A DNA stretch of 64,000 bases from an uncultured Gammaproteobacteria bacterium (lineage in GTDB: Bacteria; Patescibacteriota; Microgenomatia; Levybacterales; UBA12049). Every line of letters starts with the position of its first letter. Position 1 is the first letter of the stretch. Below the pieces are notes generated by a model, which was given only the letters and a program-made list of their open reading frames with translations, did not search any database and had not been told where the DNA came from. Shown here in pieces: positions 1 through 64,000 of the stretch. The translations under genes were made by a program, and so were the position numbers. Location: the NCBI GenBank assembly GCA_964637955.1, contig CAZWXQ010000004.1, forward strand, positions 11,368-75,367, written 5' to 3'.

Positions 1-220
1 CGCTCCTCTATTCTTAGCATTACTGTCTACAGAAAAAGTAAATGCTTTATCAAGTAAGTTTCTATCGTGAGTTTTAGCGAGTTTAATATACAATCCTCTG
101 TGCTTATAATCATCCAACTCTTCAGCCAAATGCATTCCATATGCCTGAAACTCTCGCGAAATATGCTTATCTACCTTAGGGTCATATTTTTCTAAAATGG
201 AACCAATTTTTTTCACTAAA
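1..220 (-). CDS. Hypothetical protein, partial (runs off the window edge). Likely GTG start at 220.
   Basis: Open frame on the minus strand from a GTG at 218-220 to the window edge. Translation VKKIGSILEKYDPKVDKHISREFQAYGMHLAEELDDYKHRGLYIKLAKTHDRNLL. No family recognised. Confidence 0.3.
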
Positions 221-232
221 TTATTATATCAA

Positions 233-1057
233 TTAAACTCCTGGAGTTGGAGCTTGAGGTGCAAGCGGAGTGCTGGAAGCAGGAGCTGCATCAACTTTAT
301 CTGGCTGTGAAAGATTAGGTTCGGCTTGATAAGTATTTGCATCTTGAGGAGCTTGCGCCTTCAGAACCAATTCTTCAGCATGATCGAGGGCGTACTGTAT
401 TTTGCGCTGAGCTAAATCCACCCATTCACCATCACTCTTTAGTTTACCCCGTGGATCACTGCCACCAATTTGCACACCTTCGCTATTGGGTCCAGACTGA
501 ATAACTGAAAATAAATCAACATCGCGATTATCTACATTACTAACCCTTAATGCAAGCCGACCCCCCAGCTTCCCTAAAATCAATTCATAACCTTCTGGTA
601 GGCTCGGGTCTGTAATTCTAACCCCATCAAATAATCCAGTAAAACCAGGCTTAGGGTCACCATCTGGCACCATTCTACCAGAGGGATCTTTTTTGTAGCT
701 TTGAAAACGGGTGTCATGAGTCGATACTTTAATTGTGCCGTCTTCTGGAGTAGTAAATTCTCCAATGCGATTCTGATGCTCTCTTACTACATGAGAAGCA
801 ACTCTTCCGCTTATCTCTGCTGGGCTTAAATAACCATCTTGAAGCTCTCTACCAGTTCTGTCTATACTAGAAATAATATATCCCGCTCCTCGTCCAAATG
901 GCTGCGTAACAGGAAATTTCTTGGGATCCAATGCTTGCACTAGCTTTCCTCCCAAATCGTAAACAGCATCAAGTTGAGCTGAAACCTCCCTTTCTCTAAG
1001 AACAACACCTTGCTCTGTACGAGCAACAATTTGCTTAACCTCTTCTAGTCTCGCCAA
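233..1057 (-). CDS. Hypothetical protein of 274 aa. Noticeably more GC-rich than its neighbours.
   Basis: Long ORF. Gly/Asp/Pro-rich sequence with no motif I can assign. Estimated about 45% GC by eye against about 35% for flanking genes. Confidence 0.5.
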   Translation of the reverse strand: MARLEEVKQIVARTEQGVVLREREVSAQLDAVYDLGGKLVQALDPKKFPVTQPFGRGAGYIISSIDRTGRELQDGYLSPAEISGRVASHVVREHQNRIGEFTTPEDGTIKVSTHDTRFQSYKKDPSGRMVPDGDPKPGFTGLFDGVRITDPSLPEGYELILGKLGGRLALRVSNVDNRDVDLFSVIQSGPNSEGVQIGGSDPRGKLKSDGEWVDLAQRKIQYALDHAEELVLKAQAPQDANTYQAEPNLSQPDKVDAAPASSTPLAPQAPTPGV

Positions 1058-1229
1058 ATTCCCTTGGCCGGTTTGAACTTCTGGCCCTTGACTTCTGGCC
1101 CTTGAATTTGAGCATCAAGCGCATCGGGATTTAAAGCTCCTGTTTCTGCTGCAGAAGGTTGTGAAAGATCTCCAAATTGAGTGCTCATTAATTCAAGTTT
1201 ACTAACAATTGCAATTGAGTGTCAATAAT

Positions 1230-1844
1230 TTACTTGGTATTATATTGGTTTTGGGCGGACTCAATACCCTTTTCTAGGCCTACACAAAGAGCTTTGGAGC
1301 CTTTTTTTATCATAGTTCTTGCCTTAGAAGCTTCTCCGCCTCTAAAACCGTTTAGAACATATTCGGGAACATCTAAATGTTGCTTATCCATGCCTTCTTT
1401 GTTTTTGGAGAGCCCTATTCCAAGTCTGAATCTCCAAAACTTTTCTGTCCCCAAGGATCCCATTATAGATTCAATTCCGTGATGACCTGCTGCTCCCCCT
1501 CCCTGTCTTATTTTTATAGATCCAAGTGGAAGATCTAATTCATCATAAACCACCCATATGTCTTCGGGTTTAACTTTATAATATTTTGCGATAAAGGAAA
1601 CTGCCATCCCAGAGTTATTCATATAAGTTTGTGGACGCGCTAAGATAATCTTCTCTTCAGTTTTATCTTTACCTACAAAATCCATAACATAAATTTCACT
1701 TTTTAATTTTTCGCTTTTATCCCAATTAGATTTATTTACGGGCTCTAAATCTTTTAGGAGATGTTCGAGGACCATGAAGCCAACATTATGACGGGTAGAT
1801 TCATATTTAACACCGGGGTTTCCCAAACCAACGATTAGTTTCAT
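1230..1844 (-). CDS. pth: Peptidyl-tRNA hydrolase
   Basis: N-terminus MKLIVGLGNPGVKYESTRHNVGFMV is the classic Pth signature. C-terminal extension relative to E. coli Pth. Confidence 0.9.
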   Translation of the reverse strand: MKLIVGLGNPGVKYESTRHNVGFMVLEHLLKDLEPVNKSNWDKSEKLKSEIYVMDFVGKDKTEEKIILARPQTYMNNSGMAVSFIAKYYKVKPEDIWVVYDELDLPLGSIKIRQGGGAAGHHGIESIMGSLGTEKFWRFRLGIGLSKNKEGMDKQHLDVPEYVLNGFRGGEASKARTMIKKGSKALCVGLEKGIESAQNQYNTK

Positions 1845-1924
1845 ATTAAGTTAGGGTGATTATACCACGAATAATTATTAATTTTCAGCTTCAATATTTT
1901 TAGATTCATTTCAAATTGAAAATT

Positions 1925-2371
1925 TTACTTGTAGGAATCTTTAACTTGAAAAAGTGGATAAAGAAATAAAAATCCGAGAATAAATGAAGGGGAAAGTGTA
2001 ATAAGAGCTGAGATTACCCATAAAATCTGACTCCAAAACAAAAGATTCCAACCTCTTTTATTCTTTTTTCTCAAGTGTCTAAAAGCAAAAAGCATAAGAA
2101 GTCCTTCAAGAACCCCAATAACATTCACAATCATTAACTTCTGGAAAACTCCTGTCCCCTGAGTACTAAATAAATTTAAAAAGGGAGTGCCAACAATATC
2201 CATTACTGATGCGAATGTGATGAGTGCACCAAAAACCAAAGCGATGATTGGAAGAATTCTTACAATAAAATACCGGAGTTCAGTTCCGATATTTGGGAGT
2301 TTAGCATAAAAAGTCTCGAATAAATTAATTACCATGAATTTAATTTTATAAAAGCCGAGGGATAAATTCAA
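1925..2371 (-). CDS. Small integral membrane protein (about 4 TM helices), hypothetical
   Basis: Hydrophobic segments spaced through the 148-aa ORF. Confidence 0.5.
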   Translation of the reverse strand: MNLSLGFYKIKFMVINLFETFYAKLPNIGTELRYFIVRILPIIALVFGALITFASVMDIVGTPFLNLFSTQGTGVFQKLMIVNVIGVLEGLLMLFAFRHLRKKNKRGWNLLFWSQILWVISALITLSPSFILGFLFLYPLFQVKDSYK

Positions 2372-2419
2372 CGTGTCTCTCAGAATCTTCAGCGAAATAG
2401 AATAAACCTAATTCAAAGG

Positions 2420-3613
2420 TCAGCTTTCTGCTAATTTTATTATTTCCGCATCAGTTAGCGGCCTTCGGACATCATTTGCAAATCCTTTTACTCTAGATGT
2501 AAATGTTACAGAATCACCAATTTCTAATCCTAATTCTTCTGCCTTTTTCATAATTCCGTTGTGCCCCGACTCTGCTCCAATACTTATTTTTGATCCTGAA
2601 ATTCCAAATGTTTCGGGAGTAAAAATTTCATATGTTTCGGGATTTGCTAAAACTCCGGCAGCATGAATTCCTGATTCATGTGCAAAAGCATTTCTTCCTA
2701 CAATTGATTTATTTGGTGCAATAGCCATACCTGTTATTTCTTCAACAAACTTACTAGCATCAAAAATTATTCTAGGGTTGACGCTAATTATAGGTATTTT
2801 CCCCTGATCCTCAAAATTTTTGGGAAAACCAATTAGATTTGCTACTACTTCTTCCAAAGATGCATTTCCGGCTCTTTCGCCAATTCCATTAATAGTTACT
2901 TCAACTTGCCTTGCTCCGCTTCGTATTCCTTCAAGAGTATTTATTACAGCTAAACCCCGGTCATCGTGACAATGAGTCGAAATACTTACTATTCCCTTTC
3001 CCATCCTTTGATCAACACCTGATTTAATAAAACTAATAAGTCTAGCGTATTCCCTAGGTGATGCAAAGCCTACTGTATCTGGAATATTTATCGTAGTTGC
3101 ACCAGCCTCTACAGCTTCAAGAACAACTCGAATTAAAAACTGTGGATCTGATCTAGTGGCGTCTTCTGCTGAAAATTCTACGTCCTGAGTATAATTTTTT
3201 GCTCTTGTCACGGCTTCTATAGCTCTTTGAATCACCTGCTCTGGAGTCATTCTTAATTTGTCTCTCATGTGAATTTCGCTTGTAGCAATAAAAGTGTGAA
3301 TCCTTGCTCCACCTCTATCTTTTGCAGGCTCTACCGCATCCCAAGCTCTATCGATATCCCCTGCATTTGCTCGAGCTAAAGCCGCAATTACTGGCCCTTC
3401 TAATTCTGATGCAATTTCATGAACTGATTCAAATCTTTCTTGATTTGATGCAGGGAATCCAGCCTCAATTACGTCAACACCAGTTCTCTCAAGTATTTTT
3501 GCAAGTTCAAATCTTTGCTCTGGATCGACATTCACCCCAGGAGATTGGAATCCATCCCTTAAAGTGGTATCAAGTATTTTTATTCTGGTTTGATTATCTT
3601 CAATTCTTTCCAT
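2420..3613 (-). CDS. HMGL-like (DRE-TIM) synthase of the 2-isopropylmalate / homocitrate / citramalate synthase family. Short form without the LeuA C-terminal regulatory domain.
   Basis: [15 protein letters not shown] and [10 protein letters not shown] (HxH metal-binding motif) are typical of the LeuA/NifV/CimA catalytic domain. Start set at the internal Met (MERIEDN) because the annotated upstream extension is encoded by a terminator hairpin. Confidence 0.75.
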
Positions 3614-3634
3614 AAAAAAACCGCCTTTCGGCGG
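3614..3634 (-). terminator. Putative intrinsic terminator: GC stem CCGCC-GAAA-GGCGG followed by a T7 run on the minus strand
   Basis: Plus-strand sequence aaaaaaaccgcctttcggcgg at 3614-3634. It lies between the PHP-domain gene and the synthase gene. Confidence 0.5.
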
Positions 3635-3757
3635 GTACTTAAACAACAAAGCACATCCGCCTCAGGCGAATCTAAGAAGAAGTGTTGAATTACTTATATT
3701 ATGTGATAATTTTCTAGTCATAACTAACAAAATACAATACCGGAATTAATTTGTCAA

Positions 3758-5068
3758 TTAAAGTAAGCTTTCCTGCTCTACTTTTTCATCCCCTGAACTC
3801 TGCTTTGCAGAATCAATTTTTACTACACCAAATTCTCCATCATATCCTGGAGAAATGGAAATATTTCCATTTCTTACCTTGAGAATTGCATCTGCGATAT
3901 TTTTTCCTGCGACTTTTTCTATTTTATCAATCGGAGTTTTTAAAAGAATTTCAAACTCTGGAGCAATATTTTCAATCATATTTTCAAACATCGCAATTAC
4001 TTTCACGCTGGCTGGAGCCACATGCATCGTCTCAGCAATTATTTCATTTAGTGGAACCAGCTTTGCAAAAGGAGGATGATTCTTTGCAGGATCAGCGATC
4101 CATTTCACTCCACTCTTACCTGTATTCTCCGCTACTTTTTCAGGACTTTTCGCTAAGTCTTCAACCCGCTCCATTACCCCAATCGTTAAACCACGACCAC
4201 AAACAGGACAAGTAGTTCCCTTTAATTTGGTGTCTTCTGGGGAATAAACAATCTTACAATTCCTGTGTCCTGTGTAATGATATTTACCTTCTTCGGGATA
4301 AAATTCAATGGTATAAGCAATTCTATTTTCCCCACCTTTTCGCATAATTGCACGTTTTATATTTTCAAAGCTCAAATCCTCAAGCTCAAAAACTGTACTC
4401 TCTCTTCCCATTTTGATGGGACTATGTGAATCTGAAAATGAAAGAATCGAGCGTTTTTCAAGCTCTGGAATTCTCCAGTTCATAGCTGGATCTGAAGACA
4501 AACCCGTTTCAATTCCATAAATATACTTACTCATATCTCCAAAGCATTCATCTATGGAATCGAATCCTGACATAGAGCCATAAAGAGAAAACCAGGGTGT
4601 CCAAACGTGACAAGGAATAAGAAAACTTCGATCATCAATTTCCATTAACATTTCTAAAAGATCTGGAGGTTTTATGCCGACAATAGGTCTTCCATCTGAC
4701 CTCAGATTCGCTCCCCTTTTCTGCAAAGCAGAATTGAATTTTTCCGCAGTTTCAATATTGGGAACAAATAAAAGACAGTGAATTCTGTGGGCTTTTCCAG
4801 CCTGAGAATAAATACTACTTACTTCAACTGAAAGAATAAATTTCGGATCCAACTCATCAGTAGAATTTTTAAGTGAATAGACTCCATCTCCTGACTCCTG
4901 CAGATTACTTTTAATTTCACGAATCCACATTGGATGTGTCCAATCCCCTGTCGTTAAAAGCCTCATTCCTTTTTGGCGGGCGAACTTCTTCATCACAGAA
5001 AGAGTCATATTCTGAGAAACAGCGCGTGAGTATTTACTATGTAAATGCAGGTCTGCTATGACTTCCAC
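3758..5068 (-). CDS. PHP-domain metal-dependent nuclease, endonuclease Q-like (uncharacterised TIGR00375-type family)
   Basis: N-terminal IADLHLHSKYS (PHP His motif). C-terminal C-x20-CPVCG zinc-finger-like element. About 430 aa, matching the EndoQ architecture. Confidence 0.55.
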   Translation of the reverse strand: MEVIADLHLHSKYSRAVSQNMTLSVMKKFARQKGMRLLTTGDWTHPMWIREIKSNLQESGDGVYSLKNSTDELDPKFILSVEVSSIYSQAGKAHRIHCLLFVPNIETAEKFNSALQKRGANLRSDGRPIVGIKPPDLLEMLMEIDDRSFLIPCHVWTPWFSLYGSMSGFDSIDECFGDMSKYIYGIETGLSSDPAMNWRIPELEKRSILSFSDSHSPIKMGRESTVFELEDLSFENIKRAIMRKGGENRIAYTIEFYPEEGKYHYTGHRNCKIVYSPEDTKLKGTTCPVCGRGLTIGVMERVEDLAKSPEKVAENTGKSGVKWIADPAKNHPPFAKLVPLNEIIAETMHVAPASVKVIAMFENMIENIAPEFEILLKTPIDKIEKVAGKNIADAILKVRNGNISISPGYDGEFGVVKIDSAKQSSGDEKVEQESLL

Positions 5069-5072
5069 GAAG

Positions 5073-5528
5073 TCATTCTACCACAGGTTCTTGTTTTTTT
5101 GAGATATCTAAAACATCAAAAGGAGCTGTCATCTGACCTTCATATTCCTCATGAAGATCTGCTGCTCTATCTCGCAATTGTATTGGGGTAAATCCTGTTA
5201 ATTGTTTTACTTCATCTTCAATTCCTTGAAGATAATTTCTATACCTTTCAATTTTTCCATCAGCTAATTCAGTTACACTATTAGCACGTCTTACTCTTTC
5301 CCTACCCTCTTCATCAATGTAATCAATATGATCTGCTGCTTTCCAACTCTCTAGCAAGCTCCCAACTCTTCCGTTCTCAATACCTTTTAACTTATCTGAA
5401 AAATCAACTGCTGAAATTCCTAACCATGGTCCTATTCTTTGCTCGCCAACACTTATTCCCATAAACCATTCCATTGGTGGTTGAACTACTTCTGCTTCTC
5501 TCTGAGGACTTGTATCCGGACTTGTCAT
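5073..5528 (-). CDS. Hypothetical protein, in an operon with the PHP nuclease
   Basis: 151-aa ORF ending 5 nt upstream of the PHP gene start. Confidence 0.45.
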   Translation of the reverse strand: MTSPDTSPQREAEVVQPPMEWFMGISVGEQRIGPWLGISAVDFSDKLKGIENGRVGSLLESWKAADHIDYIDEEGRERVRRANSVTELADGKIERYRNYLQGIEDEVKQLTGFTPIQLRDRAADLHEEYEGQMTAPFDVLDISKKQEPVVE

Positions 5529-5568
5529 AGCGATGAATTATATAAATTATCTGAAGCTAAAGCAATAA

Positions 5569-5904
5569 TTATGTTGAAGTAGATCTTTTACCCTCCCTGA
5601 TGCCATCTTTTATTTGTGTGAGTCTCATTCTTCTTGCAATGCTCATTCCAGCCTCAAATCTAGCTAATCTCTGCGCTTCTTTTTGCCTAGCACTTTCTAT
5701 TCTCAGCCTTTCTCTAGTTCTTAAAAGTGCATCATTTTCCTGCTGAGTTGGAATTGATGTAGCATTTACCAAGCTTGGCTTCTGAAATCTTGCTTTTAAA
5801 TTTCCTATCCAACCACTTTTGCTCGATTCAATCTTTGGGATCTGTAGTGTTGGCTTATTATCAACTGTTACTTGAGGAACACCTTCAAACGTTGCGTCGG
5901 TCAT
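5569..5904 (-). CDS. Hypothetical protein
   Basis: 111-aa ORF. Basic, with a predicted coiled region. Confidence 0.4.
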   Translation of the reverse strand: MTDATFEGVPQVTVDNKPTLQIPKIESSKSGWIGNLKARFQKPSLVNATSIPTQQENDALLRTRERLRIESARQKEAQRLARFEAGMSIARRMRLTQIKDGIREGKRSTST

Positions 5905-5940
5905 AATATAACCGTATCAGAAAAAACTTTTTAAAACAAT

Positions 5941-6402
5941 TTAAATAATCTTTTCTAGAGTAATGTCAACATCTTTAAATCCATTTTTTCTATAAAATTC
6001 CAAAGCCATATTATTTTTCAAATAAGTTGTAACATAAACCTTTTTTATGCCTTTCTCATTTACCAAATTTACGAGCTCTGAAATAAGCATTCCTCCAATT
6101 CCTTGATGACGAGATTTGGGACTAACTCCCATATTTTCCAGATATACTGATTTCCCTTTTCTATATTCAACTTCTCTTTCCTCTGCAACTAGATATCCAA
6201 CAGGATTTTCATCTTCTTCTGCTATTAACACATATGAATTTTCAATTCCCAATAAATCAGAAAAATATTTATTCCCTTTTTCAGATAGAGGCCAATCTAA
6301 ATCTAATCCCGAATCATACTTCTGAGTCTCAATAAATAATTCATTGTTTAATTTTTGGAGACTTAAAATATCTTCTTTTCCTGCAGGTCGAATCTTTATC
6401 AT
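5941..6402 (-). CDS. GNAT family N-acetyltransferase
   Basis: RHQGIGGMLISEL matches the Q/RxxGxG/A acetyl-CoA-binding motif. About 150 aa. Confidence 0.8.
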   Translation of the reverse strand: MIKIRPAGKEDILSLQKLNNELFIETQKYDSGLDLDWPLSEKGNKYFSDLLGIENSYVLIAEEDENPVGYLVAEEREVEYRKGKSVYLENMGVSPKSRHQGIGGMLISELVNLVNEKGIKKVYVTTYLKNNMALEFYRKNGFKDVDITLEKII

Positions 6403-6485
6403 TTGAGGATTATTCTAACACAATATTTAAGGTTTAGGTCTTACCCAAAGTTAACAAAAAAAATAAGGCTTAAAAACAAAGGTGT

Positions 6486-7127
6486 TTAAGAAGGTTTATT
6501 CACATGCGCAACTCTAAATGCAACTGTATCATAACGCTCCCAACCACGCGAAGGCATCGTCCAGCTACTTATCACTTTTGGCTCGAGATTTCCCCGTCTG
6601 ACTCCAAGAACATACGGATGAACCTTTTGAAATTCTCTATTCAGTACATCTACTGGCTCCATAAGAAAATTAACAGAGCTTCCTCCTCTCATCTCATTGC
6701 CATGTTGAATAGCATATTGGAGCGCTGTTTCTCCTGGTACTAGAGCATGCCTTCTTTCTCGTAATGCCTGCAATAACTCATCAAACACCGCAAGTCTACC
6801 CTTAGGATTTGGGACTAAATCTTTTACATTTATTAGGCCTATCCGCAAATCAAGAGGATCTTGCAAAGTGGTAAAATTAGGATCTTCTATCAAGTCTTTT
6901 GCCGCAAAATGAACATAAATTCCTTTCATCATACATTCCTCTAGGAGATCTTCTTTAGATTTACCCCCTATTCTTACAGGAACCACTGCCTTAACTCCTT
7001 CGAGCGATAAATCAAGATTGGGAACATCTGAAGCGATAATCAAATCTTTTCCAGGGAGAACACCACCAGATCCATCCATTTTAAGAGTTTCGTAATAATT
7101 CATGGCTGGAATTATATCCCATAGCAT
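6486..7127 (-). CDS. Hypothetical protein
   Basis: 213-aa ORF with no recognised motif. Confidence 0.5.
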   Translation of the reverse strand: MLWDIIPAMNYYETLKMDGSGGVLPGKDLIIASDVPNLDLSLEGVKAVVPVRIGGKSKEDLLEECMMKGIYVHFAAKDLIEDPNFTTLQDPLDLRIGLINVKDLVPNPKGRLAVFDELLQALRERRHALVPGETALQYAIQHGNEMRGGSSVNFLMEPVDVLNREFQKVHPYVLGVRRGNLEPKVISSWTMPSRGWERYDTVAFRVAHVNKPS

Positions 7128-7141
7128 TTATATTGTCAAAT

Positions 7142-7186
7142 AATTTCTTCTTATACTGAATCTCAAAGAGGCGTTTTATTTCTTTA
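7142..7186 (-). pseudogene. Relic copy of the DNA ligase C-terminal coding segment (FKEIKRLFEIQYKKK). Its stop codon has decayed from TAA to TTA.
   Basis: The minus-strand translation matches the ligase C-terminus EIKRLFELQYVKKK. It lies just downstream of the stop of the 7199-8035 gene. Confidence 0.5.
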
Positions 7187-7198
7187 AAACATTTGTAT

Positions 7199-8035
7199 CT
7201 ATGGCTGACCTTTATCCATCTCCCTATAATGTGCATAAATACTTGGAATTAATGCTGGAATCTGCTCGCCTGTCTCCTTAAGCCTTCCCCCTTTAAAAAC
7301 ACTTGGTACATTATCAGGCGTTCGAAAAAAAGACCAGCTTAAAGTCTGCTCTGATCGATAAAAAGTTTCATGTTTTACAATAGCATCTCTTTCCAAATTA
7401 GATACATACTTTAAATCATCTTCTGTAAGTGCATCTTCCAATGTTTTCAAATCTGGTAAAAAAGTAGTTATGCGAAGATTTGGATAAAAACCCATAAGGA
7501 TTCTTCTTGCATGATCAGTTAAAGTTGTTAAATATACGTGTTTTTCTTTATGTGGAGGCAGTTTATCAAATAAGTCTCTTAGTTGTTTTCTAGATATCGA
7601 CCAGTCATCAACCACTGCAACTGGCCTTTTTGGAACACTAACGCTAAGGTCAGAAATTCCTGAAGGAAGAACTCCTGATGAGCGGATTGCAAATTTAGAA
7701 GAAGGCGGCTTAATACCTAATGCCAATAATCTTTGGTAAATCCAGCTTGAACTCTTGTCGTGGCCATACATTAAGAGCGAGTAATCTCTTTCAGCCCAAT
7801 CAGTATTAACTTTTTCTGCCATTTGCTCTAAAGACTTATTAAATGTGGCTTCATCGATATACGTTGTGGCATCAACAACCCTATTTAAAAATCCATCTGG
7901 AGCTCCCCTGTCGCGATGAAAAGCTTCAAAAGCAGCAGCGGTCTCATCTGAAATCGGCAATTTTTTCTCTTGGATTCTTTGGACAAATTCCGATTTAGAT
8001 ACCTGTCCATCTTCATAACTAACCGCATCGATCAT
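7199..8035 (-). CDS. Hypothetical protein of 278 aa, bracketed by relic ligase 3' ends and possibly acquired by insertion
   Basis: Long ORF with no recognised motif. Flanked by duplicated ligase-tail segments at 7142-7186 and 8058-8102. Confidence 0.55.
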   Translation of the reverse strand: MIDAVSYEDGQVSKSEFVQRIQEKKLPISDETAAAFEAFHRDRGAPDGFLNRVVDATTYIDEATFNKSLEQMAEKVNTDWAERDYSLLMYGHDKSSSWIYQRLLALGIKPPSSKFAIRSSGVLPSGISDLSVSVPKRPVAVVDDWSISRKQLRDLFDKLPPHKEKHVYLTTLTDHARRILMGFYPNLRITTFLPDLKTLEDALTEDDLKYVSNLERDAIVKHETFYRSEQTLSWSFFRTPDNVPSVFKGGRLKETGEQIPALIPSIYAHYREMDKGQP

Positions 8036-8057
8036 AAAATAATTTCCTTACTTACGT

Positions 8058-8102
8058 CTATTTCTTTTTATATTGGATTTCGAAGAGACGTTTTATTTCC
8101 TT
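8058..8102 (-). pseudogene. Second relic copy of the DNA ligase C-terminal coding segment (ATDVKEIKRLFEIQYKKK-stop)
   Basis: The C-terminus of the 61-aa ORF 8058-8243 reproduces the ligase C-terminus at the amino-acid level but with divergent codons. Confidence 0.5.
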
Positions 8103-8160
8103 GACGTCAGTAGCACCCGCCTGCAACGCTTTGCATAGCAATGCGGGCAGGTCTTCTGGC

Positions 8161-9888
8161 TTACTTTTTCTTAACATATTGTAATTCAAACAATCTCTTA
8201 ATCTCATCAACTGTTGTGGATTGTTCAGCTCTCTTATCTGCATCTCGGAAAGAGACTAATCTAGGAAATCTGAGTGCAAAACCGTTTTCTGTTTCTGATT
8301 TACCTGCAGTATGAAGAGGTGAACGAGTAATTTCATCTGCTAAGACTTCTATAACAATCTTGGGCTCAATCCAGACGCTTGGCTCAATCATGGAATTAAC
8401 CCTGGCTGGTTTGTGATTTACTTTAATCTTATCTGCCCTCGCGTGGATTTCCCTCCATTCATCATCAGTTAGACCTGTACCAATGCGAGAAATCGAAACA
8501 AACTCATCACGATCTCTGTCATAAACTCCCACAAGAAGTGCTCCTGCACCAAACTCCGTCCTCTTCCCTTTTCCTACGATGTAGCCTAAGAGAACGCAAT
8601 CAATGGTATCAGAAAGTTCTCCATCAGAATGCTTTTTAAGTTTTACCCAATTAAAATTTCTTCCACCCGCTTCGTATGGGCTTTGGAGTTTTTTGATAAC
8701 CAAACCTTCAAGGCCTTTACTTATCGCGTCATCGAGAAGTCCCTGCAAAATCTTCGGATCTGTCACTGTCTGATTTTTTGTCCTGATCAAAATATCATCT
8801 TCGGGAAGAACTTTATCTAGAATTTTCATGCGCTCTGTAAGTGGTTTATCAAGAAGCTGTTCTCCATCTTTATAGAGAATGTCAAAAACAAAAGCCTTTA
8901 GAGGAAGAGCTTTTTGCGCCTCTTCAATTCCATGTTTTCTTCGTCTTTTTGTAGTCTCCTGGAATGGCAAAAATTCTTCAGACTCTGGATTATAAGCTAG
9001 GGCTTCTGAATCTAGAATTATAGTTTTGGCTTTAATTTGCTTAAGAGTTCCTTCGATTAATTCCGGAAACATATGTGTCATTTCCTCTAGATTTCTACTA
9101 AACATTCTCACCTTATCTCCATCTTTATGAATCTGAACTCTAAATCCATCATATTTATACTGGACATCTACCTCTACCATTTTCTCAATCACTTTTTCAG
9201 GATTTGGAAGACGCTCACAAAGCTCAGATCTGATAGGATTTCCAAGTCTTACTTCGAGTTTGTCTACGGCAGGTAAACCTTTTACCCATAAAGTTTTTGC
9301 AATTAATCCTAGATCAGAAGTTCTGTTATATGCGCCTTCAAGATTTTTTCTATTGGATTTATCACCAAGCTTTGCCGTAGCTAGAGCATCCAGAATCGTC
9401 GGATCTCCAATCCCAAGTCTCGTATTTCCAAGTGGAATTCTGACAAGATGCTTTGCAGAAACACCGTCGACTTTAGAGAGCAAACCAGAAAGTAATGTTT
9501 GTCTTTTTTCAACTGTTCCCTCTCCACTGGTATTGGCGATTTGAGTAAGTATTTCAAAAACTTCAGATACTGTTATATTTGAGGATTTAGAATTACTAAG
9601 TTCTTGTGCTGCTTTTCCCATATCGCCCAATTTATTAAAAAGTGCCAATACTTTTTCTTTATCACTTCCATATGCAATAGCAATAGAACCAGCAACATTC
9701 TTCTCTGCCATTCCAATTTCAATAGGAGCAAAGAAAGGAGCAATGCGACCTTGAATCAAATAAACAATCTCTTCTATTTCATCATTTGGAGTTTTTTTAA
9801 AAAGCTCTGACAATATTTCAATAAGAGACAAACGCGACGATGTCGCTTCTAACTTTTCTAGATACTGCGAGAATTCACTAAATTTCAT
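8161..9888 (-). CDS. lig: ATP-dependent DNA ligase (Lig1/LigB-like)
   Basis: KYDGFRVQIH contains the KxDGxR adenylation motif I. 575 aa. Strong RBS GAGGAG upstream. Confidence 0.9.
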   Translation of the reverse strand: MKFSEFSQYLEKLEATSSRLSLIEILSELFKKTPNDEIEEIVYLIQGRIAPFFAPIEIGMAEKNVAGSIAIAYGSDKEKVLALFNKLGDMGKAAQELSNSKSSNITVSEVFEILTQIANTSGEGTVEKRQTLLSGLLSKVDGVSAKHLVRIPLGNTRLGIGDPTILDALATAKLGDKSNRKNLEGAYNRTSDLGLIAKTLWVKGLPAVDKLEVRLGNPIRSELCERLPNPEKVIEKMVEVDVQYKYDGFRVQIHKDGDKVRMFSRNLEEMTHMFPELIEGTLKQIKAKTIILDSEALAYNPESEEFLPFQETTKRRRKHGIEEAQKALPLKAFVFDILYKDGEQLLDKPLTERMKILDKVLPEDDILIRTKNQTVTDPKILQGLLDDAISKGLEGLVIKKLQSPYEAGGRNFNWVKLKKHSDGELSDTIDCVLLGYIVGKGKRTEFGAGALLVGVYDRDRDEFVSISRIGTGLTDDEWREIHARADKIKVNHKPARVNSMIEPSVWIEPKIVIEVLADEITRSPLHTAGKSETENGFALRFPRLVSFRDADKRAEQSTTVDEIKRLFELQYVKKK

Positions 9889-9898
9889 ATTTATCTCC

Positions 9899-10267
9899 TC
9901 ATTCCCCTCTCCTTTCGGGAGAGGGCAGGGTGAGGGCGTTATTAATCATTTCTAAAACAGCTTCTAAATCTTCAATAACTTCATTGTTCCAAAATCTTAA
10001 AATCTTGAAACCTTCTTTTTCCAACCATGCTACTCTTATCGCATCTCTTTTTATCCCAATCTCTGAATTATGCTGCCCTCCATCGAGTTCTATAATTAAT
10101 CTTTTTTCTAAAGAAACAAAATCAACTATATATCTACCAATAGGATGTTGTCTTCTGAATTTTACACCATTTAACCTTCTATTTCTCAATTGCTGCCAAA
10201 ACATATTCTCTACATCCGTTTGATTAATTCTCAAATATCTAGCAGCTAAAATTTTTCGCGCTTTCAT
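9899..10267 (-). CDS. DUF559 endonuclease domain protein (Vsr-like PD-(D/E)xK fold)
   Basis: YIVDFVSLEKRLIIELDGGQH is typical of DUF559. Start placed at MKARK. The N- and C-terminal extensions of the raw ORF are encoded by the flanking inverted repeats. Confidence 0.8.
   Translation of the reverse strand: MKARKILAARYLRINQTDVENMFWQQLRNRRLNGVKFRRQHPIGRYIVDFVSLEKRLIIELDGGQHNSEIGIKRDAIRVAWLEKEGFKILRFWNNEVIEDLEAVLEMINNALTLPSPERRGE
9904..9938. repeat. Left inverted repeat flanking the DUF559 gene. Contains an internal hairpin cctctcc/gggagagg.
   Basis: cccctctcctttcgggagagggcagggtgagggcg. Its reverse complement matches 10271-10300 at about 26 of 32 positions. Confidence 0.6.
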
Positions 10268-10270
10268 ATT

Positions 10271-10300
10271 ACCCTCACCAACCTCTCCCAAGGGAGAGGA
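10271..10300. repeat. Right inverted repeat flanking the DUF559 gene
   Basis: accctcaccaacctctcccaagggagagga. Internal hairpin cctctccc/gggagagg. Also supplies the RBS for the DUF559 gene. Confidence 0.6.
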
Positions 10301-10319
10301 ATAAACGGAAAAAATTATT

Positions 10320-11366
10320 TTATGCCATCACATATTTCGCGCCTTTTGTGCTTCCTGATTTTTTCACTATTCCCTCTTTAATTAGACCCTTTAACTCATT
10401 AAGAATCGTGTCTTCTGAGACCATCGGAAATAATGACGCAAAACTCTTGTTTTGAAGATAACCTATTTTCTGAATATATTCAATTATCTTTATTTGGCGC
10501 TCAGTAAGCATGATGGGTTTGCCTCCAAGTTTTTCTTTCAGATGCGCATCAATCGAAATATTCTCAACTTTTTCTTTTATCTTAGTAAGCTCAATTGAGA
10601 GTCCTTTTGTGAAATATTCCAGCCAAACAGTCTGGTCTCCATTAAATCTTTGGACTGACTTTAAAGCGTCATAATAATCCAGAGAATCACTATCAAAATA
10701 TTCTTCAAGTGAAAAGAATTTGCGGATATCATAACCTTCCAGAAATAAAATCAAAGTAGATAAGGCGCGTGAAACTCTTCCGTTTCCATCAACAAATGGA
10801 TGAATGCGGACCAGTTCATAATGCACAATTCCTGCTTTTAGAACCGGATGAACATCATTATCTTCTAAGTTTACAAACTCCAGAAGTTCTTCAACTTCAA
10901 ATGGCACTGCAATTGATGGCGGAGGCTTAAAGCTTACCTCCCCTGTCAGACTGTTTTTAACTACCACTTGAGTCTCTCGATATTTTCCAATTTTTTCATC
11001 GGGTAATATTTTTTCAACTGTTAAGCTGTGGAGTTTTAAAATTAATTCTTCGTTAATTTCAAGTCCTTCATTTCCTGAAAGCTCTCCAATATAATCCATC
11101 ACTTTTCTATAATTTAATACCTCTTGAATATCTCGATCTCTTGCTAACACTTCATGTCCTTCCAGCACTCTTTCAGCTTGGGAAAAATTTAATTCATTTC
11201 CTTCTATGTGAGTTCCGTAGTGAACTGCTCGAATCAAAGCTTCTTTTCTAAATTCTTTTTCATAATATGGAAGAAGTGGAGCATGATCTATGACTTCACG
11301 AGCAGCTTCAATAATCCCTATACTTTTGAGGATTTTATTAGTGATATGAAAAACTGGACTATACAT
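10320..11366 (-). CDS. fic: Fic family protein (AMPylation/Fido domain)
   Basis: HPFVDGNGRVSRAL is the canonical Fic motif HPFx(D/E)GNGR. Confidence 0.9.
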   Translation of the reverse strand: MYSPVFHITNKILKSIGIIEAAREVIDHAPLLPYYEKEFRKEALIRAVHYGTHIEGNELNFSQAERVLEGHEVLARDRDIQEVLNYRKVMDYIGELSGNEGLEINEELILKLHSLTVEKILPDEKIGKYRETQVVVKNSLTGEVSFKPPPSIAVPFEVEELLEFVNLEDNDVHPVLKAGIVHYELVRIHPFVDGNGRVSRALSTLILFLEGYDIRKFFSLEEYFDSDSLDYYDALKSVQRFNGDQTVWLEYFTKGLSIELTKIKEKVENISIDAHLKEKLGGKPIMLTERQIKIIEYIQKIGYLQNKSFASLFPMVSEDTILNELKGLIKEGIVKKSGSTKGAKYVMA

Positions 11367-11372
11367 GAATAA

Positions 11373-11669
11373 TTATGCTACTTTAATTTTATAAGTATGT
11401 CTCGTTGCGTGAGTTGATCCAAAAGCTTTTTCAATTCTACCATTACCATTGGTCTCCGGCGCACTACCTGCATTTGCAGCTGCATCTGCCTCTAATCTAT
11501 CTCTTATTCTTTCTGTTGCATCTCTTACTACGGGAATACTACCTGCTAATCCTAAACCAAGCTCTTTCTGAGCTCTCAGGATACCGGCAACTTCCCTTCT
11601 TGCAGCTACATCTTCTATCTCTTGCCTTCTTAATATTTCCAATCTTCCAATAGGTCTTTCTTGTTCCAT
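11373..11669 (-). CDS. Small hypothetical protein, immediately upstream of and probably co-transcribed with fic. Possible Fic partner or antitoxin.
   Basis: 98-aa Arg/Ala-rich ORF ending 7 nt before the fic start. AGA-biased codons fit the genome. Confidence 0.4.
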   Translation of the reverse strand: MEQERPIGRLEILRRQEIEDVAARREVAGILRAQKELGLGLAGSIPVVRDATERIRDRLEADAAANAGSAPETNGNGRIEKAFGSTHATRHTYKIKVA

Positions 11670-11743
11670 AATTATCTGTTCGATATTACCTCATAATTCC
11701 CGATGAATGTCAATTGAAAATCCCCTTATGATATAATCGTTTC

Positions 11744-12031
11744 ATGGCTAAAAAAGAAAAATCAGTTGAAGAAAAACAAGAAGATAAGAAGTTTCATCTT
11801 GAGGTTATCAAACAAACTATTGCCCTTTCTACTGCAGGGTTTGCTTTGGCTGCAGCACTAGCTTGGAATTCACTTATTCAGGAATTTATAAATACTTATT
11901 TTAAGCGCTATATCCCAGGAGATGGAAAAATACTTTCAATGCTTATTTATGCGCTCCTTGTAACAATTCTTGCAGTTTCAGTAACTCTTTACCTATCAAA
12001 GCTTGCAAATAGAATAGAAAAATCTAAATAA
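11744..12031 (+). CDS. Small membrane protein, hypothetical
   Basis: 95-aa ORF with two hydrophobic helices. Lys-rich N-terminus. Confidence 0.5.
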   Translation: MAKKEKSVEEKQEDKKFHLEVIKQTIALSTAGFALAAALAWNSLIQEFINTYFKRYIPGDGKILSMLIYALLVTILAVSVTLYLSKLANRIEKSK

Positions 12032-12884
12032 ATTCCTTCATTACTTTTGGAATTTCTTCTATCAGATCGCTCGCATTAAAATATATTCCCACAGCTTCTT
12101 CTAAGCTTTCTCCTGCCTTTTTATTTATAAAAGAAGCACAAGCTGCAGAAATAAAAGCATCATTCTTTGCATAAAAAGCAGCAGTAAGTCCTGCTAAAAC
12201 ATCACCGGTTCCGCCTTTTGTAAGTCCTGCATTCCCACCCGTAATAATCATTGATTGATCAGAATTTGCCACAACATCAATTGGTCCTTTAAGGAGTATC
12301 GTAATTCCATATTTCTTAGCCATTTCAGAAACCTTATTTTGAATTTCTGAATTTAGCTCATTTGGATTTGATTGGAAATTGGAAATTGGAAATTGGAAAT
12401 TAAAGAGTTTGGAAAACTCTTTCACATTTGGAGTAATTATTGAAGTTCTTGGCAGAATTTCGGGACTAATTACCTGAAGACTTCCCCCATCTACTACCCA
12501 TTTTTTATCTGGATATCGTGATAACAAGTCTTCAGTTAATGATTTCGTGTCATCATCTCCTTTTTCCTCTCCATCAGGACGAGGAAGTCCTGGACCTATC
12601 AAAACAGAATCCGCATCTCCAATATAATCCTCTACTCTTCCCCTAGGAACTATAATCCCATTTATAAATTTCTCTTTAAGATTTTTTAAGATCTCATTGT
12701 TCATAGGAGTTGAAGAAAAATAAACCATATCGACAATCTTTGAAGTTATTTCAAAAGCCCAAAAAGCCGGAGAGTGAAATAAATCAGATCCGCCAATTAT
12801 CAGAACCTTTCCATTTTCACCTTTTCGAGAATCCGAAGCGGGAACATAAAGCTGTTTTAATAAATTCGCATCAAATTCTTCCAT
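12024..12884 (-). CDS. nnr: ADP-dependent NAD(P)H-hydrate dehydratase (YjeF C-terminal carbohydrate-kinase-like domain)
   Basis: GGNAGLTKGGTGDVLAGL matches the YjeF_C signature (GGxGDvLxG). Confidence 0.8.
   Translation of the reverse strand: MEEFDANLLKQLYVPASDSRKGENGKVLIIGGSDLFHSPAFWAFEITSKIVDMVYFSSTPMNNEILKNLKEKFINGIIVPRGRVEDYIGDADSVLIGPGLPRPDGEEKGDDDTKSLTEDLLSRYPDKKWVVDGGSLQVISPEILPRTSIITPNVKEFSKLFNFQFPISNFQSNPNELNSEIQNKVSEMAKKYGITILLKGPIDVVANSDQSMIITGGNAGLTKGGTGDVLAGLTAAFYAKNDAFISAACASFINKKAGESLEEAVGIYFNASDLIEEIPKVMKEFI
12364..12401. repeat. Heptanucleotide microsatellite (TGGAAAT x4) inside the nnr coding sequence
   Basis: tggaaattggaaattggaaattggaaatt. Encodes SNFQFPISNFQSNP in frame in the minus-strand gene. 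Confidence 0.8.
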
Positions 12885-12920
12885 ATTTTGTCATGCTGAA
12901 TTTATTTCAGCATCTCTAAA

Positions 12921-13628
12921 TCATAAAGTCTTCAAAAACCATTCAATTATTTTATCCTGAAGCTGTTTTTTTACTACTGGATTACCACTAATATGATGGC
13001 TAGAATCTTTTAATATAAATTCTTCTTTTAAAGAGGCACTATTTGCTACCTCTAAATATTTTTCAGCCATGCCCGGAACTATTACCTCATCATTTTCAGC
13101 TTTAATCATCAAGAGTTTTCCTTTAAATTCTTTTATTCTCTCGTAGGATAAGCTACCTTCAAAACCTTCAGTTTTAAGGATTTCGCTTATAAAAGTCCCT
13201 TGCTTAAGACTCATCGATGAAGGTGGAAAAGAAGCTGGAACACTTAAAATCATTGATTTGAAATTATAATCTAATGAAATCAAAGCTGCTAAAAATCCTC
13301 CATAACTTGATCCACAAATCCCAAGCCTATTCCTGTCTATATTATTTTGTGATAAAAACAACTTAAGTGATTCTCTTGCATCGTCTTCCCCTTCTCCAAT
13401 TGTAAGTTCTCCAAATTTTCCGTCGCTAATTCCACATCCTCTAAAATTAAATGCAAAAGCTAGAATCCCATTTTCTGAAAGTAGTTTAGCTAATTCAAAA
13501 TATGTTTCACCTTTTGATCCACTTCCATGGAAGAAAATAACAGAAGGAAATGGGCCATCTCCTTCCGGAGTAAATAAACTTCCTCTAAGAACGTCCTCCC
13601 CAACTTTAAATTCAACTTTTTTTTCCAT
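12921..13628 (-). CDS. Alpha/beta hydrolase (dienelactone hydrolase-like)
   Basis: ICGSSYGG nucleophile elbow (GxSxG). HGSGS near the N-terminus. 235 aa. Confidence 0.75.
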   Translation of the reverse strand: MEKKVEFKVGEDVLRGSLFTPEGDGPFPSVIFFHGSGSKGETYFELAKLLSENGILAFAFNFRGCGISDGKFGELTIGEGEDDARESLKLFLSQNNIDRNRLGICGSSYGGFLAALISLDYNFKSMILSVPASFPPSSMSLKQGTFISEILKTEGFEGSLSYERIKEFKGKLLMIKAENDEVIVPGMAEKYLEVANSASLKEEFILKDSSHHISGNPVVKKQLQDKIIEWFLKTL

Positions 13629-13651
13629 ATTGAATAGTCAATTATAAATCA

Positions 13652-14707
13652 TCATTGGTCAATTGTTAGTTCTATTATCTCCATTTTACCTTTTATTCTC
13701 GCAGGAATAAATTCTTCATGTGTAGTTGTAATAATTGTCTGCTGATCATCGCGAATTTCTAGAATAAGATTTATATGTCCTTCGTCTAACTCAGAAAAAA
13801 CATCATCAAGTAAAAGAAGAGGTTCTATTTCCATTTTTTCTTTTATATATTTGAGCTCTAATAATTTAAGCTGCAAAACTCCAAGTCTTTGTTGACCTCG
13901 AGAACCGTATGACTTTAGATCAAGAAGCTGCCCTACTCCATAATCAAAAAGGATCTTAAAATCATCTCTGTGAGGTCCGACCAGAGTAACACCAGTGGCA
14001 CTTTCTGCATCTCTGTACTGCTCAAGTCTTTCGAGCGAAATTATACTTTTATCGTACTCAATTTTAAAATCCAGAATATCTTTTTTAGATTCATTTAGGT
14101 AACTCACAAACTCTTCTCTTTTTCGGGTTAAAACCGATCCGTTTCGAATTACCAAACTGTCCCAATATTCAAATTCAGCCTCTTTTCTAGGTAATCCGTC
14201 TTTAACAAGATCTAGAAGCGCATTTCTCTGCTTTATCGCCTTGCTATAACCCAGAAGCGCAATTCTATAATCTCGATCTGTCTGCTCGAGAACATTATCC
14301 AAAAAATCTCGTCTAATTCCTGGACTACCAATCACTATTTCAAGGTCTTTTGGAGAAAATAATACACTTGGCAAATTTCCTACGAAGTCTGCTCGCCTTT
14401 TCGCTACTCCATTCACGAAATACCTTTTATACTGGGTTCTAACACCAGCTACCTCACCTACCGTAACAACTACTTCTAAATCAATGTCATCAATTTTTCC
14501 CTTAATTCTACCCATCTCGTTCCCAAGCTTTACCATCTGTGCATCTTTATCAGCCCTAAAACTTTTTCCAGTAGACAAAAGAAAAATGGATTCAATGAGG
14601 TTGGATTTTCCAGCGGTATTTGGCCCAATTATGATTAATGATTTATCAAATTTAAAAGTAGAGCTTTTATAACTTCGAAAATTTTGAAGAGATACACCTT
14701 TTAACAT
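13652..14707 (-). CDS. recF: DNA replication and repair protein RecF
   Basis: IIIGPNTAGKSNLIESI Walker A and LLLDDVFSELD Walker B/D-loop. 351 aa. Confidence 0.9.
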   Translation of the reverse strand: MLKGVSLQNFRSYKSSTFKFDKSLIIIGPNTAGKSNLIESIFLLSTGKSFRADKDAQMVKLGNEMGRIKGKIDDIDLEVVVTVGEVAGVRTQYKRYFVNGVAKRRADFVGNLPSVLFSPKDLEIVIGSPGIRRDFLDNVLEQTDRDYRIALLGYSKAIKQRNALLDLVKDGLPRKEAEFEYWDSLVIRNGSVLTRKREEFVSYLNESKKDILDFKIEYDKSIISLERLEQYRDAESATGVTLVGPHRDDFKILFDYGVGQLLDLKSYGSRGQQRLGVLQLKLLELKYIKEKMEIEPLLLLDDVFSELDEGHINLILEIRDDQQTIITTTHEEFIPARIKGKMEIIELTIDQ

Positions 14708-14797
14708 TGTTCATAAACTATTTACAATTGACAATTTTCGCAAGAGCAAACAGAGATCAAATTGTAATTGGTAAATGATAAATAGTAAATATCGGGG

Positions 14798-15538
14798 TTA
14801 TCCAATCGTAGTTCCTAAAAATTCTTCTCCCTTTAGGAATTTATGAAGATTTTCAAAGTCGCCGCCCTTCATAACTGTTACTCTTATGCCAAGCTCTTGA
14901 GCTTTCTTTGAAGCTATTGGATCAAATGGTGCGTTCATACCTGGAACCCATTCGTCCCCAACCATAGCTCTAAGCTCTTCCCAAGATATTTTATCAAGCG
15001 GCACAGCATCTTCAAATTTCTTTGGATCTTTATCGTAAACTCTTTCAATATTTGATAAGTTAACTAGCTCCTTAACTCCATAATCTTCACAAATCATCGT
15101 AGCACAAAAATCCGTTGACCATCCCGGTTTCCATCCTGAACAAATAACTAATGGTTCTTCAACTTTTTTAATTACTTCATAATGCTCTATGATCACTGGA
15201 TGAGCAATATCTCTGAAAATAGTTCTGACTAAATGTGCGTTAAGTCGAGTTGCATGAATTCCAAGCCAATCCAAATCTTCATCAGCTAACGTACCTATGA
15301 CTGCTTTTCCTCCATCAATATATTGGCGGGCTGTTGCTCCTCCTCCAGTTATTAGGAAAAATTGACGATTTGGGTTTTCGGAAAGTCTGTCTCTTATAAA
15401 TAAGTTTAATTTTGAAAGAAAGTCTGTATCAATTCCACTATTTGGAACGATTAATGAGCCTCCGAGGGAAATTACAACCTTTTCTGTATAAGTTGAACCC
15501 ATAATATTTTGCCAAAAAAAACTAGCCGGTTTCTTCAA
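14798..15538 (-). CDS. Amino-acid kinase family protein, UMP kinase-like (archaeal-type PyrH-like)
   Basis: VISLGGSLIVP and FLITGGGATARQYI resemble the aspartokinase/UMP-kinase fold motifs. Confidence 0.5.
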   Translation of the reverse strand: MKKPASFFWQNIMGSTYTEKVVISLGGSLIVPNSGIDTDFLSKLNLFIRDRLSENPNRQFFLITGGGATARQYIDGGKAVIGTLADEDLDWLGIHATRLNAHLVRTIFRDIAHPVIIEHYEVIKKVEEPLVICSGWKPGWSTDFCATMICEDYGVKELVNLSNIERVYDKDPKKFEDAVPLDKISWEELRAMVGDEWVPGMNAPFDPIASKKAQELGIRVTVMKGGDFENLHKFLKGEEFLGTTIG

Positions 15539-15661
15539 GTATTGCTGACCAAAACTTGGATCGTGCTAGAAGTTAATTCTATTCCTTTCCCCTAAAAACG
15601 TCAATAAGAAAGATTAATAGCTTGAAAATGTAAAAAACTTTGCTAAAATCTTTAATGATTT

Positions 15662-15958
15662 ATGGGCTCAAGAAACAATTCTCAACGCGGAAAGTCATAT
15701 TCCGGAAGACAAAGAGAGATAAGAAAAGATATGAGACAAAAAGGAACAAATCGTGAAATAAGTCTCGACAGACCGGCTTCCTTTCCTGATATTCCAGAAC
15801 AAACTATTGACCTTCATCCAGAAACGCACACTGTTTTTTCAACTGAAGGACAAATTCTATCAATTATTCCGGAATTAACTGAAGGACCTCAAGCTAATGA
15901 TCCTACGACACGAGAAGTACTACCTATTTCACAATTACGACCTCAGGAGAGAAGGTAA
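15662..15958 (+). CDS. Hypothetical basic protein
   Basis: 98-aa ORF, Arg/Lys-rich N-terminus. Weak coding evidence. Confidence 0.3.
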   Translation: MGSRNNSQRGKSYSGRQREIRKDMRQKGTNREISLDRPASFPDIPEQTIDLHPETHTVFSTEGQILSIIPELTEGPQANDPTTREVLPISQLRPQERR

Positions 15959-16054
15959 CTTCCAATCTAAATTTAAGGATTAGAAAATTATTCTTTGTTC
16001 AGATTCAGAACTGGGTTGACACACCTCCCTGCCCGCTAAACCTATCTCGCTTTG

Positions 16055-16071
16055 TTTTTTTTTGGGGGGGG
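16055..16071. repeat. Homopolymeric T9-G8 tract in the intergenic region, flanked by imperfect inverted repeats (ccctgcccgc and ggcaggcgggg)
   Basis: tttttttttgggggggg. A G8 run is highly atypical in this AT-rich sequence. Confidence 0.7.
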
Positions 16072-16075
16072 TTGA

Positions 16076-16918
16076 CTAGATTTGGCAGGCGGGGCAAAAG
16101 AAAGTGCCACGACCAGCTAGAAATATCTTCTTAATTTCATTACCACAAACCGGACAAGGCTTTCCCTTTTTGCCATAAACTAGAGCATGCATCTGATACT
16201 CCCCTTCCTGACCGAGAGCGTTTACAAAATTAAGCTCACTTGCACCACCATACTTCAGACTTTTTTCCATAACACTTAAAACTGATTTATAAAGTAGCTT
16301 TATTTCCGCAGAAGTCAGAGTATTCGCCCGGCGTCTAGGATCAATTTTAGCCAAGAAAAGCGCGTCATTTGCATAAATATTTCCAATACCCCCAATTCTA
16401 GTTTGGTCCATAATAAGTGGCTTTATAACAATTTTTGAATTACTAATAATCTTTTCAAACTTTTCCTCCGTCAAATCCTTAAAAGGCTCAGGCCCCATGT
16501 TTTTGAAAAATGGCATTTCACCGACTTCATCAGTTGGAACAATCCGAATCCATGCAAATTTCCGAAGATCGTTAAAATATAAAATAGCATCTCGATCTAA
16601 ATGAAAAATAATTCTAGTAGCATTGTTTGGAAGTGTTTTTACTTTATGAGGACTAACTGTAATTTTCGTTGTTTCAGGACCTCTGTAAATCATTTGCCCC
16701 GTGAGTTTTATGTGAATAGCGAGAGACTTTTTATTATCAAGATCAATAACCAATCCCTTACCAAAACGCCTGATCTCAATAACTCTTGCTCCAATAATCT
16801 GCTCGGGATCCCCTTCCAAAATTCCTTTAGACAATTCTTCAACCCGAACAAATTTATGCCCTTTAAGATATTTTTGGAGTCCTAATTTAATTGTTTCTAC
16901 TTCTGGAAGCTCAGGCAT
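16076..16918 (-). CDS. mutM: Formamidopyrimidine-DNA glycosylase (Fpg/MutM)
   Basis: N-terminal MPELPEVETIK (catalytic Pro2/Glu3). C-terminal zinc finger CPVCG...CPAC. Confidence 0.9.
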   Translation of the reverse strand: MPELPEVETIKLGLQKYLKGHKFVRVEELSKGILEGDPEQIIGARVIEIRRFGKGLVIDLDNKKSLAIHIKLTGQMIYRGPETTKITVSPHKVKTLPNNATRIIFHLDRDAILYFNDLRKFAWIRIVPTDEVGEMPFFKNMGPEPFKDLTEEKFEKIISNSKIVIKPLIMDQTRIGGIGNIYANDALFLAKIDPRRRANTLTSAEIKLLYKSVLSVMEKSLKYGGASELNFVNALGQEGEYQMHALVYGKKGKPCPVCGNEIKKIFLAGRGTFFCPACQI

Positions 16919-16940
16919 ATGATGTGGAGATTATATCAAA

Positions 16941-17228
16941 TTAACTTCTGTCAAATTCAAAATCCGGCTTCATTTCATCAATTCTTTCTCTTTCTGATTT
17001 CTGCACAGCGTCAAGGCTTTCCTTTGGTGCAAGATCCCTAAATCCAGTCGCCATAAGAGTTGCTTCAACCAGTGTTCCAACTCTAGTAAAATCATCAGAT
17101 TTATAAGCGACTTCTTCCAATATGTAATCTGCAACTTCAAATACTAGGCCATTTACATCCTCATCTGGAGTTTCGTTTGGAATAACTATCCCTAGCCAAC
17201 CTAACCTTTGTTGATTTTCTGCACTCAT
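16941..17228 (-). CDS. Hypothetical protein
   Basis: 95-aa acidic ORF overlapping the NUDIX gene by 4 nt (operon). Confidence 0.45.
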   Translation of the reverse strand: MSAENQQRLGWLGIVIPNETPDEDVNGLVFEVADYILEEVAYKSDDFTRVGTLVEATLMATGFRDLAPKESLDAVQKSERERIDEMKPDFEFDRS

Positions 17229-17629
17229 AAATACCCCAAATCCTTAAATAATTTTATCGAGGGCCTAGCAAGCTTAGCATCTCTCAATTCGGATCTCTCA
17301 ATCCATTTAATTTCAGGGAATTCATCAGATATTTTTTCTTCTCCTACTACTTCTACTCTAAACATATTAAAAATATAGTGAGTCATTTCTCCTTTTTTAT
17401 CTGGCTCATCATCTTCATAAATTCCAATGTTTTTAATTTCCAAGACTTCCAATCCCACCTCCTCCATTACCTCTCTTTTAACAGCATCAACTGGCGACTC
17501 TCCCTCTTCAATACCTCCACCAGGAAGTCTCCAAGTATCAGGATAGGGACCAACTCCGTAGGCTTTATTCCCCATCAAAATTTTTCCGTCTTTTTCTATA
17601 ACTGCCACCGAACAATTCCTAGTTTTCAT
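17225..17629 (-). CDS. NUDIX hydrolase
   Basis: GGGIEEGESPVDAVKREVMEEVGL matches the Nudix box GX5EX7REUXEEXGU. Confidence 0.85.
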   Translation of the reverse strand: MKTRNCSVAVIEKDGKILMGNKAYGVGPYPDTWRLPGGGIEEGESPVDAVKREVMEEVGLEVLEIKNIGIYEDDEPDKKGEMTHYIFNMFRVEVVGEEKISDEFPEIKWIERSELRDAKLARPSIKLFKDLGYL

Positions 17630-17641
17630 ATTTATCCATTT

Positions 17642-17730
17642 CTGTCATTCCGAATTGCGTCTCTTCTGAGAAGCAAGTACCCTTGAGGTATTTCGGAATC
17701 TAGATCCTGAAATGGATTCAGGATGACACC
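17642..17730. repeat. Palindromic REP-like repeat: long form plus an inverted short form. One of three loci of this family in the window.
   Basis: tgtcattccgaa...(about 40 nt)...ttcggaatc, followed by an inverted short copy gatcctgaaatggattcaggatgaca. Related copies at 25528-25590 and 50838-50866. Confidence 0.6.
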
Positions 17731-17738
17731 CTAAACAT

Positions 17739-18905
17739 TCAGCGAACTTTTGACTCTACAAACTTTTTAATTTCTTTTTCAAATCTTTCGCGGCTAAACT
17801 TCTGTGCATATTTAGCGATTTCCTCAGAATCAAATTTAGTTTTTTCAAACTTTTTAATTGCTGCATTCAAATTTTCTACATTAAATTCATCGAAAAATAT
17901 ACCTGTTTTACCTTCAATTACAGTCTCTTTTGGTCCTCCGGAATTGTGAGCAATTACTGGCGTTCCTGCCATCATAGCCTCCACTGGAACTATTCCGAAA
18001 TCCTCATCTTTTGAGGCAAATATAAATCCTTTTGCGCCAGCCATAAGCCTATTTTTCTCTTCATCACTTACTTCTCCTAAAAATTCTATATTTTGTTTTT
18101 GGGATTTGGAATTTATGATTTTATTTTTTATTTCCTCTTCAAATCCAGCAAATCCTTTTCCAAAAACTTTTAAAGGCAATCCATTTTTTATAAATGCATC
18201 GATGATAAGATCAGTGTGTTTTGCGCGAGCAATACGTCCTCCTGCTAGATAGTAGGTTTTAGGTTGTAGGGCGTAGTTTTTATCACCACCTACTCCCAAC
18301 CCCCTACTCCCCATATCAACTGGCGGATAAATCACCACTGCATTTTTGCGATAAAACTTTTCAATTCTTCTTTTCGTTTCCTGCGAATTTGCGATGAAAA
18401 AATCTACATTCTGAGAAGACTTAAAATCTATCATTCTTAAGAAATGAATCGTCCACATACCAATAAACTTTGAAACGGCATTTTTTTGCCAATCCCGAGC
18501 GGTTTCATATCCATAAAGATATCGAGGAGGCGTATGCATATAACAAATATGAACAGCTTTTTGCATTTTTCCTTTTTTCTCAGACTTAGTTTGAATAGTG
18601 TTTGGACTATATGCGCCTGTGGCAGAAACTATTACGACATCATATGTAGATAAATCTAAAGATTTAAATAATTCTGGAGCTACGATTCTTATTGGACTAA
18701 TAAGCTTAGAATTAAATGGAATTACATCTGCCCATGAAGTTTTTATTTTCCAGCTTTTAAACCGCTCGCGATGAGGACCTAGATATTTTGGAAGATAAAC
18801 TGAGGTGTATACCGGAGCATCAGGAAACACCTCGTGTAGAGCCTCTAGAACTCTCTCAGCGCCCCCGTATTCTTTAATGTAGTCGTGTACTATTGCTACC
18901 TTCAT
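17739..18905 (-). CDS. Glycosyltransferase family 4 (GT-B, retaining)
   Basis: C-terminal EDFGIVPVEAMMAGTPVIA matches the GT4 nucleotide-sugar-binding motif. 388 aa. Confidence 0.85.
   Translation of the reverse strand: MKVAIVHDYIKEYGGAERVLEALHEVFPDAPVYTSVYLPKYLGPHRERFKSWKIKTSWADVIPFNSKLISPIRIVAPELFKSLDLSTYDVVIVSATGAYSPNTIQTKSEKKGKMQKAVHICYMHTPPRYLYGYETARDWQKNAVSKFIGMWTIHFLRMIDFKSSQNVDFFIANSQETKRRIEKFYRKNAVVIYPPVDMGSRGLGVGGDKNYALQPKTYYLAGGRIARAKHTDLIIDAFIKNGLPLKVFGKGFAGFEEEIKNKIINSKSQKQNIEFLGEVSDEEKNRLMAGAKGFIFASKDEDFGIVPVEAMMAGTPVIAHNSGGPKETVIEGKTGIFFDEFNVENLNAAIKKFEKTKFDSEEIAKYAQKFSRERFEKEIKKFVESKVR
18105..18125. repeat. GGGATTT-type heptamer repeat inside the glycosyltransferase coding sequence
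   Basis: gtttttgggatttggaattt. Encodes NSKSQKQN in the minus-strand gene. Confidence 0.5.
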
Positions 18906-19011
18906 AAACTTAATTTTAAATTTGAAATTTTAAATTTGAAATAAAACATAAATGTTTTAATATTTAAATTTTTAAAAATTGATTGAAAATTGTAAATTGT
19001 AAATTGAAAAT

Positions 19012-19944
19012 TCATAGAAGTCCTAGCTGATCCTCGGAGGGCTCATTCTTTTTTGGCTTTTCTTCTTTTGGTTTTTGATCCAACTTAAACCTAGTGATCA
19101 AACTGTTAAATGATAATGTTTCGAATTCTTTCAATAGCACTTCGCGATCCATTTTTGAAAGCAAGCATTCATCAAATTTAAGATGAATTGGGGCGTTTAT
19201 TTCAATTGTCGCAAGCTTCTTAGCCAATGCCGACTGCTCAGCATCGTTTGCTAATTTCTCGGCAATATTTGGACTTATCTCCCCAATATGCTCATATATT
19301 CCTTCAATATTTTTATATTTATTTAATAAATTTGCAGCCCCCTTTGGTCCAATTCCATTTACTCCTGGATAATTGTCAGAAGAATCCCCCACTAAAGCTT
19401 TGTAATCAATAAACTGAGATGGAGTTAATCCATATTTTTCAACAACTTTTTCTTCATCAAACAAAATCATCTTTGTTACGCCTGTTATTGGCGCAAGAAT
19501 CATTACTTTTTTATTCACAAGTTGAAGCAAATCTCGATCTCCAGTAAGTATTATCACTTCATCCTCGGGACTTTTTTCAATTGCTTGTTTTGAAATAGTC
19601 CCTATAAGATCATCTGCTTCGTATCTATCAAGTTCAAAAACGCAAACATTTATTTTTGCCAATATTTTCCTGATAATTTCAAATTGATTTGACAATTCGA
19701 CTTCCATTTTTGGACGTGTCGCTTGATAACCAACATATAGCTGTTTTCTAAAGGTGGGAGCAGGACGGTCAAAACAAACTACAAGATGCGCCGGTGCAAG
19801 ATCTGAAATTATTTTTAAAGTCATGCTGAAGAATCCATAAACAGCATTGGTAAGCTGCCCATCTTCAGTTTTATGAAGGGGTGGAAGGGCGTGATAAGCG
19901 CGGTGAACTATCGCATTTCCATCTATTAAGACTAATCTACTCAT
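19012..19944 (-). CDS. 5'-3' exonuclease (Pol I-like FEN domain, standalone)
   Basis: MSRLVLIDGNAIVHRAYHALPPL N-terminus. H3TH region GIGPKGAANLL. 310 aa. Confidence 0.9.
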   Translation of the reverse strand: MSRLVLIDGNAIVHRAYHALPPLHKTEDGQLTNAVYGFFSMTLKIISDLAPAHLVVCFDRPAPTFRKQLYVGYQATRPKMEVELSNQFEIIRKILAKINVCVFELDRYEADDLIGTISKQAIEKSPEDEVIILTGDRDLLQLVNKKVMILAPITGVTKMILFDEEKVVEKYGLTPSQFIDYKALVGDSSDNYPGVNGIGPKGAANLLNKYKNIEGIYEHIGEISPNIAEKLANDAEQSALAKKLATIEINAPIHLKFDECLLSKMDREVLLKEFETLSFNSLITRFKLDQKPKEEKPKKNEPSEDQLGLL

Positions 19945-20021
19945 ATTACTTGTCTACAAGTTTGTCAAAAAAAAACAAACAGGATAATGGGATTATATCA
20001 ACTTTAGGAATTAAATGAGGA

Positions 20022-20669
20022 TTACTTTTGGAATTTTCTGTAAAGAAGAGCTGTTGCTAAGAATGTTAAAGGAATTGTAACCGCAAGCCCAATTCCAAAG
20101 AATAATGCTCCAATAAAGTTAATAATTAAGAATAAGATTGAGAGGAAGAACAGATTTACTACTCCATTCCTCGTTAACTCCCAGCTCTTTTTAATTGAAT
20201 CCATTACTCCAGCATCTTTGTCTACGATGTAATATGTGAAGAACATAAGTCTAATTCCAAGATAGATTCCTGGAATTACAAAGAGTATTAATCCCCCCAT
20301 CACAATTACGCCAACAATAATTCCAGCTGCGATATTTCGCAAAATCTTCATTGCGATATTTGGATATGTGTAAAGATCTTGAATTGCTGCCTTATGCCCG
20401 TCTACTATTTTAAGAACTAAATTATATGCTCCAAGCTGAATAACTAAAAATACTATGAGGAAAACGAGAGATAAGATTGTAGCGAGAAAAGATTCTTTGA
20501 ATAAATAGTTTACGCCGTATTGAGCAATATAATAAACCAAATAAACACCCATCAAAGCCAAGATAATATTTAAATTCTTTTTAAATAGCTCCCAAGCTTC
20601 TTTTATAAGATCAATTTTCCCGAAATTATTCATTAAGGCAATTGTCATACTTTTGTACCCAATTGTCAA
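20022..20669 (-). CDS. Integral membrane protein, hypothetical (several TM helices)
   Basis: 215-aa hydrophobic ORF. Confidence 0.5.
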   Translation of the reverse strand: MTIGYKSMTIALMNNFGKIDLIKEAWELFKKNLNIILALMGVYLVYYIAQYGVNYLFKESFLATILSLVFLIVFLVIQLGAYNLVLKIVDGHKAAIQDLYTYPNIAMKILRNIAAGIIVGVIVMGGLILFVIPGIYLGIRLMFFTYYIVDKDAGVMDSIKKSWELTRNGVVNLFFLSILFLIINFIGALFFGIGLAVTIPLTFLATALLYRKFQK

Positions 20670-20746
20670 GCGATAATCCTCGATTATCGCGCAGTACTCG
20701 AACGAAGTGAGCGGTGCAAGAAGCAGTTAGCTTCAGTATCTGAAAT

Positions 20747-22645
20747 CTAGCTGATCCCTTGTAGTGGAATAATCGCAGGTTTGTGACCAGGAAGAATCTT
20801 CTTCGGCCCAATTAGTTTTTCAAATTCTTCTGATTCCATTGTTTCAACTTTTAATAACTCTGTTGCCAGAATATCTAACTTTTTTCTAAGCTTTTTAAGA
20901 GTCTTTAGTGCTGTTTCGTAGCCTTCATCAATAATTCTTTTTACTTCTACGTCAATTTTTGCTCTCATCTCAGGAGACAATTCATCTGAATCATATGGTG
21001 TCTCTTTTTGGAGATCAAGAGTAATAGGTCCAAGATTACTCATTCCGAATCTTGTCACCATGGCACGCGCTACTTGTGTCGCCTTCTCCATGTCATTAGA
21101 GGCTCCGGTAGTAATATCATCGAAAACCAATTTTTCAGCAGCTTGACCACCGAGCATCATCGCAATTTCCTCAATTAAATGAGACTTAGTTTCATGAACT
21201 CGGTCAATTGGCTCAGTCATAGTGTGCCCAAGACTCATTCCACGACTAACAATTGAAATTCTATGAATCGGATCAATATGAGGCATTTCCCAACCTACCA
21301 ATGCATGCCCTGCTTCATGATACGCTGTCATTCTTCTGTCTTGCTCTGTCTGAAGTCTTTTTTTCTCAGGCCCAAGTTTTACCTTAGTTGCTGCTTCTTC
21401 AATATCTGACATATCTACTTTCTTTTTATTATTTCTTGCAGCGCGAATTGCAGCCTCATTAAGCATGTTTTCAAGATCAGCTCCTGAAAAACCAACTGTT
21501 CTTTTTGCTACCCTATCCCAATCAACCTTAGCCTCAAATGGCTTATTTTTAGCATGAATCATAAGTATGTTTTTTCTTCCCGCTACATCTGGTAATTCAA
21601 GAGCAACTCGACGATCAAATCTTCCAGGTCGAACTAAAGCAGGATCTAAAACGTCAGGTCTATTTGTGGCTGCCATAACTACAAGCTGCTCATTTGGAGA
21701 AAAACCATCCATCTCAACAAGAATCTGATTTAAGGTTTGCTCACGCTCATCATGTCCACCCATATATCCCCCACCTCGTTGCCTACCGATAGCATCAATT
21801 TCATCTATAAATATAATTGCAGGTTGAGATTTTTTAGCTGTATTAAACAAATCACGAACACGGGATGCTCCAACTCCTACCAACATTTCCATAAATTCAC
21901 TTCCAGCCATAGAGAAGAAAGGCACATTTGCTTCACCTGCTGTTGCGCGTGCAAGAAGAGTTTTTCCAGTTCCTGCAGGGCCAATCATGAGTACGCCCTT
22001 CGGGGTTCTAGCTCCAATCGATCGGTATTTTGCAGGATTTTTAAGAAAATCTACTATTTCAGTTAATTCTTGCTTTGCCTCATCTACTCCTGCGACATCA
22101 TCAAAACCAATCTTAGGCATATCTTTGCTGTAAAGCTTAGCTTGAGATTTTCCAAAAGAAAAAACATTATCCTGCGCTCCTCTTGCCTGACGGAAAATAA
22201 AATAGAAAAATGCGACCATAAGAACTATCGGAAGAATAGAAATAAGAATATTCATCGTGTTATTCAATGTGGTTTTATCATTTACTGTTACTACGATTGC
22301 TCCAAGAGGCACTCCGGCATCTTTAAACATGGTGTAAACATCAGATCCTGGCTCTTTAAAAGCTTGAAGTGTCTTATCGCCATTTTTAGGAGTAAGAACT
22401 AATTTATTATCAAATACTTCAATTGCTTTTATTTTACCGGCCTTAGAATCTGAAATTGCCTGGGAAAGAGGAATAGTTTTAGATTCATTTAAACCAGCTC
22501 CCGGCTGACTCAGTCCCATGAAAATAAAAGCCAAAAACAAGAAAACTACACCGTAAATGAGTATGTTTTTCCAGTTTTTATACTGATTTAGCTTTGAGGA
22601 AAGGTCTTTTTTATTTGACTTCTGTGGATTTTTCATTTGATGCAA
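20747..22645 (-). CDS. ftsH: ATP-dependent zinc metalloprotease FtsH
   Basis: [13 protein letters not shown] Walker [11 protein letters not shown], zinc site HEAGHAL. N-terminal TM anchor. 632 aa. Confidence 0.95.
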
Positions 22646-22743
22646 AATTATAACACACGCAGGCTGAAATTTCCAAGTATTTTAAAAACTCGAGACTACT
22701 AATGCTTGCCTCTATAGACTTGCATTGATAAAATGTACTGCTT

Positions 22744-23604
22744 ATGGAAAAAAGTCACCTAAGACCAAGAGAGATCACGCGCAATCTTATACTAACTGCT
22801 GTATTAATTGCAGGCGGCTCAACTGCTATTGACTGCAGTCCAACTACAGACACTACTCCACACCCCACTGAAATCCTAGAAGCAAATCCCGAACTTAATC
22901 AATTTGAAATTACAATCATGAATGAAGTCAAAAGAAGAGGAATAGAAGCTAGCGCTGATGAACAAGCAATATTTCAAAATTCAAATTTATCTTACAATTT
23001 TAATCCAAATACACTTGATTTAAGCAGATCAGGCAATGCGGCTCTGGAAAAAGCAAGAATAGATTCACTTGTAAGATTTGGAAGTACAGGGGAAATTATG
23101 TCCGTGTCTAAAAATAAAAAATATAGAACTTCCCAGGATATATTGGGCTACTATATTGATCAGAAAATTATTGATTATGATATAAAATTAGATGAAACTG
23201 GCATTCCTCTTACGTTTACTTCTGGATATGATGACCAAGGACTATTTCATGGAACGATTTCGGTTGACGCAAATTTTGCAAATAATCAATCAAATTCGCT
23301 TAATATGGCTGATCAAATGGTCCATTTAGCTTCACTCGTAGATAGCATAATTGAAAATGCTACTAAGATTCCTGAAGATTTGAGTCCACAAGAAAAAAAT
23401 AAATTACTCGCACAGCTTGAATCCCCAGAGCAAAGAGCAAAAGCATATGCCCAGCAAGCTGAAGCATATATTCAAGAGGTTGGTTTAATTGGTAAATCCT
23501 ATGCACTTCCCGCATCAGGCGTAGGGCAAAGGACGGCTAAATACATTGACTTAGGAATGAATCCGACGAGTCCAGAGTGGATAGATTATATTGAAAATGG
23601 CTAA
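22744..23604 (+). CDS. Secreted protein or lipoprotein, hypothetical
   Basis: N-terminal hydrophobic segment ending LIAGGSTAIDCS (lipobox-like). Confidence 0.5.
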   Translation: MEKSHLRPREITRNLILTAVLIAGGSTAIDCSPTTDTTPHPTEILEANPELNQFEITIMNEVKRRGIEASADEQAIFQNSNLSYNFNPNTLDLSRSGNAALEKARIDSLVRFGSTGEIMSVSKNKKYRTSQDILGYYIDQKIIDYDIKLDETGIPLTFTSGYDDQGLFHGTISVDANFANNQSNSLNMADQMVHLASLVDSIIENATKIPEDLSPQEKNKLLAQLESPEQRAKAYAQQAEAYIQEVGLIGKSYALPASGVGQRTAKYIDLGMNPTSPEWIDYIENG

Positions 23605-23617
23605 ACCGAAAGCTAGA

Positions 23618-24601
23618 TTAAGCTTTTAATCCCATTTTTTCTTTAACTTCATTAAGCGTATTTGAGGCTACTTCCCTACAAATTTGCGTGTGTTTAGTTA
23701 ACATATCTTCCAAATCAAAGCTTGCTTCTATTTCTCTTCTTCTTTCTTGAATCGGTTTTAACATTTCATAAATTGCGTCTGCAACCGCCGGTTTCATCTC
23801 TGAATATCTAATATTTCCGCTGGCATAATCCTGATCAAATTTATTATACAATTCATCACTTAAGAAGAGCTTTGCAAGCTTAAAGAAGTTTGCAGCATTT
23901 TCTGATTTTTCGGATCCTGAAATATTTCCATCATCAGTTGGAACTTTTGAAATTTTCTTACTAATCGCGTCCAAATCATCAGTCAAAAGAATCGATGATC
24001 CCTCAACTGTCTTACTCATTTTCCCTGCTCCGGTAAGACTTGGCACATATTCGCCTTTAGTTGCAAACCTTTGCGGCTCAGGAAAAAGTTCGCCATATGT
24101 CTGATTAAATTTGCGTGCAATCTCGCGCGTCACTTCAAGATGCGGCTCTTGATCAATTCCAGTCGGAACCAAATCAGCTTTATAAAGCATAATATCTGCA
24201 GCCATGAGAACAGGATAATAAAGAAGACCCATATTCACATATTTCGGATACTGCGCTTTCTTATCTTTGTAGGTCGGAAGATCCTCAAGCCTAGATACTG
24301 GATAAATCGTACCTAACAAGTATGCAAGCTCCGTATGCTCTGGTACACGACTTTGGATTTCAATAAGACATTTCTCTGGATCAAGACCAGCTGCAAGGAA
24401 ATCTAGAATTACATCTTTTATGTTTTGCTGTAAATTTTCAGGCTCATATGGAGTAGTAATTGCGTGAAGATCAACCACACTAAAAACACAGTCGTATTCA
24501 TCTTGGAGTTCTAGCATACCTTTTATTGCACCTAAATAATTTCCAAGATGAAGCCGACCTGTCGCTCTAATTCCACTATAAACTTTCTTTTTATTTTCCA
24601 T
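23618..24601 (-). CDS. trpS: Tryptophan--tRNA ligase
   Basis: YSGIRATGRLHLGNYLGAI (HIGH-region variant) and GAGKMSKT (KMSKS). 327 aa. Confidence 0.9.
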   Translation of the reverse strand: MENKKKVYSGIRATGRLHLGNYLGAIKGMLELQDEYDCVFSVVDLHAITTPYEPENLQQNIKDVILDFLAAGLDPEKCLIEIQSRVPEHTELAYLLGTIYPVSRLEDLPTYKDKKAQYPKYVNMGLLYYPVLMAADIMLYKADLVPTGIDQEPHLEVTREIARKFNQTYGELFPEPQRFATKGEYVPSLTGAGKMSKTVEGSSILLTDDLDAISKKISKVPTDDGNISGSEKSENAANFFKLAKLFLSDELYNKFDQDYASGNIRYSEMKPAVADAIYEMLKPIQERRREIEASFDLEDMLTKHTQICREVASNTLNEVKEKMGLKA

Positions 24602-24652
24602 ATATTTTAAGTATAGTTAGATTTTTAAATCTATTCTACCGTGATTATAGCA

Positions 24653-25264
24653 TTATACTTCGCGCCGCATAATTGGCTTTAAAGACTGAACTACTCCACC
24701 ATGAAGCTCAGCATTAAACATTTGCCCTAACTCTGGCCCAAATAGCGATTCTACGATTGCAATACTTCCAGTCCCATACCCCTGAAATGGAACATGTACC
24801 AATTTATAGTGTAGTCCATCCAAACTAAATACTCTTGAATCAGGCACTTTTCCCTGCATCAGATCTACTTCTAAAAGAAATTCAGATATATCTATCGGAT
24901 AAAAAGCTATAGCTGCTTGAAATAAAACTTCTCCAAACAATTTATCTTCTACGTCCTCAAACAGCCCATCATCATTTATAAATCTTTTAAAAATAACGCC
25001 TGGTTTTAAATAAATAGATTCACTTTTCTGGTAATCCTTATTCTCACTAGTTAAACTAGCATTTAACAAATTACGTCTTTCATCTTCAAGCTCAATTAGC
25101 TTATCCATTTGACGTTTTGTATATCCACTTTTTCCTACCATTTCCTCACCAATTTCCGCTAATGGAATCAAAACTGGCTCTCCATGAAACTTATATAATT
25201 CCATTCCTTCCGGAACTTCTGGCAATACTTGTCTTTTATCAAATCTTGGTTTTCCTCTTTCCAT
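24653..25264 (-). CDS. Hypothetical protein
   Basis: 203-aa ORF with no motif recognised. Confidence 0.5.
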   Translation of the reverse strand: MERGKPRFDKRQVLPEVPEGMELYKFHGEPVLIPLAEIGEEMVGKSGYTKRQMDKLIELEDERRNLLNASLTSENKDYQKSESIYLKPGVIFKRFINDDGLFEDVEDKLFGEVLFQAAIAFYPIDISEFLLEVDLMQGKVPDSRVFSLDGLHYKLVHVPFQGYGTGSIAIVESLFGPELGQMFNAELHGGVVQSLKPIMRREV

Positions 25265-25439
25265 AATTATTCACCACCTTTTTAGAAAAACTTAAAGAAT
25301 GCAAAGCATGAGTTTTAGTTTTTCTTATACTTAAATCGAAGATTTAAGTGCTAATCTCTTATCGATCCCTCTTTAGAGAGATTTAGAGCTAGATACGTTT
25401 AGATCAAAGTTCTAAGCATCAACTCTTTTATCCATTAAA

Positions 25440-25466
25440 AAACCTCCATCTCTGGAGGTTTATGTT
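25440..25466 (-). terminator. Hairpin (cctcca/tggagg) followed by a T-run on the minus strand. Putative terminator for the TrpR-like gene.
   Basis: Plus-strand sequence aaaaaacctccatctctggaggttt. Confidence 0.4.
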
Positions 25467-25527
25467 AAAGCAAAAATCTAAATTTTCGCGCTAAAAAAAG
25501 CCTCCCAAATGAAGGTCTTGCCAACTT

Positions 25528-25590
25528 AATCCTAAGCTGTCATCCTGAACTCGCGCCGCTTCGGAGAAGCCAGTACTCTTGAGGTGATTC
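25528..25590. repeat. REP-like palindromic repeat, variant copy whose stem carries compensatory changes
   Basis: tgtcatcctgaactcgcgccgcttcggagaagccagtactcttgaggtgattcaggatc. Stem atcctgaa/ttcaggat against attccgaa/ttcggaat in the 17642 copy. Confidence 0.6.
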
Positions 25591-25611
25591 AGGATCTTAA
25601 CAAACATAATC

Positions 25612-25911
25612 TTATACATTTTGAAATTTTCCATTCTGAAGTTCTTTTGATCCCCTACCCACTGTCGCAACTCCAACTCCAAGCTTTCCTGCAATTTCAT
25701 GCTGAGAAATTCCTTTTTTTAAGAGCTTGATAATTTCTAGTCTGTGGGGAAGTTCGATTAATTCTTTTGGAGTTAAAATCCCTTCCAAAAATACTTTCAT
25801 TTCAGATTTACTTTCAATTTTTAAAAGAAAATCTATAAATTCCTCAAGCTGCTTATTCTCCTTTTCTCTATTTAATCTCATCATACTAGTATACTGATAG
25901 TATAAACACAT
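25612..25911 (-). CDS. TrpR/YerC-YecD family helix-turn-helix regulator
   Basis: ELIELPHRLEIIKLLKKGISQHEIAGKLGVGVATVGRGSKEL resembles the TrpR-like HTH of the YerC family. About 95 aa. Confidence 0.65.
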   Translation of the reverse strand: MCLYYQYTSMMRLNREKENKQLEEFIDFLLKIESKSEMKVFLEGILTPKELIELPHRLEIIKLLKKGISQHEIAGKLGVGVATVGRGSKELQNGKFQNV

Positions 25912-25958
25912 GTCAATAACTAGAATAAAGTGGATAAACTAAAATTTATGAAAAAAAG

Positions 25959-26507
25959 CTAAGCAGTAATTCCTAATGCGGCTGCTATAACTTGTATCTG
26001 TAGTGGATCGTTAATTACTCTACCGTATGCCCTATTTACAGGAGTATCATTTCCTAAAAATACCCGCCCATGAAAACTTCCTTCAAATTCTTCGCCAGTA
26101 TAATAATCTACGCTAGGCGTTATATAGCCTAGCTCTACTCTTACCCCGTTTGCGCTTCCACTTAGTGTATAAATTCTGCTTCGCTTATCAGTCGCATCAA
26201 AATTTTCAGAATTCGGATTTTTCCAAATTGATATTGAAGCCAACTTTAACCCATTTGCGCTAGCTGTAGCTTTTCTCTCATCATCTTCATCTCGGATGCT
26301 AATATCTATTGCTCCATTCTCACTAACACCGGGCGTTGATAAATCAACACCTTCAAAAAATCTATTTACCTTAGCAACCATGGCTTCCTGAATATCTGGT
26401 AGCTTTCTTTCAGCAATTCTAGCTGCACGCTGCTCCCATAAAATTCTAGCCTGTTCTGCTCTAGATCTTTGAACTGTAACCGTAACTGGTTGCTTTTCAG
26501 CTGTCAT
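25959..26507 (-). CDS. Hypothetical protein
   Basis: 182-aa ORF. Confidence 0.5.
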   Translation of the reverse strand: MTAEKQPVTVTVQRSRAEQARILWEQRAARIAERKLPDIQEAMVAKVNRFFEGVDLSTPGVSENGAIDISIRDEDDERKATASANGLKLASISIWKNPNSENFDATDKRSRIYTLSGSANGVRVELGYITPSVDYYTGEEFEGSFHGRVFLGNDTPVNRAYGRVINDPLQIQVIAAALGITA

Positions 26508-26593
26508 AGCGTCTCATTATACATCTTGAAGCTAAATTGTCAAATCATAGAGAAATTTGTCTTGACTTTTAAGATCGTTTTTCGTAGTCTTAA

Positions 26594-27409
26594 ATGATGC
26601 CAGATCCTGTCCCACCACCACCCGGAGTTTGGACCGTAAACGGCCCAGCTGAAGCATTACCTCAAGCGGGTCAAGCTATTGCAACTCCAAGTGCTGCCCC
26701 AACTTACACTCCTCAAACAATTCAACCCCCTGAAGTAGTTGCCGGATTGGCTTCCGCAGCAGAAATAAAAGCTCCATCAATAATTGGCATAAATACGCCT
26801 GAACAACCTGCAGCTGGAGCTCCACTTGCACCAAGCGGAATACCAGCTCCTATCACAGGCGGAGCTGAAAGTGGCCTTCCTCCCGGCATGCAATTACCAA
26901 ATTACCCCATCAGACTTGGTGGCGATAATGGACTCCCTCCTCAAGCAGCACCTGCAGCTGAACTAGGTGGCCAAGCTGTTCAAAACATACAAGTTCCTGA
27001 GTTACATTTGAGCGCTCTCCCAGGTGGGATGGCCGTAGATCAAAACGCTTCAGCTAATCTACCAACAACTCCTGGATTTTTATCTACAGCTTCTGCAGAA
27101 CCAATCGCTAGCACAGCAGTTGCGCCTTTTCCTCTGAATCCAGAAGGCCAAGCCGCTGTAACAGTAACACCTGAAGTTCCGACAGCTCCAAATCTTACTT
27201 CCCTAGAACACCATTTAATCGAGAACTGGAAAAATTTGAGCGCCATAGAAATAGTTCAAAATTTTAATGAATTATTAACCAATCTAAGGGTAGGAGGAAA
27301 AGCTTTGGATCCAGCTACTGAAGAAGCTATAACTCGTGCATGTACCGGCGCTTTACTAGCAAAAACTGGATTTCAGCCAGAATCAAACCTTGAGAAAAAA
27401 TGGGATTAA
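26594..27409 (+). CDS. Pro/Ala/Gly-rich low-complexity protein, hypothetical
   Basis: 271-aa ORF. Its GC-richer codons reflect the Pro/Ala content. Confidence 0.45.
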   Translation: MMPDPVPPPPGVWTVNGPAEALPQAGQAIATPSAAPTYTPQTIQPPEVVAGLASAAEIKAPSIIGINTPEQPAAGAPLAPSGIPAPITGGAESGLPPGMQLPNYPIRLGGDNGLPPQAAPAAELGGQAVQNIQVPELHLSALPGGMAVDQNASANLPTTPGFLSTASAEPIASTAVAPFPLNPEGQAAVTVTPEVPTAPNLTSLEHHLIENWKNLSAIEIVQNFNELLTNLRVGGKALDPATEEAITRACTGALLAKTGFQPESNLEKKWD

Positions 27410-27476
27410 TCCTCTATTCGCCTCTGCTTTAACTTAAGATATTAAAATTAACTAATTAACTTAGGCTTTTTTGAAA

Positions 27477-28178
27477 TTAAGAATCTGAAGATAAAACTGC
27501 TATGGGCACTACTCCTAATCCACCTACATTACCCCAATTATCCCTATTTTCACTTGGATCAGAATGCGAAATACTAAAACCATATGCAGGATAAAATGCA
27601 CTAAGATCTATCAAATCGTTCCCAAAGAATGAAGATGACCTCACGCTCAAATAATCATTTGGATTTCCAAATCCTCTTATCTGTGGTCCAAATAAATTAG
27701 CCCCTGTCTGATTAAAGTGTAATAAAGTAATTTCGCATAACTCCGCAATATTCCCAACGACCAAATCATCTACTCCCTCCCCCAACTTTTCTATAAATTC
27801 ATCCTTCAATACAGCAACAGTATCTAATTGTTTCATAAAACTTTTTCCACTTGTACCAGAAGCTATAACTTGGCTTGGATTTATAGCAATCAAACCTTTT
27901 CTTGATCTAATATCCAAAACTTCTGGATGGTGAAGAACCCAAGAAGAACTATTAATCATATGCGGAGTTTCAAAAATTTCTCCAAGACTTCTACCGAGCA
28001 AATTATAAATCGCACTAAATCCAACCTCATTAAGTGCTTTTTTTAATTCTAAAGAGACATCATCTTTGGCGCTTTCCTCTTCAAATACGTCTCCTTGCTC
28101 ATTAATAAGTCTTTGGAGTGCATCTGCTTTTTCAACTTCACCACGCGACCGAACCAGAGCTTCAATTCTTGATAACAT
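27477..28178 (-). CDS. Hypothetical protein
   Basis: 233-aa ORF, divergent from the 28284 gene. Confidence 0.5.
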   Translation of the reverse strand: MLSRIEALVRSRGEVEKADALQRLINEQGDVFEEESAKDDVSLELKKALNEVGFSAIYNLLGRSLGEIFETPHMINSSSWVLHHPEVLDIRSRKGLIAINPSQVIASGTSGKSFMKQLDTVAVLKDEFIEKLGEGVDDLVVGNIAELCEITLLHFNQTGANLFGPQIRGFGNPNDYLSVRSSSFFGNDLIDLSAFYPAYGFSISHSDPSENRDNWGNVGGLGVVPIAVLSSDS

Positions 28179-28283
28179 AACGGGAAATATATCACTAAGA
28201 GCTTATAAATTCAACGAATCCAGGCTTTTCAAGAATTCACAATTATTGATTTTTGCTCTCAATTTTGTTACTATAGGGCACTT

Positions 28284-29558
28284 ATGATGCGCTTTGAGGG
28301 ACAATATCCGCTAGAGCAAAGACAAATCGTTGATTCTAGAGGCCTTATTCAAGAACCTTTTCCAGATATTCCTCAAGCTCGTTTTGAGGCTATATTTGCG
28401 TCAATAGGTAATTCAGAATCTAAGTGCGCGACGCTTTTAAATCTTCCTCATACCCAACCCACAACAGCATCCGAACTTCATCAAGCATTTAAAGATTCAA
28501 CGAATGAGGCTTGGGATTTGCATCCATCAACAACTCAAAGCTATTGTGAAGAAACTTTTATACCGATTGGTTTTGTTGCTCGTTCAGAAATTCTTTATTA
28601 TGGTCGAACCAAATATAATAAAGGCTATAAAGTAACAGAGTCTGGATTAAGATTTGGTCAACCAATTGCCGCTTTCCTCTTACAGCAGTCAACAGAGCTT
28701 CCCTACGCACTTGAAACTTTATTCAGTATGACATCGAGAGGAAATGGCGGAGAAACCAGAGGTGTAATAAATAGAATAAGAGTTTTAGAAGCATTATATG
28801 AACAAAGAGAGTCTGAGTTTCCTATGACCAATCTTCAGATATCAGAAAAGTTGGATACTCAAAAATCTTATGTAGCAGGTCATTTGAAGTCCTTAAGAGA
28901 TCTTGGACTTATAAACTTTTCATCAATCAGCACAGAAAATAAAAGGATAATACCCTATTCGGTGGTTGGCAAAATACCAATAGCAGAAATTCCTACACTT
29001 AAGGCCGAGCATACTTTAACAAGAAATGTGGCAGAAATCATGAACACACTTGGCACAGCAGATATTCATACTGTAATGGAGGAATATGCAAGACGATTTC
29101 CAAATAATAAAATAGATGGATTTAGAGCTGCTAAAGTACTAAGCTTTCTAGCAAGGCATGGCTATATTGCTTCTGATTTTAAAATCGGAGAGATTCATTC
29201 AAACTCAAAAATTACTGAAGAAGGAATAAAAATTGTTGAAAATATTATTCATCCAATAAAAAGAGCGCTTGAAGGAGATGAAGATTTATTAGATGAATGG
29301 AGAGGTATTCCCTGGAGAGAATATGCAGAATCTGCTGTGAATAAACACAAACTTGCTTCCTCTCAAGCAAACGCAGGAACAATTCAGGAATGGGCATCGG
29401 AAGCGCTAGAAATTATCCTAAATAATCCAGGAATTCGCACAACAGACATAGGCTCAAGAATTAAAACTAATACCTCAGTAGTTTTAAAGTTACTTTTTGA
29501 TGAAGGCTTAATAAGAAAAGAAAAGGACAGAAAAGCTGTCAGATATTATGCTACTTAA
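28284..29558 (+). CDS. Multi-winged-helix DNA-binding protein, hypothetical
   Basis: At least two MarR/ArsR-like wHTH segments (RVLEALYEQRESEFPMTNLQISEKLDTQKSYVAGHLKSLRDLGLI and NPGIRTTDIGSRIKTNTSVVLKLLFDEGLIRK). Confidence 0.5.
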   Translation: MMRFEGQYPLEQRQIVDSRGLIQEPFPDIPQARFEAIFASIGNSESKCATLLNLPHTQPTTASELHQAFKDSTNEAWDLHPSTTQSYCEETFIPIGFVARSEILYYGRTKYNKGYKVTESGLRFGQPIAAFLLQQSTELPYALETLFSMTSRGNGGETRGVINRIRVLEALYEQRESEFPMTNLQISEKLDTQKSYVAGHLKSLRDLGLINFSSISTENKRIIPYSVVGKIPIAEIPTLKAEHTLTRNVAEIMNTLGTADIHTVMEEYARRFPNNKIDGFRAAKVLSFLARHGYIASDFKIGEIHSNSKITEEGIKIVENIIHPIKRALEGDEDLLDEWRGIPWREYAESAVNKHKLASSQANAGTIQEWASEALEIILNNPGIRTTDIGSRIKTNTSVVLKLLFDEGLIRKEKDRKAVRYYAT

Positions 29559-30744
29559 TCCAGGCTTTTTTGAGGTCTTGAAAGTTCCCGTCAATAATTG
29601 ACTGTCTTATTTTGTTTGTCAGATTTACAGTGAAATAAACATTGTGGTATGAGGCAAGAGTATAAGCAAGTAATTCATGTGCTCGGAATATATGATTTAG
29701 ATATGCGCGAGGATGAGTTTTGCAAACATAGCAATGGCAGTTGGGATCAATTGGATTCATGTCAGAAGCAAATTTGGATTTGGTGACATCGAACCTAAAT
29801 CTATTCTTCACATTTCCCTCTTTTGGACTTATAAAAACGTGTCCCATGCGACCAAGACGAGTCTGAATTACACAATCAAAAGAATCCACTCCCCGCTCTA
29901 CACCTTCAAATATATCATCAATTTCACCAATCCCAAGAAGATGCCTTGGCTTGTCTTCGTCCAACTCTTCTACTGTCCATTCTATAACCTCATAAAGATT
30001 TTTCTTGGAAGCATGTGCGCCTCCCATAGCGATAGCATCGAAATTCTCATTAACAAACTTTGCACTCTTTTTTCGAAGGTTTCCAAACTGCCCACCGTGT
30101 GTAACCCCATACATCAACTGATTCGTGCTTTTCTGAGCTTTTAGTGACCTCACAAGCCATCTTTCTGTAAGCTCCAAACTCTTTTTAGTTTCTGCTTCAG
30201 AATAAGTTGGTGATTCCAGATCATCAAAGCCAACTATCAAATCTGCGCCAATCTTTTCCTGAATTTCAATCGAGGTTTCAGGTGAAAGCATATGAGCTGA
30301 GCCGTCGATGTGAGACTGAAACTCTACTCCCTCTTCCGAAATCTTATTCAATCTGGGTTTCGCATCCTCTTCAATTAGGTTTTGGGATTTTTGATTTGGG
30401 ATTTCCTTTAGGAACTTAACTCCTGGTTTTTCCAGACCTACACCAAGTGAGAAAACCTGAAACCCGCCTGAGTCTGTAAAAGTCGGCCCATTCCAATCCA
30501 TCATCTTAGCAAGTCCTCCCATTTTTTCTACCAAATCTTCCCCAGGCTGAAGCATAAGATGATATGTGTTTCCGAGAACTACTTGAGGCCCGATCTCCCT
30601 GATTTGTGCCCCAGTCATGGATTTGAGAGTGCCTTTTGTACCAACCGGGAAAAATGCCGGCGTCAAAACATCTCCATGCGGAGTTTTTATAATTCCTGCT
30701 CTCGCCTTGCCTAGCTTTTTAACAAGTTCAAATTTCGGCTTCAT
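29551..30744 (-). CDS. tgt: Queuine tRNA-ribosyltransferase
   Basis: ARAGIIKTPHGDVLTPAFFPVGTKGTLKSM. Zinc site CHCYVCKTH. 397 aa. Confidence 0.9.
   Translation of the reverse strand: MKPKFELVKKLGKARAGIIKTPHGDVLTPAFFPVGTKGTLKSMTGAQIREIGPQVVLGNTYHLMLQPGEDLVEKMGGLAKMMDWNGPTFTDSGGFQVFSLGVGLEKPGVKFLKEIPNQKSQNLIEEDAKPRLNKISEEGVEFQSHIDGSAHMLSPETSIEIQEKIGADLIVGFDDLESPTYSEAETKKSLELTERWLVRSLKAQKSTNQLMYGVTHGGQFGNLRKKSAKFVNENFDAIAMGGAHASKKNLYEVIEWTVEELDEDKPRHLLGIGEIDDIFEGVERGVDSFDCVIQTRLGRMGHVFISPKEGNVKNRFRFDVTKSKFASDMNPIDPNCHCYVCKTHPRAYLNHIFRAHELLAYTLASYHNVYFTVNLTNKIRQSIIDGNFQDLKKAWIK
30380..30406. repeat. GGGATTT heptamer repeat inside the tgt coding sequence
   Basis: ttttgggatttttgatttgggatttcc. Encodes IPNQKSQN in the minus-strand gene. 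Confidence 0.6.
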
Positions 30745-30794
30745 AGCCTATAATTATATCCTTTTATTGGATTTTATGCTAGAATACCCATCTT

Positions 30795-31694
30795 ATGGCA
30801 GGCACAAAAGAAGCTAATCAGCCAAGTATTGAGCAAAAATTTATCGGAAGAGTTTTAGTCGGAAACCCAGACGTCTTGAGCAAGTATCCTGATAGAAATG
30901 TTCATATATTACTCTCAAATGCAGATGGAGTAACCCATTCTTCTCTGGGAAATCTAGGTGATACCTTTGGAATATCACGTCAAGCTATTTCTCAAATTTA
31001 TACAAGAGGGATGAGAACCATATGGGAAACTGCACCTGATGCAGTAAAACAGGATTTTCCAGAATTAGCTAGATATGAGCCAACTAGATCGAAAAAATCA
31101 TGGAACAGAAAAAGAAGAAGGAATCTTCCCTCAGTTCAAGGCGAAGCTGAATTACCACCTCTACCACCTATATTCAGGGTTCATTTACACGAACCTGAAA
31201 CAGATGACATAAAAGAGGAACTAGTTTTAAAAGATGAGGTTGAATACCTAAGTAGAACAAATTCTGTTAAAAGAGTTAGACAGTATCTAGGAGGAGAGAC
31301 ACACTGCGCAAGTACGCTTTCAGGCGTGATTCTACCTATTGATAGCAGCAATAAATCTCATGTTGTTATCATGGCCGATGGTGATGTCTTTGTACTAGGA
31401 CATACAGATATAAATAAAGGCGACTATAATAATTTTGCTAATATAACTGAAAACTGGGGCGCAATTTATCTTCCTGCAGGAATTCCCCAACGTGAAAGCT
31501 TATTAGGATTAGCAGCCTCAAACGGAGCAAGTATGATCGCCAACAATAGACTTGAAAGAGATAAAAAGACAATTCAAGATTCAATTCAGAAAGCTTTTAG
31601 GTTTGAGGCTGAACAGAGTATTACCTCTGCTCAAATGATTAAAACTGAGTTAGCTAATCTTGTCGCATCAGAGGTCAATAGAAGACGAACTTAA
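30795..31694 (+). CDS. Hypothetical protein
   Basis: 299-aa ORF. Confidence 0.5.
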   Translation: MAGTKEANQPSIEQKFIGRVLVGNPDVLSKYPDRNVHILLSNADGVTHSSLGNLGDTFGISRQAISQIYTRGMRTIWETAPDAVKQDFPELARYEPTRSKKSWNRKRRRNLPSVQGEAELPPLPPIFRVHLHEPETDDIKEELVLKDEVEYLSRTNSVKRVRQYLGGETHCASTLSGVILPIDSSNKSHVVIMADGDVFVLGHTDINKGDYNNFANITENWGAIYLPAGIPQRESLLGLAASNGASMIANNRLERDKKTIQDSIQKAFRFEAEQSITSAQMIKTELANLVASEVNRRRT

Positions 31695-33043
31695 TTCTGA
31701 AGTTTTCTGACTTCTTCTTTAAACTTATTTCCGCGGTCTTTGTAGTTTTTAAACATTCCGAAAGAAGCGCATGCAGGAGAAAGCAAAACCACATCGCCTG
31801 GTAGAGCTAATTTACTTACCGCTAGAACTATTTTCTCCATACTATCTGCACCTTCAAGAATAAGAGTTTCCGGTCTTACGTTTTTAATTTGCTCTTTAAT
31901 TCTCGCCCATTCCTCCCCAATTCCTATAATCGCTTTTATTTTTTCTGACTCTCCTATCACTTGACCAAGTTCTGAAAAATCACTGTTCTTTGATGATCCA
32001 CCAAGTATCAAAATTTCTGGATTTTTAAAAGATTTTATGGCGGCAATTGCTGTTTCAGGGGTCGTAGAAAATGAGTCATTATAATATTCAATATTATTAA
32101 CTGTGGCTACCAATTCAAGCCGATGCTCTAGACCTGAAAACGTCTTTAAGACCTCTGTAATCTGCCCAACTCTAACCCCCGCGAGATATGCCGCCATAGT
32201 CGCTGCACAAGCATTTTCATGATTATGATCACCCTTTAAAAGTAATTCTCGGGTATCAATTATTGGCAAATCATTTCCTTTAGCTCTTAAAATTATTTGA
32301 TTCCCTAGCGCAAAGCATCCCTCATCCACTTCTCGCTCCCTTGAGAAATAATATACTTTCCCATCTGTTTTTATATCGCTTTCGTTACTTGCTGGGTAAT
32401 CGCGATTTATAACCGCGAAGTCATCAGGAAACTGATTATTTAAAATATTTCTCTTCGCCTCTACATATTCTTGCGTATCCTTGTGGTAATCAAGATGCTC
32501 ACTTGTAATCATAAGCATTACTGCGATGTGGGGACTTACTGTCAAATCTTGAAGCTGAAATGATGACATTTCAAGAACTACCCAAGACTGCGGAGTAAGT
32601 TTTTCAAGGAATTCAAAGGGTGCAACTCCTATGTTTCCACCTAAATAAGCATCAAAATCTGCAGCTTTAAGCATGTTATAAATTAGAGTCGAGGTCGTCC
32701 CCTTCCCTTTGGTACCTGTCACACCAATAATGTTTTTGGTGGGAGTTAAATCAAAGAAAAGTTTTGTTTGTGAAGTTATCTTTGACTCATCTTTAATCTT
32801 AAATCTTAAATCATTAATCTTAACCCCAGGAGAACGAACTATTAGATCAAAATGATCAAGTCCTTCAAGATAATCTTCACCATTCTTTTGATCTCGGATT
32901 TCTACCTCTGCTCCATGCTTTTTTAGAAACTGTGCGCTAGATTTACCTTCGATTCCTTCTCCGATAACAGCAATTTTCATGTCCTGAAAATCATGCAATG
33001 TTCGATTGGGTTTATCTTTAAAATCTTCAAAAGAATTAATCAT
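31691..33043 (-). CDS. murD: UDP-N-acetylmuramoylalanine--D-glutamate ligase
   Basis: N-terminal KIAVIGEGIEGKSSAQFLKKHG (MurD Rossmann). IGVTGTKGKGTTSTLIYNML (Mur ligase P-loop). Confidence 0.8.
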   Translation of the reverse strand: MINSFEDFKDKPNRTLHDFQDMKIAVIGEGIEGKSSAQFLKKHGAEVEIRDQKNGEDYLEGLDHFDLIVRSPGVKINDLRFKIKDESKITSQTKLFFDLTPTKNIIGVTGTKGKGTTSTLIYNMLKAADFDAYLGGNIGVAPFEFLEKLTPQSWVVLEMSSFQLQDLTVSPHIAVMLMITSEHLDYHKDTQEYVEAKRNILNNQFPDDFAVINRDYPASNESDIKTDGKVYYFSREREVDEGCFALGNQIILRAKGNDLPIIDTRELLLKGDHNHENACAATMAAYLAGVRVGQITEVLKTFSGLEHRLELVATVNNIEYYNDSFSTTPETAIAAIKSFKNPEILILGGSSKNSDFSELGQVIGESEKIKAIIGIGEEWARIKEQIKNVRPETLILEGADSMEKIVLAVSKLALPGDVVLLSPACASFGMFKNYKDRGNKFKEEVRKLQN

Positions 33044-33069
33044 GAGGCTAATTATACTAAATTCAAAGA

Positions 33070-34266
33070 TTAAATTCTCCTATTGGAAATAAGTCTCCAG
33101 CCTGAATTTGATTCTCCTAAACCTTTATCCTCTGTATCCGATGACAAATCTTGATCCTCTATCGGAGCAAATTGTCCCCACTTATATCCTCTATCCCCAA
33201 GTCTCTGAAGAGAATCTCTCCAGGCATAAGTTCTCACTGAAAAATTTAATGGAGCTCCAAATGTTTTATATACAATATTCTTAGCTGCATCTAAGCTTCC
33301 TTCTGGATTCACTAAAGCATCTGCCATTCTTATTCCATGTGCCTTAGGATAAATGACTACTATTTGAGGCCTCTCTTCCCCATCTTTCGGTGAATATTCC
33401 TGCGTTAACTGCTCTACTCCACGAGCAAGATACATTCTCCTAGCCTGCTCAAAATCCAAAACTAGCTTTTCAAATTTAGAAATCTGGTCCTTATTAAATA
33501 TTCCCCTTCCTAATTTTCGCTGAGCAAAAATCGAACCATCCCAAATTATTCCTGCTTCTAAAGCAAGCAAATAAGGCGCTAAGTTCATATTCTGATTCAT
33601 TCCTATTCCTCCACCCAAAAAACCTGCTGCAACCAAACTTGACCTAAATATATCTCGTACGGCCATGTATGAAGGCTTATTCGCAATATCAGCTACGGCC
33701 ACTGGCTTATTCTGTCTCTGAACAAAGTCTGCAAGATTCTTTGCAAACATCATTCGATCTTTATTATCTACAAACATAAGGTGTTCCGCATGCTTCCTCA
33801 ATGGAGACTTCTTAAGATTTCTTTCTAACTCAGGATAAAAATATTCTGCTACCACTAATTTTGTTCTATCTGACCCTATAAATTTCCCAATATAGGGATC
33901 TGGAGAATTATCTGAATGTTCGAAATCTACTGAAAGAACATCAACCCCATTCATTCTTACTCCCGTTACGCTTTCTTTAATAAACTGATCCAGGCTAGCT
34001 CTCTCAATAGAGCCTTGATACCCTGAATGTTGATCTATACTAAGATCTTTTACAGCTGAAGCTAAAATTTCATCATGAGTTAGATATCGAGGTTTTGCGG
34101 GATCATTTTCTATTACTTGAACATTCTCCGGTACAAAAGGCGTAGCTTCTAAGCCATCCATAGGATTATTTATTTGCAATGATTCTGGTGATAAATCGGC
34201 AGCCATATGATTGTGGCTGTGACGGGGTTGGAAAAACGTCAAACGTCTCTTCATCGCATCAAACAC
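33070..34266 (-). CDS. Hypothetical protein
   Basis: 398-aa ORF. Confidence 0.5.
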   Translation of the reverse strand: MFDAMKRRLTFFQPRHSHNHMAADLSPESLQINNPMDGLEATPFVPENVQVIENDPAKPRYLTHDEILASAVKDLSIDQHSGYQGSIERASLDQFIKESVTGVRMNGVDVLSVDFEHSDNSPDPYIGKFIGSDRTKLVVAEYFYPELERNLKKSPLRKHAEHLMFVDNKDRMMFAKNLADFVQRQNKPVAVADIANKPSYMAVRDIFRSSLVAAGFLGGGIGMNQNMNLAPYLLALEAGIIWDGSIFAQRKLGRGIFNKDQISKFEKLVLDFEQARRMYLARGVEQLTQEYSPKDGEERPQIVVIYPKAHGIRMADALVNPEGSLDAAKNIVYKTFGAPLNFSVRTYAWRDSLQRLGDRGYKWGQFAPIEDQDLSSDTEDKGLGESNSGWRLISNRRI

Positions 34267-34285
34267 GACTTCGCCTGAGCCATTG

Positions 34286-34359
34286 TACCAGGGGTGGGAG
34301 TCGAACCCACGACCTTAGGTTTATGAATCCTATGCTCTAACCAACTGAGCTACCCTGGC
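34286..34359 (-). tRNA. tRNA with anticodon CAT (Met or lysidine-Ile2). CCA is not encoded.
   Basis: Hand-folded cloverleaf: GCCAGGG / TA / GCTC-AGTTGGTTA-GAGC / TAGGA-TTCATAA-ACCTA / AGGTC / GTGGG-TTCGACT-CCCAC / CCCTGGT-A. G1-U72 wobble. Confidence 0.8.
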
Positions 34360-35056
34360 GTGCTAGTCCTTCGATTAATCCTATTATTTTATAATAAATA
34401 CGTGCCGGTTTACTAACTTTAACAGACAAAGTTCCATAATGTTCATTGAAATTATCGTAAATTTTCTTACTTTTTACCTTTTTAAAACTAGTTTTCGTGA
34501 ATTGATCTAATGGAATTCCTGTCATCTCAGACCAATAATATTTAACTAACTGTTCTCTTTTACGATGGGTTTCATTAATTCCAACATAACACCTCATTTG
34601 AGAAATTGGAATTCCAAAGCACGTTTGCAACCAAATCAGGAAGAATTTTATCATTTTAGGATCAGAGTTGCAAAGTTCTATTTTGCGAGTTTTCTTGCTT
34701 CCTTCTCCCCAATACAAAGCTAAACCCGCAATTAATAACTCTCTCTCGGTCATTCCTGAAAGATATTTTAAACCATCTATTCTTGACTCTTGAATTAATT
34801 TTAATCGTCGATTTTTTTGCTCCAATGCGTTTCTTAAACGACCTAATTCTGCACCTTTAATTTTTGATTTTCTCAATTCTTCTAATTGCTCTACGGAAAG
34901 CACAATATCTCTAACCCAAATACTTACTGTGCTTTTTGAAATCTGAAGTTCAGAAGCAATTTTTTTAACGCTTAATCCATTTTTTCTTAATTTTCTAGCC
35001 TCTAATTTAAGTAATGATTTCGCCATCGAACCTACAATATATAATAGTATTAACAC
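34337..35056 (-). CDS. HTH plus LAGLIDADG-like (single-motif) homing-endonuclease-family protein. Its 3' end overlaps the tRNA 5' end by about 22 nt.
   Basis: N-terminal HTH (KLRKNGLSVKKIASELQISKSTVSIWVRDI). LLIAGLALYWGEGSKK resembles the LAGLIDADG motif with its catalytic acidic residue. Confidence 0.45.
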   Translation of the reverse strand: MLILLYIVGSMAKSLLKLEARKLRKNGLSVKKIASELQISKSTVSIWVRDIVLSVEQLEELRKSKIKGAELGRLRNALEQKNRRLKLIQESRIDGLKYLSGMTERELLIAGLALYWGEGSKKTRKIELCNSDPKMIKFFLIWLQTCFGIPISQMRCYVGINETHRKREQLVKYYWSEMTGIPLDQFTKTSFKKVKSKKIYDNFNEHYGTLSVKVSKPARIYYKIIGLIEGLARQGSSVG

Positions 35057-35079
35057 TATATCTTAGGTTTTAATTATTG

Positions 35080-35108
35080 TCAATTAACAGTTGGGGTGCT
35101 ATAATACC
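35080..35108 (+). promoter_or_regulatory. Sigma70-like promoter: TTGTCA (-35), 17-nt spacer, TATAAT (-10)
   Basis: ttgtcaattaacagttggggtgctataat. It would drive the candidate ncRNA. Confidence 0.5.
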
Positions 35109-35114
35109 TGAACG

Positions 35115-35440
35115 CGCGGGGTAGTGTACAGTGCACGTGAGGCTTAATTTAATGGGCCGTTTTGATAGTAATACCAAAAATGAACTCAGCTATTTCGGTG
35201 AACTCCTAAATTTTATTAAGGACAATACCGAGGGAAGACTCGCTTAGGCGAGAACCCGTAGAGACTACACGCTGGGCTCCTAAGCAATCAAGGATTTATA
35301 CAAAGCTTGCCAAAGGATGAAGATATAGTCCGACACTCTGAGTAATCGGAGATAACAGATAGCATAATCTCACAGGCTAGGCGCAACTCCTAGCCCCGCA
35401 ACAAATTTAATGGAGGCATCAAGCCTCCATTTTCTTTAAT
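35115..35440 (+). ncRNA. Candidate structured non-coding RNA of about 320 nt (class unknown), or a long regulated leader
   Basis: A 450-bp gene-free region carries a consensus promoter, several stable hairpins (ctcgc-ttag-gcgag, ggctagg-cgcaact-cctagcc) and an intrinsic terminator. It may contain a 31-codon small ORF (MGRFDSNTKNELSYFGELLNFIKDNTEGRLA). Confidence 0.35.
35412..35440 (+). terminator. Intrinsic terminator: ggaggc-atcaa-gcctcc followed by a T-run
   Basis: ggaggcatcaagcctccattttcttt on the plus strand. Confidence 0.6.
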
Positions 35441-35506
35441 TTCAATCTTCAACTTTAATCTTATAGTTAGGTATAAAATACCCTTTATTTCCCCATTCTT
35501 AATCAC

Positions 35507-36763
35507 TTGATTTTAGCTAAATTTTATCCTATAATAATCGCCGTGAATATGGAAAATAGATTTAGCACACCAATTCAATCAAGTAACGACAGAGGATCTT
35601 TTTATAAAGACGGCCTTGGTATAGGAAAACTTGAGGACAGTCTTGCCAATTATCAAAGAGAGCATGATTTGCGAATTGAAGGCTTAAGAGGCAGTCTTAA
35701 TCAAACAGAGGTAAACATTTTAGAAGCAACTCTAGAACAAGCAAAACAGGCTGGAATTATTACCCTACCCCCTGAATTACAAGACAAAGGTTGGTTTGAA
35801 TTATTAAAAGAAGGTCAAGGAAATGAATTCTATTACCGCTATGGATACTTAAGGCAAATTCCTGAAACCATAGCAGAACTTCGCTCAAAACAAGAACCAT
35901 TATTTTTTATGCCTCATGACTATAAAGATGTTACATTTGAAAATTTTGAGATGCGATGTGATGGACACGAAAAAGCATGGACACTCTTAACTCATTTTGG
36001 CCCAACTCCACCAAAAGGATTATATCTTTGGGGTAATTATGGAACAGGAAAAACTCACCTAATCGCTGCATTTGCACGTGGCCTCCAGGCAGAAATAACT
36101 GCAGGCACATTTGGTAGAATTGCTGATTTCGCTGGCTCTTCAATAGCACAGTACGAAGCTGCATGGAAAGAACAAATGGAACCAGCAAAGCAGGCAGAAC
36201 GAGCAGCATATGATAAATGGAGAGCAGATTCTGCTAATACATCAAAAGGCTATAAAGAATGGCAAACCAAAGAAGGTCAAGTCAAAGCTTTACAAATAGA
36301 ACTAGATCGAATTGTTCCTAGAAATCTCAGAAGAGCAAAAGATGCTTATCCTTTCCAACCCTCTGACATAGCATTTGCAACATTTGATCATCTTATGGAA
36401 CGCTCAGGGGACGAAGAATTTATGAATAAATTTCTTAGCAGAAGAATAGTTATCATAGACGATGTTCATCCAAAAGATGACAGAGCAAGGCTAGATTTTA
36501 TTCAAAGGATAGTAGAAAAACGCTACAATGAATATAGATCAGGCGCTACATTCTTCACAAGCAATCTTTCTCCTGAAAAAGTTCTGGTAGGATCAAACTA
36601 TCCCAAAGAAATAGGTGAAAGAGGCCACAGTAGACTTCGCGAAATGACAATGCCCATAGAATTTGATTCTACAGATTACAGATTAAAAATAGCAGAGCAG
36701 GCAGACGCAGACTTATTAAGACTAGTGGAACAACTTAGGCAAGATCAACCCAGAACAGAATAA
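35507..36763 (+). CDS. DnaC/IstB-like AAA+ ATPase (helicase-loader family) with an N-terminal extension and an insertion of about 110 aa between Walker A and B
   Basis: LYLWGNYGTGKTHLIAAFA (Walker A), RIVIIDDVH (Walker B), FFTSN (sensor I). Alternative start at MENRFS (35549). Confidence 0.65.
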   Translation: MILAKFYPIIIAVNMENRFSTPIQSSNDRGSFYKDGLGIGKLEDSLANYQREHDLRIEGLRGSLNQTEVNILEATLEQAKQAGIITLPPELQDKGWFELLKEGQGNEFYYRYGYLRQIPETIAELRSKQEPLFFMPHDYKDVTFENFEMRCDGHEKAWTLLTHFGPTPPKGLYLWGNYGTGKTHLIAAFARGLQAEITAGTFGRIADFAGSSIAQYEAAWKEQMEPAKQAERAAYDKWRADSANTSKGYKEWQTKEGQVKALQIELDRIVPRNLRRAKDAYPFQPSDIAFATFDHLMERSGDEEFMNKFLSRRIVIIDDVHPKDDRARLDFIQRIVEKRYNEYRSGATFFTSNLSPEKVLVGSNYPKEIGERGHSRLREMTMPIEFDSTDYRLKIAEQADADLLRLVEQLRQDQPRTE

Positions 36764-36764
36764 C

Positions 36765-37550
36765 TTAAATTACTTCTGAGCCCACTTCTATCCCAAGCGT
36801 ATCAGCAGCACTCTTTCCTTGAACGATTATTTCCAAAAATCTTTTATCCCCTAGGCCAGAACTTCCAATAGTAACTGCCGCTTCCCCCACTGGTACATCG
36901 CGAAGCTGTGTGTAACATTTAATTTCTCCGAACTTAGTATTAAGTATTTTCCCAGGCTCAAATCCTACATCTTCTTTAAGCAAAGTTGTTTTACAATTTC
37001 CAAAATTATCTACCCACCAGACAGCATTTGGCGCGTCTTCAACTTCATCTATTGAATACTTCTCATGAGGAACTTCGAGCCCATCCTCAATCCACTTAGC
37101 AAGACGCGGCATATAATCAAAACTTCGGAATTGTGACTTTGCAATGGTATCTCGAAGATGTGGGTCTAGATGTCCTTCTTTTATCATATGGTCAACAACA
37201 GTTGGCACGTCTGTTAGACAAATTTCTGGTGTCAAGCTGAATTTCTTTACAAGAGACAAGCATAAACCGTCGATTGTAGTAACTACCAGAGTTTTTCTAT
37301 AATAGAAGTATCCAAAAGGAGTTCCGTTTGGCCATTTTTTCTTATGTCTAGGCGCTGAATTTACTAAAAGCACGCCATTTTGACCATCTGAAGCGTCTAA
37401 AACATCAATTATGTTTCCACTAGCCTCAAGCTCTGAATAATTATTTATGGCAACTAAGCTAGGGTTTAACCCGAAGAGTGTGGAAATGCGTGTGGCCTGA
37501 CGCCCCATCGTATTTCCATCGTGGCAATCGTTAATAATAGTAACGAACAC
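36765..37550 (-). CDS. Possible SAM hydroxide adenosyltransferase (DUF62, fluorinase/chlorinase-like) family protein
   Basis: N-terminal TIINDCHDGNTMG follows the DUF62 pattern (tDFG..D.yvG) loosely. 261 aa. Weak assignment. Confidence 0.35.
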   Translation of the reverse strand: MFVTIINDCHDGNTMGRQATRISTLFGLNPSLVAINNYSELEASGNIIDVLDASDGQNGVLLVNSAPRHKKKWPNGTPFGYFYYRKTLVVTTIDGLCLSLVKKFSLTPEICLTDVPTVVDHMIKEGHLDPHLRDTIAKSQFRSFDYMPRLAKWIEDGLEVPHEKYSIDEVEDAPNAVWWVDNFGNCKTTLLKEDVGFEPGKILNTKFGEIKCYTQLRDVPVGEAAVTIGSSGLGDKRFLEIIVQGKSAADTLGIEVGSEVI

Positions 37551-37592
37551 AAGAATAAATTATAGCTTGAAATATATTTCAATGCAATAATT

Positions 37593-37973
37593 CTATTTTC
37601 CTATAAACAAATTCACCCACTGCTGCCAGTTAGGTGTAACTACCACTACTTTTTCCTCTTTTTTCTTTATTAATTCCTCTGGGACTATTACTCCACTCTC
37701 CCCAGGCTTCACCATAAAAAGCTTATTTCGTGCTTCTTCCTCAATAAAATTTCCACTTTGGACATAAGCAAGCTGAGCCTTTAATTCCTGATTTTTTTGT
37801 TTTTCGAGGCTTAGATCTTCCTTTGCCTTTACAACCAAATCCTGCTTATTCCAAAGATCATAAATTGATCTAACAAGCCCGTTAATTATTACGATACTTA
37901 AAATAATAGTAATAAAATAAGCAACTTTTTTGACTGTTGACGTTGAGCTTAATTTTGTGATATTATAGGCCAT
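37593..37973 (-). CDS. Septum formation initiator (FtsB/DivIC-like) protein
   Basis: N-terminal TM anchor, then a coiled coil (LEKQKNQELKAQLAYVQ), then a C-terminal domain. 126 aa. Confidence 0.6.
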   Translation of the reverse strand: MAYNITKLSSTSTVKKVAYFITIILSIVIINGLVRSIYDLWNKQDLVVKAKEDLSLEKQKNQELKAQLAYVQSGNFIEEEARNKLFMVKPGESGVIVPEELIKKKEEKVVVVTPNWQQWVNLFIGK

Positions 37974-37974
37974 T

Positions 37975-38835
37975 ATGAATCCGATTACATTGGCGAAGGC
38001 CAGTTCAGAGTTTAAGAATTTTCTTAAAGAAAAGGGTCATTCGACCTCAACTATTGTAGCATACGGCAAAGATATTGAGCAGCTCGTAGACTTTTTAAAC
38101 AAGGCTGGAAAACAAAATGTAGATGAAGTAACTCAACAAGACATTGAGGGATTTCTCGCGAAAATGAACGAGGAAGGATACACTCCTAAGTCAATTTCAA
38201 GAAAAATCAACTCAACAAGAACTTTCTACAGATTCCTTAAAAGTAACGGCTATGTTAAAGAAGATCCTTCCCTTCTCGTTGCACACCCAAAGTATCAACT
38301 CGCTCCACCTAGAATCCTTACTCCTACCGAATACAGAGCGCTAAGAGATGCAGCAAGAAATGATGCAAGAATGAGTGCAATCATCGAACTTCTACTTCAG
38401 ACAGGTATAAGGATCGGAGAACTTACCGCTCTAAGACTCTCAGACATCCATAAAGACTCACTTCATGTTCCAGCTATGGAAAAGCACGAAGAAAGAAGTG
38501 TACCCCTTAATAAAAGAGCTCAGGAAGCTTTAAATAAGTATCTAGAAGTGCGCCCTAAGGTAGAAGAAGATCATTTATTTATCACAAAAAGCGGAAAACC
38601 ATTCTTAATCAGAAACATCAGAACTAGTATCGAGAGATATTTTAGACTCGCTGAAATAAAAGATGCTAAAGTAAATGATCTTAGACATACATTTGTAGCC
38701 CACCACCTAAAACACGGAGCTTCAATAGTAACTCTCTCTAAAATCCTAGGACACAAGAGAATCTCAACAACTGAAAGATATCTCGAATACGTTCCAGATA
38801 GAGCTTCAGAATCCCAAGTCCTCTCAGAACTATAA
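37975..38835 (+). CDS. xerD: Tyrosine site-specific recombinase, XerC/XerD-like
   Basis: N-terminal SAM-like core-binding domain. The C-terminal domain carries R...HxxR...Y (DLRHTFVAHHLKHG...TTERYLEY). Confidence 0.85.
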   Translation: MNPITLAKASSEFKNFLKEKGHSTSTIVAYGKDIEQLVDFLNKAGKQNVDEVTQQDIEGFLAKMNEEGYTPKSISRKINSTRTFYRFLKSNGYVKEDPSLLVAHPKYQLAPPRILTPTEYRALRDAARNDARMSAIIELLLQTGIRIGELTALRLSDIHKDSLHVPAMEKHEERSVPLNKRAQEALNKYLEVRPKVEEDHLFITKSGKPFLIRNIRTSIERYFRLAEIKDAKVNDLRHTFVAHHLKHGASIVTLSKILGHKRISTTERYLEYVPDRASESQVLSEL

Positions 38836-38844
38836 ACTTTATTC

Positions 38845-39438
38845 ATGCCTACAGAATCTCCAAAGCATCCAATTGTAATCATTCCTGAGGCTACTTCTAA
38901 ACCTTCAGGCAATCTAAGTATGTTCACTCCTATGGGCGAGGGGCTTTATGGCTTTGAAGCTACAGAGCATGATCCGATTGTCGAAGCTCCAATAACAAGC
39001 GCTGAAGGCGGAACATTATATTTTGGTAACGAAATAAAGAAGGAAGAACTTCTGGCATTAACAAACATAATGGGAATCAGAACTAATCCTAATACTCAAA
39101 AATACATTATTTATGAAATGCAGTCAGATAATTCAATTTCAGATCGTTATCTTCTACAATGGAGATTCGTATCTGATTTTGCGAGTAAATATTTATTCAG
39201 AGATGATGCACCAGATGCGATTCCTGTCCAACCCTTCTCTATTCCAGAAGCAATGTGGAAATTTATAGAAGGTGAAAAAATAAAGTATGGCACGATGTTT
39301 GGAAATCCAGCAATAGCAGGAAAGCTTGGAGGAAATGGCTATTCATTGCAAGAAGAATTAGCTTTCGGAGTAACAGTTGAAAACCCTTATTACGGAGTTT
39401 ATAGAATTTGGAGCAGACCTTGGCTTGTTGGAAAATAG
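38845..39438 (+). CDS. Hypothetical protein
   Basis: 197-aa ORF. Confidence 0.5.
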   Translation: MPTESPKHPIVIIPEATSKPSGNLSMFTPMGEGLYGFEATEHDPIVEAPITSAEGGTLYFGNEIKKEELLALTNIMGIRTNPNTQKYIIYEMQSDNSISDRYLLQWRFVSDFASKYLFRDDAPDAIPVQPFSIPEAMWKFIEGEKIKYGTMFGNPAIAGKLGGNGYSLQEELAFGVTVENPYYGVYRIWSRPWLVGK

Positions 39439-39439
39439 T

Positions 39440-39511
39440 GGGCTAGCTTGGATTTGAACCAAGGACATCTACTTTATAAGAGCCCCGATTTAATCGGGGC
39501 CGCTGAGCTAC
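39440..39511 (-). pseudogene. Degenerate tRNA-like chimera. It has a T-arm plus acceptor 3' half and an anticodon-like hairpin, but no 5' acceptor strand and no D-stem 3' half.
   Basis: Minus strand GTAGCTCAGCGG-CCCCGATTAAATCGGGG-CTCTTATAAAGTAGATGTC-CTTGGTTCAAATCCAAG-CTAGCCCA. It shares two blocks with the neighbouring tRNA (GTAGCTCAGCGG and CTCTTATAAAGTAGATGTC). Confidence 0.4.
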
Positions 39512-39586
39512 TGGTGGGTTAGGATGGAGTCGGACCATCGACATCTACTTTATAAGAGTAGCGCTCTACCGCTGAGCTACTAACCC
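39512..39586 (-). tRNA. tRNA with anticodon TAT (Ile-UAU). CCA is encoded.
   Basis: GGGTTAG-TA-GCTC-AGCGGTA-GAGC-G-CTACT-CTTATAA-AGTAG-ATGTC-GATGG-TCCGACT-CCATC-CTAACCC-A-CCA. Acceptor, anticodon and T stems are fully paired. The T-loop is unusual (UCCGACU). Confidence 0.7.
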
Positions 39587-39831
39587 AAATTCTTACTAAT
39601 TAACCATTCTATATATTTTTTACTTTTATAACTTTTAAGCTTTCTTTCTCTTTTTAAAACTTCTGATTTTGTTTCAAATTTCTCTGTGTAAACTAGCTTA
39701 TCTGTTTTTAAAATCCTAGTAGTTCTAGTCTTACCAATTAGATGCTGATTTAATCTTTGATCTAAATCACCAGTTGATCCAATATAATATCTCCCGGTCT
39801 CTTCATTCTTCAGAATGTATAACCAAAACAT
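39580..39831 (-). CDS. GIY-YIG nuclease family protein (small, YhbQ/UPF0213-like)
   Basis: MFWLYILKNEETGRYYIGSTGDLDQRLNQH is the GIY-YIG catalytic motif. Overlaps the tRNA 5' end by 7 nt. Confidence 0.75.
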   Translation of the reverse strand: MFWLYILKNEETGRYYIGSTGDLDQRLNQHLIGKTRTTRILKTDKLVYTEKFETKSEVLKRERKLKSYKSKKYIEWLISKNLG

Positions 39832-39917
39832 CTAGCTGAGTGAATGTAATTATAACATTTATTATTTCATGCTTAAAGTTTGACAATTAACCTCGTTTTA
39901 TGGTTTAATCACGCCTT

Positions 39918-40412
39918 ATGATCGAATTTGAGGAAGCTTTTGGCACTGACAAACCAAAAATAATTACTCCACGCATGACAGAGCCATTTACATTTAAGGA
40001 TGGCTATACTGTTGATGAAACGCGAGAGAAATTACTTACTGAACTCAAGACTAGATTAATTAAAGTAAGTCCAGATATCACCACTGGGCAAATGGCATGC
40101 TCGATTCAAGATACCCTGGAATTATCTGACGAAGAATTTAGAATAATAATTCCTGAAGGATCAAGCGATGATCATATTACTGATTCTTTTGTAAGAATAT
40201 GGTACATGGCTTCTGTTTATCCTGAAAAAACATTTGCGCAAGAAATGAGAGTTAAACATAATCACCAATCTTACGAGACAACTGAACCAGCTTCACATTT
40301 GGAGTTAATATTAACAGAAGGAATGAATCCTGTATTAATGGAGCACTATAAAATCTTCAGAGGAGATCATTTTTCTAAAGCTGAGCCCGCTCCCCTATTA
40401 CCTGCAAGATAA
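39918..40412 (+). CDS. Hypothetical protein
   Basis: 164-aa ORF. An extended -35 (TTGACAATTAAC) lies upstream. Confidence 0.5.
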   Translation: MIEFEEAFGTDKPKIITPRMTEPFTFKDGYTVDETREKLLTELKTRLIKVSPDITTGQMACSIQDTLELSDEEFRIIIPEGSSDDHITDSFVRIWYMASVYPEKTFAQEMRVKHNHQSYETTEPASHLELILTEGMNPVLMEHYKIFRGDHFSKAEPAPLLPAR

Positions 40413-40468
40413 ATTTATATCTTATAGTTGAATAAAATGAGATATTTTGATATACTCCAACGCTGTAT

Positions 40469-42433
40469 ATGATTGAAAAAGGTCTTCAACCTATATTTGA
40501 CGCCAATGAAGGCAATGGTTCTTTTGGCAAACCTGGAGGCATATCTGACGACGATAGTTATGGTGCTTATGAAAGAGACAAATCCATACCTATTCCTGTT
40601 GTTGTCGATGAAAGACCAGCGCTTGATAGAATTATTGCAGAACTTGATCAGGAAAGAAGAGGTCGATTTCGTCCGACCTATCCAGTATCTCCAATAGAAG
40701 AACCTAAGATTTTTCCCCCAGACACTAAAGAACCAAAGTACTTAGAAGGGTTTAATTCAGGTATAACAGGAGCAAGATTAAAAGTTGCAGGTGTTGATAT
40801 TGCAAGAACAACGATATTTAATCCCCTATCGAGAAACGAGTATGCAGGTGGGACAGAACTTACCCAGGAAGGTATAGAAAAAATTAAACAGTTTTTAAAA
40901 GACAAGGGCTACAGTAATGATGCGCTTGAATATTTAAGTGAGACAGGGGTTTTTGGAAGTATTTTTGCAAACTTAGTACTTAGAACAGAGTCTAATCAAA
41001 TAATAGAAGCAATAAACAATACTGACTTTAAATCTTCAAAAAGAAATTCCTCCGGTTACTATGACTCTATTGAGCCATATTTAGGCTTCTCATATCAAAA
41101 TGAAGCTATAGATGCAAGCATACCGTCTAGTGATAGCAAAAATGACGATCAAAGAAGATTATCAAGAAAAGGTGCGACCAGACTTTTCAGAATAGGCACA
41201 CCTAGAGTTTTAGAAAACTATAAAGTAGCTGATACGCCTATTGTTATTATCGGAGGAGGACCAGCAGGACTTCTTACTGCAAATGCTTTAGTAGATTTAG
41301 GATTCGCTTCTCATAATATTACAGTTCTAGATAAATCGGGTGATTTTGGTGGAATTTGGAAGCAGAAAAATGTTGCGGGAGGATCCAAGAATAATCCTTT
41401 TGACATTAATTTTAGTGGAATCAGGATTGATGCCGCACCAGGTCCCGGATCTTCAATAAGCATCTTTCTTAGGGATATCGCAAAACGTATGGAAAGAAAT
41501 AATGAAGAGGTAGGAGTAGTAAAAGGAAAGGTTACCAGAATAACACCTGGTGATTTAAATCATACAGTGCATTACATAGATGAATCCGGCACTGAAACAA
41601 CTCTAGAAGCTCCGATTGTAATTAACGCTATCGGAAATGGAAAGCCATTACCTCCAAATAGAGAAGGCTATATGACAACTCCAATTAAAGATGGTCAAGC
41701 AGGAATCAGATGGCAGCAAATAATTACTCCTGAAAAAGCTGAAGAATTTAGCGGCAAAACAGTAGTTTTTGTAGGACTTGGAAATAGTACTGCAGAAATG
41801 ATGCAGCAAATTGAAGATTATAATAAATTAGGATACGGCATAAACTACCGCGTTTTAACACACTACCCCTATGAAGCCATTCAAAATCCAGACTCTTTAG
41901 TTAGAATGCCTGATGGAAGAGAATTTAAAGTATTCAGAGACATAAAAACTCCAAATCTAACTAAATTTGAAGGAGATTTACCTGAAATGAGAACTGTTTA
42001 TGATGCTGCTGTAAGAAAAGGAAGAATAATTTCTGATGTAGTCAATTGGGATGTTAAAGACAAATCAATAGTAGCTAGAACTAAAGACGGCACAGAAATA
42101 ACTATTCCGTTTGCACAGCTTTATACTTTAATTGGCTACAGACAAGATCCTGAAGCTCTTAGAGCCATGGGGATGACAGTGGTTGATGAATATACAGGCG
42201 AGATTGCTTATGATTATGACGGTGAGATTCAAAGAAAGCCAGGAGAAGTTGGAAGGAAAAGAGTGCATCCTGGCTACTTCGGTATCGGAGCAGTTCTTAA
42301 ATCACCTTCAAATCCAAATGCAGAAGTAATACCTGGAATTCAACATAGACTTTATGATTTACTTTTTGGAGTAATTATGAGATCAGCTGAATCTGCTGCA
42401 AGAAAAGAAAAACCTCAGAAAAAAAGACGCTAA
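40469..42433 (+). CDS. FAD/NAD(P)-binding oxidoreductase (flavin-monooxygenase-like, two Rossmann motifs) with an uncharacterised N-terminal extension of about 230 aa
   Basis: IVIIGGGPAGLLTANAL (GxGxxG) and VVFVGLGNSTAEMMQQI (second dinucleotide-binding motif). Confidence 0.55.
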   Translation: MIEKGLQPIFDANEGNGSFGKPGGISDDDSYGAYERDKSIPIPVVVDERPALDRIIAELDQERRGRFRPTYPVSPIEEPKIFPPDTKEPKYLEGFNSGITGARLKVAGVDIARTTIFNPLSRNEYAGGTELTQEGIEKIKQFLKDKGYSNDALEYLSETGVFGSIFANLVLRTESNQIIEAINNTDFKSSKRNSSGYYDSIEPYLGFSYQNEAIDASIPSSDSKNDDQRRLSRKGATRLFRIGTPRVLENYKVADTPIVIIGGGPAGLLTANALVDLGFASHNITVLDKSGDFGGIWKQKNVAGGSKNNPFDINFSGIRIDAAPGPGSSISIFLRDIAKRMERNNEEVGVVKGKVTRITPGDLNHTVHYIDESGTETTLEAPIVINAIGNGKPLPPNREGYMTTPIKDGQAGIRWQQIITPEKAEEFSGKTVVFVGLGNSTAEMMQQIEDYNKLGYGINYRVLTHYPYEAIQNPDSLVRMPDGREFKVFRDIKTPNLTKFEGDLPEMRTVYDAAVRKGRIISDVVNWDVKDKSIVARTKDGTEITIPFAQLYTLIGYRQDPEALRAMGMTVVDEYTGEIAYDYDGEIQRKPGEVGRKRVHPGYFGIGAVLKSPSNPNAEVIPGIQHRLYDLLFGVIMRSAESAARKEKPQKKRR

Positions 42434-44787
42434 AGTTGAGCTCTCTCCCCTATTACCTGCTCAATAACGTTTACGTCTTTTCCATACTTAAGACGAGACA
42501 ATTCTTTAATAAGTTCTGAAACTCTTGGATTCATCGCTGCTTTTTCTGCTGTCATGTCTTTAGTCGTATCAAGAGAAAAAGGCGGAACCGGTTCGCCATT
42601 TACGACTGAGCGCATATAGCAATTGAAGCGATCAATGTTTATAAGATCTGACTCATTAAACGTCGGCTGGAACTCGTGCTGAAGATAATTTGCATCTGTA
42701 ACTCCAACACGAAATGAGGCTAGCGTACCCACATTTCCGAAAATAGCATTCTTAACCTCTTCTTCCATCTGCCCTATAAACTGATTGGCAACAATTAGAT
42801 CAAGACGATATTTTCTAGCCTCTGAAAGAATCTGGGCGAAGTCTGGAGTTGCGAAGTTTTGGAACTCGTCAACATAAAGATAAAAATCTTTTCTTTGATC
42901 CATAGCCATATTCTGTCTACTCATCGCAGCAATTAGAATTTTTGGAACTAGAATAAGACCTAAGAAACTTGAATTTTCTTCTCCAATTTTTCCTTTTGAA
43001 AGATTTATAAGTAAAATTTTCTGATTATCCATAACGTCTCTCATATTAAAAGCTGATTGAGATTGGCCTATGATATTTCTCATGGTTTTGTTAGTAACAA
43101 ATCTTCCAAATTTGGATACGATATAATCCAAAGTTTCAGACTTATGAAAATCTGATGTCTGTGCAATCTGATCTGTCCAATAACGTCTAACGATCGGATC
43201 CTGAACGAGAGGAAGCAAACTTTGAACAAACTTTGAATCAGTAAGAACTCTAACAACCTCAATAAATGTACTTCCAGGCTGATACATAACTGTAAGCATC
43301 GCGTTTCTGATCGCATGCTCAAAACGAGGTCCGATAATGCCAGTTTTATTCGGATCATAAAGCTTATACATAAGCCCAACTATACTGGAAACCACATAAT
43401 GCTTTTCTTCCTCAGTATCTGCCTCGAGCATGTTCACTCCCATTGGCCTAGATGTGTCTGAAGGATCAAACAGAATTACATCCTCTGCTCTTTCCGGTGG
43501 AATTTGTTGCAAAATATCTTCGATTAAATCTCCGTGAGGATCAATTACGCCAACACCCTTTCCATTTTTTATATCCTGATTTATCATTTGCTTAAGAAAC
43601 TCTGTTTTTCCAGTTCCTGTTTTTCCGATGATATACATATGCCTTCTTCTGTCATCGTCCCCAATAAATACTTCTTTGGAAAGTCCTCTATATGAACTCT
43701 TGCCCAGAAACAATCCCTCGGTAGCTATATTTGCAGCCGCAGGAGCACGCTTAGAGTTAACCCAGAAAATGTTTGGGGTTGTGATTGCTTTATTTGGGAA
43801 GTGAAAAAGAGTAGCCAGTTCTTCAGAATTTAAAACTCCGGTGTGTGATTTCTTAGGCATAAATCTGTAAACAAACTCATCCATAAATGCCTTTTTATTT
43901 CTAAGTTTATTTTGAGTAAACTCATTCAAGCCTTCGAACTGAGCAAAATTATGCTCTATATTATTTAAATGTGCCTCTGCAGACTCATGTGTAGTTGAAG
44001 AGACCACAATTCTAATTACAGCATCAAATCCAGGTTTTCCGATTTTACTTTCAATTCCTTCCAGCTCTTTTGGATCAACGGAATATTTTGCGGTTTCAGG
44101 ATTTGATTCATCTTTTTTCGTGTGAGAGATATGTGCTCTCCCTGCTTTTTTCCAATCTGAACCCGCTCCTGTAATTGCAATCTGAATTGCTGCTCCCTCC
44201 CCCTCTGTCATCTTTGCAAGAGTTGAAGTAATAGAGCTCATTGGGTCTGTTGCTAAATCTTTATAAACTTTAAGAGGTTTAAAATTTTCCTCCTTAAGCC
44301 TTAATGAAGCAAAAGCGACATGTGAATTCTGTGCAAAAATATTGTAATCATTTCCAACCACAAATCCCTCTTTAAGAGATTTTTTTTCGCTAACTTCTGT
44401 AATTTCAGCATCAGGATAAGCTCCGTTTATTTGTTTTTCTACGAAATCTTTATATTTATTTGGAGTGGAAACATAGTATCTGATATCTCCTGGCATTCCC
44501 ACAATTTCAAAAGTCATCGTAGGCTCTGCATGCATAAAAGAGAATCTGCCACCACCATGAACTGCAACAAAACTTGAGAATAATTGCTCTGCTGCATCAA
44601 TTTTTATTTCATTATCACGAGGCAAAGCTATTTGAAGAAGAGTAGAATCAAGCGCAGCTTCTTTGCTTACTTTAAATTTATAGTTTTGCATAAAAAAATA
44701 AACAGCAACACTACCCACTACTGCCAGAAGAGCAGAAAAAGTTGCCAAGAAAATTAAGAAAACTATAATAGCTAATATATCTCCCAT
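42430..44787 (-). CDS. Membrane-anchored P-loop ATPase of the FtsK/HerA/VirD4-VirB4 (type IV secretion or DNA-translocation) superfamily
   Basis: N-terminal TM helix. Walker A IIGKTGTGKTEF followed by VIDPHGDL. Walker B LYVDEFQNF. RKYRLDLIVANQ. 785 aa. Confidence 0.6.
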   Translation of the reverse strand: MGDILAIIVFLIFLATFSALLAVVGSVAVYFFMQNYKFKVSKEAALDSTLLQIALPRDNEIKIDAAEQLFSSFVAVHGGGRFSFMHAEPTMTFEIVGMPGDIRYYVSTPNKYKDFVEKQINGAYPDAEITEVSEKKSLKEGFVVGNDYNIFAQNSHVAFASLRLKEENFKPLKVYKDLATDPMSSITSTLAKMTEGEGAAIQIAITGAGSDWKKAGRAHISHTKKDESNPETAKYSVDPKELEGIESKIGKPGFDAVIRIVVSSTTHESAEAHLNNIEHNFAQFEGLNEFTQNKLRNKKAFMDEFVYRFMPKKSHTGVLNSEELATLFHFPNKAITTPNIFWVNSKRAPAAANIATEGLFLGKSSYRGLSKEVFIGDDDRRRHMYIIGKTGTGKTEFLKQMINQDIKNGKGVGVIDPHGDLIEDILQQIPPERAEDVILFDPSDTSRPMGVNMLEADTEEEKHYVVSSIVGLMYKLYDPNKTGIIGPRFEHAIRNAMLTVMYQPGSTFIEVVRVLTDSKFVQSLLPLVQDPIVRRYWTDQIAQTSDFHKSETLDYIVSKFGRFVTNKTMRNIIGQSQSAFNMRDVMDNQKILLINLSKGKIGEENSSFLGLILVPKILIAAMSRQNMAMDQRKDFYLYVDEFQNFATPDFAQILSEARKYRLDLIVANQFIGQMEEEVKNAIFGNVGTLASFRVGVTDANYLQHEFQPTFNESDLINIDRFNCYMRSVVNGEPVPPFSLDTTKDMTAEKAAMNPRVSELIKELSRLKYGKDVNVIEQVIGERAQL

Positions 44788-44790
44788 AAA

Positions 44791-45294
44791 TTATGCCTCC
44801 GAAGGTTTTGATTGTCCGATTAAGTTTCTACCGAGATTTTTTATAACTTCTAAAGCTCTCCACTTATCTGCGCTTGTCACTGGTTTTTCTTTATATTGAA
44901 GCTGAGCTGACTGCAAATCCGCAGGCAAATTCCCATAAACTGGTCCTGTTGGAACAGTTTCGGTTACACCAGCATTTTTTGCATCGTGATCAAGGTCTGG
45001 AAAATCTTTTTTTACTTTAATCATGTCTTTAACTTCCCCGCCCACATTTGGATCTGAAAATTCACCTGACTGCTCTATGATAGGCTGACTTTCAAAATTT
45101 TGATTTTCAGCTGGACCCGAATCAATCACTGGCCCAACTTCTGGCCTTGCAGATGACACGCCTGCGTTAACAGAATTAAAATCTTGCTGATCCTCCGCAG
45201 GAACTTGATTTTGCGCCGGCTGTGCAGGCACTGCAGGTGCAGTATTATTCACTGGATTTTGTTGATTTTGATTTGGATTAATTGGATCTATCAT
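44791..45294 (-). CDS. Pro/Gln/Asn-rich low-complexity protein, in an operon with the ATPase
   Basis: 167-aa ORF ending 4 nt upstream of the ATPase start. Confidence 0.45.
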   Translation of the reverse strand: MIDPINPNQNQQNPVNNTAPAVPAQPAQNQVPAEDQQDFNSVNAGVSSARPEVGPVIDSGPAENQNFESQPIIEQSGEFSDPNVGGEVKDMIKVKKDFPDLDHDAKNAGVTETVPTGPVYGNLPADLQSAQLQYKEKPVTSADKWRALEVIKNLGRNLIGQSKPSEA

Positions 45295-45434
45295 ATACTC
45301 CTTAGACTTAGAAATAGTTTAGTATACCTTGAACTTCATTTTGCATGATTTTTATACAAAATGAAGTGAAAAGGTATATACAACTATCTTACCATAGATA
45401 AATAAATTTATACTTAAAATAAGACTACAAAAAC

Positions 45435-46751
45435 TTAACAACCGAACTTAAAACCACAGCCACATTCTTTAGTCCTATTTTCTTGGGCAACTTCCATCTC
45501 ACTTGCAAACCTTCCTTTACATCCCGGGCAATGATAATGCTTATCTATCGTGGTCTGCTGACAATCTTCACACTTCTTATTAATCTCATCGAATTCCTTT
45601 ACGCTGAATCTTGCATCTTCTACTAAATTCGATAGCATAGGCTTCATCAACTTAACTCCACTTGAGGTTCCACATCCCACTTCTTTTTTCTCTACTTCCC
45701 TTTTTCCAAGTATCTCAATTTCTTCCTCTGACAGATTCGCTGGAAAAACAAAAACTAATTGATTTGGATTTCTTTCATATTCTGCTACCAAATCATCAGC
45801 CAAATTGAACATTCCATTAAAATTAATTCCAAATTTATATTCATCATTTTCCGACAAACCATCAATTGCTCCATCTATTAGCTGGTCTGCGGATGGAATA
45901 ATTACGCTATGAAAAAAATTCGTATCAGTATGTTTATGGTCCTTATGTAAAAATTTATGTACATCTTCAGCCGTTTCAAAAATCCCTGAAATATCAAAAG
46001 GACTTGCAAGAAAATCGTGATCTTCAAACCCTTTTAATCCAAATAATTCATTATATTCATCAATAGTTAATCCTGAACTAAACCTATTAACCGCAATTTT
46101 TCCATCCTTCCACATAAAAACATCATAAAAATTATATTGATAAATTGATCCCTTCTCGCCTTGCGGAGAAATGGATAAAACGCTTTTTCCATCCCTGAGC
46201 ATTTCTTCAATTTTCTGAAATCCTTCAATTTCAGCTGACTCACGTGGAAAATCAATTGGATTTCCATGAATTCTTCTATAATCCCTGCCTCTTTTAAAGG
46301 AATTAATTGCAGGTTCATTCATATCTTGACCCCAAAGCTCCCCATCTTTCATGTCGTAATAAAAAGTATTCGTCAAAACATTTAATCTCTCTGCAAGGAT
46401 GGTCTGAAGCTGTTTCTTGGTGTATGCATCCAGTCGCTCTTTTTCTTGAGCTCTAATTTCCGGTGGAAGTAATTCCAAAGCTTGATAGGCTTTAAAATCA
46501 AAAGTATGGTCATAGGCAACAATTTCCTGTTTTTCTCTATCCGGAATAGGCGCTAAATCTGCACGAATTTCAATTGGAGGCGGCATGACGCCAGCGTCAT
46601 ATGAAGAAGCTGCTGCTGGATATACCATAAATGACGAAGCTAAGACTGCACCTGCTGCAGTTCTCCCAAGCTTATATTTTAAAGAGTTTTCTCTCTCTTC
46701 TCTTAAGCGCCTGTCTCTATCTAAATTTCCAATTCCCTGCCCGCGTTCCAT
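45435..46751 (-). CDS. Hypothetical protein with an N-terminal signal/anchor and a C-terminal Cys-rich cluster
   Basis: C-terminus CGTSSG...CEDCQ...HYHCPGCKG...ECGCGFKFGC. Starts 2 nt after the pduO-like stop. Confidence 0.5.
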   Translation of the reverse strand: MERGQGIGNLDRDRRLREERENSLKYKLGRTAAGAVLASSFMVYPAAASSYDAGVMPPPIEIRADLAPIPDREKQEIVAYDHTFDFKAYQALELLPPEIRAQEKERLDAYTKKQLQTILAERLNVLTNTFYYDMKDGELWGQDMNEPAINSFKRGRDYRRIHGNPIDFPRESAEIEGFQKIEEMLRDGKSVLSISPQGEKGSIYQYNFYDVFMWKDGKIAVNRFSSGLTIDEYNELFGLKGFEDHDFLASPFDISGIFETAEDVHKFLHKDHKHTDTNFFHSVIIPSADQLIDGAIDGLSENDEYKFGINFNGMFNLADDLVAEYERNPNQLVFVFPANLSEEEIEILGKREVEKKEVGCGTSSGVKLMKPMLSNLVEDARFSVKEFDEINKKCEDCQQTTIDKHYHCPGCKGRFASEMEVAQENRTKECGCGFKFGC

Positions 46752-46753
46752 GA

Positions 46754-47332
46754 TTATTTTTTCTTCCAGATCTTTTCTTTTTGTTTTTCTTTGAAATTAA
46801 CGAATCTAGCCATCGTAAAAAGAAGATCTGACAAGCGGTTAAGATAGACAATTATTGTATTGTCGATTTCCTCTGTCCTTGCCAAATCTACGATCCTTCT
46901 CTCAGCCCGTCTAGCAATCGTACGCGCAACGTGAAGACTTGCTCCCCCTCTTCCACCGCCTGGCAAAATAAACTGCGTTAAAGGAGGCATTTCAGAAGTT
47001 AATTCATCGATTAATTTCTCTATTTGCTCTGGCCTTGAAGCAATCTGTGGAGCTGGAAGAGTTGAACTAACAGCAAGAGAAGAACCAATCTCCAGTAAAT
47101 CATTTTGGATTTCAATTAATTCTTGAATGACCAATTCCCAATGACCAATTCCTTTTTTTGTTTTTTGGGATTTGGGATTTGGGATTTGTGTAATTGCGAA
47201 ACCAATTGACGAGTTAAGTTCATCAATCGTTCCATAAGTCTCCACTTTTTTATCAGACTTAAGAACTCTTTTGCCATCAAAAAGAGATGTTTTTCCACTG
47301 TCTCCTGTTCTTGTATAAATTGGTTTAGACAT
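46754..47332 (-). CDS. pduO: ATP:cob(I)alamin adenosyltransferase, PduO type
   Basis: N-terminal IYTRTGDSGKTSLFDG is the PduO/MMAB signature. 192 aa, including a repeat-encoded insertion. Confidence 0.85.
   Translation of the reverse strand: MSKPIYTRTGDSGKTSLFDGKRVLKSDKKVETYGTIDELNSSIGFAITQIPNPKSQKTKKGIGHWELVIQELIEIQNDLLEIGSSLAVSSTLPAPQIASRPEQIEKLIDELTSEMPPLTQFILPGGGRGGASLHVARTIARRAERRIVDLARTEEIDNTIIVYLNRLSDLLFTMARFVNFKEKQKEKIWKKK
47129..47186. repeat. Direct 10-mer repeat (gaccaattcc x2) plus GGGATTT x3 heptamer repeat inside the pduO-like coding sequence
   Basis: gaccaattcccaatgaccaattcc ... gggatttgggatttgggattt. Encodes QIPNPKSQKTKKGIGHWELVIQ in the minus-strand gene. Confidence 0.8.
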
Positions 47333-47852
47333 AAAAAAATCGTTTAGAAAATCTTAAAGCGAGCTCATAACTTCCGAAAAATAAACCCACAAATATCAAA
47401 TCTCCCATTATTGTATTCCTAAAAAATGGTATAGCCATGAAATATGCCTGAACCATACCATCTATTGTTTTGGGGTATAAAGATGTTGCATACCAGAAAT
47501 TAAAATTTGTAAGTAGAAAAAAGATTATTGATGAAATAATGGAAGCACCTAAAATACTTGCCGTATTTTTATGATTTCTTAGCCATAGCCCAATAATTCC
47601 TGATATTAAAAAACTAGCATATACGAGAGGCGTACTGGGACTAAATCCTAAAAAAATATCTGAAGCAATCATAGCCAAAATAGGAATAATTAAAGCATAT
47701 TTTTTATTAAAATAAACTCCTCCAAACAAGGCCATAGCGGCTATAGGTGCAATATTTGCTGGATGAGGAATCAATCTTAAAAATGCACCAAACAATATAG
47801 CAATAAATGGAAGAATAAAATATTCAATTTTTAGTAATTTTGAATTTTCCAT
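47325..47852 (-). CDS. Polytopic membrane protein, possible ECF-type or vitamin-transporter S-component (B12 context)
   Basis: 175 aa with about 5-6 TM helices. Lies between the DUF4430-like gene and pduO. Confidence 0.4.
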   Translation of the reverse strand: MENSKLLKIEYFILPFIAILFGAFLRLIPHPANIAPIAAMALFGGVYFNKKYALIIPILAMIASDIFLGFSPSTPLVYASFLISGIIGLWLRNHKNTASILGASIISSIIFFLLTNFNFWYATSLYPKTIDGMVQAYFMAIPFFRNTIMGDLIFVGLFFGSYELALRFSKRFFYV

Positions 47853-48244
47853 TCTATTAAATCTCCTTCCTGAGTCATGTAATCAGCAGGCCCAACCTGG
47901 GATTCTTTTCCATTAACAATAAATGCCCAAAACTCTCTTTTATTTTCATCTGCCTGCCTACCATTAATCGAGGTAACCAAGCCTGATGTTACCTGCTTGA
48001 TAGTTGTTTTTTCTTTGAGAACTTCTAATGCACTTTTGCCTTCAACTCCCTGATACGAAAAACTATTATTCTGAGCTGAAACTGTAGGCCTTGAGCTTAA
48101 TTTTTTATTCTGCTGATTATAAAAAACAAATAAGACACCCCCGGCTAATATAATTAGAATTAAAATAATTAAAAATAATTTATTTCTTTTTCCCATAAAA
48201 AAAACTCCCCGTTTGTCCTGTAAGGACTCTCGAGAAGTCGACAA
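47831..48244 (-). CDS. DUF4430-like (transcobalamin beta-domain-like) small membrane-anchored protein
   Basis: C-terminal FWAFIVNGKESQVGPADYMTQEGDLIEWK fits the DUF4430 pattern (W.y.VNG....G....l..GD.I.W). Immediately downstream of a cobalamin-riboswitch-like leader. Confidence 0.5.
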   Translation of the reverse strand: MSTSRESLQDKRGVFFMGKRNKLFLIILILIILAGGVLFVFYNQQNKKLSSRPTVSAQNNSFSYQGVEGKSALEVLKEKTTIKQVTSGLVTSINGRQADENKREFWAFIVNGKESQVGPADYMTQEGDLIEWKIQNY

Positions 48245-48380
48245 ATAGATCTTGCTCGAGAATAAAATAAGGTGGTTTTCCGACTTTACGGTAGCGGCAC
48301 TGTGTGGGATTTCCAGCTCATCATTATTGATGAGCAGTCACCCGTCTTGCCCAATCCTTATTGCAAATATTTTAGTATCT
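48245..48380 (-). promoter_or_regulatory. Cobalamin (B12) riboswitch candidate in the leader of the DUF4430 / S-component / pduO operon
   Basis: The minus-strand RNA contains GGGCAAGACGGGUGA...GGAAAUCCCACACAGUGCCGCUACCGUAAAG, matching the conserved AGGGAA..GGUG.AA.UCC....C.G..CCCGC.ACUGUAA core. The genomic context is B12-related. Confidence 0.5.
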
Positions 48381-48435
48381 AAATAGTAGGCATTAGAGAC
48401 TTCCAAACATATCTCTAATATCTACTACTCAAACA

Positions 48436-50835
48436 CTAACATTCACTATGTCCACATGAATAGCATTTTCCACAACCTTCTTCGTATACGAAACTGCTAG
48501 TTCCACATTCTGGGCAAATATCCATCGTGTGTGTTTTTGGCTTTGTGTCCATGGTTATTCCCTCCTGAAGTGGAAGCTGTGTAAGAACTGTAATTTCTTC
48601 TTTTTCTTCTATTTGCTCTGAGACAATTGGCGCATCAGCTGGAGCTGAAGCAACTGGTGTTACTACCCCTGGAGCGAGCTTATCCTCCACTACTCCATTT
48701 ACCTTAAATGCATACTGCTTAGCTAGAACCTTGGCAATAGCATCTGGCAGAGATCTAACTCGGTTTTCTCCAAAACCTACACTTCTTGCTCCTCCTATTC
48801 CGGAGAGCTGACTTATAACTTGCCTTATCCTCTCGCGCGGCGGCAGGTTGCCTGCGAGACGAAGGTTTAGAGACACCATGCGACCAAGTGCATCAGCCAT
48901 AGCAGATAAATCTGATCCTGGCTTTCCAATCGTGATAAAGACTTCAAAAGGTTCTCCATTTTGATCGTGATTTAATGTGATATATGTGTCTCCAACTGGA
49001 GTTTGAGTCTTATATGTAACTCCTTCTACCATCATAGGCCTTGGTGCACGAACAATCTCCTTAGGAAGAACTGCAGCTTTAGCTTCCTCTTTTGGTTTTT
49101 CATCAACATGAGAAAGCACACCTTGTCGCGAACCGTCTCTGAAATAAGTAACACCCTTTAATCCGTTATCATAAGCCATCATGTAAAGATTTTTTACATC
49201 TTCTACACTATGTCCATTTGGCGCGTTCACTGTTTTAGAAATAGAAGAATCGATATATTCCTGCGCAATTGCTTGAACCATAACATGCTCTTCTGGAGTC
49301 AGGTCATTTGATGAAGCAAAATAATCTGGCTTTGCTTCCCCTGGATGTTTTTTCTGCCACTCTTCATAAAGCGGGTGGAACATTCTATGCTCCCCTAGCC
49401 TGTCTCGTCTGATAAATTCAAACTCATAAACTGGCTCAACTCCAGATGAAACTCCAGAAATCAAACTTGTAGTTCCGGTTGGAGCAATAGTAAGAAGTAC
49501 GGCATTTCTGATTCCATTTTTGGCAATCCTTGCTTGCAACCATTTCGGAAGATTCTGAATGTGATATCCCTGAAGATATTTTTCTTTATCAAACTTAGGA
49601 AATGCTCCTTTTTCCTTTGCAATATCACTTGAAGCCTCATAAGCATTATTCCTGAGAGTTTCAAAAATTTTCTTAATGGTTTCCTCAGACTCTGGTGCGC
49701 CGTATCTAAGCTTCATCTTAATAAGTGCATCTGCAAGCCCTAAAATGCCTAAACCAGTTCTTCTAATGTCTTTTGCTACCTGCTCATTTTCTTTGAAGAA
49801 ATAATACGTGTCATCTATTACATTATCCAAAAATCTCATTGCGACTTTTACATCCTTACCAAATGAAACGAAGTCAAATTTTTCGTTTTTTACATAGGCT
49901 GCTAGATTCATGGCACCTAGATTGCAAACTGCCCATGCTCCAAGAGGCTGTTCTCCACATGGATTTGTAGCAATAAGTTTTTCAAAATACCAAGTGTTGC
50001 TTCTTTTATTGGATCTTTCGAGGAAGTGAAGGCCTGGCTCAGCACTTCGCCATGCTGCTGTACAAATAAGATCCCATAATTCTTTTGCTTTTACCGTTTT
50101 ATAAACTTTTGTTTTTCTTCCAGCTTTTTTCCAACCAATTAAATCTCCATCCCAATCTTTATCATAATTTGGATCATCTAGATCTGGGTATTCTAGATTC
50201 CAATCAGCATCTGCTTTTACAGCTTCCATGAAAGCATCAGATACACAAACCGAGAGATTTGCGCCATTAATCTTAGTCAAATCTTCTTTTACGGTAATAA
50301 ATTCCTCAACATCAGGATGCCAATCATGAAGCATAAGCATAGTTGCTCCACGGCGGCTTCCACCCTGCTGTACAACATCATGAGTTGCATAAGAGAACAA
50401 GCCAGCCCATGTAACTGGACCTGAAGAAAATCCATTAACTTTCTTTACCCTTGCACCGCGAGGCCTTAGAGAAGATAAATTCAAACCAACTCCACCTGAG
50501 CGAGACTGAATCTCAACTAATTGCTTTAAGGAATCAATTATTCCTTCACGACTATCTTTTGGAGATGGAATAACAAAACAATTAAAATAAGTTACTTGGA
50601 AATCTGTTCCTGCACCTGAGAGAATTCTACCGCCTGGAACGAACTTGAAGTCGCTCATTACATCATAGAATTTTTTCTCCCAAACTCCACGAGCTGTTTT
50701 TCTTTCCTGCTTAGCAATACCCTTAGCTACTCTTCTCCACATTTCTTCTGGAGTTTTTTCCAATGCATTACCTTCTTTATCTTTTAAAGAATATCTGTCT
50801 AAAAATACTTTTTCTCTTACGCCATCAAGTTTCAT
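48436..50835 (-). CDS. nrdJ: Adenosylcobalamin-dependent (class II) ribonucleotide reductase
   Basis: N-terminal VFLDRYSLKDKEGNALEKTPEEMWRRVAKGIA is typical of NrdJ. NPCGEQPL active-site cysteine region. C-terminal Cys4 zinc ribbon. 799 aa. Confidence 0.8.
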   Translation of the reverse strand: MKLDGVREKVFLDRYSLKDKEGNALEKTPEEMWRRVAKGIAKQERKTARGVWEKKFYDVMSDFKFVPGGRILSGAGTDFQVTYFNCFVIPSPKDSREGIIDSLKQLVEIQSRSGGVGLNLSSLRPRGARVKKVNGFSSGPVTWAGLFSYATHDVVQQGGSRRGATMLMLHDWHPDVEEFITVKEDLTKINGANLSVCVSDAFMEAVKADADWNLEYPDLDDPNYDKDWDGDLIGWKKAGRKTKVYKTVKAKELWDLICTAAWRSAEPGLHFLERSNKRSNTWYFEKLIATNPCGEQPLGAWAVCNLGAMNLAAYVKNEKFDFVSFGKDVKVAMRFLDNVIDDTYYFFKENEQVAKDIRRTGLGILGLADALIKMKLRYGAPESEETIKKIFETLRNNAYEASSDIAKEKGAFPKFDKEKYLQGYHIQNLPKWLQARIAKNGIRNAVLLTIAPTGTTSLISGVSSGVEPVYEFEFIRRDRLGEHRMFHPLYEEWQKKHPGEAKPDYFASSNDLTPEEHVMVQAIAQEYIDSSISKTVNAPNGHSVEDVKNLYMMAYDNGLKGVTYFRDGSRQGVLSHVDEKPKEEAKAAVLPKEIVRAPRPMMVEGVTYKTQTPVGDTYITLNHDQNGEPFEVFITIGKPGSDLSAMADALGRMVSLNLRLAGNLPPRERIRQVISQLSGIGGARSVGFGENRVRSLPDAIAKVLAKQYAFKVNGVVEDKLAPGVVTPVASAPADAPIVSEQIEEKEEITVLTQLPLQEGITMDTKPKTHTMDICPECGTSSFVYEEGCGKCYSCGHSEC

Positions 50836-50837
50836 AA

Positions 50838-50866
50838 TTTTATTTCAATGTCATTCCGAACTTGTT
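50838..50866. repeat. REP-like palindromic repeat, short form
   Basis: tgtcattccgaacttgtttcggaatc: an 8-bp stem attccgaa/ttcggaat with a 5-nt loop. Confidence 0.55.
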
Positions 50867-50873
50867 TCGGAAT

Positions 50874-51272
50874 CTAATTTACCAATTTCCTTTCCGTTTG
50901 ATTTTCTGCTGATACTACTTCAAGCATAGCTGCTCCCAATTCTTTTTTATTATGATTTAAGCTAAATTTATAATCCCCTTCTGACTCGATAGGAAGTCCT
51001 GCAAGCTCTACTATTAAATTATTTTTGCCATTTTCCCCAGTTGTACTATTTAGATTAAAAGAAGCAATCTCTTTCGTTCCTTTTTTAAAACTTAAATCAA
51101 GTTTATATTCTGTAAATGTTTCTCCACTTATAGTTGCTACAAAAAATGCTCTGACAAGTGTCGTTGGAAAAGTGACAACATTTAATTTGTCAAAAATTCC
51201 ATCAATACTTAGCTTCCCTTCTCGGGATACTGATGCATAGTCTGATAATGTTATTAAATTTACTTTTAACAT
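50874..51272 (-). CDS. Hypothetical protein between nrdR and nrdJ
   Basis: 132-aa ORF. Confidence 0.5.
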   Translation of the reverse strand: MLKVNLITLSDYASVSREGKLSIDGIFDKLNVVTFPTTLVRAFFVATISGETFTEYKLDLSFKKGTKEIASFNLNSTTGENGKNNLIVELAGLPIESEGDYKFSLNHNKKELGAAMLEVVSAENQTERKLVN

Positions 51273-51275
51273 ATT

Positions 51276-51725
51276 TTAATTAGTTAGTTTTTTTACTTCT
51301 TTCTCAAAATCTTCTATGTCTACAAACCTTTTGAAGACGCTAGAAAACCTTATGTATGCTATTTTATCAAGCTTCTTAAGTCTGATAGAAACTAATTGCC
51401 CGATTTTCTTACTGTCTACTTCTACAGACTCCCCACCTCGAAGTTCTCTTTCTATTTCAGTAACGATTTTTTCAACATCGTCTACTGTAACTGTAGTTTT
51501 CTCACAAGATCTAAGTATTCCATTTTTTAATTTGTCGCGGTCAAATTGTTCGCGTCTTCCGTCTTTCTTAATAACAACAAGATTAATGTTTTCTACTCTC
51601 TCATAAGTAGTAAATCTTTTCTCACACTTAACGCAATTACGTCTTCTTCTGATTGTTTCTAAATCTTCAGAATCCCTAGTCTCTACAACCTCTGTTTCTC
51701 TTGATCCGCAATATGGACATTTCAT
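51276..51725 (-). CDS. nrdR: Transcriptional repressor NrdR
   Basis: MKCPYCGSRETEVVETRDSEDLETIRRRRNCVKCEKRFTTYE (zinc ribbon plus ATP-cone). 149 aa. Confidence 0.9.
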   Translation of the reverse strand: MKCPYCGSRETEVVETRDSEDLETIRRRRNCVKCEKRFTTYERVENINLVVIKKDGRREQFDRDKLKNGILRSCEKTTVTVDDVEKIVTEIERELRGGESVEVDSKKIGQLVSIRLKKLDKIAYIRFSSVFKRFVDIEDFEKEVKKLTN

Positions 51726-51810
51726 ATTTGTTTATTTCCTGGGCAAAAAGTCAATGTTCCGGCACTCTCCTAAACCTGCTTTGTTAAAATTGAAATCTAT
51801 ATGATTCAAT

Positions 51811-51826
51811 TCTAGGAGCACTAAAT
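51811..51826. promoter_or_regulatory. Candidate NrdR box (palindrome gCACTAaatcTAGTGc) upstream of the nrdR-nrdJ operon
   Basis: Resembles the NrdR operator consensus acaCwAtATwGtgt. A weaker second candidate sits at 51937-51950 (cacaaaaatagtg). Confidence 0.35.
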
Positions 51827-52027
51827 CTAGTGCCAAGATTGATCTTATGACGCTACTAGCGGGGTGTCAACTACTAATAACTGGATCAAAAATAGTCAAG
51901 TTAAAAATTAGCCTCACTTTTTAAATCATTTAAAAAATCACAAAAATAGTGCAAAAAAATGGGTAAAATTTATAACAAGATCTCTTAAGTTAAGAGTAAT
52001 AAATTACATCAATTTAGATATTTTTAA

Positions 52028-52591
52028 CTAAATCTGTGGATTAAATGAATTTACTTTATTTTGAATGATTTGCACTTTTTGAAGACCATCTTTTAGTTTA
52101 TTCAAATCTTCGCCACTTGATGATTTGAGCAAACTATCAATTTCCTCTTTTTGCTTATCCGAAGAAGTTTTAATTTTTGAATTTATCTCATAAACATTTT
52201 CATCCGTTTCTTTCGCTTCCTTCATTTTTTCAAAAGATTTATCAAGATAAGTTTGGCTTTTTGAAAGAGTTTCAAAAGCCACTTCCTTATCTCCCCTTTT
52301 GTAAAGGATAAGAAATGCAGCAAGTCTTTTATCCGCTTGAAGTAAATAGAAATTAGATTTTTTAAGAGGGCTTGAAGGCATAACTTCTGTAAACTTATCT
52401 CTTATTAATTTAACAGTGTATAAAGCTGATCCAGGAAGAATACCGGGATATGGAAGCTCATAATTTACAGGTGTGGGCCCAGTGCTAGGAGTAGCACTTA
52501 CTGTTGGCATAGGAATTGTTATATTTTGAGCTAGAGCGTGTGAATTAAAAATCAGCGTGAAAAGAAAAAATATTATTAAGATTTTTTTCAT
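52028..52591 (-). CDS. Secreted hypothetical protein
   Basis: N-terminal signal peptide MKKILIIFFLFTLIFNSHALA. 187 aa. Confidence 0.5.
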   Translation of the reverse strand: MKKILIIFFLFTLIFNSHALAQNITIPMPTVSATPSTGPTPVNYELPYPGILPGSALYTVKLIRDKFTEVMPSSPLKKSNFYLLQADKRLAAFLILYKRGDKEVAFETLSKSQTYLDKSFEKMKEAKETDENVYEINSKIKTSSDKQKEEIDSLLKSSSGEDLNKLKDGLQKVQIIQNKVNSFNPQI

Positions 52592-52643
52592 AGATCATCT
52601 GCCTCCAGGCAAAACCCTACTCTACCACCAGGTATTTTAAATA

Positions 52644-53231
52644 TCAAGAGCTTGAGACGTTAAGTTTTTCGAGGACTAAATTAAGACTATCAGTGGGATT
52701 ATGAGAATAAGTATTGATGACTAAATCGTAATATTTGGTATCCCAATAAACCCAATCAGGATCTCCATTTACATATATTCTTCTCCACTTCTCGATATCA
52801 TTATTTTCTCTTTCGATGATTTCTGCCTTTGCTTCTTCAACACTTGATTCTTCTCGATTTATAAATCTATCTATTCGAATATCTATATGATCATTCCCCT
52901 CTTCATCCTGACAGATAACCAAAATTTTAAACACACCCTCAACACCTTGAGCGTTAAAACCAGCCAATTTTGTTTCAAGAACAATGTGCTTTTCTTCATG
53001 TATGATTTTTTTTAGTTCCTCATCAAAAATCTTATCCTCATCGTCTGGTCTTTTATTTGTATCTTTTGAATCTAAGCCAAGCTTTGAACGGACTCTTTCC
53101 CAAAAAATATCTCCACCTTCGATATGTTTCCAATCAAGTGTTTTAGATAAGTTTTTAGCGAGAGTTGTGGATCCTGCGGCAATGCGACCTGAGACTGTGA
53201 TTATTCTTGTACCATCTAAATCTTTTGGCAT
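52644..53231 (-). CDS. cmk: Cytidylate kinase, archaeal-type (P-loop NMP kinase)
   Basis: P-loop ITVSGRIAAGSTT. The C-terminal DIRIDRFINREESSVEEAKAEIIERENNDIEKWRRIY...YYDLVINT matches the archaeal-type Cmk pattern. Confidence 0.65.
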   Translation of the reverse strand: MPKDLDGTRIITVSGRIAAGSTTLAKNLSKTLDWKHIEGGDIFWERVRSKLGLDSKDTNKRPDDEDKIFDEELKKIIHEEKHIVLETKLAGFNAQGVEGVFKILVICQDEEGNDHIDIRIDRFINREESSVEEAKAEIIERENNDIEKWRRIYVNGDPDWVYWDTKYYDLVINTYSHNPTDSLNLVLEKLNVSSS

Positions 53232-53339
53232 TTCCCCAGTATACCACGGCTGTTTTATTGATCAAGGGGCTAAATCACAAAAATTTTTAAAAATAGCTAA
53301 TTAATTGAAATACAATTTAAAAATGATTAATATTATTAT

Positions 53340-55184
53340 ATGGAACCAAGACATGAAGGCTCTCCTCCACCTTATGAGTCTCCTATAAAATATGAGATAA
53401 GAAATCCTGAAGGATTACTAGATGCCTTTAATTCTGAAGGAAAAATCCAAGTTGGACCCGAAGACACGTTTTCCCCAGGTCCTTCATTCTTAAACTATAG
53501 AAACGCTAGAATTCTAGGCTTATCTGAGAGAGAAGCTTTAGGAACGGGAACAATGCATCTTGATAAAAAAACACCCGAAATTGCACAAATTATCCAAGAG
53601 CAAATTAAAAATCACCTATCCCCTGATATAATTTTTGAATTTTTTGAAACAAATGAAGCTAACCCACATAATCCAAATCCATATTATAAAGTTACTCGTA
53701 AAAACCAGGACGGCGAACAGTTACTCGTAACCATGGAAACAGGTGGCGGATTTCATGCATTTTTAGAAGGTACAGAATCCGTAGAAGACTTTGAAAAGCA
53801 AATCCGACTAGCTATGGAAATCTTCAGAATCTACAAAACAGAAACATATAAAGCAAATAACGTAGAACTTCCCGAAGATATAAGTCCAATAATTATTGAT
53901 GGCGATTATAGACCTTTTAACAATTCTTTAAGTGATTTTTTTAAAATAGATCCTAAAAAAAACAATTTAACTTCCGGCAAGGAAATTGATAGCTATATCC
54001 AATATATGAATGATAAAATTCTACCAAACCTTAATCCAGTAGAACTAAAAAACTTACCTACCCCAGAAGAACTTGAAGACATAATGAATGATGCAAATAT
54101 TCCACAAGATCTAAGAGACATGATGAGACTATATGTAGATACACAAAGAAGAATATTATCTGATAAACCAGGTTTAACATCTTCAGAATTAAATAAATTA
54201 GCAGATGAACAAACGCAAAGCTCAAGAAGCAAGAAAACTGAAAAAGTTAAAAAAACTTTTGGAGTAGAAAGAACTCCCGAACTTCAGGGCTTAAGACAGT
54301 CTATAGTGGTAGAAGATAAACCAGATGTTAAATTTGAAGATATAGCCGGACAAGATAAAGCTGTAAGTGAAGCAAGAGATTTAGCAAAAATACTTTCAAG
54401 AAGAGATGAAATAGAAAAAATGTATGGCCCAGATTTAGTTCCTAGAGGAATACTTTTTTATGGACCTCCAGGAACAGGAAAAACCATGATCGCAAAAGCA
54501 CTTGCAAATGAGGCAGAAGCAGGCTTCGTAATGGTAAAAGCACCTGATTTAGCTTCAAAATGGTACGGAGATAGTGAAAAATTTGCAAAAGGAGTTTTTG
54601 ATATAGCTAGAGAAGTAGCAAGCGAACAAGGTCATTGCATACTATATGTTGATGAGGTTGATGCAATTCTACCACCTAGAAACAGAGGCAACGGTCATGA
54701 AGTAACTAATAGAGTTATAAGCACATTTTTACAAGAAATTGATGGCCTTTCTACTGAGGCAGGCCAAATTACTGTTGTTGCATCAACAAATTTACCAGAT
54801 AACGTAGAGCCAGCATTCCTATCCAGAATGAGCTCATGGGTTGAAGTTCCCCTACCTGACGCGAATGGCAGATATAAAATACTTGAAAGCCATTTTAAGA
54901 AAAGAGCAGAAATGGCTGGAAAATCCACACTTCTTGATGATTCAATAGACTTAAAAGAAATTATGGAAAGCACAGAAGGATTATCTGGAAGAGATATCTC
55001 AGATTTAGTTCAGGTTATTTTAAGAAGAAAAGGGATTCAGGCGCTCGATCATGGATTTCAACCAGTTACTAGCGCAGATATATATACTGCGATAAAAGAA
55101 TCAACAAAAACCAGAGGCCTACAAAATGATGCAAGAAAAAGAGTGAATCAAATGGGATTTAGACCGGTAGACAAACAGCAATAA
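53340..55184 (+). CDS. AAA family ATPase (classic AAA clade) with a large uncharacterised N-terminal domain of about 330 aa
   Basis: [20 protein letters not shown] (Walker A), [10 protein letters not shown] (Walker B), second region of homology further downstream. 614 aa. No protease domain. Confidence 0.8.
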
Positions 55185-55208
55185 TAAAAAGGTCAATTTA
55201 ATATGAGG

Positions 55209-56276
55209 TTAAGTTTCCAGAGCTTGGAGTCCTGGGAGCTTTATGCCTGCGAGAAATTCGAGCATGGCTCCACCGCCAACTGAGGCAAAATCAAAATTAT
55301 TTATCAAATTTTTATTTTGAAGAAATCCTATCGTATCCCCTCCTCCAATTACCTTATAAGCTTTTGATTTATTAATAATCTTTGCGATTTCAATAGTGCC
55401 ATGGTCATACCCTTCTTCGATAAATCCCATTGGCCCATTCCAAACCACAGTCGCGCTTTCTTCAATTATTTGAGCAAAATTTTCTATACTATTCTGAGTG
55501 ATATCAAATTTATTAGGAGTCAAATCAGCCACTATTAATATTGCTTTTTGTCCTTTTATTTTTTCGTGAGCTTCATGAGCCAAAACTTTTGTTTGCTCTG
55601 CAATCTCTCCACCTACTAGAACAAAGTCGGCAAATCTATGCATATTTGAAATGAGAGGAAGCTTGGTCTCAATCTTTGCTCCCCCTATTACCATAGTAAG
55701 TGGCCTTTTTGGAGAATTTAATACTTTTGAAAGCACTTTAACCTCTTTCATAAGATGAAATCCACCGTAACCTGGAATAATCTTAGCAACTCCATATGTC
55801 GAGGCATGTGCTCTATGAGAAACTGCAAAAGCTTCGTTTACATAAATCTCTGCTGTAGAAGCCAATTTTTTGGAATATTCATCATTATTTTCTTCCTCAC
55901 CTTTATTAAATCTTATGTTTTCTAAGACAAACAAATTATCACTAAGCCTCCAACCTTCAAAGTCTCCAATCTTGGTGTCTTCAAAGTCTCCATCCGTAAA
56001 CCTATTTGCAAACCACTCAGCTACTATTTTCTGGCTATATTTTTTATCCACGCCATCTGGTCTACCCATATGACCCGCGAGGACAATAATCGCACCCTCA
56101 TGAATTAAAAATTGAATAGTTTCTAGACTTGAAGTAAGCCTTGAGGCGTCTTCGATTTCACCATCAGCAATTGGAACATCAAAATCACAACGCACCAACA
56201 CCTTTTTTCCTTTAACTTTTGCATCACTTATACTTTTAATATTGTATTCCATACTTAATCGGAGAATTCCTGACAA
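55209..56276 (-). CDS. pgk: Phosphoglycerate kinase (short form)
   Basis: KKVLVRCDFDVP (PGK N-terminal signature RxDxNVP), AGHMGRP, GGGAMLEFLAG. 355 aa. Confidence 0.8.
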   Translation of the reverse strand: MSGILRLSMEYNIKSISDAKVKGKKVLVRCDFDVPIADGEIEDASRLTSSLETIQFLIHEGAIIVLAGHMGRPDGVDKKYSQKIVAEWFANRFTDGDFEDTKIGDFEGWRLSDNLFVLENIRFNKGEEENNDEYSKKLASTAEIYVNEAFAVSHRAHASTYGVAKIIPGYGGFHLMKEVKVLSKVLNSPKRPLTMVIGGAKIETKLPLISNMHRFADFVLVGGEIAEQTKVLAHEAHEKIKGQKAILIVADLTPNKFDITQNSIENFAQIIEESATVVWNGPMGFIEEGYDHGTIEIAKIINKSKAYKVIGGGDTIGFLQNKNLINNFDFASVGGGAMLEFLAGIKLPGLQALET

Positions 56277-57283
56277 AACATCTGCCCATAAACTCCCCCA
56301 TCAATTACTCCAACTCCTAATTTTCCAAAGTTTTCAGATAATATATTTGCCTTATGTCCAGGGCTATTCATAAGTCCTTTCATGGCAAGAATCGTAGTTG
56401 GAGCAAGTGCTAGATTTTCACCAGCATAACCAAATTTCACTCCGCCTTCATTCATCCTATCAAATGGAGATTTACCTTCTGGCGTGTAATGTGAGAAATA
56501 GCCACGGGAGAACATGTCTTTACAATGCTTCCTAGCAACTCCCGCAAGTAGTTCATCTGGCTCCAGATTGGAAACTCCGACTTTATTTCTTTCCTTATTT
56601 ACAAGGATTAGCATTTCAGCTTCTGCTTCTTCATCGATTTTGAAATTAGTGGTTGAGAAATTTAGCTTTAAAGACTCCTCACTCTTTGGCTCAACAGTTA
56701 AAAATGTCAGTGCATCATTCACTGCCCCTCCAAAGACATCATTAACTTGCTCATCAAGTCCTTGGATACTCGAGACTAAAGGAGAGCCTAGTTTCGAATC
56801 AAATACTGAATTCTTTAGATATGGAGAAAGAGGAAGAGCAACTACCATAGTAAGAATAAACGCTAAAAGAACAACAGCCGATAAAACTCCAGGAACTATG
56901 CCTGCAAATCTACCAACCTTCTTAGTTATTTCAGATTTCTTAGAATGCTTTGAGAAAAAAGGCAAAATTAAAGTCCTAAATAAAATAGTTAAACAAACTT
57001 CACAAATAAAAGCTGCCAAGAAAAATCCAATCGCGTTACTAAATCCTTTTGGAATATGGAGCACATCTGACAAAAATACCGCAAATATATTGTAAAAGCT
57101 TAATGCAAAGATAAATGATAAAACAAAACTTATGAAATCACTAAGACTTCTCACGAACCCAACTGCATAACCCTCGCATGCATAAATTACGATGATAATG
57201 ACTACCGCAATATCTATGAAATTAAAATTAAATACCGGAATATAGAGAAAATCCAAAAATGCTTGAAAATTTCCAGGCAGCAT
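56255..57283 (-). CDS. CvpA-like membrane domain fused to a CAP/SCP (YkwD-like) extracellular domain
   Basis: N-terminal TM helices (CvpA-like). C-terminal GYFSHYTPEG...GENLA...HKANIL is typical of the CAP domain. Overlaps pgk by 22 nt. Confidence 0.55.
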   Translation of the reverse strand: MLPGNFQAFLDFLYIPVFNFNFIDIAVVIIIVIYACEGYAVGFVRSLSDFISFVLSFIFALSFYNIFAVFLSDVLHIPKGFSNAIGFFLAAFICEVCLTILFRTLILPFFSKHSKKSEITKKVGRFAGIVPGVLSAVVLLAFILTMVVALPLSPYLKNSVFDSKLGSPLVSSIQGLDEQVNDVFGGAVNDALTFLTVEPKSEESLKLNFSTTNFKIDEEAEAEMLILVNKERNKVGVSNLEPDELLAGVARKHCKDMFSRGYFSHYTPEGKSPFDRMNEGGVKFGYAGENLALAPTTILAMKGLMNSPGHKANILSENFGKLGVGVIDGGVYGQMFCQEFSD

Positions 57284-57405
57284 ACAACTATTATATATAA
57301 AACAAATTCTTTTAAAAGTAATAACATTGGATCTATATCAATTCAATAAAGCACAATTCAAGGCAAATTCTTAATAAATCATCTGCATAATGATATAATT
57401 TCGTA

Positions 57406-59586
57406 ATGAAGAAAGTGCTGAAAAAATCTATTCACAAAACAAAGCGGATTAGAAAGAAAAAATACTTTTCTCTTCTAATTTTATTCTTCGCAATTTTTTG
57501 TGGAGCACTGATTTATTTCTTTGTACTGAAAGATTTACCATCACCAACTAGACTAAATAGCCCTACAAATATACCGGAATCGTCTCAAATTTTAGATAGA
57601 AATGGCGCTCTTCTCTATACAATTTACTCAGATAAAAATAGAACTCAAGTGCCTTTAAAAGAAATACCAAAATATGTTCAAGAAGCAACAATTTCAATTG
57701 AAGACAAAGACTTTTATGGACATGGGGCAATTGACATAAGAGGAATCGTGAGAGCAGTTGTTGCAAATGCGACAGGAAAACCAATCCAGGGTGGATCTAC
57801 GCTAACTCAACAGCTTATAAAAAGTAGCCTACTCACCCCAGAAAGAACAGTCCAAAGAAAAATAAAAGAAGTTGTACTAGCATTTGCAACTGAAGTAATT
57901 TATTCAAAGCCTCAAATCTTAGAAATGTATTTGAATCAGATTCCATACGGAGGAACTGCATACGGAATTGAAGCAGCAAGTAAAACTTATTTTGGAAAAA
58001 GCGCCAAAGACTTAACGCTTGGTGAGGCTGCACTTCTTGCAGGACTCCCTCAAAGCCCAACGCTTTACTCACCTTTTGGCTCTCACCCTGAATATGCAAA
58101 AGAGAGACAAGAATTAGTTTTAAAGCAAATGAGAATGCAAGGCTATATCACACAAGAGGAGGAAAATAGAGCAATAAAAGAAGAATTAAAATATAAAAAT
58201 CTTTCAGACAGCATAAAAGCTCCACACTTTTCTCTTTATGTGAAAGATCTAATGGAAAAAAAATATGGGAAAAAATTCACAGAAGACGGTGGCTTTAAAA
58301 TTATAACCACTCTTGATCTCCCAACTCAGGACTTCGCAGAGCTTGCGGTAGCAAGTGAGGTAGCAAAATTAAAAGGAGCCAGGGTTTCAAACGGCGCTGC
58401 TCTTGTTACTGATCCTGGAAGCGGAGATATTCTTGCGATGGTAGGGAGTAAAGATTATTTTGATTCTACAATTGACGGAAATGTAAACATAACCCTAGCT
58501 CTAAGACAACCAGGTTCTTCAATTAAGCCAATAAATTACGCCGTTGGTCTATTAAAAGGCTATTCTGCAGCCACAATTTTTGTTGATAAAGAAATGTGTG
58601 TTCCAAATCCATCGGGCCCAGCGTATTGTCCAAAAAATTACGACGGAAAATTTCATGGTCCAGTTACGATGCGTGACTCCTTAGCGAGCTCTTTAAACAT
58701 CCCTGCTGTAAAAATGCTAAAGCTAAATACACTTGAATCCATGATCGCTACAGCCTCGGCCATGGGAATAAGCACTTTTACGGATCCCGATAGGTATGGG
58801 CTATCTTTAACTCTAGGTGGCGGTGAAGTAAGAATGATTGATATGGCAACTGCATTCGGGGTCTTTGCCAACAAAGGCTATAAAGTCGAATTAAACCCAA
58901 TTCTCGAAGTAAAAGATTCACGAGGAAAAATTCTAGAGCAAGGTAAGAGCAAATCACCAATCTTTGGTAAAAAAGTTCTTCCTGAAGAAGTAACATTTAT
59001 TATTTCTGATATTTTGGCGGACAATCAGGCGAGAGCTATGGCATTTGGCACAAACTCGGTTCTGAATATCCCAGGTCAGTATGTTTCTGTAAAAACCGGG
59101 ACCACAAATGATTATCGAGACAACTGGACAATTGGATATACTCCAAAACGATTGGTGGTCACTTGGGTTGGAAATAACGATAATACTCCGATGGGAGCTG
59201 TTGTTTCAGGGGTAACCGGAGCTTCACCTATTTGGAATGAAATCATGACTCATCTTCTTGAAAATCAAAAAATAACAGCACCAACTCCTCCCAAGAATGC
59301 TATTAGGCTTAGTGTTTGTAAATATTCAGGACTATTTCCAGCCGAAGGATCAACTTGCGAAACTAGAACTGACTATTTCATAAGAGATAAATTTCCAAAA
59401 AGAAGAGACAGTGGAAAATCTAGTGTATTTGTTGATAAAACTACGCAAGACATTCCAAAAGATTCCAAGCAAACAGACAACCTAGAGCCAAAAGAGCAAT
59501 ACATAATTACTGATGATACGGGAGATAGATATTGCGTAGACTGTGCTCATCCAGAATTATCCCCAACACCTCCGCCGGGACAGTAA
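57406..59586 (+). CDS. Class A penicillin-binding protein (bifunctional glycosyltransferase GT51 plus transpeptidase)
   Basis: GT51 motifs IEDKDFYGHGAIDIRG...GGSTLTQQLIK. Transpeptidase motifs PGSSIKP (SxxK) and KTGTT. N-terminal TM anchor. Confidence 0.9.
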   Translation: MKKVLKKSIHKTKRIRKKKYFSLLILFFAIFCGALIYFFVLKDLPSPTRLNSPTNIPESSQILDRNGALLYTIYSDKNRTQVPLKEIPKYVQEATISIEDKDFYGHGAIDIRGIVRAVVANATGKPIQGGSTLTQQLIKSSLLTPERTVQRKIKEVVLAFATEVIYSKPQILEMYLNQIPYGGTAYGIEAASKTYFGKSAKDLTLGEAALLAGLPQSPTLYSPFGSHPEYAKERQELVLKQMRMQGYITQEEENRAIKEELKYKNLSDSIKAPHFSLYVKDLMEKKYGKKFTEDGGFKIITTLDLPTQDFAELAVASEVAKLKGARVSNGAALVTDPGSGDILAMVGSKDYFDSTIDGNVNITLALRQPGSSIKPINYAVGLLKGYSAATIFVDKEMCVPNPSGPAYCPKNYDGKFHGPVTMRDSLASSLNIPAVKMLKLNTLESMIATASAMGISTFTDPDRYGLSLTLGGGEVRMIDMATAFGVFANKGYKVELNPILEVKDSRGKILEQGKSKSPIFGKKVLPEEVTFIISDILADNQARAMAFGTNSVLNIPGQYVSVKTGTTNDYRDNWTIGYTPKRLVVTWVGNNDNTPMGAVVSGVTGASPIWNEIMTHLLENQKITAPTPPKNAIRLSVCKYSGLFPAEGSTCETRTDYFIRDKFPKRRDSGKSSVFVDKTTQDIPKDSKQTDNLEPKEQYIITDDTGDRYCVDCAHPELSPTPPPGQ

Positions 59587-59619
59587 ATAAAGACCCCTCT
59601 TTTAAAACTTTCGGCTATT

Positions 59620-62298
59620 TTGTATAATTGCGCCAGCCACAATATCGTTTTTATTGAGGCTATTTGGTTTTATTCAAGCTGCTCATTAAAAAATATGGTC
59701 ATTTTACAGGATATACTTATAGTAATTGCTAAATTCTTAATTTTTATAGGGGACGTCGTTCTCCTTGTCTTTGGTGTTTTCTGGAAATTAATCAGACCAA
59801 TTTTTTATTCAATAACTACACTTATTCGAAAAGCGATTCCCTCTCGAAAGAAAAAGGTCGCTGAAAAAGAAATATTTAATTCTGAGAGCAAAAACAAACG
59901 CCCAAGTCTTCCACGCCTAAACGTAAGCTTTAATAAACCCAAGTTAAATCTACCATCTTTTAGTATTCCGAAGCCAAATAAAAGTTTTAAAAAACCGACT
60001 TTAAATTTACCTACTTTTTCACTTCCAAAACTTTCAGTAAAAAGACCGGAAATAAAACTTCCTTCTTTTAAAATAAGCTTGCCAAATTTCAGAAAACCAA
60101 CTTTCCAAAAACCTGAAATGCGAAAGATAACTATTCCAAAACCGGAAATTCCAAAATTAAGTGCTCCAAAAATTAAAACTTCAGTTTCAAAGCCAGAAAT
60201 TTCCCTTCCCAAATTTAGCCTACCAAGCTTTCCTCAGCTTCCAAGATTACATTTTCCTTCTATTCATTTTCCACATTTATCTTTACCTCATGTAAGACAT
60301 AAAAAAAGAGGCAGAAAACGACTTCCTTTAAGAGTCCCCTACTCTGCGAAGCTTAAATACTTATTTGTTGGCGGAGCAATTTCTTTTCTTTTTTTGTTTC
60401 TACCACTTTATGTTTACACATTTATAAAAAGTCTCCCAAATCCAAATACGATGACATATCAAGAAACTTCTCAAACAACTAAAATTTATGATCGAAATAA
60501 AATTCTCCTTTATCAAATTTATGCAAATCAAAACAGAACCAACGTTCCTTTATCTAAAATTCCAAATCACTTTAAAGAAGCAACCATTGCAATTGAAGAT
60601 AAAAATTTCTACACGACCCCAGGATTTGATGTTCAAGGTATTGCAAGATCCGCAATTGCTGACATCTCTGGAAAACCATTGCAAGGTGGCTCAACCATCA
60701 CTCAACAACTCATAAAAACTAGACTTCTGACTCCTGAAAGATCATTTGAAAGAAAAATAAAAGAAGTTATATTGGCAGTTTGGGCTGAGCAAATTTACAC
60801 GAAAGACGAAATTTTAGAAATGTACTTCAATCAAGTTCCTTACGGAGGAACTGCTTGGGGAGCACAGGCTGCAGCTCAAACTTATTTTGGAAAAAATATT
60901 GAGGATTTGGATCTAGCTCAAAGTGCATTTCTAGCAGGACTCCCTCAGGCTCCAAGCATTTACTCCCCTTATGCAGGCGATGGCAATAATTGGAAAGGAA
61001 GACAACGTGACGTATTAAACAGAATGGTCGAACTAAAATATATAACAAGAGCCGAAGCACAAAAAGCAGACCAAGAAAAACTAGAATTTAAACCAAATCA
61101 AAACAGCATTAAAGCTCCTCATTTTGTGATGTACGTAAAAGATTTATTAATCCAAAAGTATGGTTTAGCAGTGGTGGAGCGTGGCGGACTAACTGTAATA
61201 ACTAGTCTTGATTTAAAGACTCAAGACATGGCGCAAAAAATCGTAACCGATGAAGTAGACAGCGCAAGCTATTTAGGATTCACTAACTCAGGCGCATTAA
61301 TTACTAATCCTAAAAACGGTGACATTTTAGCAATGGTTGGTGGACACAATTATTTTGATGAAAATGACGGAAACTATAACGTTACTACAGCTCTAAGACA
61401 ACCTGGATCCACTGTAAAGGTTATTACATATACTGCAGCCTTACTTAACGGACAAACAGCAGCAACTCCTATCCAAGATACACCTGTCTCCTATGCATCC
61501 AACGGCGCTCCTCCCTATTCACCCGTAAATTATGACGGTAGATTCCGCGGAACAATTACACTTCGCAATGCTCTTGGAAATTCCATAAATATCCCTGCAG
61601 TAAAAACATTAAATCAGGTTGGAATCCCAAACATGGTAAATCTAGCAAAAGAGATGGGAATTACCACATGGGGAGATCCAAGTCAGTATGGGCTTGCAAT
61701 AACCTTAGGAGCGGCTGAAACCAAAATGACAGACATGGCAACTGTGTATGGAACGATCGCAAATTCTGGAAAGAGAGTAGATCTTGATCCAATCCTAAAG
61801 GTTGTTACTTACCAAGGAGCAGTTCTTGAAGAAAAAACCGAACCTCATGAAAAAAGAGTATTGCCTGATGAAATAGCATTCATAATTTCAAATATTTTAT
61901 CTGACAATAGTGCTCGAGCTATGGAATTTGGATTAAATTCACCTCTAAATATTCCAAAACACACTGTCTCTGTAAAAACTGGAACTACTGATAATAAAAG
62001 AGACAACTGGACAATTGGCTATACTCCAGACATTCTCACTGCAGTTTGGGTAGGAAATAATAATAATGCTCCGATGAATCCGATCTTAGCATCAGGAATT
62101 ACTGGGGCAGCTCCTATCTGGAATAAAATCATGAATAATTTGCTCGCAAACAAAAATCCTAATAATGAAACTAAATCTCCACCCTCAAATATTGTCGCTG
62201 TGCCATGTGGAGGAAAAACTGAATATTTTGTTAGAGGAACTGAAAATAAAGGAAATTGCAGACCCATCAGCATAAATGGCCAAAGACCTAATCCCTAG
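59620..62298 (+). CDS. Second class A PBP paralog with a repetitive basic N-terminal region
   Basis: IEDKNFYTTPGFDVQG...GGSTITQQLIK, PGSTVKV, KTGTT. N-terminal tandem peptide repeats of about 12-13 aa (KPKLNLPSFSIPK...). Probable start at MVILQD (about 59695). Confidence 0.85.
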   Translation: MYNCASHNIVFIEAIWFYSSCSLKNMVILQDILIVIAKFLIFIGDVVLLVFGVFWKLIRPIFYSITTLIRKAIPSRKKKVAEKEIFNSESKNKRPSLPRLNVSFNKPKLNLPSFSIPKPNKSFKKPTLNLPTFSLPKLSVKRPEIKLPSFKISLPNFRKPTFQKPEMRKITIPKPEIPKLSAPKIKTSVSKPEISLPKFSLPSFPQLPRLHFPSIHFPHLSLPHVRHKKRGRKRLPLRVPYSAKLKYLFVGGAISFLFLFLPLYVYTFIKSLPNPNTMTYQETSQTTKIYDRNKILLYQIYANQNRTNVPLSKIPNHFKEATIAIEDKNFYTTPGFDVQGIARSAIADISGKPLQGGSTITQQLIKTRLLTPERSFERKIKEVILAVWAEQIYTKDEILEMYFNQVPYGGTAWGAQAAAQTYFGKNIEDLDLAQSAFLAGLPQAPSIYSPYAGDGNNWKGRQRDVLNRMVELKYITRAEAQKADQEKLEFKPNQNSIKAPHFVMYVKDLLIQKYGLAVVERGGLTVITSLDLKTQDMAQKIVTDEVDSASYLGFTNSGALITNPKNGDILAMVGGHNYFDENDGNYNVTTALRQPGSTVKVITYTAALLNGQTAATPIQDTPVSYASNGAPPYSPVNYDGRFRGTITLRNALGNSINIPAVKTLNQVGIPNMVNLAKEMGITTWGDPSQYGLAITLGAAETKMTDMATVYGTIANSGKRVDLDPILKVVTYQGAVLEEKTEPHEKRVLPDEIAFIISNILSDNSARAMEFGLNSPLNIPKHTVSVKTGTTDNKRDNWTIGYTPDILTAVWVGNNNNAPMNPILASGITGAAPIWNKIMNNLLANKNPNNETKSPPSNIVAVPCGGKTEYFVRGTENKGNCRPISINGQRPNP
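59880..60300 (+). repeat. Degenerate tandem repeats of about 36-39 nt inside the second PBP gene, encoding K/P/L/S-rich (K)P-x-LNLP-S/T-FS-I/L-PK units
   Basis: Visible in the translation: PSLPRLNVSFNKPKLNLPSFSIPKPNKSFKKPTLNLPTFSLPKLSVKRPEIKLPSFKISLPNFRKPTF... Confidence 0.7.
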
Positions 62299-62911
62299 CT
62301 AGCTCTTCAAGTCTTCTAAAATTTCCAATTGGATCATTGTTAAATAAATAGCTTGTGACACAAAACGCATTTACCCCAGCGTTTTTTGCGATAACAAAAG
62401 TTTCGTCATTTATTCCTCCGTCAATTTCAATTTTTCCAAGATATTTATTTCTTAGTTTTTTTATTTTTCCTTCAATATGAGGATTAAAAGTCTGTCCTGA
62501 CTTTCCTGCTTTTACACTCATAAGAAGAATTCTATCTAAATCATCAACTGGAACTTTTATTTCATTAATTGAAGAATCAACATCAATTGCCAAGCCCACT
62601 TCCCCAAGCTCTTCACCTCGGGCAACAAATTCTACCTGATCACTCATTTTCTCAACATGGCCTAGAAAAGTTTTAAATCCAGCATCAGCCAATTTCCCCA
62701 AGTAATCAAATGGCTCCTCCACCATCAAATGAGCCTCAAGATTAAAATATTCGCTGTATTTCTTAAAATTATCAAATTCTAAATATGAAGTATTATTCGT
62801 AAACTTACCATCAATAAAATCTATATGAACATTTGTGGCAAACTCTCGGCAAATCTCAAGCTTTTTTTCTATTTCTTCCCAATTTTTTTCAAGTATTGCC
62901 GGAATTATCAT
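62288..62911 (-). CDS. rpe: Ribulose-phosphate 3-epimerase-like (RPE family TIM barrel)
   Basis: MIIPAILEKNWEEI...NVHIDFIDGKFTNNTS fits I.PSIL...H.DvmDG.Fv.N. C-terminal IDGGIN...AGV. 207 aa. Confidence 0.55.
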   Translation of the reverse strand: MIIPAILEKNWEEIEKKLEICREFATNVHIDFIDGKFTNNTSYLEFDNFKKYSEYFNLEAHLMVEEPFDYLGKLADAGFKTFLGHVEKMSDQVEFVARGEELGEVGLAIDVDSSINEIKVPVDDLDRILLMSVKAGKSGQTFNPHIEGKIKKLRNKYLGKIEIDGGINDETFVIAKNAGVNAFCVTSYLFNNDPIGNFRRLEELARD

Positions 62912-63354
62912 AGTTTCTTTATTAAGCCAATTCTATCATGTCCTGACGGATAAAAATTCTTAAATCTTACAAATACCTCATATCCTTGCTTAAGATAAAA
63001 ATTCTCTGCTTCAAATTCAGCTGTCCAGGTCCATATGAATTCAATTCCTAAAGATTTTATTTTCGCTTCCAATAATCCTAACAACTTCCCCCCGATTCCT
63101 TGCTTCCTATATTCTTTTTCTACCAATAGATCACTTAAATAAAAATAGGCACTATACTTCCCCCCTTGACTATATGCTAATCCGCTGGAAACACCGACAA
63201 AATTTTCATTTTTAGTATCGTCTGTTGCTACAAATCCAAACCTTTCTTCTTTGTCTGTATTACTGCCAAACTCCTGTCCATGCTCTTCAAAAGCAATTTG
63301 TTGGCGCTTATATTCTGCATCCGTCATAGGACGCTCTTCAAATTTTATTGACAT
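62908..63354 (-). CDS. GNAT family N-acetyltransferase
   Basis: RKQGIGGKLLGLLE acetyl-CoA-binding motif. 148 aa. Confidence 0.75.
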   Translation of the reverse strand: MSIKFEERPMTDAEYKRQQIAFEEHGQEFGSNTDKEERFGFVATDDTKNENFVGVSSGLAYSQGGKYSAYFYLSDLLVEKEYRKQGIGGKLLGLLEAKIKSLGIEFIWTWTAEFEAENFYLKQGYEVFVRFKNFYPSGHDRIGLIKKL

Positions 63355-63387
63355 GAAAAGATTATATCAGGAGAATTAAATATATAG

Positions 63388-63981
63388 TTACTTTCCAACA
63401 ATTACTAAAACGTCGTAGGAAGTTGATTCAGGAAGATCAGCTGAAGTATCTCCTACCGTATACTCTTTTGCTAATACTTTTTCGATATCAGAAAGGCTAC
63501 TTTTTTCTGAATTTTTAACTTTTATAGTTACATCTGTATAGTCGGTGGCGTCAGCATTTCCAGTCGAAGAAATAGTGTATCCTGCTGCTTTTAATACCTC
63601 AGCGGCACTTGCTGCAGCCCCACTTACCCCACTTCCGTTTTGCACTACAATGCTTACGCTACTTTTTGCAGCTACCCCAGTTGGAGCTTTAGATGGCGAC
63701 TTAGAAGGTGTGGTAGATTTTTCAGGCGTAGGACTTGTTTCCTCTGTTGGCGCTGGCGTCTCAGTTATTTCTTCCTGCGCAGGTAAACTAATTTCACTAG
63801 TAGTTTCAGAAGGCTTGGTAGATTCTGATGCTACCTCAGTTTTATCATCTGAAGTTATAAAATAAATTGCAGAACCTAAAAGAACAAGAACTAATAAGAA
63901 TAATCCACCGAAAATAAGAAGTCTTTTCGACAACCTTTTTTTATTTGGTCCTTTAGAGCTTGCGTATGAAATCTCTTCCAT
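63388..63981 (-). CDS. LytR_C (LytR cell-envelope-related C-terminal) domain protein with a TM anchor and a Ser/Thr/Pro-rich linker
   Basis: SIVVQNGSGVSGAAASAAEVLKAAGYTI...YTDVTIKV resembles the LytR_C domain. Confidence 0.6.
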   Translation of the reverse strand: MEEISYASSKGPNKKRLSKRLLIFGGLFLLVLVLLGSAIYFITSDDKTEVASESTKPSETTSEISLPAQEEITETPAPTEETSPTPEKSTTPSKSPSKAPTGVAAKSSVSIVVQNGSGVSGAAASAAEVLKAAGYTISSTGNADATDYTDVTIKVKNSEKSSLSDIEKVLAKEYTVGDTSADLPESTSYDVLVIVGK

Positions 63982-64000
63982 AATTAGTTGCCATACTATA

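Follow-up and report, generated by a model that had tools for sequence, protein, structure and literature searches.

Heptamer arrays in the window

The window, which is the whole stretch of 64,000 nucleotides analysed here, has a G+C content of 36.7% and belongs to a tiny-genome groundwater bacterium, Candidatus Levybacteria. Its minus strand carries a PduO-type ATP:cob(I)alamin adenosyltransferase gene (46754-47332; 192 aa; Pfam PF01923, Cob_adeno_trans, E=1.7e-56), a tRNA-guanine transglycosylase (Tgt) gene (29551-30744; 397 aa; Pfam PF01702, E=2.3e-120) and a GT4-family glycosyltransferase gene (17739-18905; 388 aa; Pfam PF00534 and PF13439). The neighbour of the PduO gene encodes a B12-dependent class II RNR, and class II RNR enzymes in general should need adenosylcobalamin. 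An initial annotation had described GGGATTT runs, inserted in frame, in each of these three genes.

The PduO array is a composite block of 63 nt made of nine in-register heptamers (47126-47188, minus strand; sequence and TRF, lag-7 score 19/21). The plus strand reads AATGACC AATTCCC AATGACC AATTCCT TTTTTTG TTTTTTG, followed by GGATTTG three times; the coding strand has CAAATCC three times, CAAAAAA twice, and then AGGAATT GGTCATT GGGAATT GGTCATT. The block encodes the peptide QIPNPKSQKTKKGIGHWELVI. Its perfect (TTTGGGA)x3.6 core (47164-47188, minus strand; TRF, 100% matches) is the part that had been flagged, and the three tandem copies of GGGATTT (47167-47187) and their peptide IPNPKSQKTKK are as originally described. 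The adjacent direct repeat is also present, although it is not a 10-mer: TRF identified a 14-mer, AATGACCAATTCCC, in 1.9 copies (47126-47152) that adjoins the GGGATTT run. Two independent Logan assemblies, SRR14271336 and SRR14271332, match the window at 100% identity over the array, which is therefore not an assembly artefact; because of this identity the Logan contigs with the exact PduO protein represent the same population and are uninformative about variation.

At Tgt, the array has four degenerate units (30377-30404, minus strand; lag-7 score 15/21), AGGTTTT GGGATTT TTGATTT GGGATTT on the plus strand and AAATCCC AAATCAA AAATCCC AAAACCT on the coding strand. It holds two exact, in-register GGGATTT units, 14 nt apart, and its peptide is IPNQKSQN, as originally described. 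The GT4 array is similarly degenerate (18094-18128, minus strand; plus strand TTGTTTT GGGATTT GGAATTT ATGATTT TATTTTT; peptide INSKSQKQ; lag-7 score 15/21). Here the peptide NSKSQKQN was found as described, but the core (18101-18121; GGGATTT GGAATTT ATGATTT) has only one exact GGGATTT. Taken alone, the Tgt and GT4 arrays are statistically borderline, and their main support comes from comparison with homologs.

The arrays are not confined to these three sites. A second heptamer-periodic stretch of the GT4 gene (18246-18311, minus strand) comprises two further spots (TRF rows 18252-18270 and 18285-18311), with GGGAGTA GGGGGTT GGGAGTA GGTGGTG and, further on, CTACGCC CTACAAC CTAAAAC CTACTAT on the coding strand; its peptide is MGSRGLGVGGDKNYALQPKTY, approximately 9 aa longer than in the closest homolog. 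A perfect (ATTGGAA)x4.4 array (12371-12401, minus strand; lag-7 score 21/21), encoding FNFQFPISNFQS, lies in an NAD(P)H-hydrate dehydratase gene of the YjeF-C/NnrD type (12024-12884, minus strand), and an imperfect (ATCTTAA)x5 array (32785-32823, minus strand; TRF, with the five copies at 32789-32823), encoding VKINDLRFKIKDE, lies within the MurD gene (31691-33043, minus strand). Three more are intergenic: (AATTTTA AATTTGA)x2.2 between the GT4 gene and a 5'-3' exonuclease gene (18908-18952; TRF), ATTGAAA / ATTGTAA (18978-19018; TRF and exact-run scan, with 4.4 copies at 18982-19012), and a degenerate array of about four units (14762-14792; TRF consensus AAATAGT x4.7). No known Rfam RNA family overlaps any of the arrays.

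Excess of period-7 arrays

GGGATTT itself is not over-represented in the window (19 matches, against 15.0 +/- 3.9 expected), and the arrays use many units, so that its treatment as a special unit did not hold. The period is what stands out. With the threshold set at 17/21 lag-7 matches or more, six strong arrays with different units stand in the window, three of them in housekeeping genes, against none at lags 4-6 and 8-12; at 15/21 there are nine regions of period 7 and 0-5 of other periods. The window contains four perfect period-7 runs with 2.5 or more copies where 0.1 are expected, which places the PduO tandem array far beyond chance.

The same pattern was found in 1.58 Mb of DNA from related Levybacteria, most of it taken from the surroundings of a single locus (the RNR region): these loci hold 78 period-7 arrays, compared with between 0 and 15 at each of the other periods. 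For perfect arrays with three or more copies, the counts are 18 for period 7, none in shuffles, and 0, 1, 1, 0 and 0 for periods 5, 6, 8, 9 and 10, respectively. With at least two copies the excess is only 146 against 101, and the period-7 excess therefore arises at the expansion step. Forty of the 78 arrays are outside long ORFs (at least 120 aa), which cover approximately 92% of the DNA and by which coding and intergenic calls were approximated, so that some assignments may be wrong. The arrays of the window and of Levybacteria are thus head-to-tail tandem copies of 7 nt, in excess over other periods and with a preference for noncoding DNA. In relatives they also occur within GAPDH and PGK, and AAATCCC arrays recur sporadically, as in an unrelated small protein (L025, 7629-7667). 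Judged from the sampled loci, period-7 arrays with many different units characterise the genome and the lineage as a whole.

Loops, coding filters and turnover in relatives

The initial annotation proposed that the in-frame repeats add hydrophilic loops, and this is confirmed by the encoded peptides and by the PduO and Tgt inserts, which are gaps against PDB structures and fall in frame in permissive loops. Relative to close homologs, the net insert is about +13 aa (+39 nt) in PduO, about +6 aa (about +18 nt) in Tgt and +4 aa (+12 nt) in GT4, and MurD is only +1 to +2 aa (+3 to +6 nt) longer than the MurD of the relatives L091 and L092. As these lengths are not always multiples of 21 nt, the histories are more complex than clean gains of three units. 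The PduO insert is missing from solved PduO structures (it is a gap against PDB chains 36zl and 3ke4). The AlphaFold2 model of PduO has a helix at residues 28-49, a loop at 50-63 and a helix at 64-86, with a mean pLDDT of about 57 over residues 51-60; the insert is thus predicted to form a low-confidence loop joining helix 1 and helix 2. For Tgt, model confidence across residues 55-132 was too low for loop placement, and the loop was therefore placed by alignment, in which residues 102-131 are an insertion relative to residues 111-113 of Zymomonas mobilis TGT.

Regarding the units themselves, 27 of the 40 consensus units of coding arrays have no stop on the coding strand, and in 30 of the 40 A exceeds T on that strand. 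In intergenic arrays, 30 of 39 units have stops on both strands. The Tgt array of L092 is (AAATAGC)n, and its sole would-be in-frame TAG is TTG instead. In L091 the Tgt loop has TTACCAA-type units; the loop is hypervariable across Levybacteria Tgt, with many variant peptides, among them PNHKSQITN (P0222). The GT4 loop likewise has TNSKSQNT in the relative P0246, and NHESRIK and NYELRIK in others. At the helix 1-helix 2 loop of PduO the unit is CAAATCC in the window, CAAATCA in L093, CAATTTC in L094 and AAACTCA (x4.7) in L020. The window has CAAATCC x3 and CAAAAAA x2 where L093 has CAAATCA x4 and CAAAAAA x1, with equal total length, in proteins that are 64% identical. Loop lengths cluster at 20, 27 and 32-34 residues in PduO and at 12 and 18-19 residues in Tgt, in line with steps of seven residues. 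That PduO arrays are uniform within a lineage and different between lineages suggests that slippage continues and that units are replaced while the frame is kept. A separate GC-rich hairpin element interrupts the PduO array of L082 without breaking the frame; it was found once in the DNA examined.

Conservation of the inserts in distant homologs, which had been named as evidence against the original proposal, was found in part. Relatives at 64-74% identity share the PduO insert, and one at 80% shares that of GT4. Among closer relatives, PduO of L001-L008 (the closest) has no insert, as part of the 101 of 119 PduO homologs with a short loop, and the Tgt insert is absent from P0122-P0124, which are 86% identical. 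A metagenome scan with PduO returned eight loci. Loops are invariant in four PduO and three Tgt strain-level clusters (approximately 96-100% identity where measured). In protein clusters at 90% identity, all length differences are at protein termini and none in arrays, and no copy-number difference between strains was seen in the strain-level protein clusters or between the two read-set consensus assemblies. An indel-length spectrum for steps of 7, 14 and 21 nt at related loci of 75-87% identity was dominated by alignment noise.

Origin of the arrays

We consider it likely that the three GGGATTT sites belong to a population of short tandem arrays of heptanucleotides spread throughout Candidatus Levybacteria, generated and filtered as follows. 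A mutational process that prefers 7-nt steps, most simply replication slippage, would expand chance pairs of similar adjacent heptamers across the genome. In intergenic DNA any unit could persist and arrays could lengthen; within genes selection would remove most arrays, and the survivors would be in frame, often with a net gain of about 21 nt (three units, 7 aa), free of in-frame stops and mostly A-rich on the coding strand, which gives peptides rich in N, K, S, Q and P. The survivors would fall in permissive surface loops, and this would be why the same loops carry arrays in many lineages. Continued slippage would homogenise the units within an array while arrays of different lineages drift apart. 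The period-7 excess, the intergenic bias, the stop and strand filters, the positions in loops and the uniformity within arrays are observed; slippage as the generator and the effective neutrality of the coding inserts are what we infer from them. Tolerated repeat proliferation had been the second alternative of the initial annotation, and the evidence supports it over the first, phase variation.

As phase-variable contingency loci, PduO, Tgt and GT4 would be switched off and on whenever one or two heptamers are added or lost, the arrangement known from E. coli NeuO. The frame argument is sound, since the 7-nt units lie inside ORFs and a slip of one or two of them would shift the frame; NeuO, whose (AAGACTC)n tract is in the ON state only at multiples of three units (PMC13001214), is a precedent, and the uniformity within arrays indicates that slippage happens on an evolutionary time scale. 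However, the tracts of the window have at most 4.4 perfect units, compared with 3-53, most commonly 20, in NeuO, which is out of frame in 65.6% of genomes (PMC13001214). The non-triplet unit in a coding region is shared with NeuO; the long hypermutable tract is not, and alleles in both frames were absent from the listed homologs, the strain clusters and the two consensus assemblies. The PduO, Tgt and GT4 homologs listed align over 85% or more of the query, which leaves no array-broken allele apparent, and loops are identical within strain-level clusters, as is the consensus of two read sets. Neither are the genes affected accessory, surface or host-interaction genes: PduO, Tgt, MurD, NnrD and GT4, with GAPDH and PGK in relatives, include core housekeeping functions of a reduced genome, and PduO adjoins the B12-dependent class II RNR. 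Short tracts, essential genes and the absence of out-of-frame alleles or strain differences in copy number from the sequences compared together make phase variation very unlikely.

Selection for the inserts, with K/N/S/Q loops or the DNA/RNA arrays kept for disorder, interaction surfaces or sites for heptamer-reading proteins, is improbable. Inserts do persist at the same loops across relatives of 64-80% identity, selected tandem repeats create new disordered regions in Borg elements (PMC9879509), and a regulatory role has been proposed for intergenic heptamer repeats of Beggiatoaceae (PMC4679880). Yet the inserts are missing from the closest relatives, in PduO and in Tgt of 86% identity, units and peptides vary freely between lineages, and unrelated enzymes are affected; the lack of stops in the units and the A-rich coding strand are the traces expected of purifying selection that removes harmful arrays, and not sequence-specific conservation. 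A small gene-targeting mobile element, similar to a MITE or a Rickettsia palindromic element (RPE), appears highly improbable: the arrays are pure 7-nt tandem repeats without inverted termini, shared flanks or common sequence, dispersed palindromic copies were not found, every locus has a different unit and GGGATTT is not enriched in the window, against which stand the in-frame insertion in permissive surface loops and the in-frame GC-rich hairpin of the L082 array. RPEs, dispersed palindromic elements of approximately 100-150 bp, likewise insert in frame in surface loops and are tolerated in protein-coding genes. To our knowledge they have not been described as 7-nt arrays that keep frame only by groups of three units. 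Chance low complexity in an AT-rich genome is the account that the low G+C content and the scores of only 15/21 at Tgt and GT4, where other periods also give 0-5 regions, would favour. It is extremely unlikely, because shuffles and other-lag controls exclude it for the PduO, YjeF-C and MurD arrays and reject it for the array class as a whole, and the Tgt and GT4 sites coincide with loops that hold clear heptamer arrays in relatives.

Beyond lineage-wide slippage arrays filtered by selection, a dedicated or idiosyncratic 7-nt-step mutational process in Levybacteria, perhaps also in other CPR, would be a standing generator of new seven-residue loop modules in enzymes that are highly conserved in other respects. 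We regard this as a rather unlikely extension; if true, heptamer arrays would be seeded, expanded and homogenised all the time by the process, it could reside in the replication or repair machinery, and some loop modules may have been co-opted.

Relation to known repeats

The Levybacteria arrays are a new-lineage and coding-region form of the known prokaryotic heptanucleotide excess. They resemble prokaryotic heptanucleotide SSRs and cyanobacterial STRR (Calothrix, Nostoc) in their tandem 7-nt units, period-7 excess, many units and intergenic bias. The 14-mer of the PduO array includes TGACCAA, which read on the opposite strand would match the STRR unit TTGGTCA. According to the summaries of Mrazek et al. 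2007 in PMC4679880 and PMC4692102, heptanucleotides are the most abundant class of 5-11 nt repeats in most prokaryotic genomes, and the proposed cause is slippage of a polymerase whose footprint is about 7 nt, similar to the generator favoured here. PMC4692102 summarises longer repeat runs as commoner in non-pathogens and in large, high-GC genomes; in contrast, the present host is a CPR bacterium with a small, low-GC genome, and around half of the Levybacteria arrays are in frame in core housekeeping genes, unlike known heptanucleotide SSRs.

NeuO of E. coli K1 (PMC13001214) is likewise a coding heptanucleotide repeat that yields full-length protein only with a frame-keeping unit count, so that three units encode seven residues. 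Its tract of 3-53 units is polymorphic, mostly out of frame and located at the 5' end of an accessory, phage-borne surface-modification gene, whereas the tracts described here are short, mid-gene, invariant among close strains and in housekeeping genes. Dispersed heptamer arrays that are mostly intergenic, with occasional arrays in ORFs, are also known as the GGGNATC repeats of Xanthomonas and Nostoc (PMC4692102) and the TAACTGA repeats of Beggiatoaceae, cyanobacteria and Bacteroidetes (PMC4679880), with 2 to approximately 26 units. These have one dominant unit and a proposed structural or regulatory role (G-quadruplex, translational control); the Levybacteria arrays have no dominant unit and no G-tract. 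Borg tandem repeats (PMC9879509) are a further case of tolerated in-frame repetitive DNA that adds surface or disordered segments, although they are not described as 7-nt arrays framed in groups of three units. Our literature search found nothing specific on arrays of this kind in Levybacteria, CPR or Patescibacteria.

Why bacteria prefer 7-nt units has been a puzzle ever since such repeats were noticed, first in cyanobacteria and later in prokaryotes at large, and the same bias is now seen in an uncultivated CPR lineage with a minimal genome. It offers a clean natural experiment, in which one mutational input can be compared in coding and in unconstrained DNA and the filters are visible: frame kept, often in three-unit steps, stop-free units, an A-rich coding strand and placement in loops. 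The arrays also explain the unusual K/N/S/Q-rich insertions in housekeeping proteins of CPR and the varying lengths of these proteins, features that can mislead alignments, phylogenies and annotation. Intergenic arrays are likely break points in MAG assemblies; in L068 an intergenic (GGAATTA)n array of more than 17 copies breaks the assembly.

Heptamer arrays in the window

The window has a G+C content of 36.7%, and GGGATTT is not enriched in it (19 matches against 15.0 ± 3.9 expected). The PduO-type gene (46754-47332, minus strand; 192 aa; Pfam Cob_adeno_trans, E=1.7e-56) carries three tandem GGGATTT copies at 47167-47187. In this ORF, Tandem Repeats Finder reports (TTTGGGA)x3.6 at 47164-47188 with 100% matches and, adjoining it, AATGACCAATTCCC x1.9 at 47126-47152. 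Read directly, the block comprises nine in-register heptamers, 63 nt from 47126 (AATGACC AATTCCC AATGACC AATTCCT TTTTTTG TTTTTTG GGATTTG GGATTTG GGATTTG), encoding QIPNPKSQKTKKGIGHWELVI. The tandem array is far above the chance expectation from shuffles. It is no assembly artefact, since two independent Logan assemblies match the window at 100% identity, array included, across stretches of 13.6 kb and 6.5 kb. The initial annotation described GGGATTT runs in three genes; this holds for the tandem PduO copies, whereas Tgt (29551-30744, minus strand; Pfam PF01702) and the glycosyltransferase GT4 (17739-18905, minus strand) have only degenerate arrays: AGGTTTT GGGATTT TTGATTT GGGATTT at 30377-30404 (peptide IPNQKSQN) and GGGATTT GGAATTT ATGATTT at 18101-18121 (peptide NSKSQKQN), respectively. 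Both give just 15 of 21 matches when shifted 7 nt against themselves (lag 7), a level at which a few hits are found at other periods too.

The phenomenon is also wider than GGGATTT, because strong period-7 arrays in the window have other units. With a cut-off of at least 17/21 matches, lag autocorrelation identified six arrays at period 7 and none at lags 4-6 and 8-12, and period-7 runs that are perfect over 2.5 or more copies number four, versus 0.1 in shuffles. Three of the six strong arrays are intergenic (14762-14792, 18908-18952 and 18978-19018). The other three lie in PduO, in a NAD(P)H-hydrate dehydratase (YjeF-C/NnrD-type) gene ((ATTGGAA)x4.4, 12371-12401, peptide FNFQFPISNFQS) and in MurD ((ATCTTAA)x5, 32785-32823, peptide VKINDLRFKIKDE), where existing sequence was replaced and not extended, with a net gain of one to two residues. 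A further heptamer-periodic stretch of GT4 (18246-18311; GGGAGTA GGGGGTT GGGAGTA GGTGGTG ... CTACGCC CTACAAC CTAAAAC CTACTAT) is an insertion of approximately 9 aa relative to the closest homolog.

Period-7 bias in Levybacteria

A search with the class II ribonucleotide reductase (RNR) adjacent to PduO identified 80 loci in genome collections (best match, 89% identity), and where the label is informative it names Candidatus Levybacteria/Levyibacteriota (Microgenomates, CPR). The window and related loci L001-L088, 1.58 Mb in total, were pooled. This DNA contains 78 arrays of period 7, against 0-15 for each of the other periods in the range 4-12. When only perfect arrays with three or more copies are counted, period 7 has 18 and zero after local shuffling, with 0, 1, 1, 0 and 0 at periods 5, 6, 8, 9 and 10. 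Because the excess is small at two or more copies (only 146 versus 101), the bias operates at expansion, not at seeding. The units are diverse and, for the most part, AT-rich.

About half of the pooled arrays lie outside long ORFs (at least 120 aa), which span approximately 92% of this DNA, and array density is around ten-fold greater in intergenic DNA. On the coding strand, 27 of 40 coding consensus units are stop-free in every rotation and 30 have more A than T, while 30 of 39 intergenic units have stops on both strands. Coding arrays encode peptides with a seven-residue period, such as NSKFKIQ, NFKFQIS and KSQIPNP. In the Tgt array of the relative L092 (AAATAGC AAATAGC AAATTGC AAATAGA AAATAGT), TTG replaces the one TAG position that would be in frame. 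GAPDH has in-frame arrays in one loop in three species (L010, 4742-4786; L020, 4096-4139; L046, 2586-2630), with units AAATTCA and AAGTTCA, and phosphoglycerate kinase has them at differing positions (L014, 4320-4361; L016, 4976-5008; L072, 4250-4293). Directly downstream of the RNR gene of L068 (12578-12803), an intergenic (GGAATTA)n of more than 17 copies is interrupted by an N-run gap; MAG assemblies probably break at long arrays of this kind.

Loops carrying the arrays

The PduO loop, measured between the DELNS and IQNDL anchors in 119 homologs, has 20 residues in 101 of them, 27 in four and 32-34 in 11, which places the longer classes about 7 and 14 residues above the common length; the loop in the window is 33 residues long. 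L001-L008, the nearest genome representatives, have no insert, and some homologs with 64-74% identity carry one at the same position. The DNA of these homologs shows arrays of other units: L093 has CAAATCA x4 + CAAAAAA, L094 has CAATTTC x4, L086 a decayed array and L020 an independent (AAACTCA)x4.7. The window (CAAATCC x3 + CAAAAAA x2) and L093 arrays are equal in total length and show a one-base difference in each copy, in proteins just 64% identical, a pattern that marks homogenisation within the array while the reading frame is kept. As initially proposed, the insert maps to a loop: it aligns to the gap between the first two helices of solved PduO-type structures, and the AlphaFold2 model (mean pLDDT 86) has a low-confidence loop (50-63) between helices 28-49 and 64-86. 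PduO lies in a conserved cluster (46754-50835, minus strand), also found in L089, with genes for NrdR, the class II (B12-dependent) RNR, DUF4430 and DUF6580, which fits PduO supplying adenosylcobalamin to RNR.

Residues 102-131 of Tgt are an insertion relative to residues 111-113 of Zymomonas mobilis TGT, and the insert of the window is missing from homologs that are 86% identical. The GVKFLK-PRLNKI segment is hypervariable in Levybacteria (modes, 12 and 18-19 residues), with heptamer-type peptides such as QLPNTNDQLPIEE; the loop DNA of L091 reads TTACCAA ATACCAA TGACCAA TTACCAA. The common form of GT4 has 32 residues between anchors and the window 36. TNSKSQNT is shared by a relative that is 80% identical, and other lineages have seven additional residues, NHESRIK or NYELRIK.

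Origin of the inserts

The best-supported reading, and in our judgement a likely one, is period-7 expansion combined with purifying selection. Biased expansion, most simply by replication slippage, would work genome-wide, and selection would clear from genes those arrays that disrupt the reading frame, bring in stop codons or hydrophobic stretches, or occupy a position outside permissive loops. The inserts are then best seen as tolerated mutational by-products, which agrees with the tolerated repeat proliferation offered initially as a second alternative; some array-encoded loops may nevertheless have a selected role. As summarised in PMC4679880 and PMC4692102, Mrazek et al. 2007 recorded a heptanucleotide bias in many prokaryotes, and approximately 7 nt was proposed to be the stretch in contact with the polymerase.

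The first alternative, that the arrays are phase-variable contingency loci, we consider very improbable. One documented heptanucleotide coding-region switch is NeuO of E. coli, which has 3-53 copies and is ON only at copy counts divisible by 3, with 65.6% of complete genomes out of frame (PMC13001214). The homogenisation in PduO implies slippage at arrays over evolutionary time, and slippage may still occur rarely, but tracts here do not exceed 4.4 perfect units, the affected genes are core functions in a reduced genome, and the homologs listed span 85% or more of the query. Nor was the anticipated copy-number variation among strains found. Within each of four PduO and three Tgt strain-level clusters (several samples; ~96-100% identity where measured), the array-encoded loop does not vary, and two read sets give the same consensus. 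No array length differences occur in these or in three GT4 clusters, where differences are restricted to protein termini apart from a gap of two residues close to the N-terminus in one pair of Tgt proteins, outside the array loop. Three of the four contingency-locus features are absent, as are the sequence features of RPE-/MITE-like elements; the arrays share with prokaryotic heptanucleotide SSRs/STRR-like repeats the tandem 7-nt units, the period-7 excess and the preference for non-coding DNA. We found no paper that describes heptamer arrays from Levybacteria or any other CPR bacterium. What is new is the occurrence in a CPR lineage with a small, low-GC genome, the large share of in-frame arrays within essential enzymes and the clear evidence of concerted evolution under frame constraint.

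Other features

Within the heptamer array of the PduO homolog in L082, a GC-rich 72-nt hairpin-forming element (2435-2506; -28.8 kcal/mol) lies in frame and encodes PPLRASFAEVATKAEQGFAGRA; the Levybacteria DNA examined has no further copy. Other Levybacteria have similar peptides in their Tgt loops (AEVASENLLGPAIRLSSGEDF...), and more occur close to the C-terminal end of PduO proteins (GSLRAS, FGRLRAS), which suggests a second repeat family inserting in frame. Six Tgt homologs (P0139, P0147, P0152, P0159, P0203 and P0220) have 84-87 residues between anchors (e.g. ...DRKLKIESRALKVEDRRSINPQSSILKNPSSTIHDLPSES), and these segments resemble a further repetitive element that is read through in frame. 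An ORF of 299 aa that matches no Pfam family (30795-31694, plus strand) separates Tgt from MurD, both of which are on the other strand. It looks like a lineage-specific insertion, because MurD directly adjoins Tgt in L091 and L092. A full-length Rfam group I intron hit (35135-35352, plus strand; 71.9 bits, gathering score 50) is apparently intergenic, between an HTH-protein ORF (34337-35056, minus strand) and an AAA-ATPase-like ORF (35507-36763, plus strand), and its surroundings contain neither rRNA or tRNA nor any obvious host gene. The window also encodes tRNA-Met (CAT; 34285-34359) and tRNA-Ile with anticodon TAT (UAU; 39512-39586, minus strand), an uncommon bacterial means of reading AUA.

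Follow-up and report, generated by a model that had tools for sequence, protein, structure and literature searches.

A class-II (AdoCbl-II, RF01689-type) cobalamin riboswitch was very probably found on the minus strand directly downstream of nrdJ in the window (the whole stretch of DNA analysed, 64,000 nt), and it is predicted to switch off a B12-scavenging operon while B12 is abundant. Judged by its sequence, the element is homologous to riboswitches which pass the curated thresholds and is ordinary in kind, and knowledge of how cobalamin riboswitches work is unchanged by the result. It lies in Patescibacteria, a phylum in which regulation is almost unstudied, and the source organism is ultra-small. 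The preliminary description had placed a cobalamin riboswitch in the leader at 48245-48435, and this was borne out by matches to RF01689 (26.9 bits) and to a lineage covariance model, R1 (48.6 bits, E=1.4e-13). The range given there holds the aptamer, but the aptamer starts at 48361, the part from 48435 to 48376 is a separate hairpin, and the element extends to 48197. The coordinates of the features are collected in Table 1.

Table 1. Features of the riboswitch and of the genes around it (positions in the window).
Feature	Position	Strand	Remarks
NrdR	51725-51276	-	Pfam and NCBIfam
DUF6941 protein	50874-51272	-	between nrdR and nrdJ
nrdJ, adenosylcobalamin-dependent class II RNR	48436..50835	-	TIGR02504 590 bits vs cut-off 400; Pfam Ribonuc_red_lgC and TSCPD
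60-nt near-perfect hairpin directly after nrdJ stop	48376..48435	-	separate from aptamer; no U-tract after it
Class-II cobalamin aptamer	48267..48361	-	RF01689 and lineage model R1; helices covary in relatives
Aptamer helices			P1 AUAAGG/CCUUAU, P3 UGG/CCA, P4 GGG/CCC, P5 AGU/GCU, P6 CCG/CGG, J6/3 AAAA
24-nt hairpin in L4 T-loop	48314..48337	-	between UGA (48340-48338) and GAAAU (48313-48309)
L5 UGCCG, predicted kissing-loop partner	48295..48299	-	GCC is the loop, U.G a weak P5 closing pair
P13 hairpin UCU-CGAGCA-AGA, L13 = CGAGCA	48250..48261	-	5 nt after P1 (J1/13 UUUAU, 48266-48262)
Predicted antiterminator 3' strand CUCGAGA	48228..48234	-	pairs with UCUCGAG 48261-48255, i.e. P13 5' strand and first four L13 bases
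Predicted terminator / SD-sequestering hairpin	48204..48238	-	ACUUCUCG (48238-48231) : CGGGGAGU (48211-48204); apical stem GUCCU-UAC-AGGAC (48227-48215)
U8 tract	48197..48204	-	directly after hairpin, directly before AUG at 48196
DUF4430 protein, 121 aa, first regulated gene	47831..48196	-	Pfam PF14478 E=6.6e-14; hydrophobic segment at N-terminus; resembles transcobalamin beta-domain
DUF6580 membrane protein, 175 aa	47325..47852	-	Pfam PF20221 E=1.6e-49; weak ECF_trnsprt match below its cut-off
PduO-type cob(I)alamin adenosyltransferase	46754..47332	-	Pfam PF01923 E=1.7e-56; TIGR00636 186 bits vs cut-off 108
Uncharacterised ORF (ORF438), 438 aa	45435..46751	-	starts 2 nt past PduO stop codon; no Pfam match

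RF01689 (AdoCbl-II, the short class-II cobalamin aptamer) was matched at 48361-48267 (-) with E=4e-4 in a permissive Rfam scan of 501 nt (48100-48600), and it was the sole meaningful match there. The match spanned the full model (1-81), with a 29-nt unaligned stretch in L4 and seven positions deleted in J1/3, and it outscored the clan competitor at this site, the overlapping lower-scoring clan match being suppressed. Its score lies under the curated gathering score of RF01689, 36.5 bits. No cobalamin family was obtained at gathering thresholds in the whole-window Rfam scan, whose matches were a group I intron and two tRNAs, and RF00174 (class I, with P6 extension/peripheral domain and a model of about 190 nt) had no match at gathering in the window. 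The best family is therefore RF01689, in place of RF00174 or RF01482 which had been named before. The preliminary description would have been given up if no significant covariance-model score were obtained; on curated models the outcome is equivocal (26.9 against 36.5), while the lineage model supports it. Since the curated Rfam models alone are equivocal, the support comes from comparative data.

DUF6580 homologues belonged overwhelmingly to Patescibacteria (Levybacteria/Microgenomates), plus Ignavibacteria and Bacteroidota, and 80 loci (designated by L numbers) fetched from species-representative genomes made up the comparison sample. A cobalamin aptamer above the Rfam threshold adjoined the operon in 16 of the first 19 loci, and 13 of these 16 were RF01689. 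Model R1 was built from 13 RF01689 relatives, with the window excluded and the class-II structure written on the alignment, and in a search space of 663 kb it matched the window aptamer over model positions 1-78 with the score given above. Among the 13 seed aptamers both sides changed in 14 of 20 pairs, with a covariation score of 0.496, compared with 0.19 for shuffled and 0.08-0.17 for slid controls. When 71 aptamers were aligned, 85.5% of the cells were paired (61.6% after shuffling), both sides changed in 18/20 pairs, and the covariation score was 0.544 against 0.05-0.15 in slid controls. The resemblance is far beyond chance. The four-way-junction architecture (P1/P3-P4-P5-P6) is backed by covariation and the R1 match.

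The closest relative was L081, whose DUF6580 protein was 89% identical and whose leader was near-identical, including the hairpin after nrdJ and the whole expression platform. RF01689 scores of 40.0, 38.1 and 36.8 bits were obtained for L081, L084 and L003, respectively, all above the threshold. R1 gave a second match in the window at 56384-56447 (-) (19.6 bits, E~0.004), which was judged spurious, being without P5 and inside a 342-aa ORF (56255-57283). In L006 two class-II aptamers occurred in tandem (2177-2254 and 2319-2411), about 65 nt apart, right after nrdJ and before an ORF438 homologue. The public titles of L001, L004, L008, L009 and others read 'uncultured Gammaproteobacteria bacterium', while their operon and riboswitch were clearly Patescibacteria-like; this is probably a labelling artefact of the assemblies.

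On the minus strand the core motifs followed each other in the order GGGUGA, inserted hairpin CUGCUCAUCAAUAAUGAUGAGCUG (48337-48314), GAAAUCCC and CACAGUGCCGCUACCGUAAAGUCGG; the motifs quoted in the preliminary description and its extra inserted hairpin were present as described. L6 consisted of six nucleotides (UAAAGU) with no P6 peripheral extension, which is the distinction of class II from class I (RF00174). J1/3 consisted of only AU, and the J1/3 T-loop contacting J6/3, the ligand-selectivity element, was absent. Cbl-II is known to include a subgroup without J1/3 (PMC6158498). Because this selectivity element is absent, the preference among AdoCbl, MeCbl or HyCbl could not be predicted. 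The window aptamer had an energy of -24.3 kcal/mol in the expected structure, compared with -27.1 kcal/mol for the MFE. The GCC of L5 was invariant among the Patescibacteria aptamers and is complementary to L13.

The most conspicuous departure of the window aptamer was in L4, where the inserted segment folded as an 8-bp hairpin, the whole L4 segment having -11.5 kcal/mol. The P4-L4 module was CGAGG-UUAAAUA-CCUUC in L081 and ACGGG-UGA[24-nt hairpin]GAAAU-CCCAC in the window, where P4 was reduced to three G-C pairs with two mismatches flanking them. The insert was absent from the closest relatives L081, L084, L001 and L003. Since the near-identical leader of L081 passes Rfam without it, the shortfall of the window is the cost of the insert and the shortened P4; and as the closest relative has a different module, the change arose recently in evolution. 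The element would show by example how a real riboswitch can escape the curated Rfam threshold through a lineage-specific insertion.

About eight other aptamers (L048 twice, L031, L015, L058, L052, L061 and a weak one in L002) had unrelated hairpins of roughly 15-26 nt at the same L4 point (UGN-hairpin-AAKU), and 7 of the 9 inserts, counting that of the window, folded as a discrete hairpin. One insert-bearing aptamer (L048:3443-3540) passed the Rfam threshold with 37.6 bits. The recurrence of unrelated hairpins and this passing score suggest that the site tolerates insertions. The bases flanking the window insert, UGA...GAAAU, fit the family consensus UGNAAWU, and L6 UAAAGU fits its consensus too, although the L4 loop is interrupted by 24 nt. 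L4 is the T-loop which docks with L6. The third nucleotide of a T-loop is by definition unstacked (PMC6158498), and the inserts sit after this outward-facing nucleotide, a placement at which the 24-nt hairpin is presumably tolerated. The window copy is likely still to bind cobalamin despite its interrupted T-loop, as far as can be judged from its sequence, and it would be a natural test of how far the T-loop can be interrupted while the tertiary dock is kept.

The insert was not a mobile repeat, for no second copy was present in the window at up to three mismatches. It contains UGCUC, complementary to GAGCA of L13; decoy pairing of these was treated as a coincidence, the other L4 inserts being without it by inspection. 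Hairpin insertions into the L6 loop were commoner than those in L4 (roughly 20 aptamers, 16-51 nt). The L6 insert of L001:3449-3546 was flanked by duplicated UAAAGUC, and because of this insertion the aptamer misses the Rfam threshold (33.0 bits). In L018, L021, L051, L004 and L035 the L13 loop was split by one or two hairpins, inserted after CGAG and before CA (CU in L018). These leaders seem prone in general to acquiring hairpins within functional loops.

The expression platform occupied 48266-48197 (-). P13 alone was unstable (+1.2 kcal/mol), and its stem covaried among the relatives (UCC/GGA, CUUC/GAAG, UCU/AGA, ACC/GGU and others). L13 CGAGCA complements L5 UGCCG with one bulged base, CG(A)GCA, giving a kissing loop predicted at the sequence level, and the L13 consensus CGNGCA does the same when N3 bulges. 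In cobalamin kissing loops one or more L13 nucleotides are always left unpaired, and L13 must be in a stem-loop (PMC5028336). A strict test (Watson-Crick pairs, one bulge, and an L5-complementary 6-mer in a loop with three or more closing base pairs) succeeded in 33/47 aptamers, compared with 0.25 expected by shuffling (maximum 2). A permissive test with G.U pairs and 1-2-nt bulges was uninformative, as shuffled controls matched in 44/67. Both sides were changed in L079 (ACCCG with CGAGGU) and L018 (AGCCG with CGAG..CU), and L007 had CGGUCA with the bulge shifted; since L5 and L13 are both nearly invariant, covariation of the kissing loop rests on these few variant sequences. The GCCACUG B12-box pairing named in the preliminary description was absent, and the predicted regulatory contact is that of L5 with L13.

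Downstream of P13, ACUUCUCG has two alternative partners, either the P13 5' strand with L13 (antiterminator) or the SD region CGGGGAGU. The antiterminator complementarity was 7/7, with four nucleotides common to the terminator 5' arm, and compensatory changes were seen in the relatives, e.g. CCCGAG/CUCGGG and UCCGAG/CUCGGA. The terminator arms covaried as well (UCCUUCUC/GGGAAGGA in L005, ACUCCUCG/UGAGGAGU in L029). The SD GGGGAG lies at 48210-48205 within the terminator 3' arm, and a GGAG-U6-8-AUG arrangement recurred in most relatives. Fold energies were -6.6 to -11.6 kcal/mol for the antiterminator, -14.8 for the terminator, -39.4 for the full OFF and -37.6 for the full ON structure. The logic of three helices (P13, antiterminator and terminator) was present in 16/33 platforms, the window included, compared with 1.7 (maximum 5) in a control with shuffled P13/L13 7-mer; this test was fold-based, and an earlier heuristic which took U-runs for false terminator arms (6/33) was dropped. 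A consensus terminator scan did not call the hairpin at 48238-48204, probably because of its internal loop. Palindromes near the RBS had been suggested as possible sequestering elements; they are real, being the terminator 5' arm and the apical stem, while the sequestering helix itself would be the pairing between the two arms of the terminator.

When cobalamin is bound, the L5-L13 kissing loop would lock P13, so that the antiterminator is blocked and the terminator/SD-sequestor can form. Transcription would then end in the U8 tract, and the SD would be occluded in whatever full-length mRNA is made. When cobalamin is missing, P13 would melt and the antiterminator could form, so that the operon would be transcribed and translated. 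We infer that control is dual, transcriptional and translational, as the SD serves as the 3' arm of the predicted terminator and the AUG follows the U-tract directly.

The lack of a gathering-level Rfam match and the A+U-rich leader with its several palindromes could be read as chance resemblance or generic intergenic hairpins, for example a plain nrdJ terminator region without ligand sensing. This reading is effectively refuted by the score of R1, an independent lineage model, and by the Rfam-passing relatives to whose aptamers the leader is near-identical; the position before DUF4430, conserved in 26 loci, speaks against it too. A recently disabled relic is a more substantial alternative, though we consider it improbable. 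Here the RNA would descend from a functional class-II riboswitch, but the replaced P4-L4 module would block L4-L6 docking, B12 would not be sensed, and the operon would be constitutively attenuated or read through. L4 is described as a highly conserved T-loop directing global folding (PMC6158498), the window score is under the Rfam threshold, and an insert which the closest relatives L081, L084, L001 and L003 do not have is recent and unproven by long-term selection. Against this, UGA...GAAAU of the window fits the consensus better than UUAAAUA of L081 or UUUAAUA of L003, hairpins occur at the same position in other aptamers including one above the threshold, and the rest of the core is intact, together with L5, L13 and the three-helix platform.

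For the mode of control, the rival with most weight is regulation of translation only, in which the helix between the terminator arms hides the SD and the eight U are a mere SD-AUG spacer. The start codon follows directly after P13 in L024, L009 and L020, in env8 style and without a terminator, the env8 class-II riboswitch is translational (PMC5028336), and the consensus terminator scan gave no site. We regard it as unlikely but worth keeping in mind, for eight U preceded directly by a G+C-containing hairpin of -14.8 kcal/mol are the canonical signature of an intrinsic terminator, the run of U6-8 right after the SD arm is conserved in many relatives, and the two modes are not exclusive. Activating corrinoid riboswitches with the same kissing loop exist (PMC10327014), and an ON switch would let ligand-stabilised P13 sequester CGAG and so alter the pairing downstream, raising expression with B12 in the manner of the activating cobT riboswitch of A. 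halodurans. That is very improbable for the window: P13 competes with the antiterminator rather than the terminator, the P13 5' strand and L13 are complemented by the terminator 5' arm, with which they share no sequence, and the genes under control serve uptake and activation, for which repression by B12 is expected. The OFF switch with dual control is the preferred reading.

The B12 salvage operon adjoining a B12-dependent RNR is well founded on the gene assignments. The gene order expected for the context (nrdR, nrdJ, riboswitch, DUF4430, S-component and PduO) was confirmed by Pfam/NCBIfam matches, the S-component being the CbrT-like DUF6580 protein, and NrdJ and PduO were both above the curated NCBIfam equivalog cut-offs. 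DUF4430 genes were preceded by 26 related aptamers; for the DUF4430 protein the PDB matches were weak, falling on the C-terminal domain of transcobalamin (E 0.2-0.9) or on an uncharacterised protein. The DUF6580 family profile matched a single PDB chain, 6FNP_A (ECF-CbrT), with E=6e-4 over the N-terminal 72 residues, giving a weak hint that this protein is distantly related to the ECF S-component CbrT; BtuM was rejected as a relative, as the profile had no PDB match to it. No ABC ATPase was found in the 64-kb window by a scan for Walker-A and LSGGQ motifs. ORF438 probably closes the regulated operon, and in relatives its homologues are served by a cobalamin riboswitch of their own; the core of its AlphaFold model was confident, with no close structural relative. 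The result flags an uncharacterised protein family repeatedly under cobalamin-riboswitch control, and it supports the view that these reduced-genome bacteria scavenge B12 for class II RNR.

6FNP is the ECF-CbrT cobalamin transporter of Lactobacillus delbrueckii, and cbrT lies in a nrdJ-cbrS-cbrT-pduO cluster of this B12 auxotroph (Santos et al. 2018, PMC5997447). The order of RNR, small accessory protein, S-component-like membrane protein and PduO is alike in the window, whereas the DUF6580 protein is only distantly CbrT-related, an ECF module as well as an ABC ATPase was not seen in the 64-kb window, an uncharacterised 438-aa gene is added after pduO, and the genes for transport are separated from nrdJ by the riboswitch.

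The nrdJ stop codon (48438-48436) was 74 nt from the aptamer, this distance ranging from -9 to 144 nt in the relatives, and the juxtaposition was conserved in 18 loci. No sigma-70-like promoter was found on the minus strand at 48100-48600, where the consensus used may not fit Patescibacteria promoters. Because nrdJ ends so close upstream and no promoter-like site was seen, the switch is probably internal to the nrdJ transcript, acting as an attenuator on a message that starts upstream of nrdJ. With sufficient B12 the terminator would end the nrdJ message, and with short B12 the transcript would read through into the uptake genes. If true, this would couple the expression of a B12-requiring enzyme and its cofactor supply in one mRNA. 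The 60-nt hairpin after nrdJ was part of the MFE fold of the leader (whole leader z=-5.2) and was kept in L081, whose six substitutions (one compensatory) leave the pairing unbroken. It may act in mRNA processing or stability, or be a variant of a terminator.

Only two aspects of the element are mildly unusual, the recurrent hairpin that splits the T-loop and the probable arrangement as an internal attenuator. A bolder combined reading is possible, and we hold it tentatively: the hairpin would be non-neutral and represent a recurrent undescribed sub-type ('P4a') in Patescibacteria, Ignavibacteria and Bacteroidota which is under-called by curated models, the switch would serve as a B12-dependent nrdJ terminator, and the ORF438 family would be an unknown B12-handling protein.

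Compared with the known class-II riboswitch (RF01689 AdoCbl-II or 'AdoCbl-variant'; env8HyCbl, PDB 4FRN/4FRG), the window element has in common the P3-P6 four-way junction in a short aptamer, the 7-nt-type L4 T-loop sequence, a short L6 without P6 peripheral extension, a predicted L5-L13 kissing loop with an unpaired L13 nucleotide, and P13 a few nucleotides after P1. It differs in the 24-nt hairpin splitting L4, the 3-bp P4, the absent J1/3 T-loop and the score below the gathering threshold. The RBS is not in L13 as in env8HyCbl; instead P13 would gate the antiterminator and terminator. The Enterococcus faecalis eut riboswitch (Cbl-II, cited in PMC6158498) also has no identifiable J1/3 T-loop buttressing the binding pocket, but it acts in trans, in an sRNA sequestering a regulator, whereas the window element is predicted to be a cis terminator/SD switch.

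The closest likeness in the platform was with metE of Priestia megaterium, in which the model uniting a kissing loop with P13, an antiterminator and a terminator was validated by mutagenesis (Kennedy et al. 2023, PMC10327014). There a kissing loop (L5 CCG, L13 CGG) likewise steadies a weak P13, and part of the unbound P13 pairs with the terminator 5' arm as antiterminator, giving an OFF switch. The hallmarks of this platform were found in the window, namely a P13 weaker than the antiterminator, four shared nucleotides and a U-tract after the terminator. The antiterminator comes from the 3' side of P13 in metE, whereas it is drawn from the 5' side and the first four L13 bases in the window. The metE aptamer is of class I, and the terminator 3' arm being the SD itself, with the U-tract abutting the AUG, is a further difference of the window. 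The result supports the view that B12 uptake in these reduced-genome bacteria is regulated by the kissing-loop/terminator logic validated in Firmicutes.

Elsewhere in the window, a TrwB/VirD4-like type IV coupling protein was encoded downstream of the operon (42430-44787, -). The group I catalytic intron (RF00028, 71.9 bits) lay at 35135-35352 (+), and the two tRNAs at 34286-34359 (-) and 39515-39586 (-).
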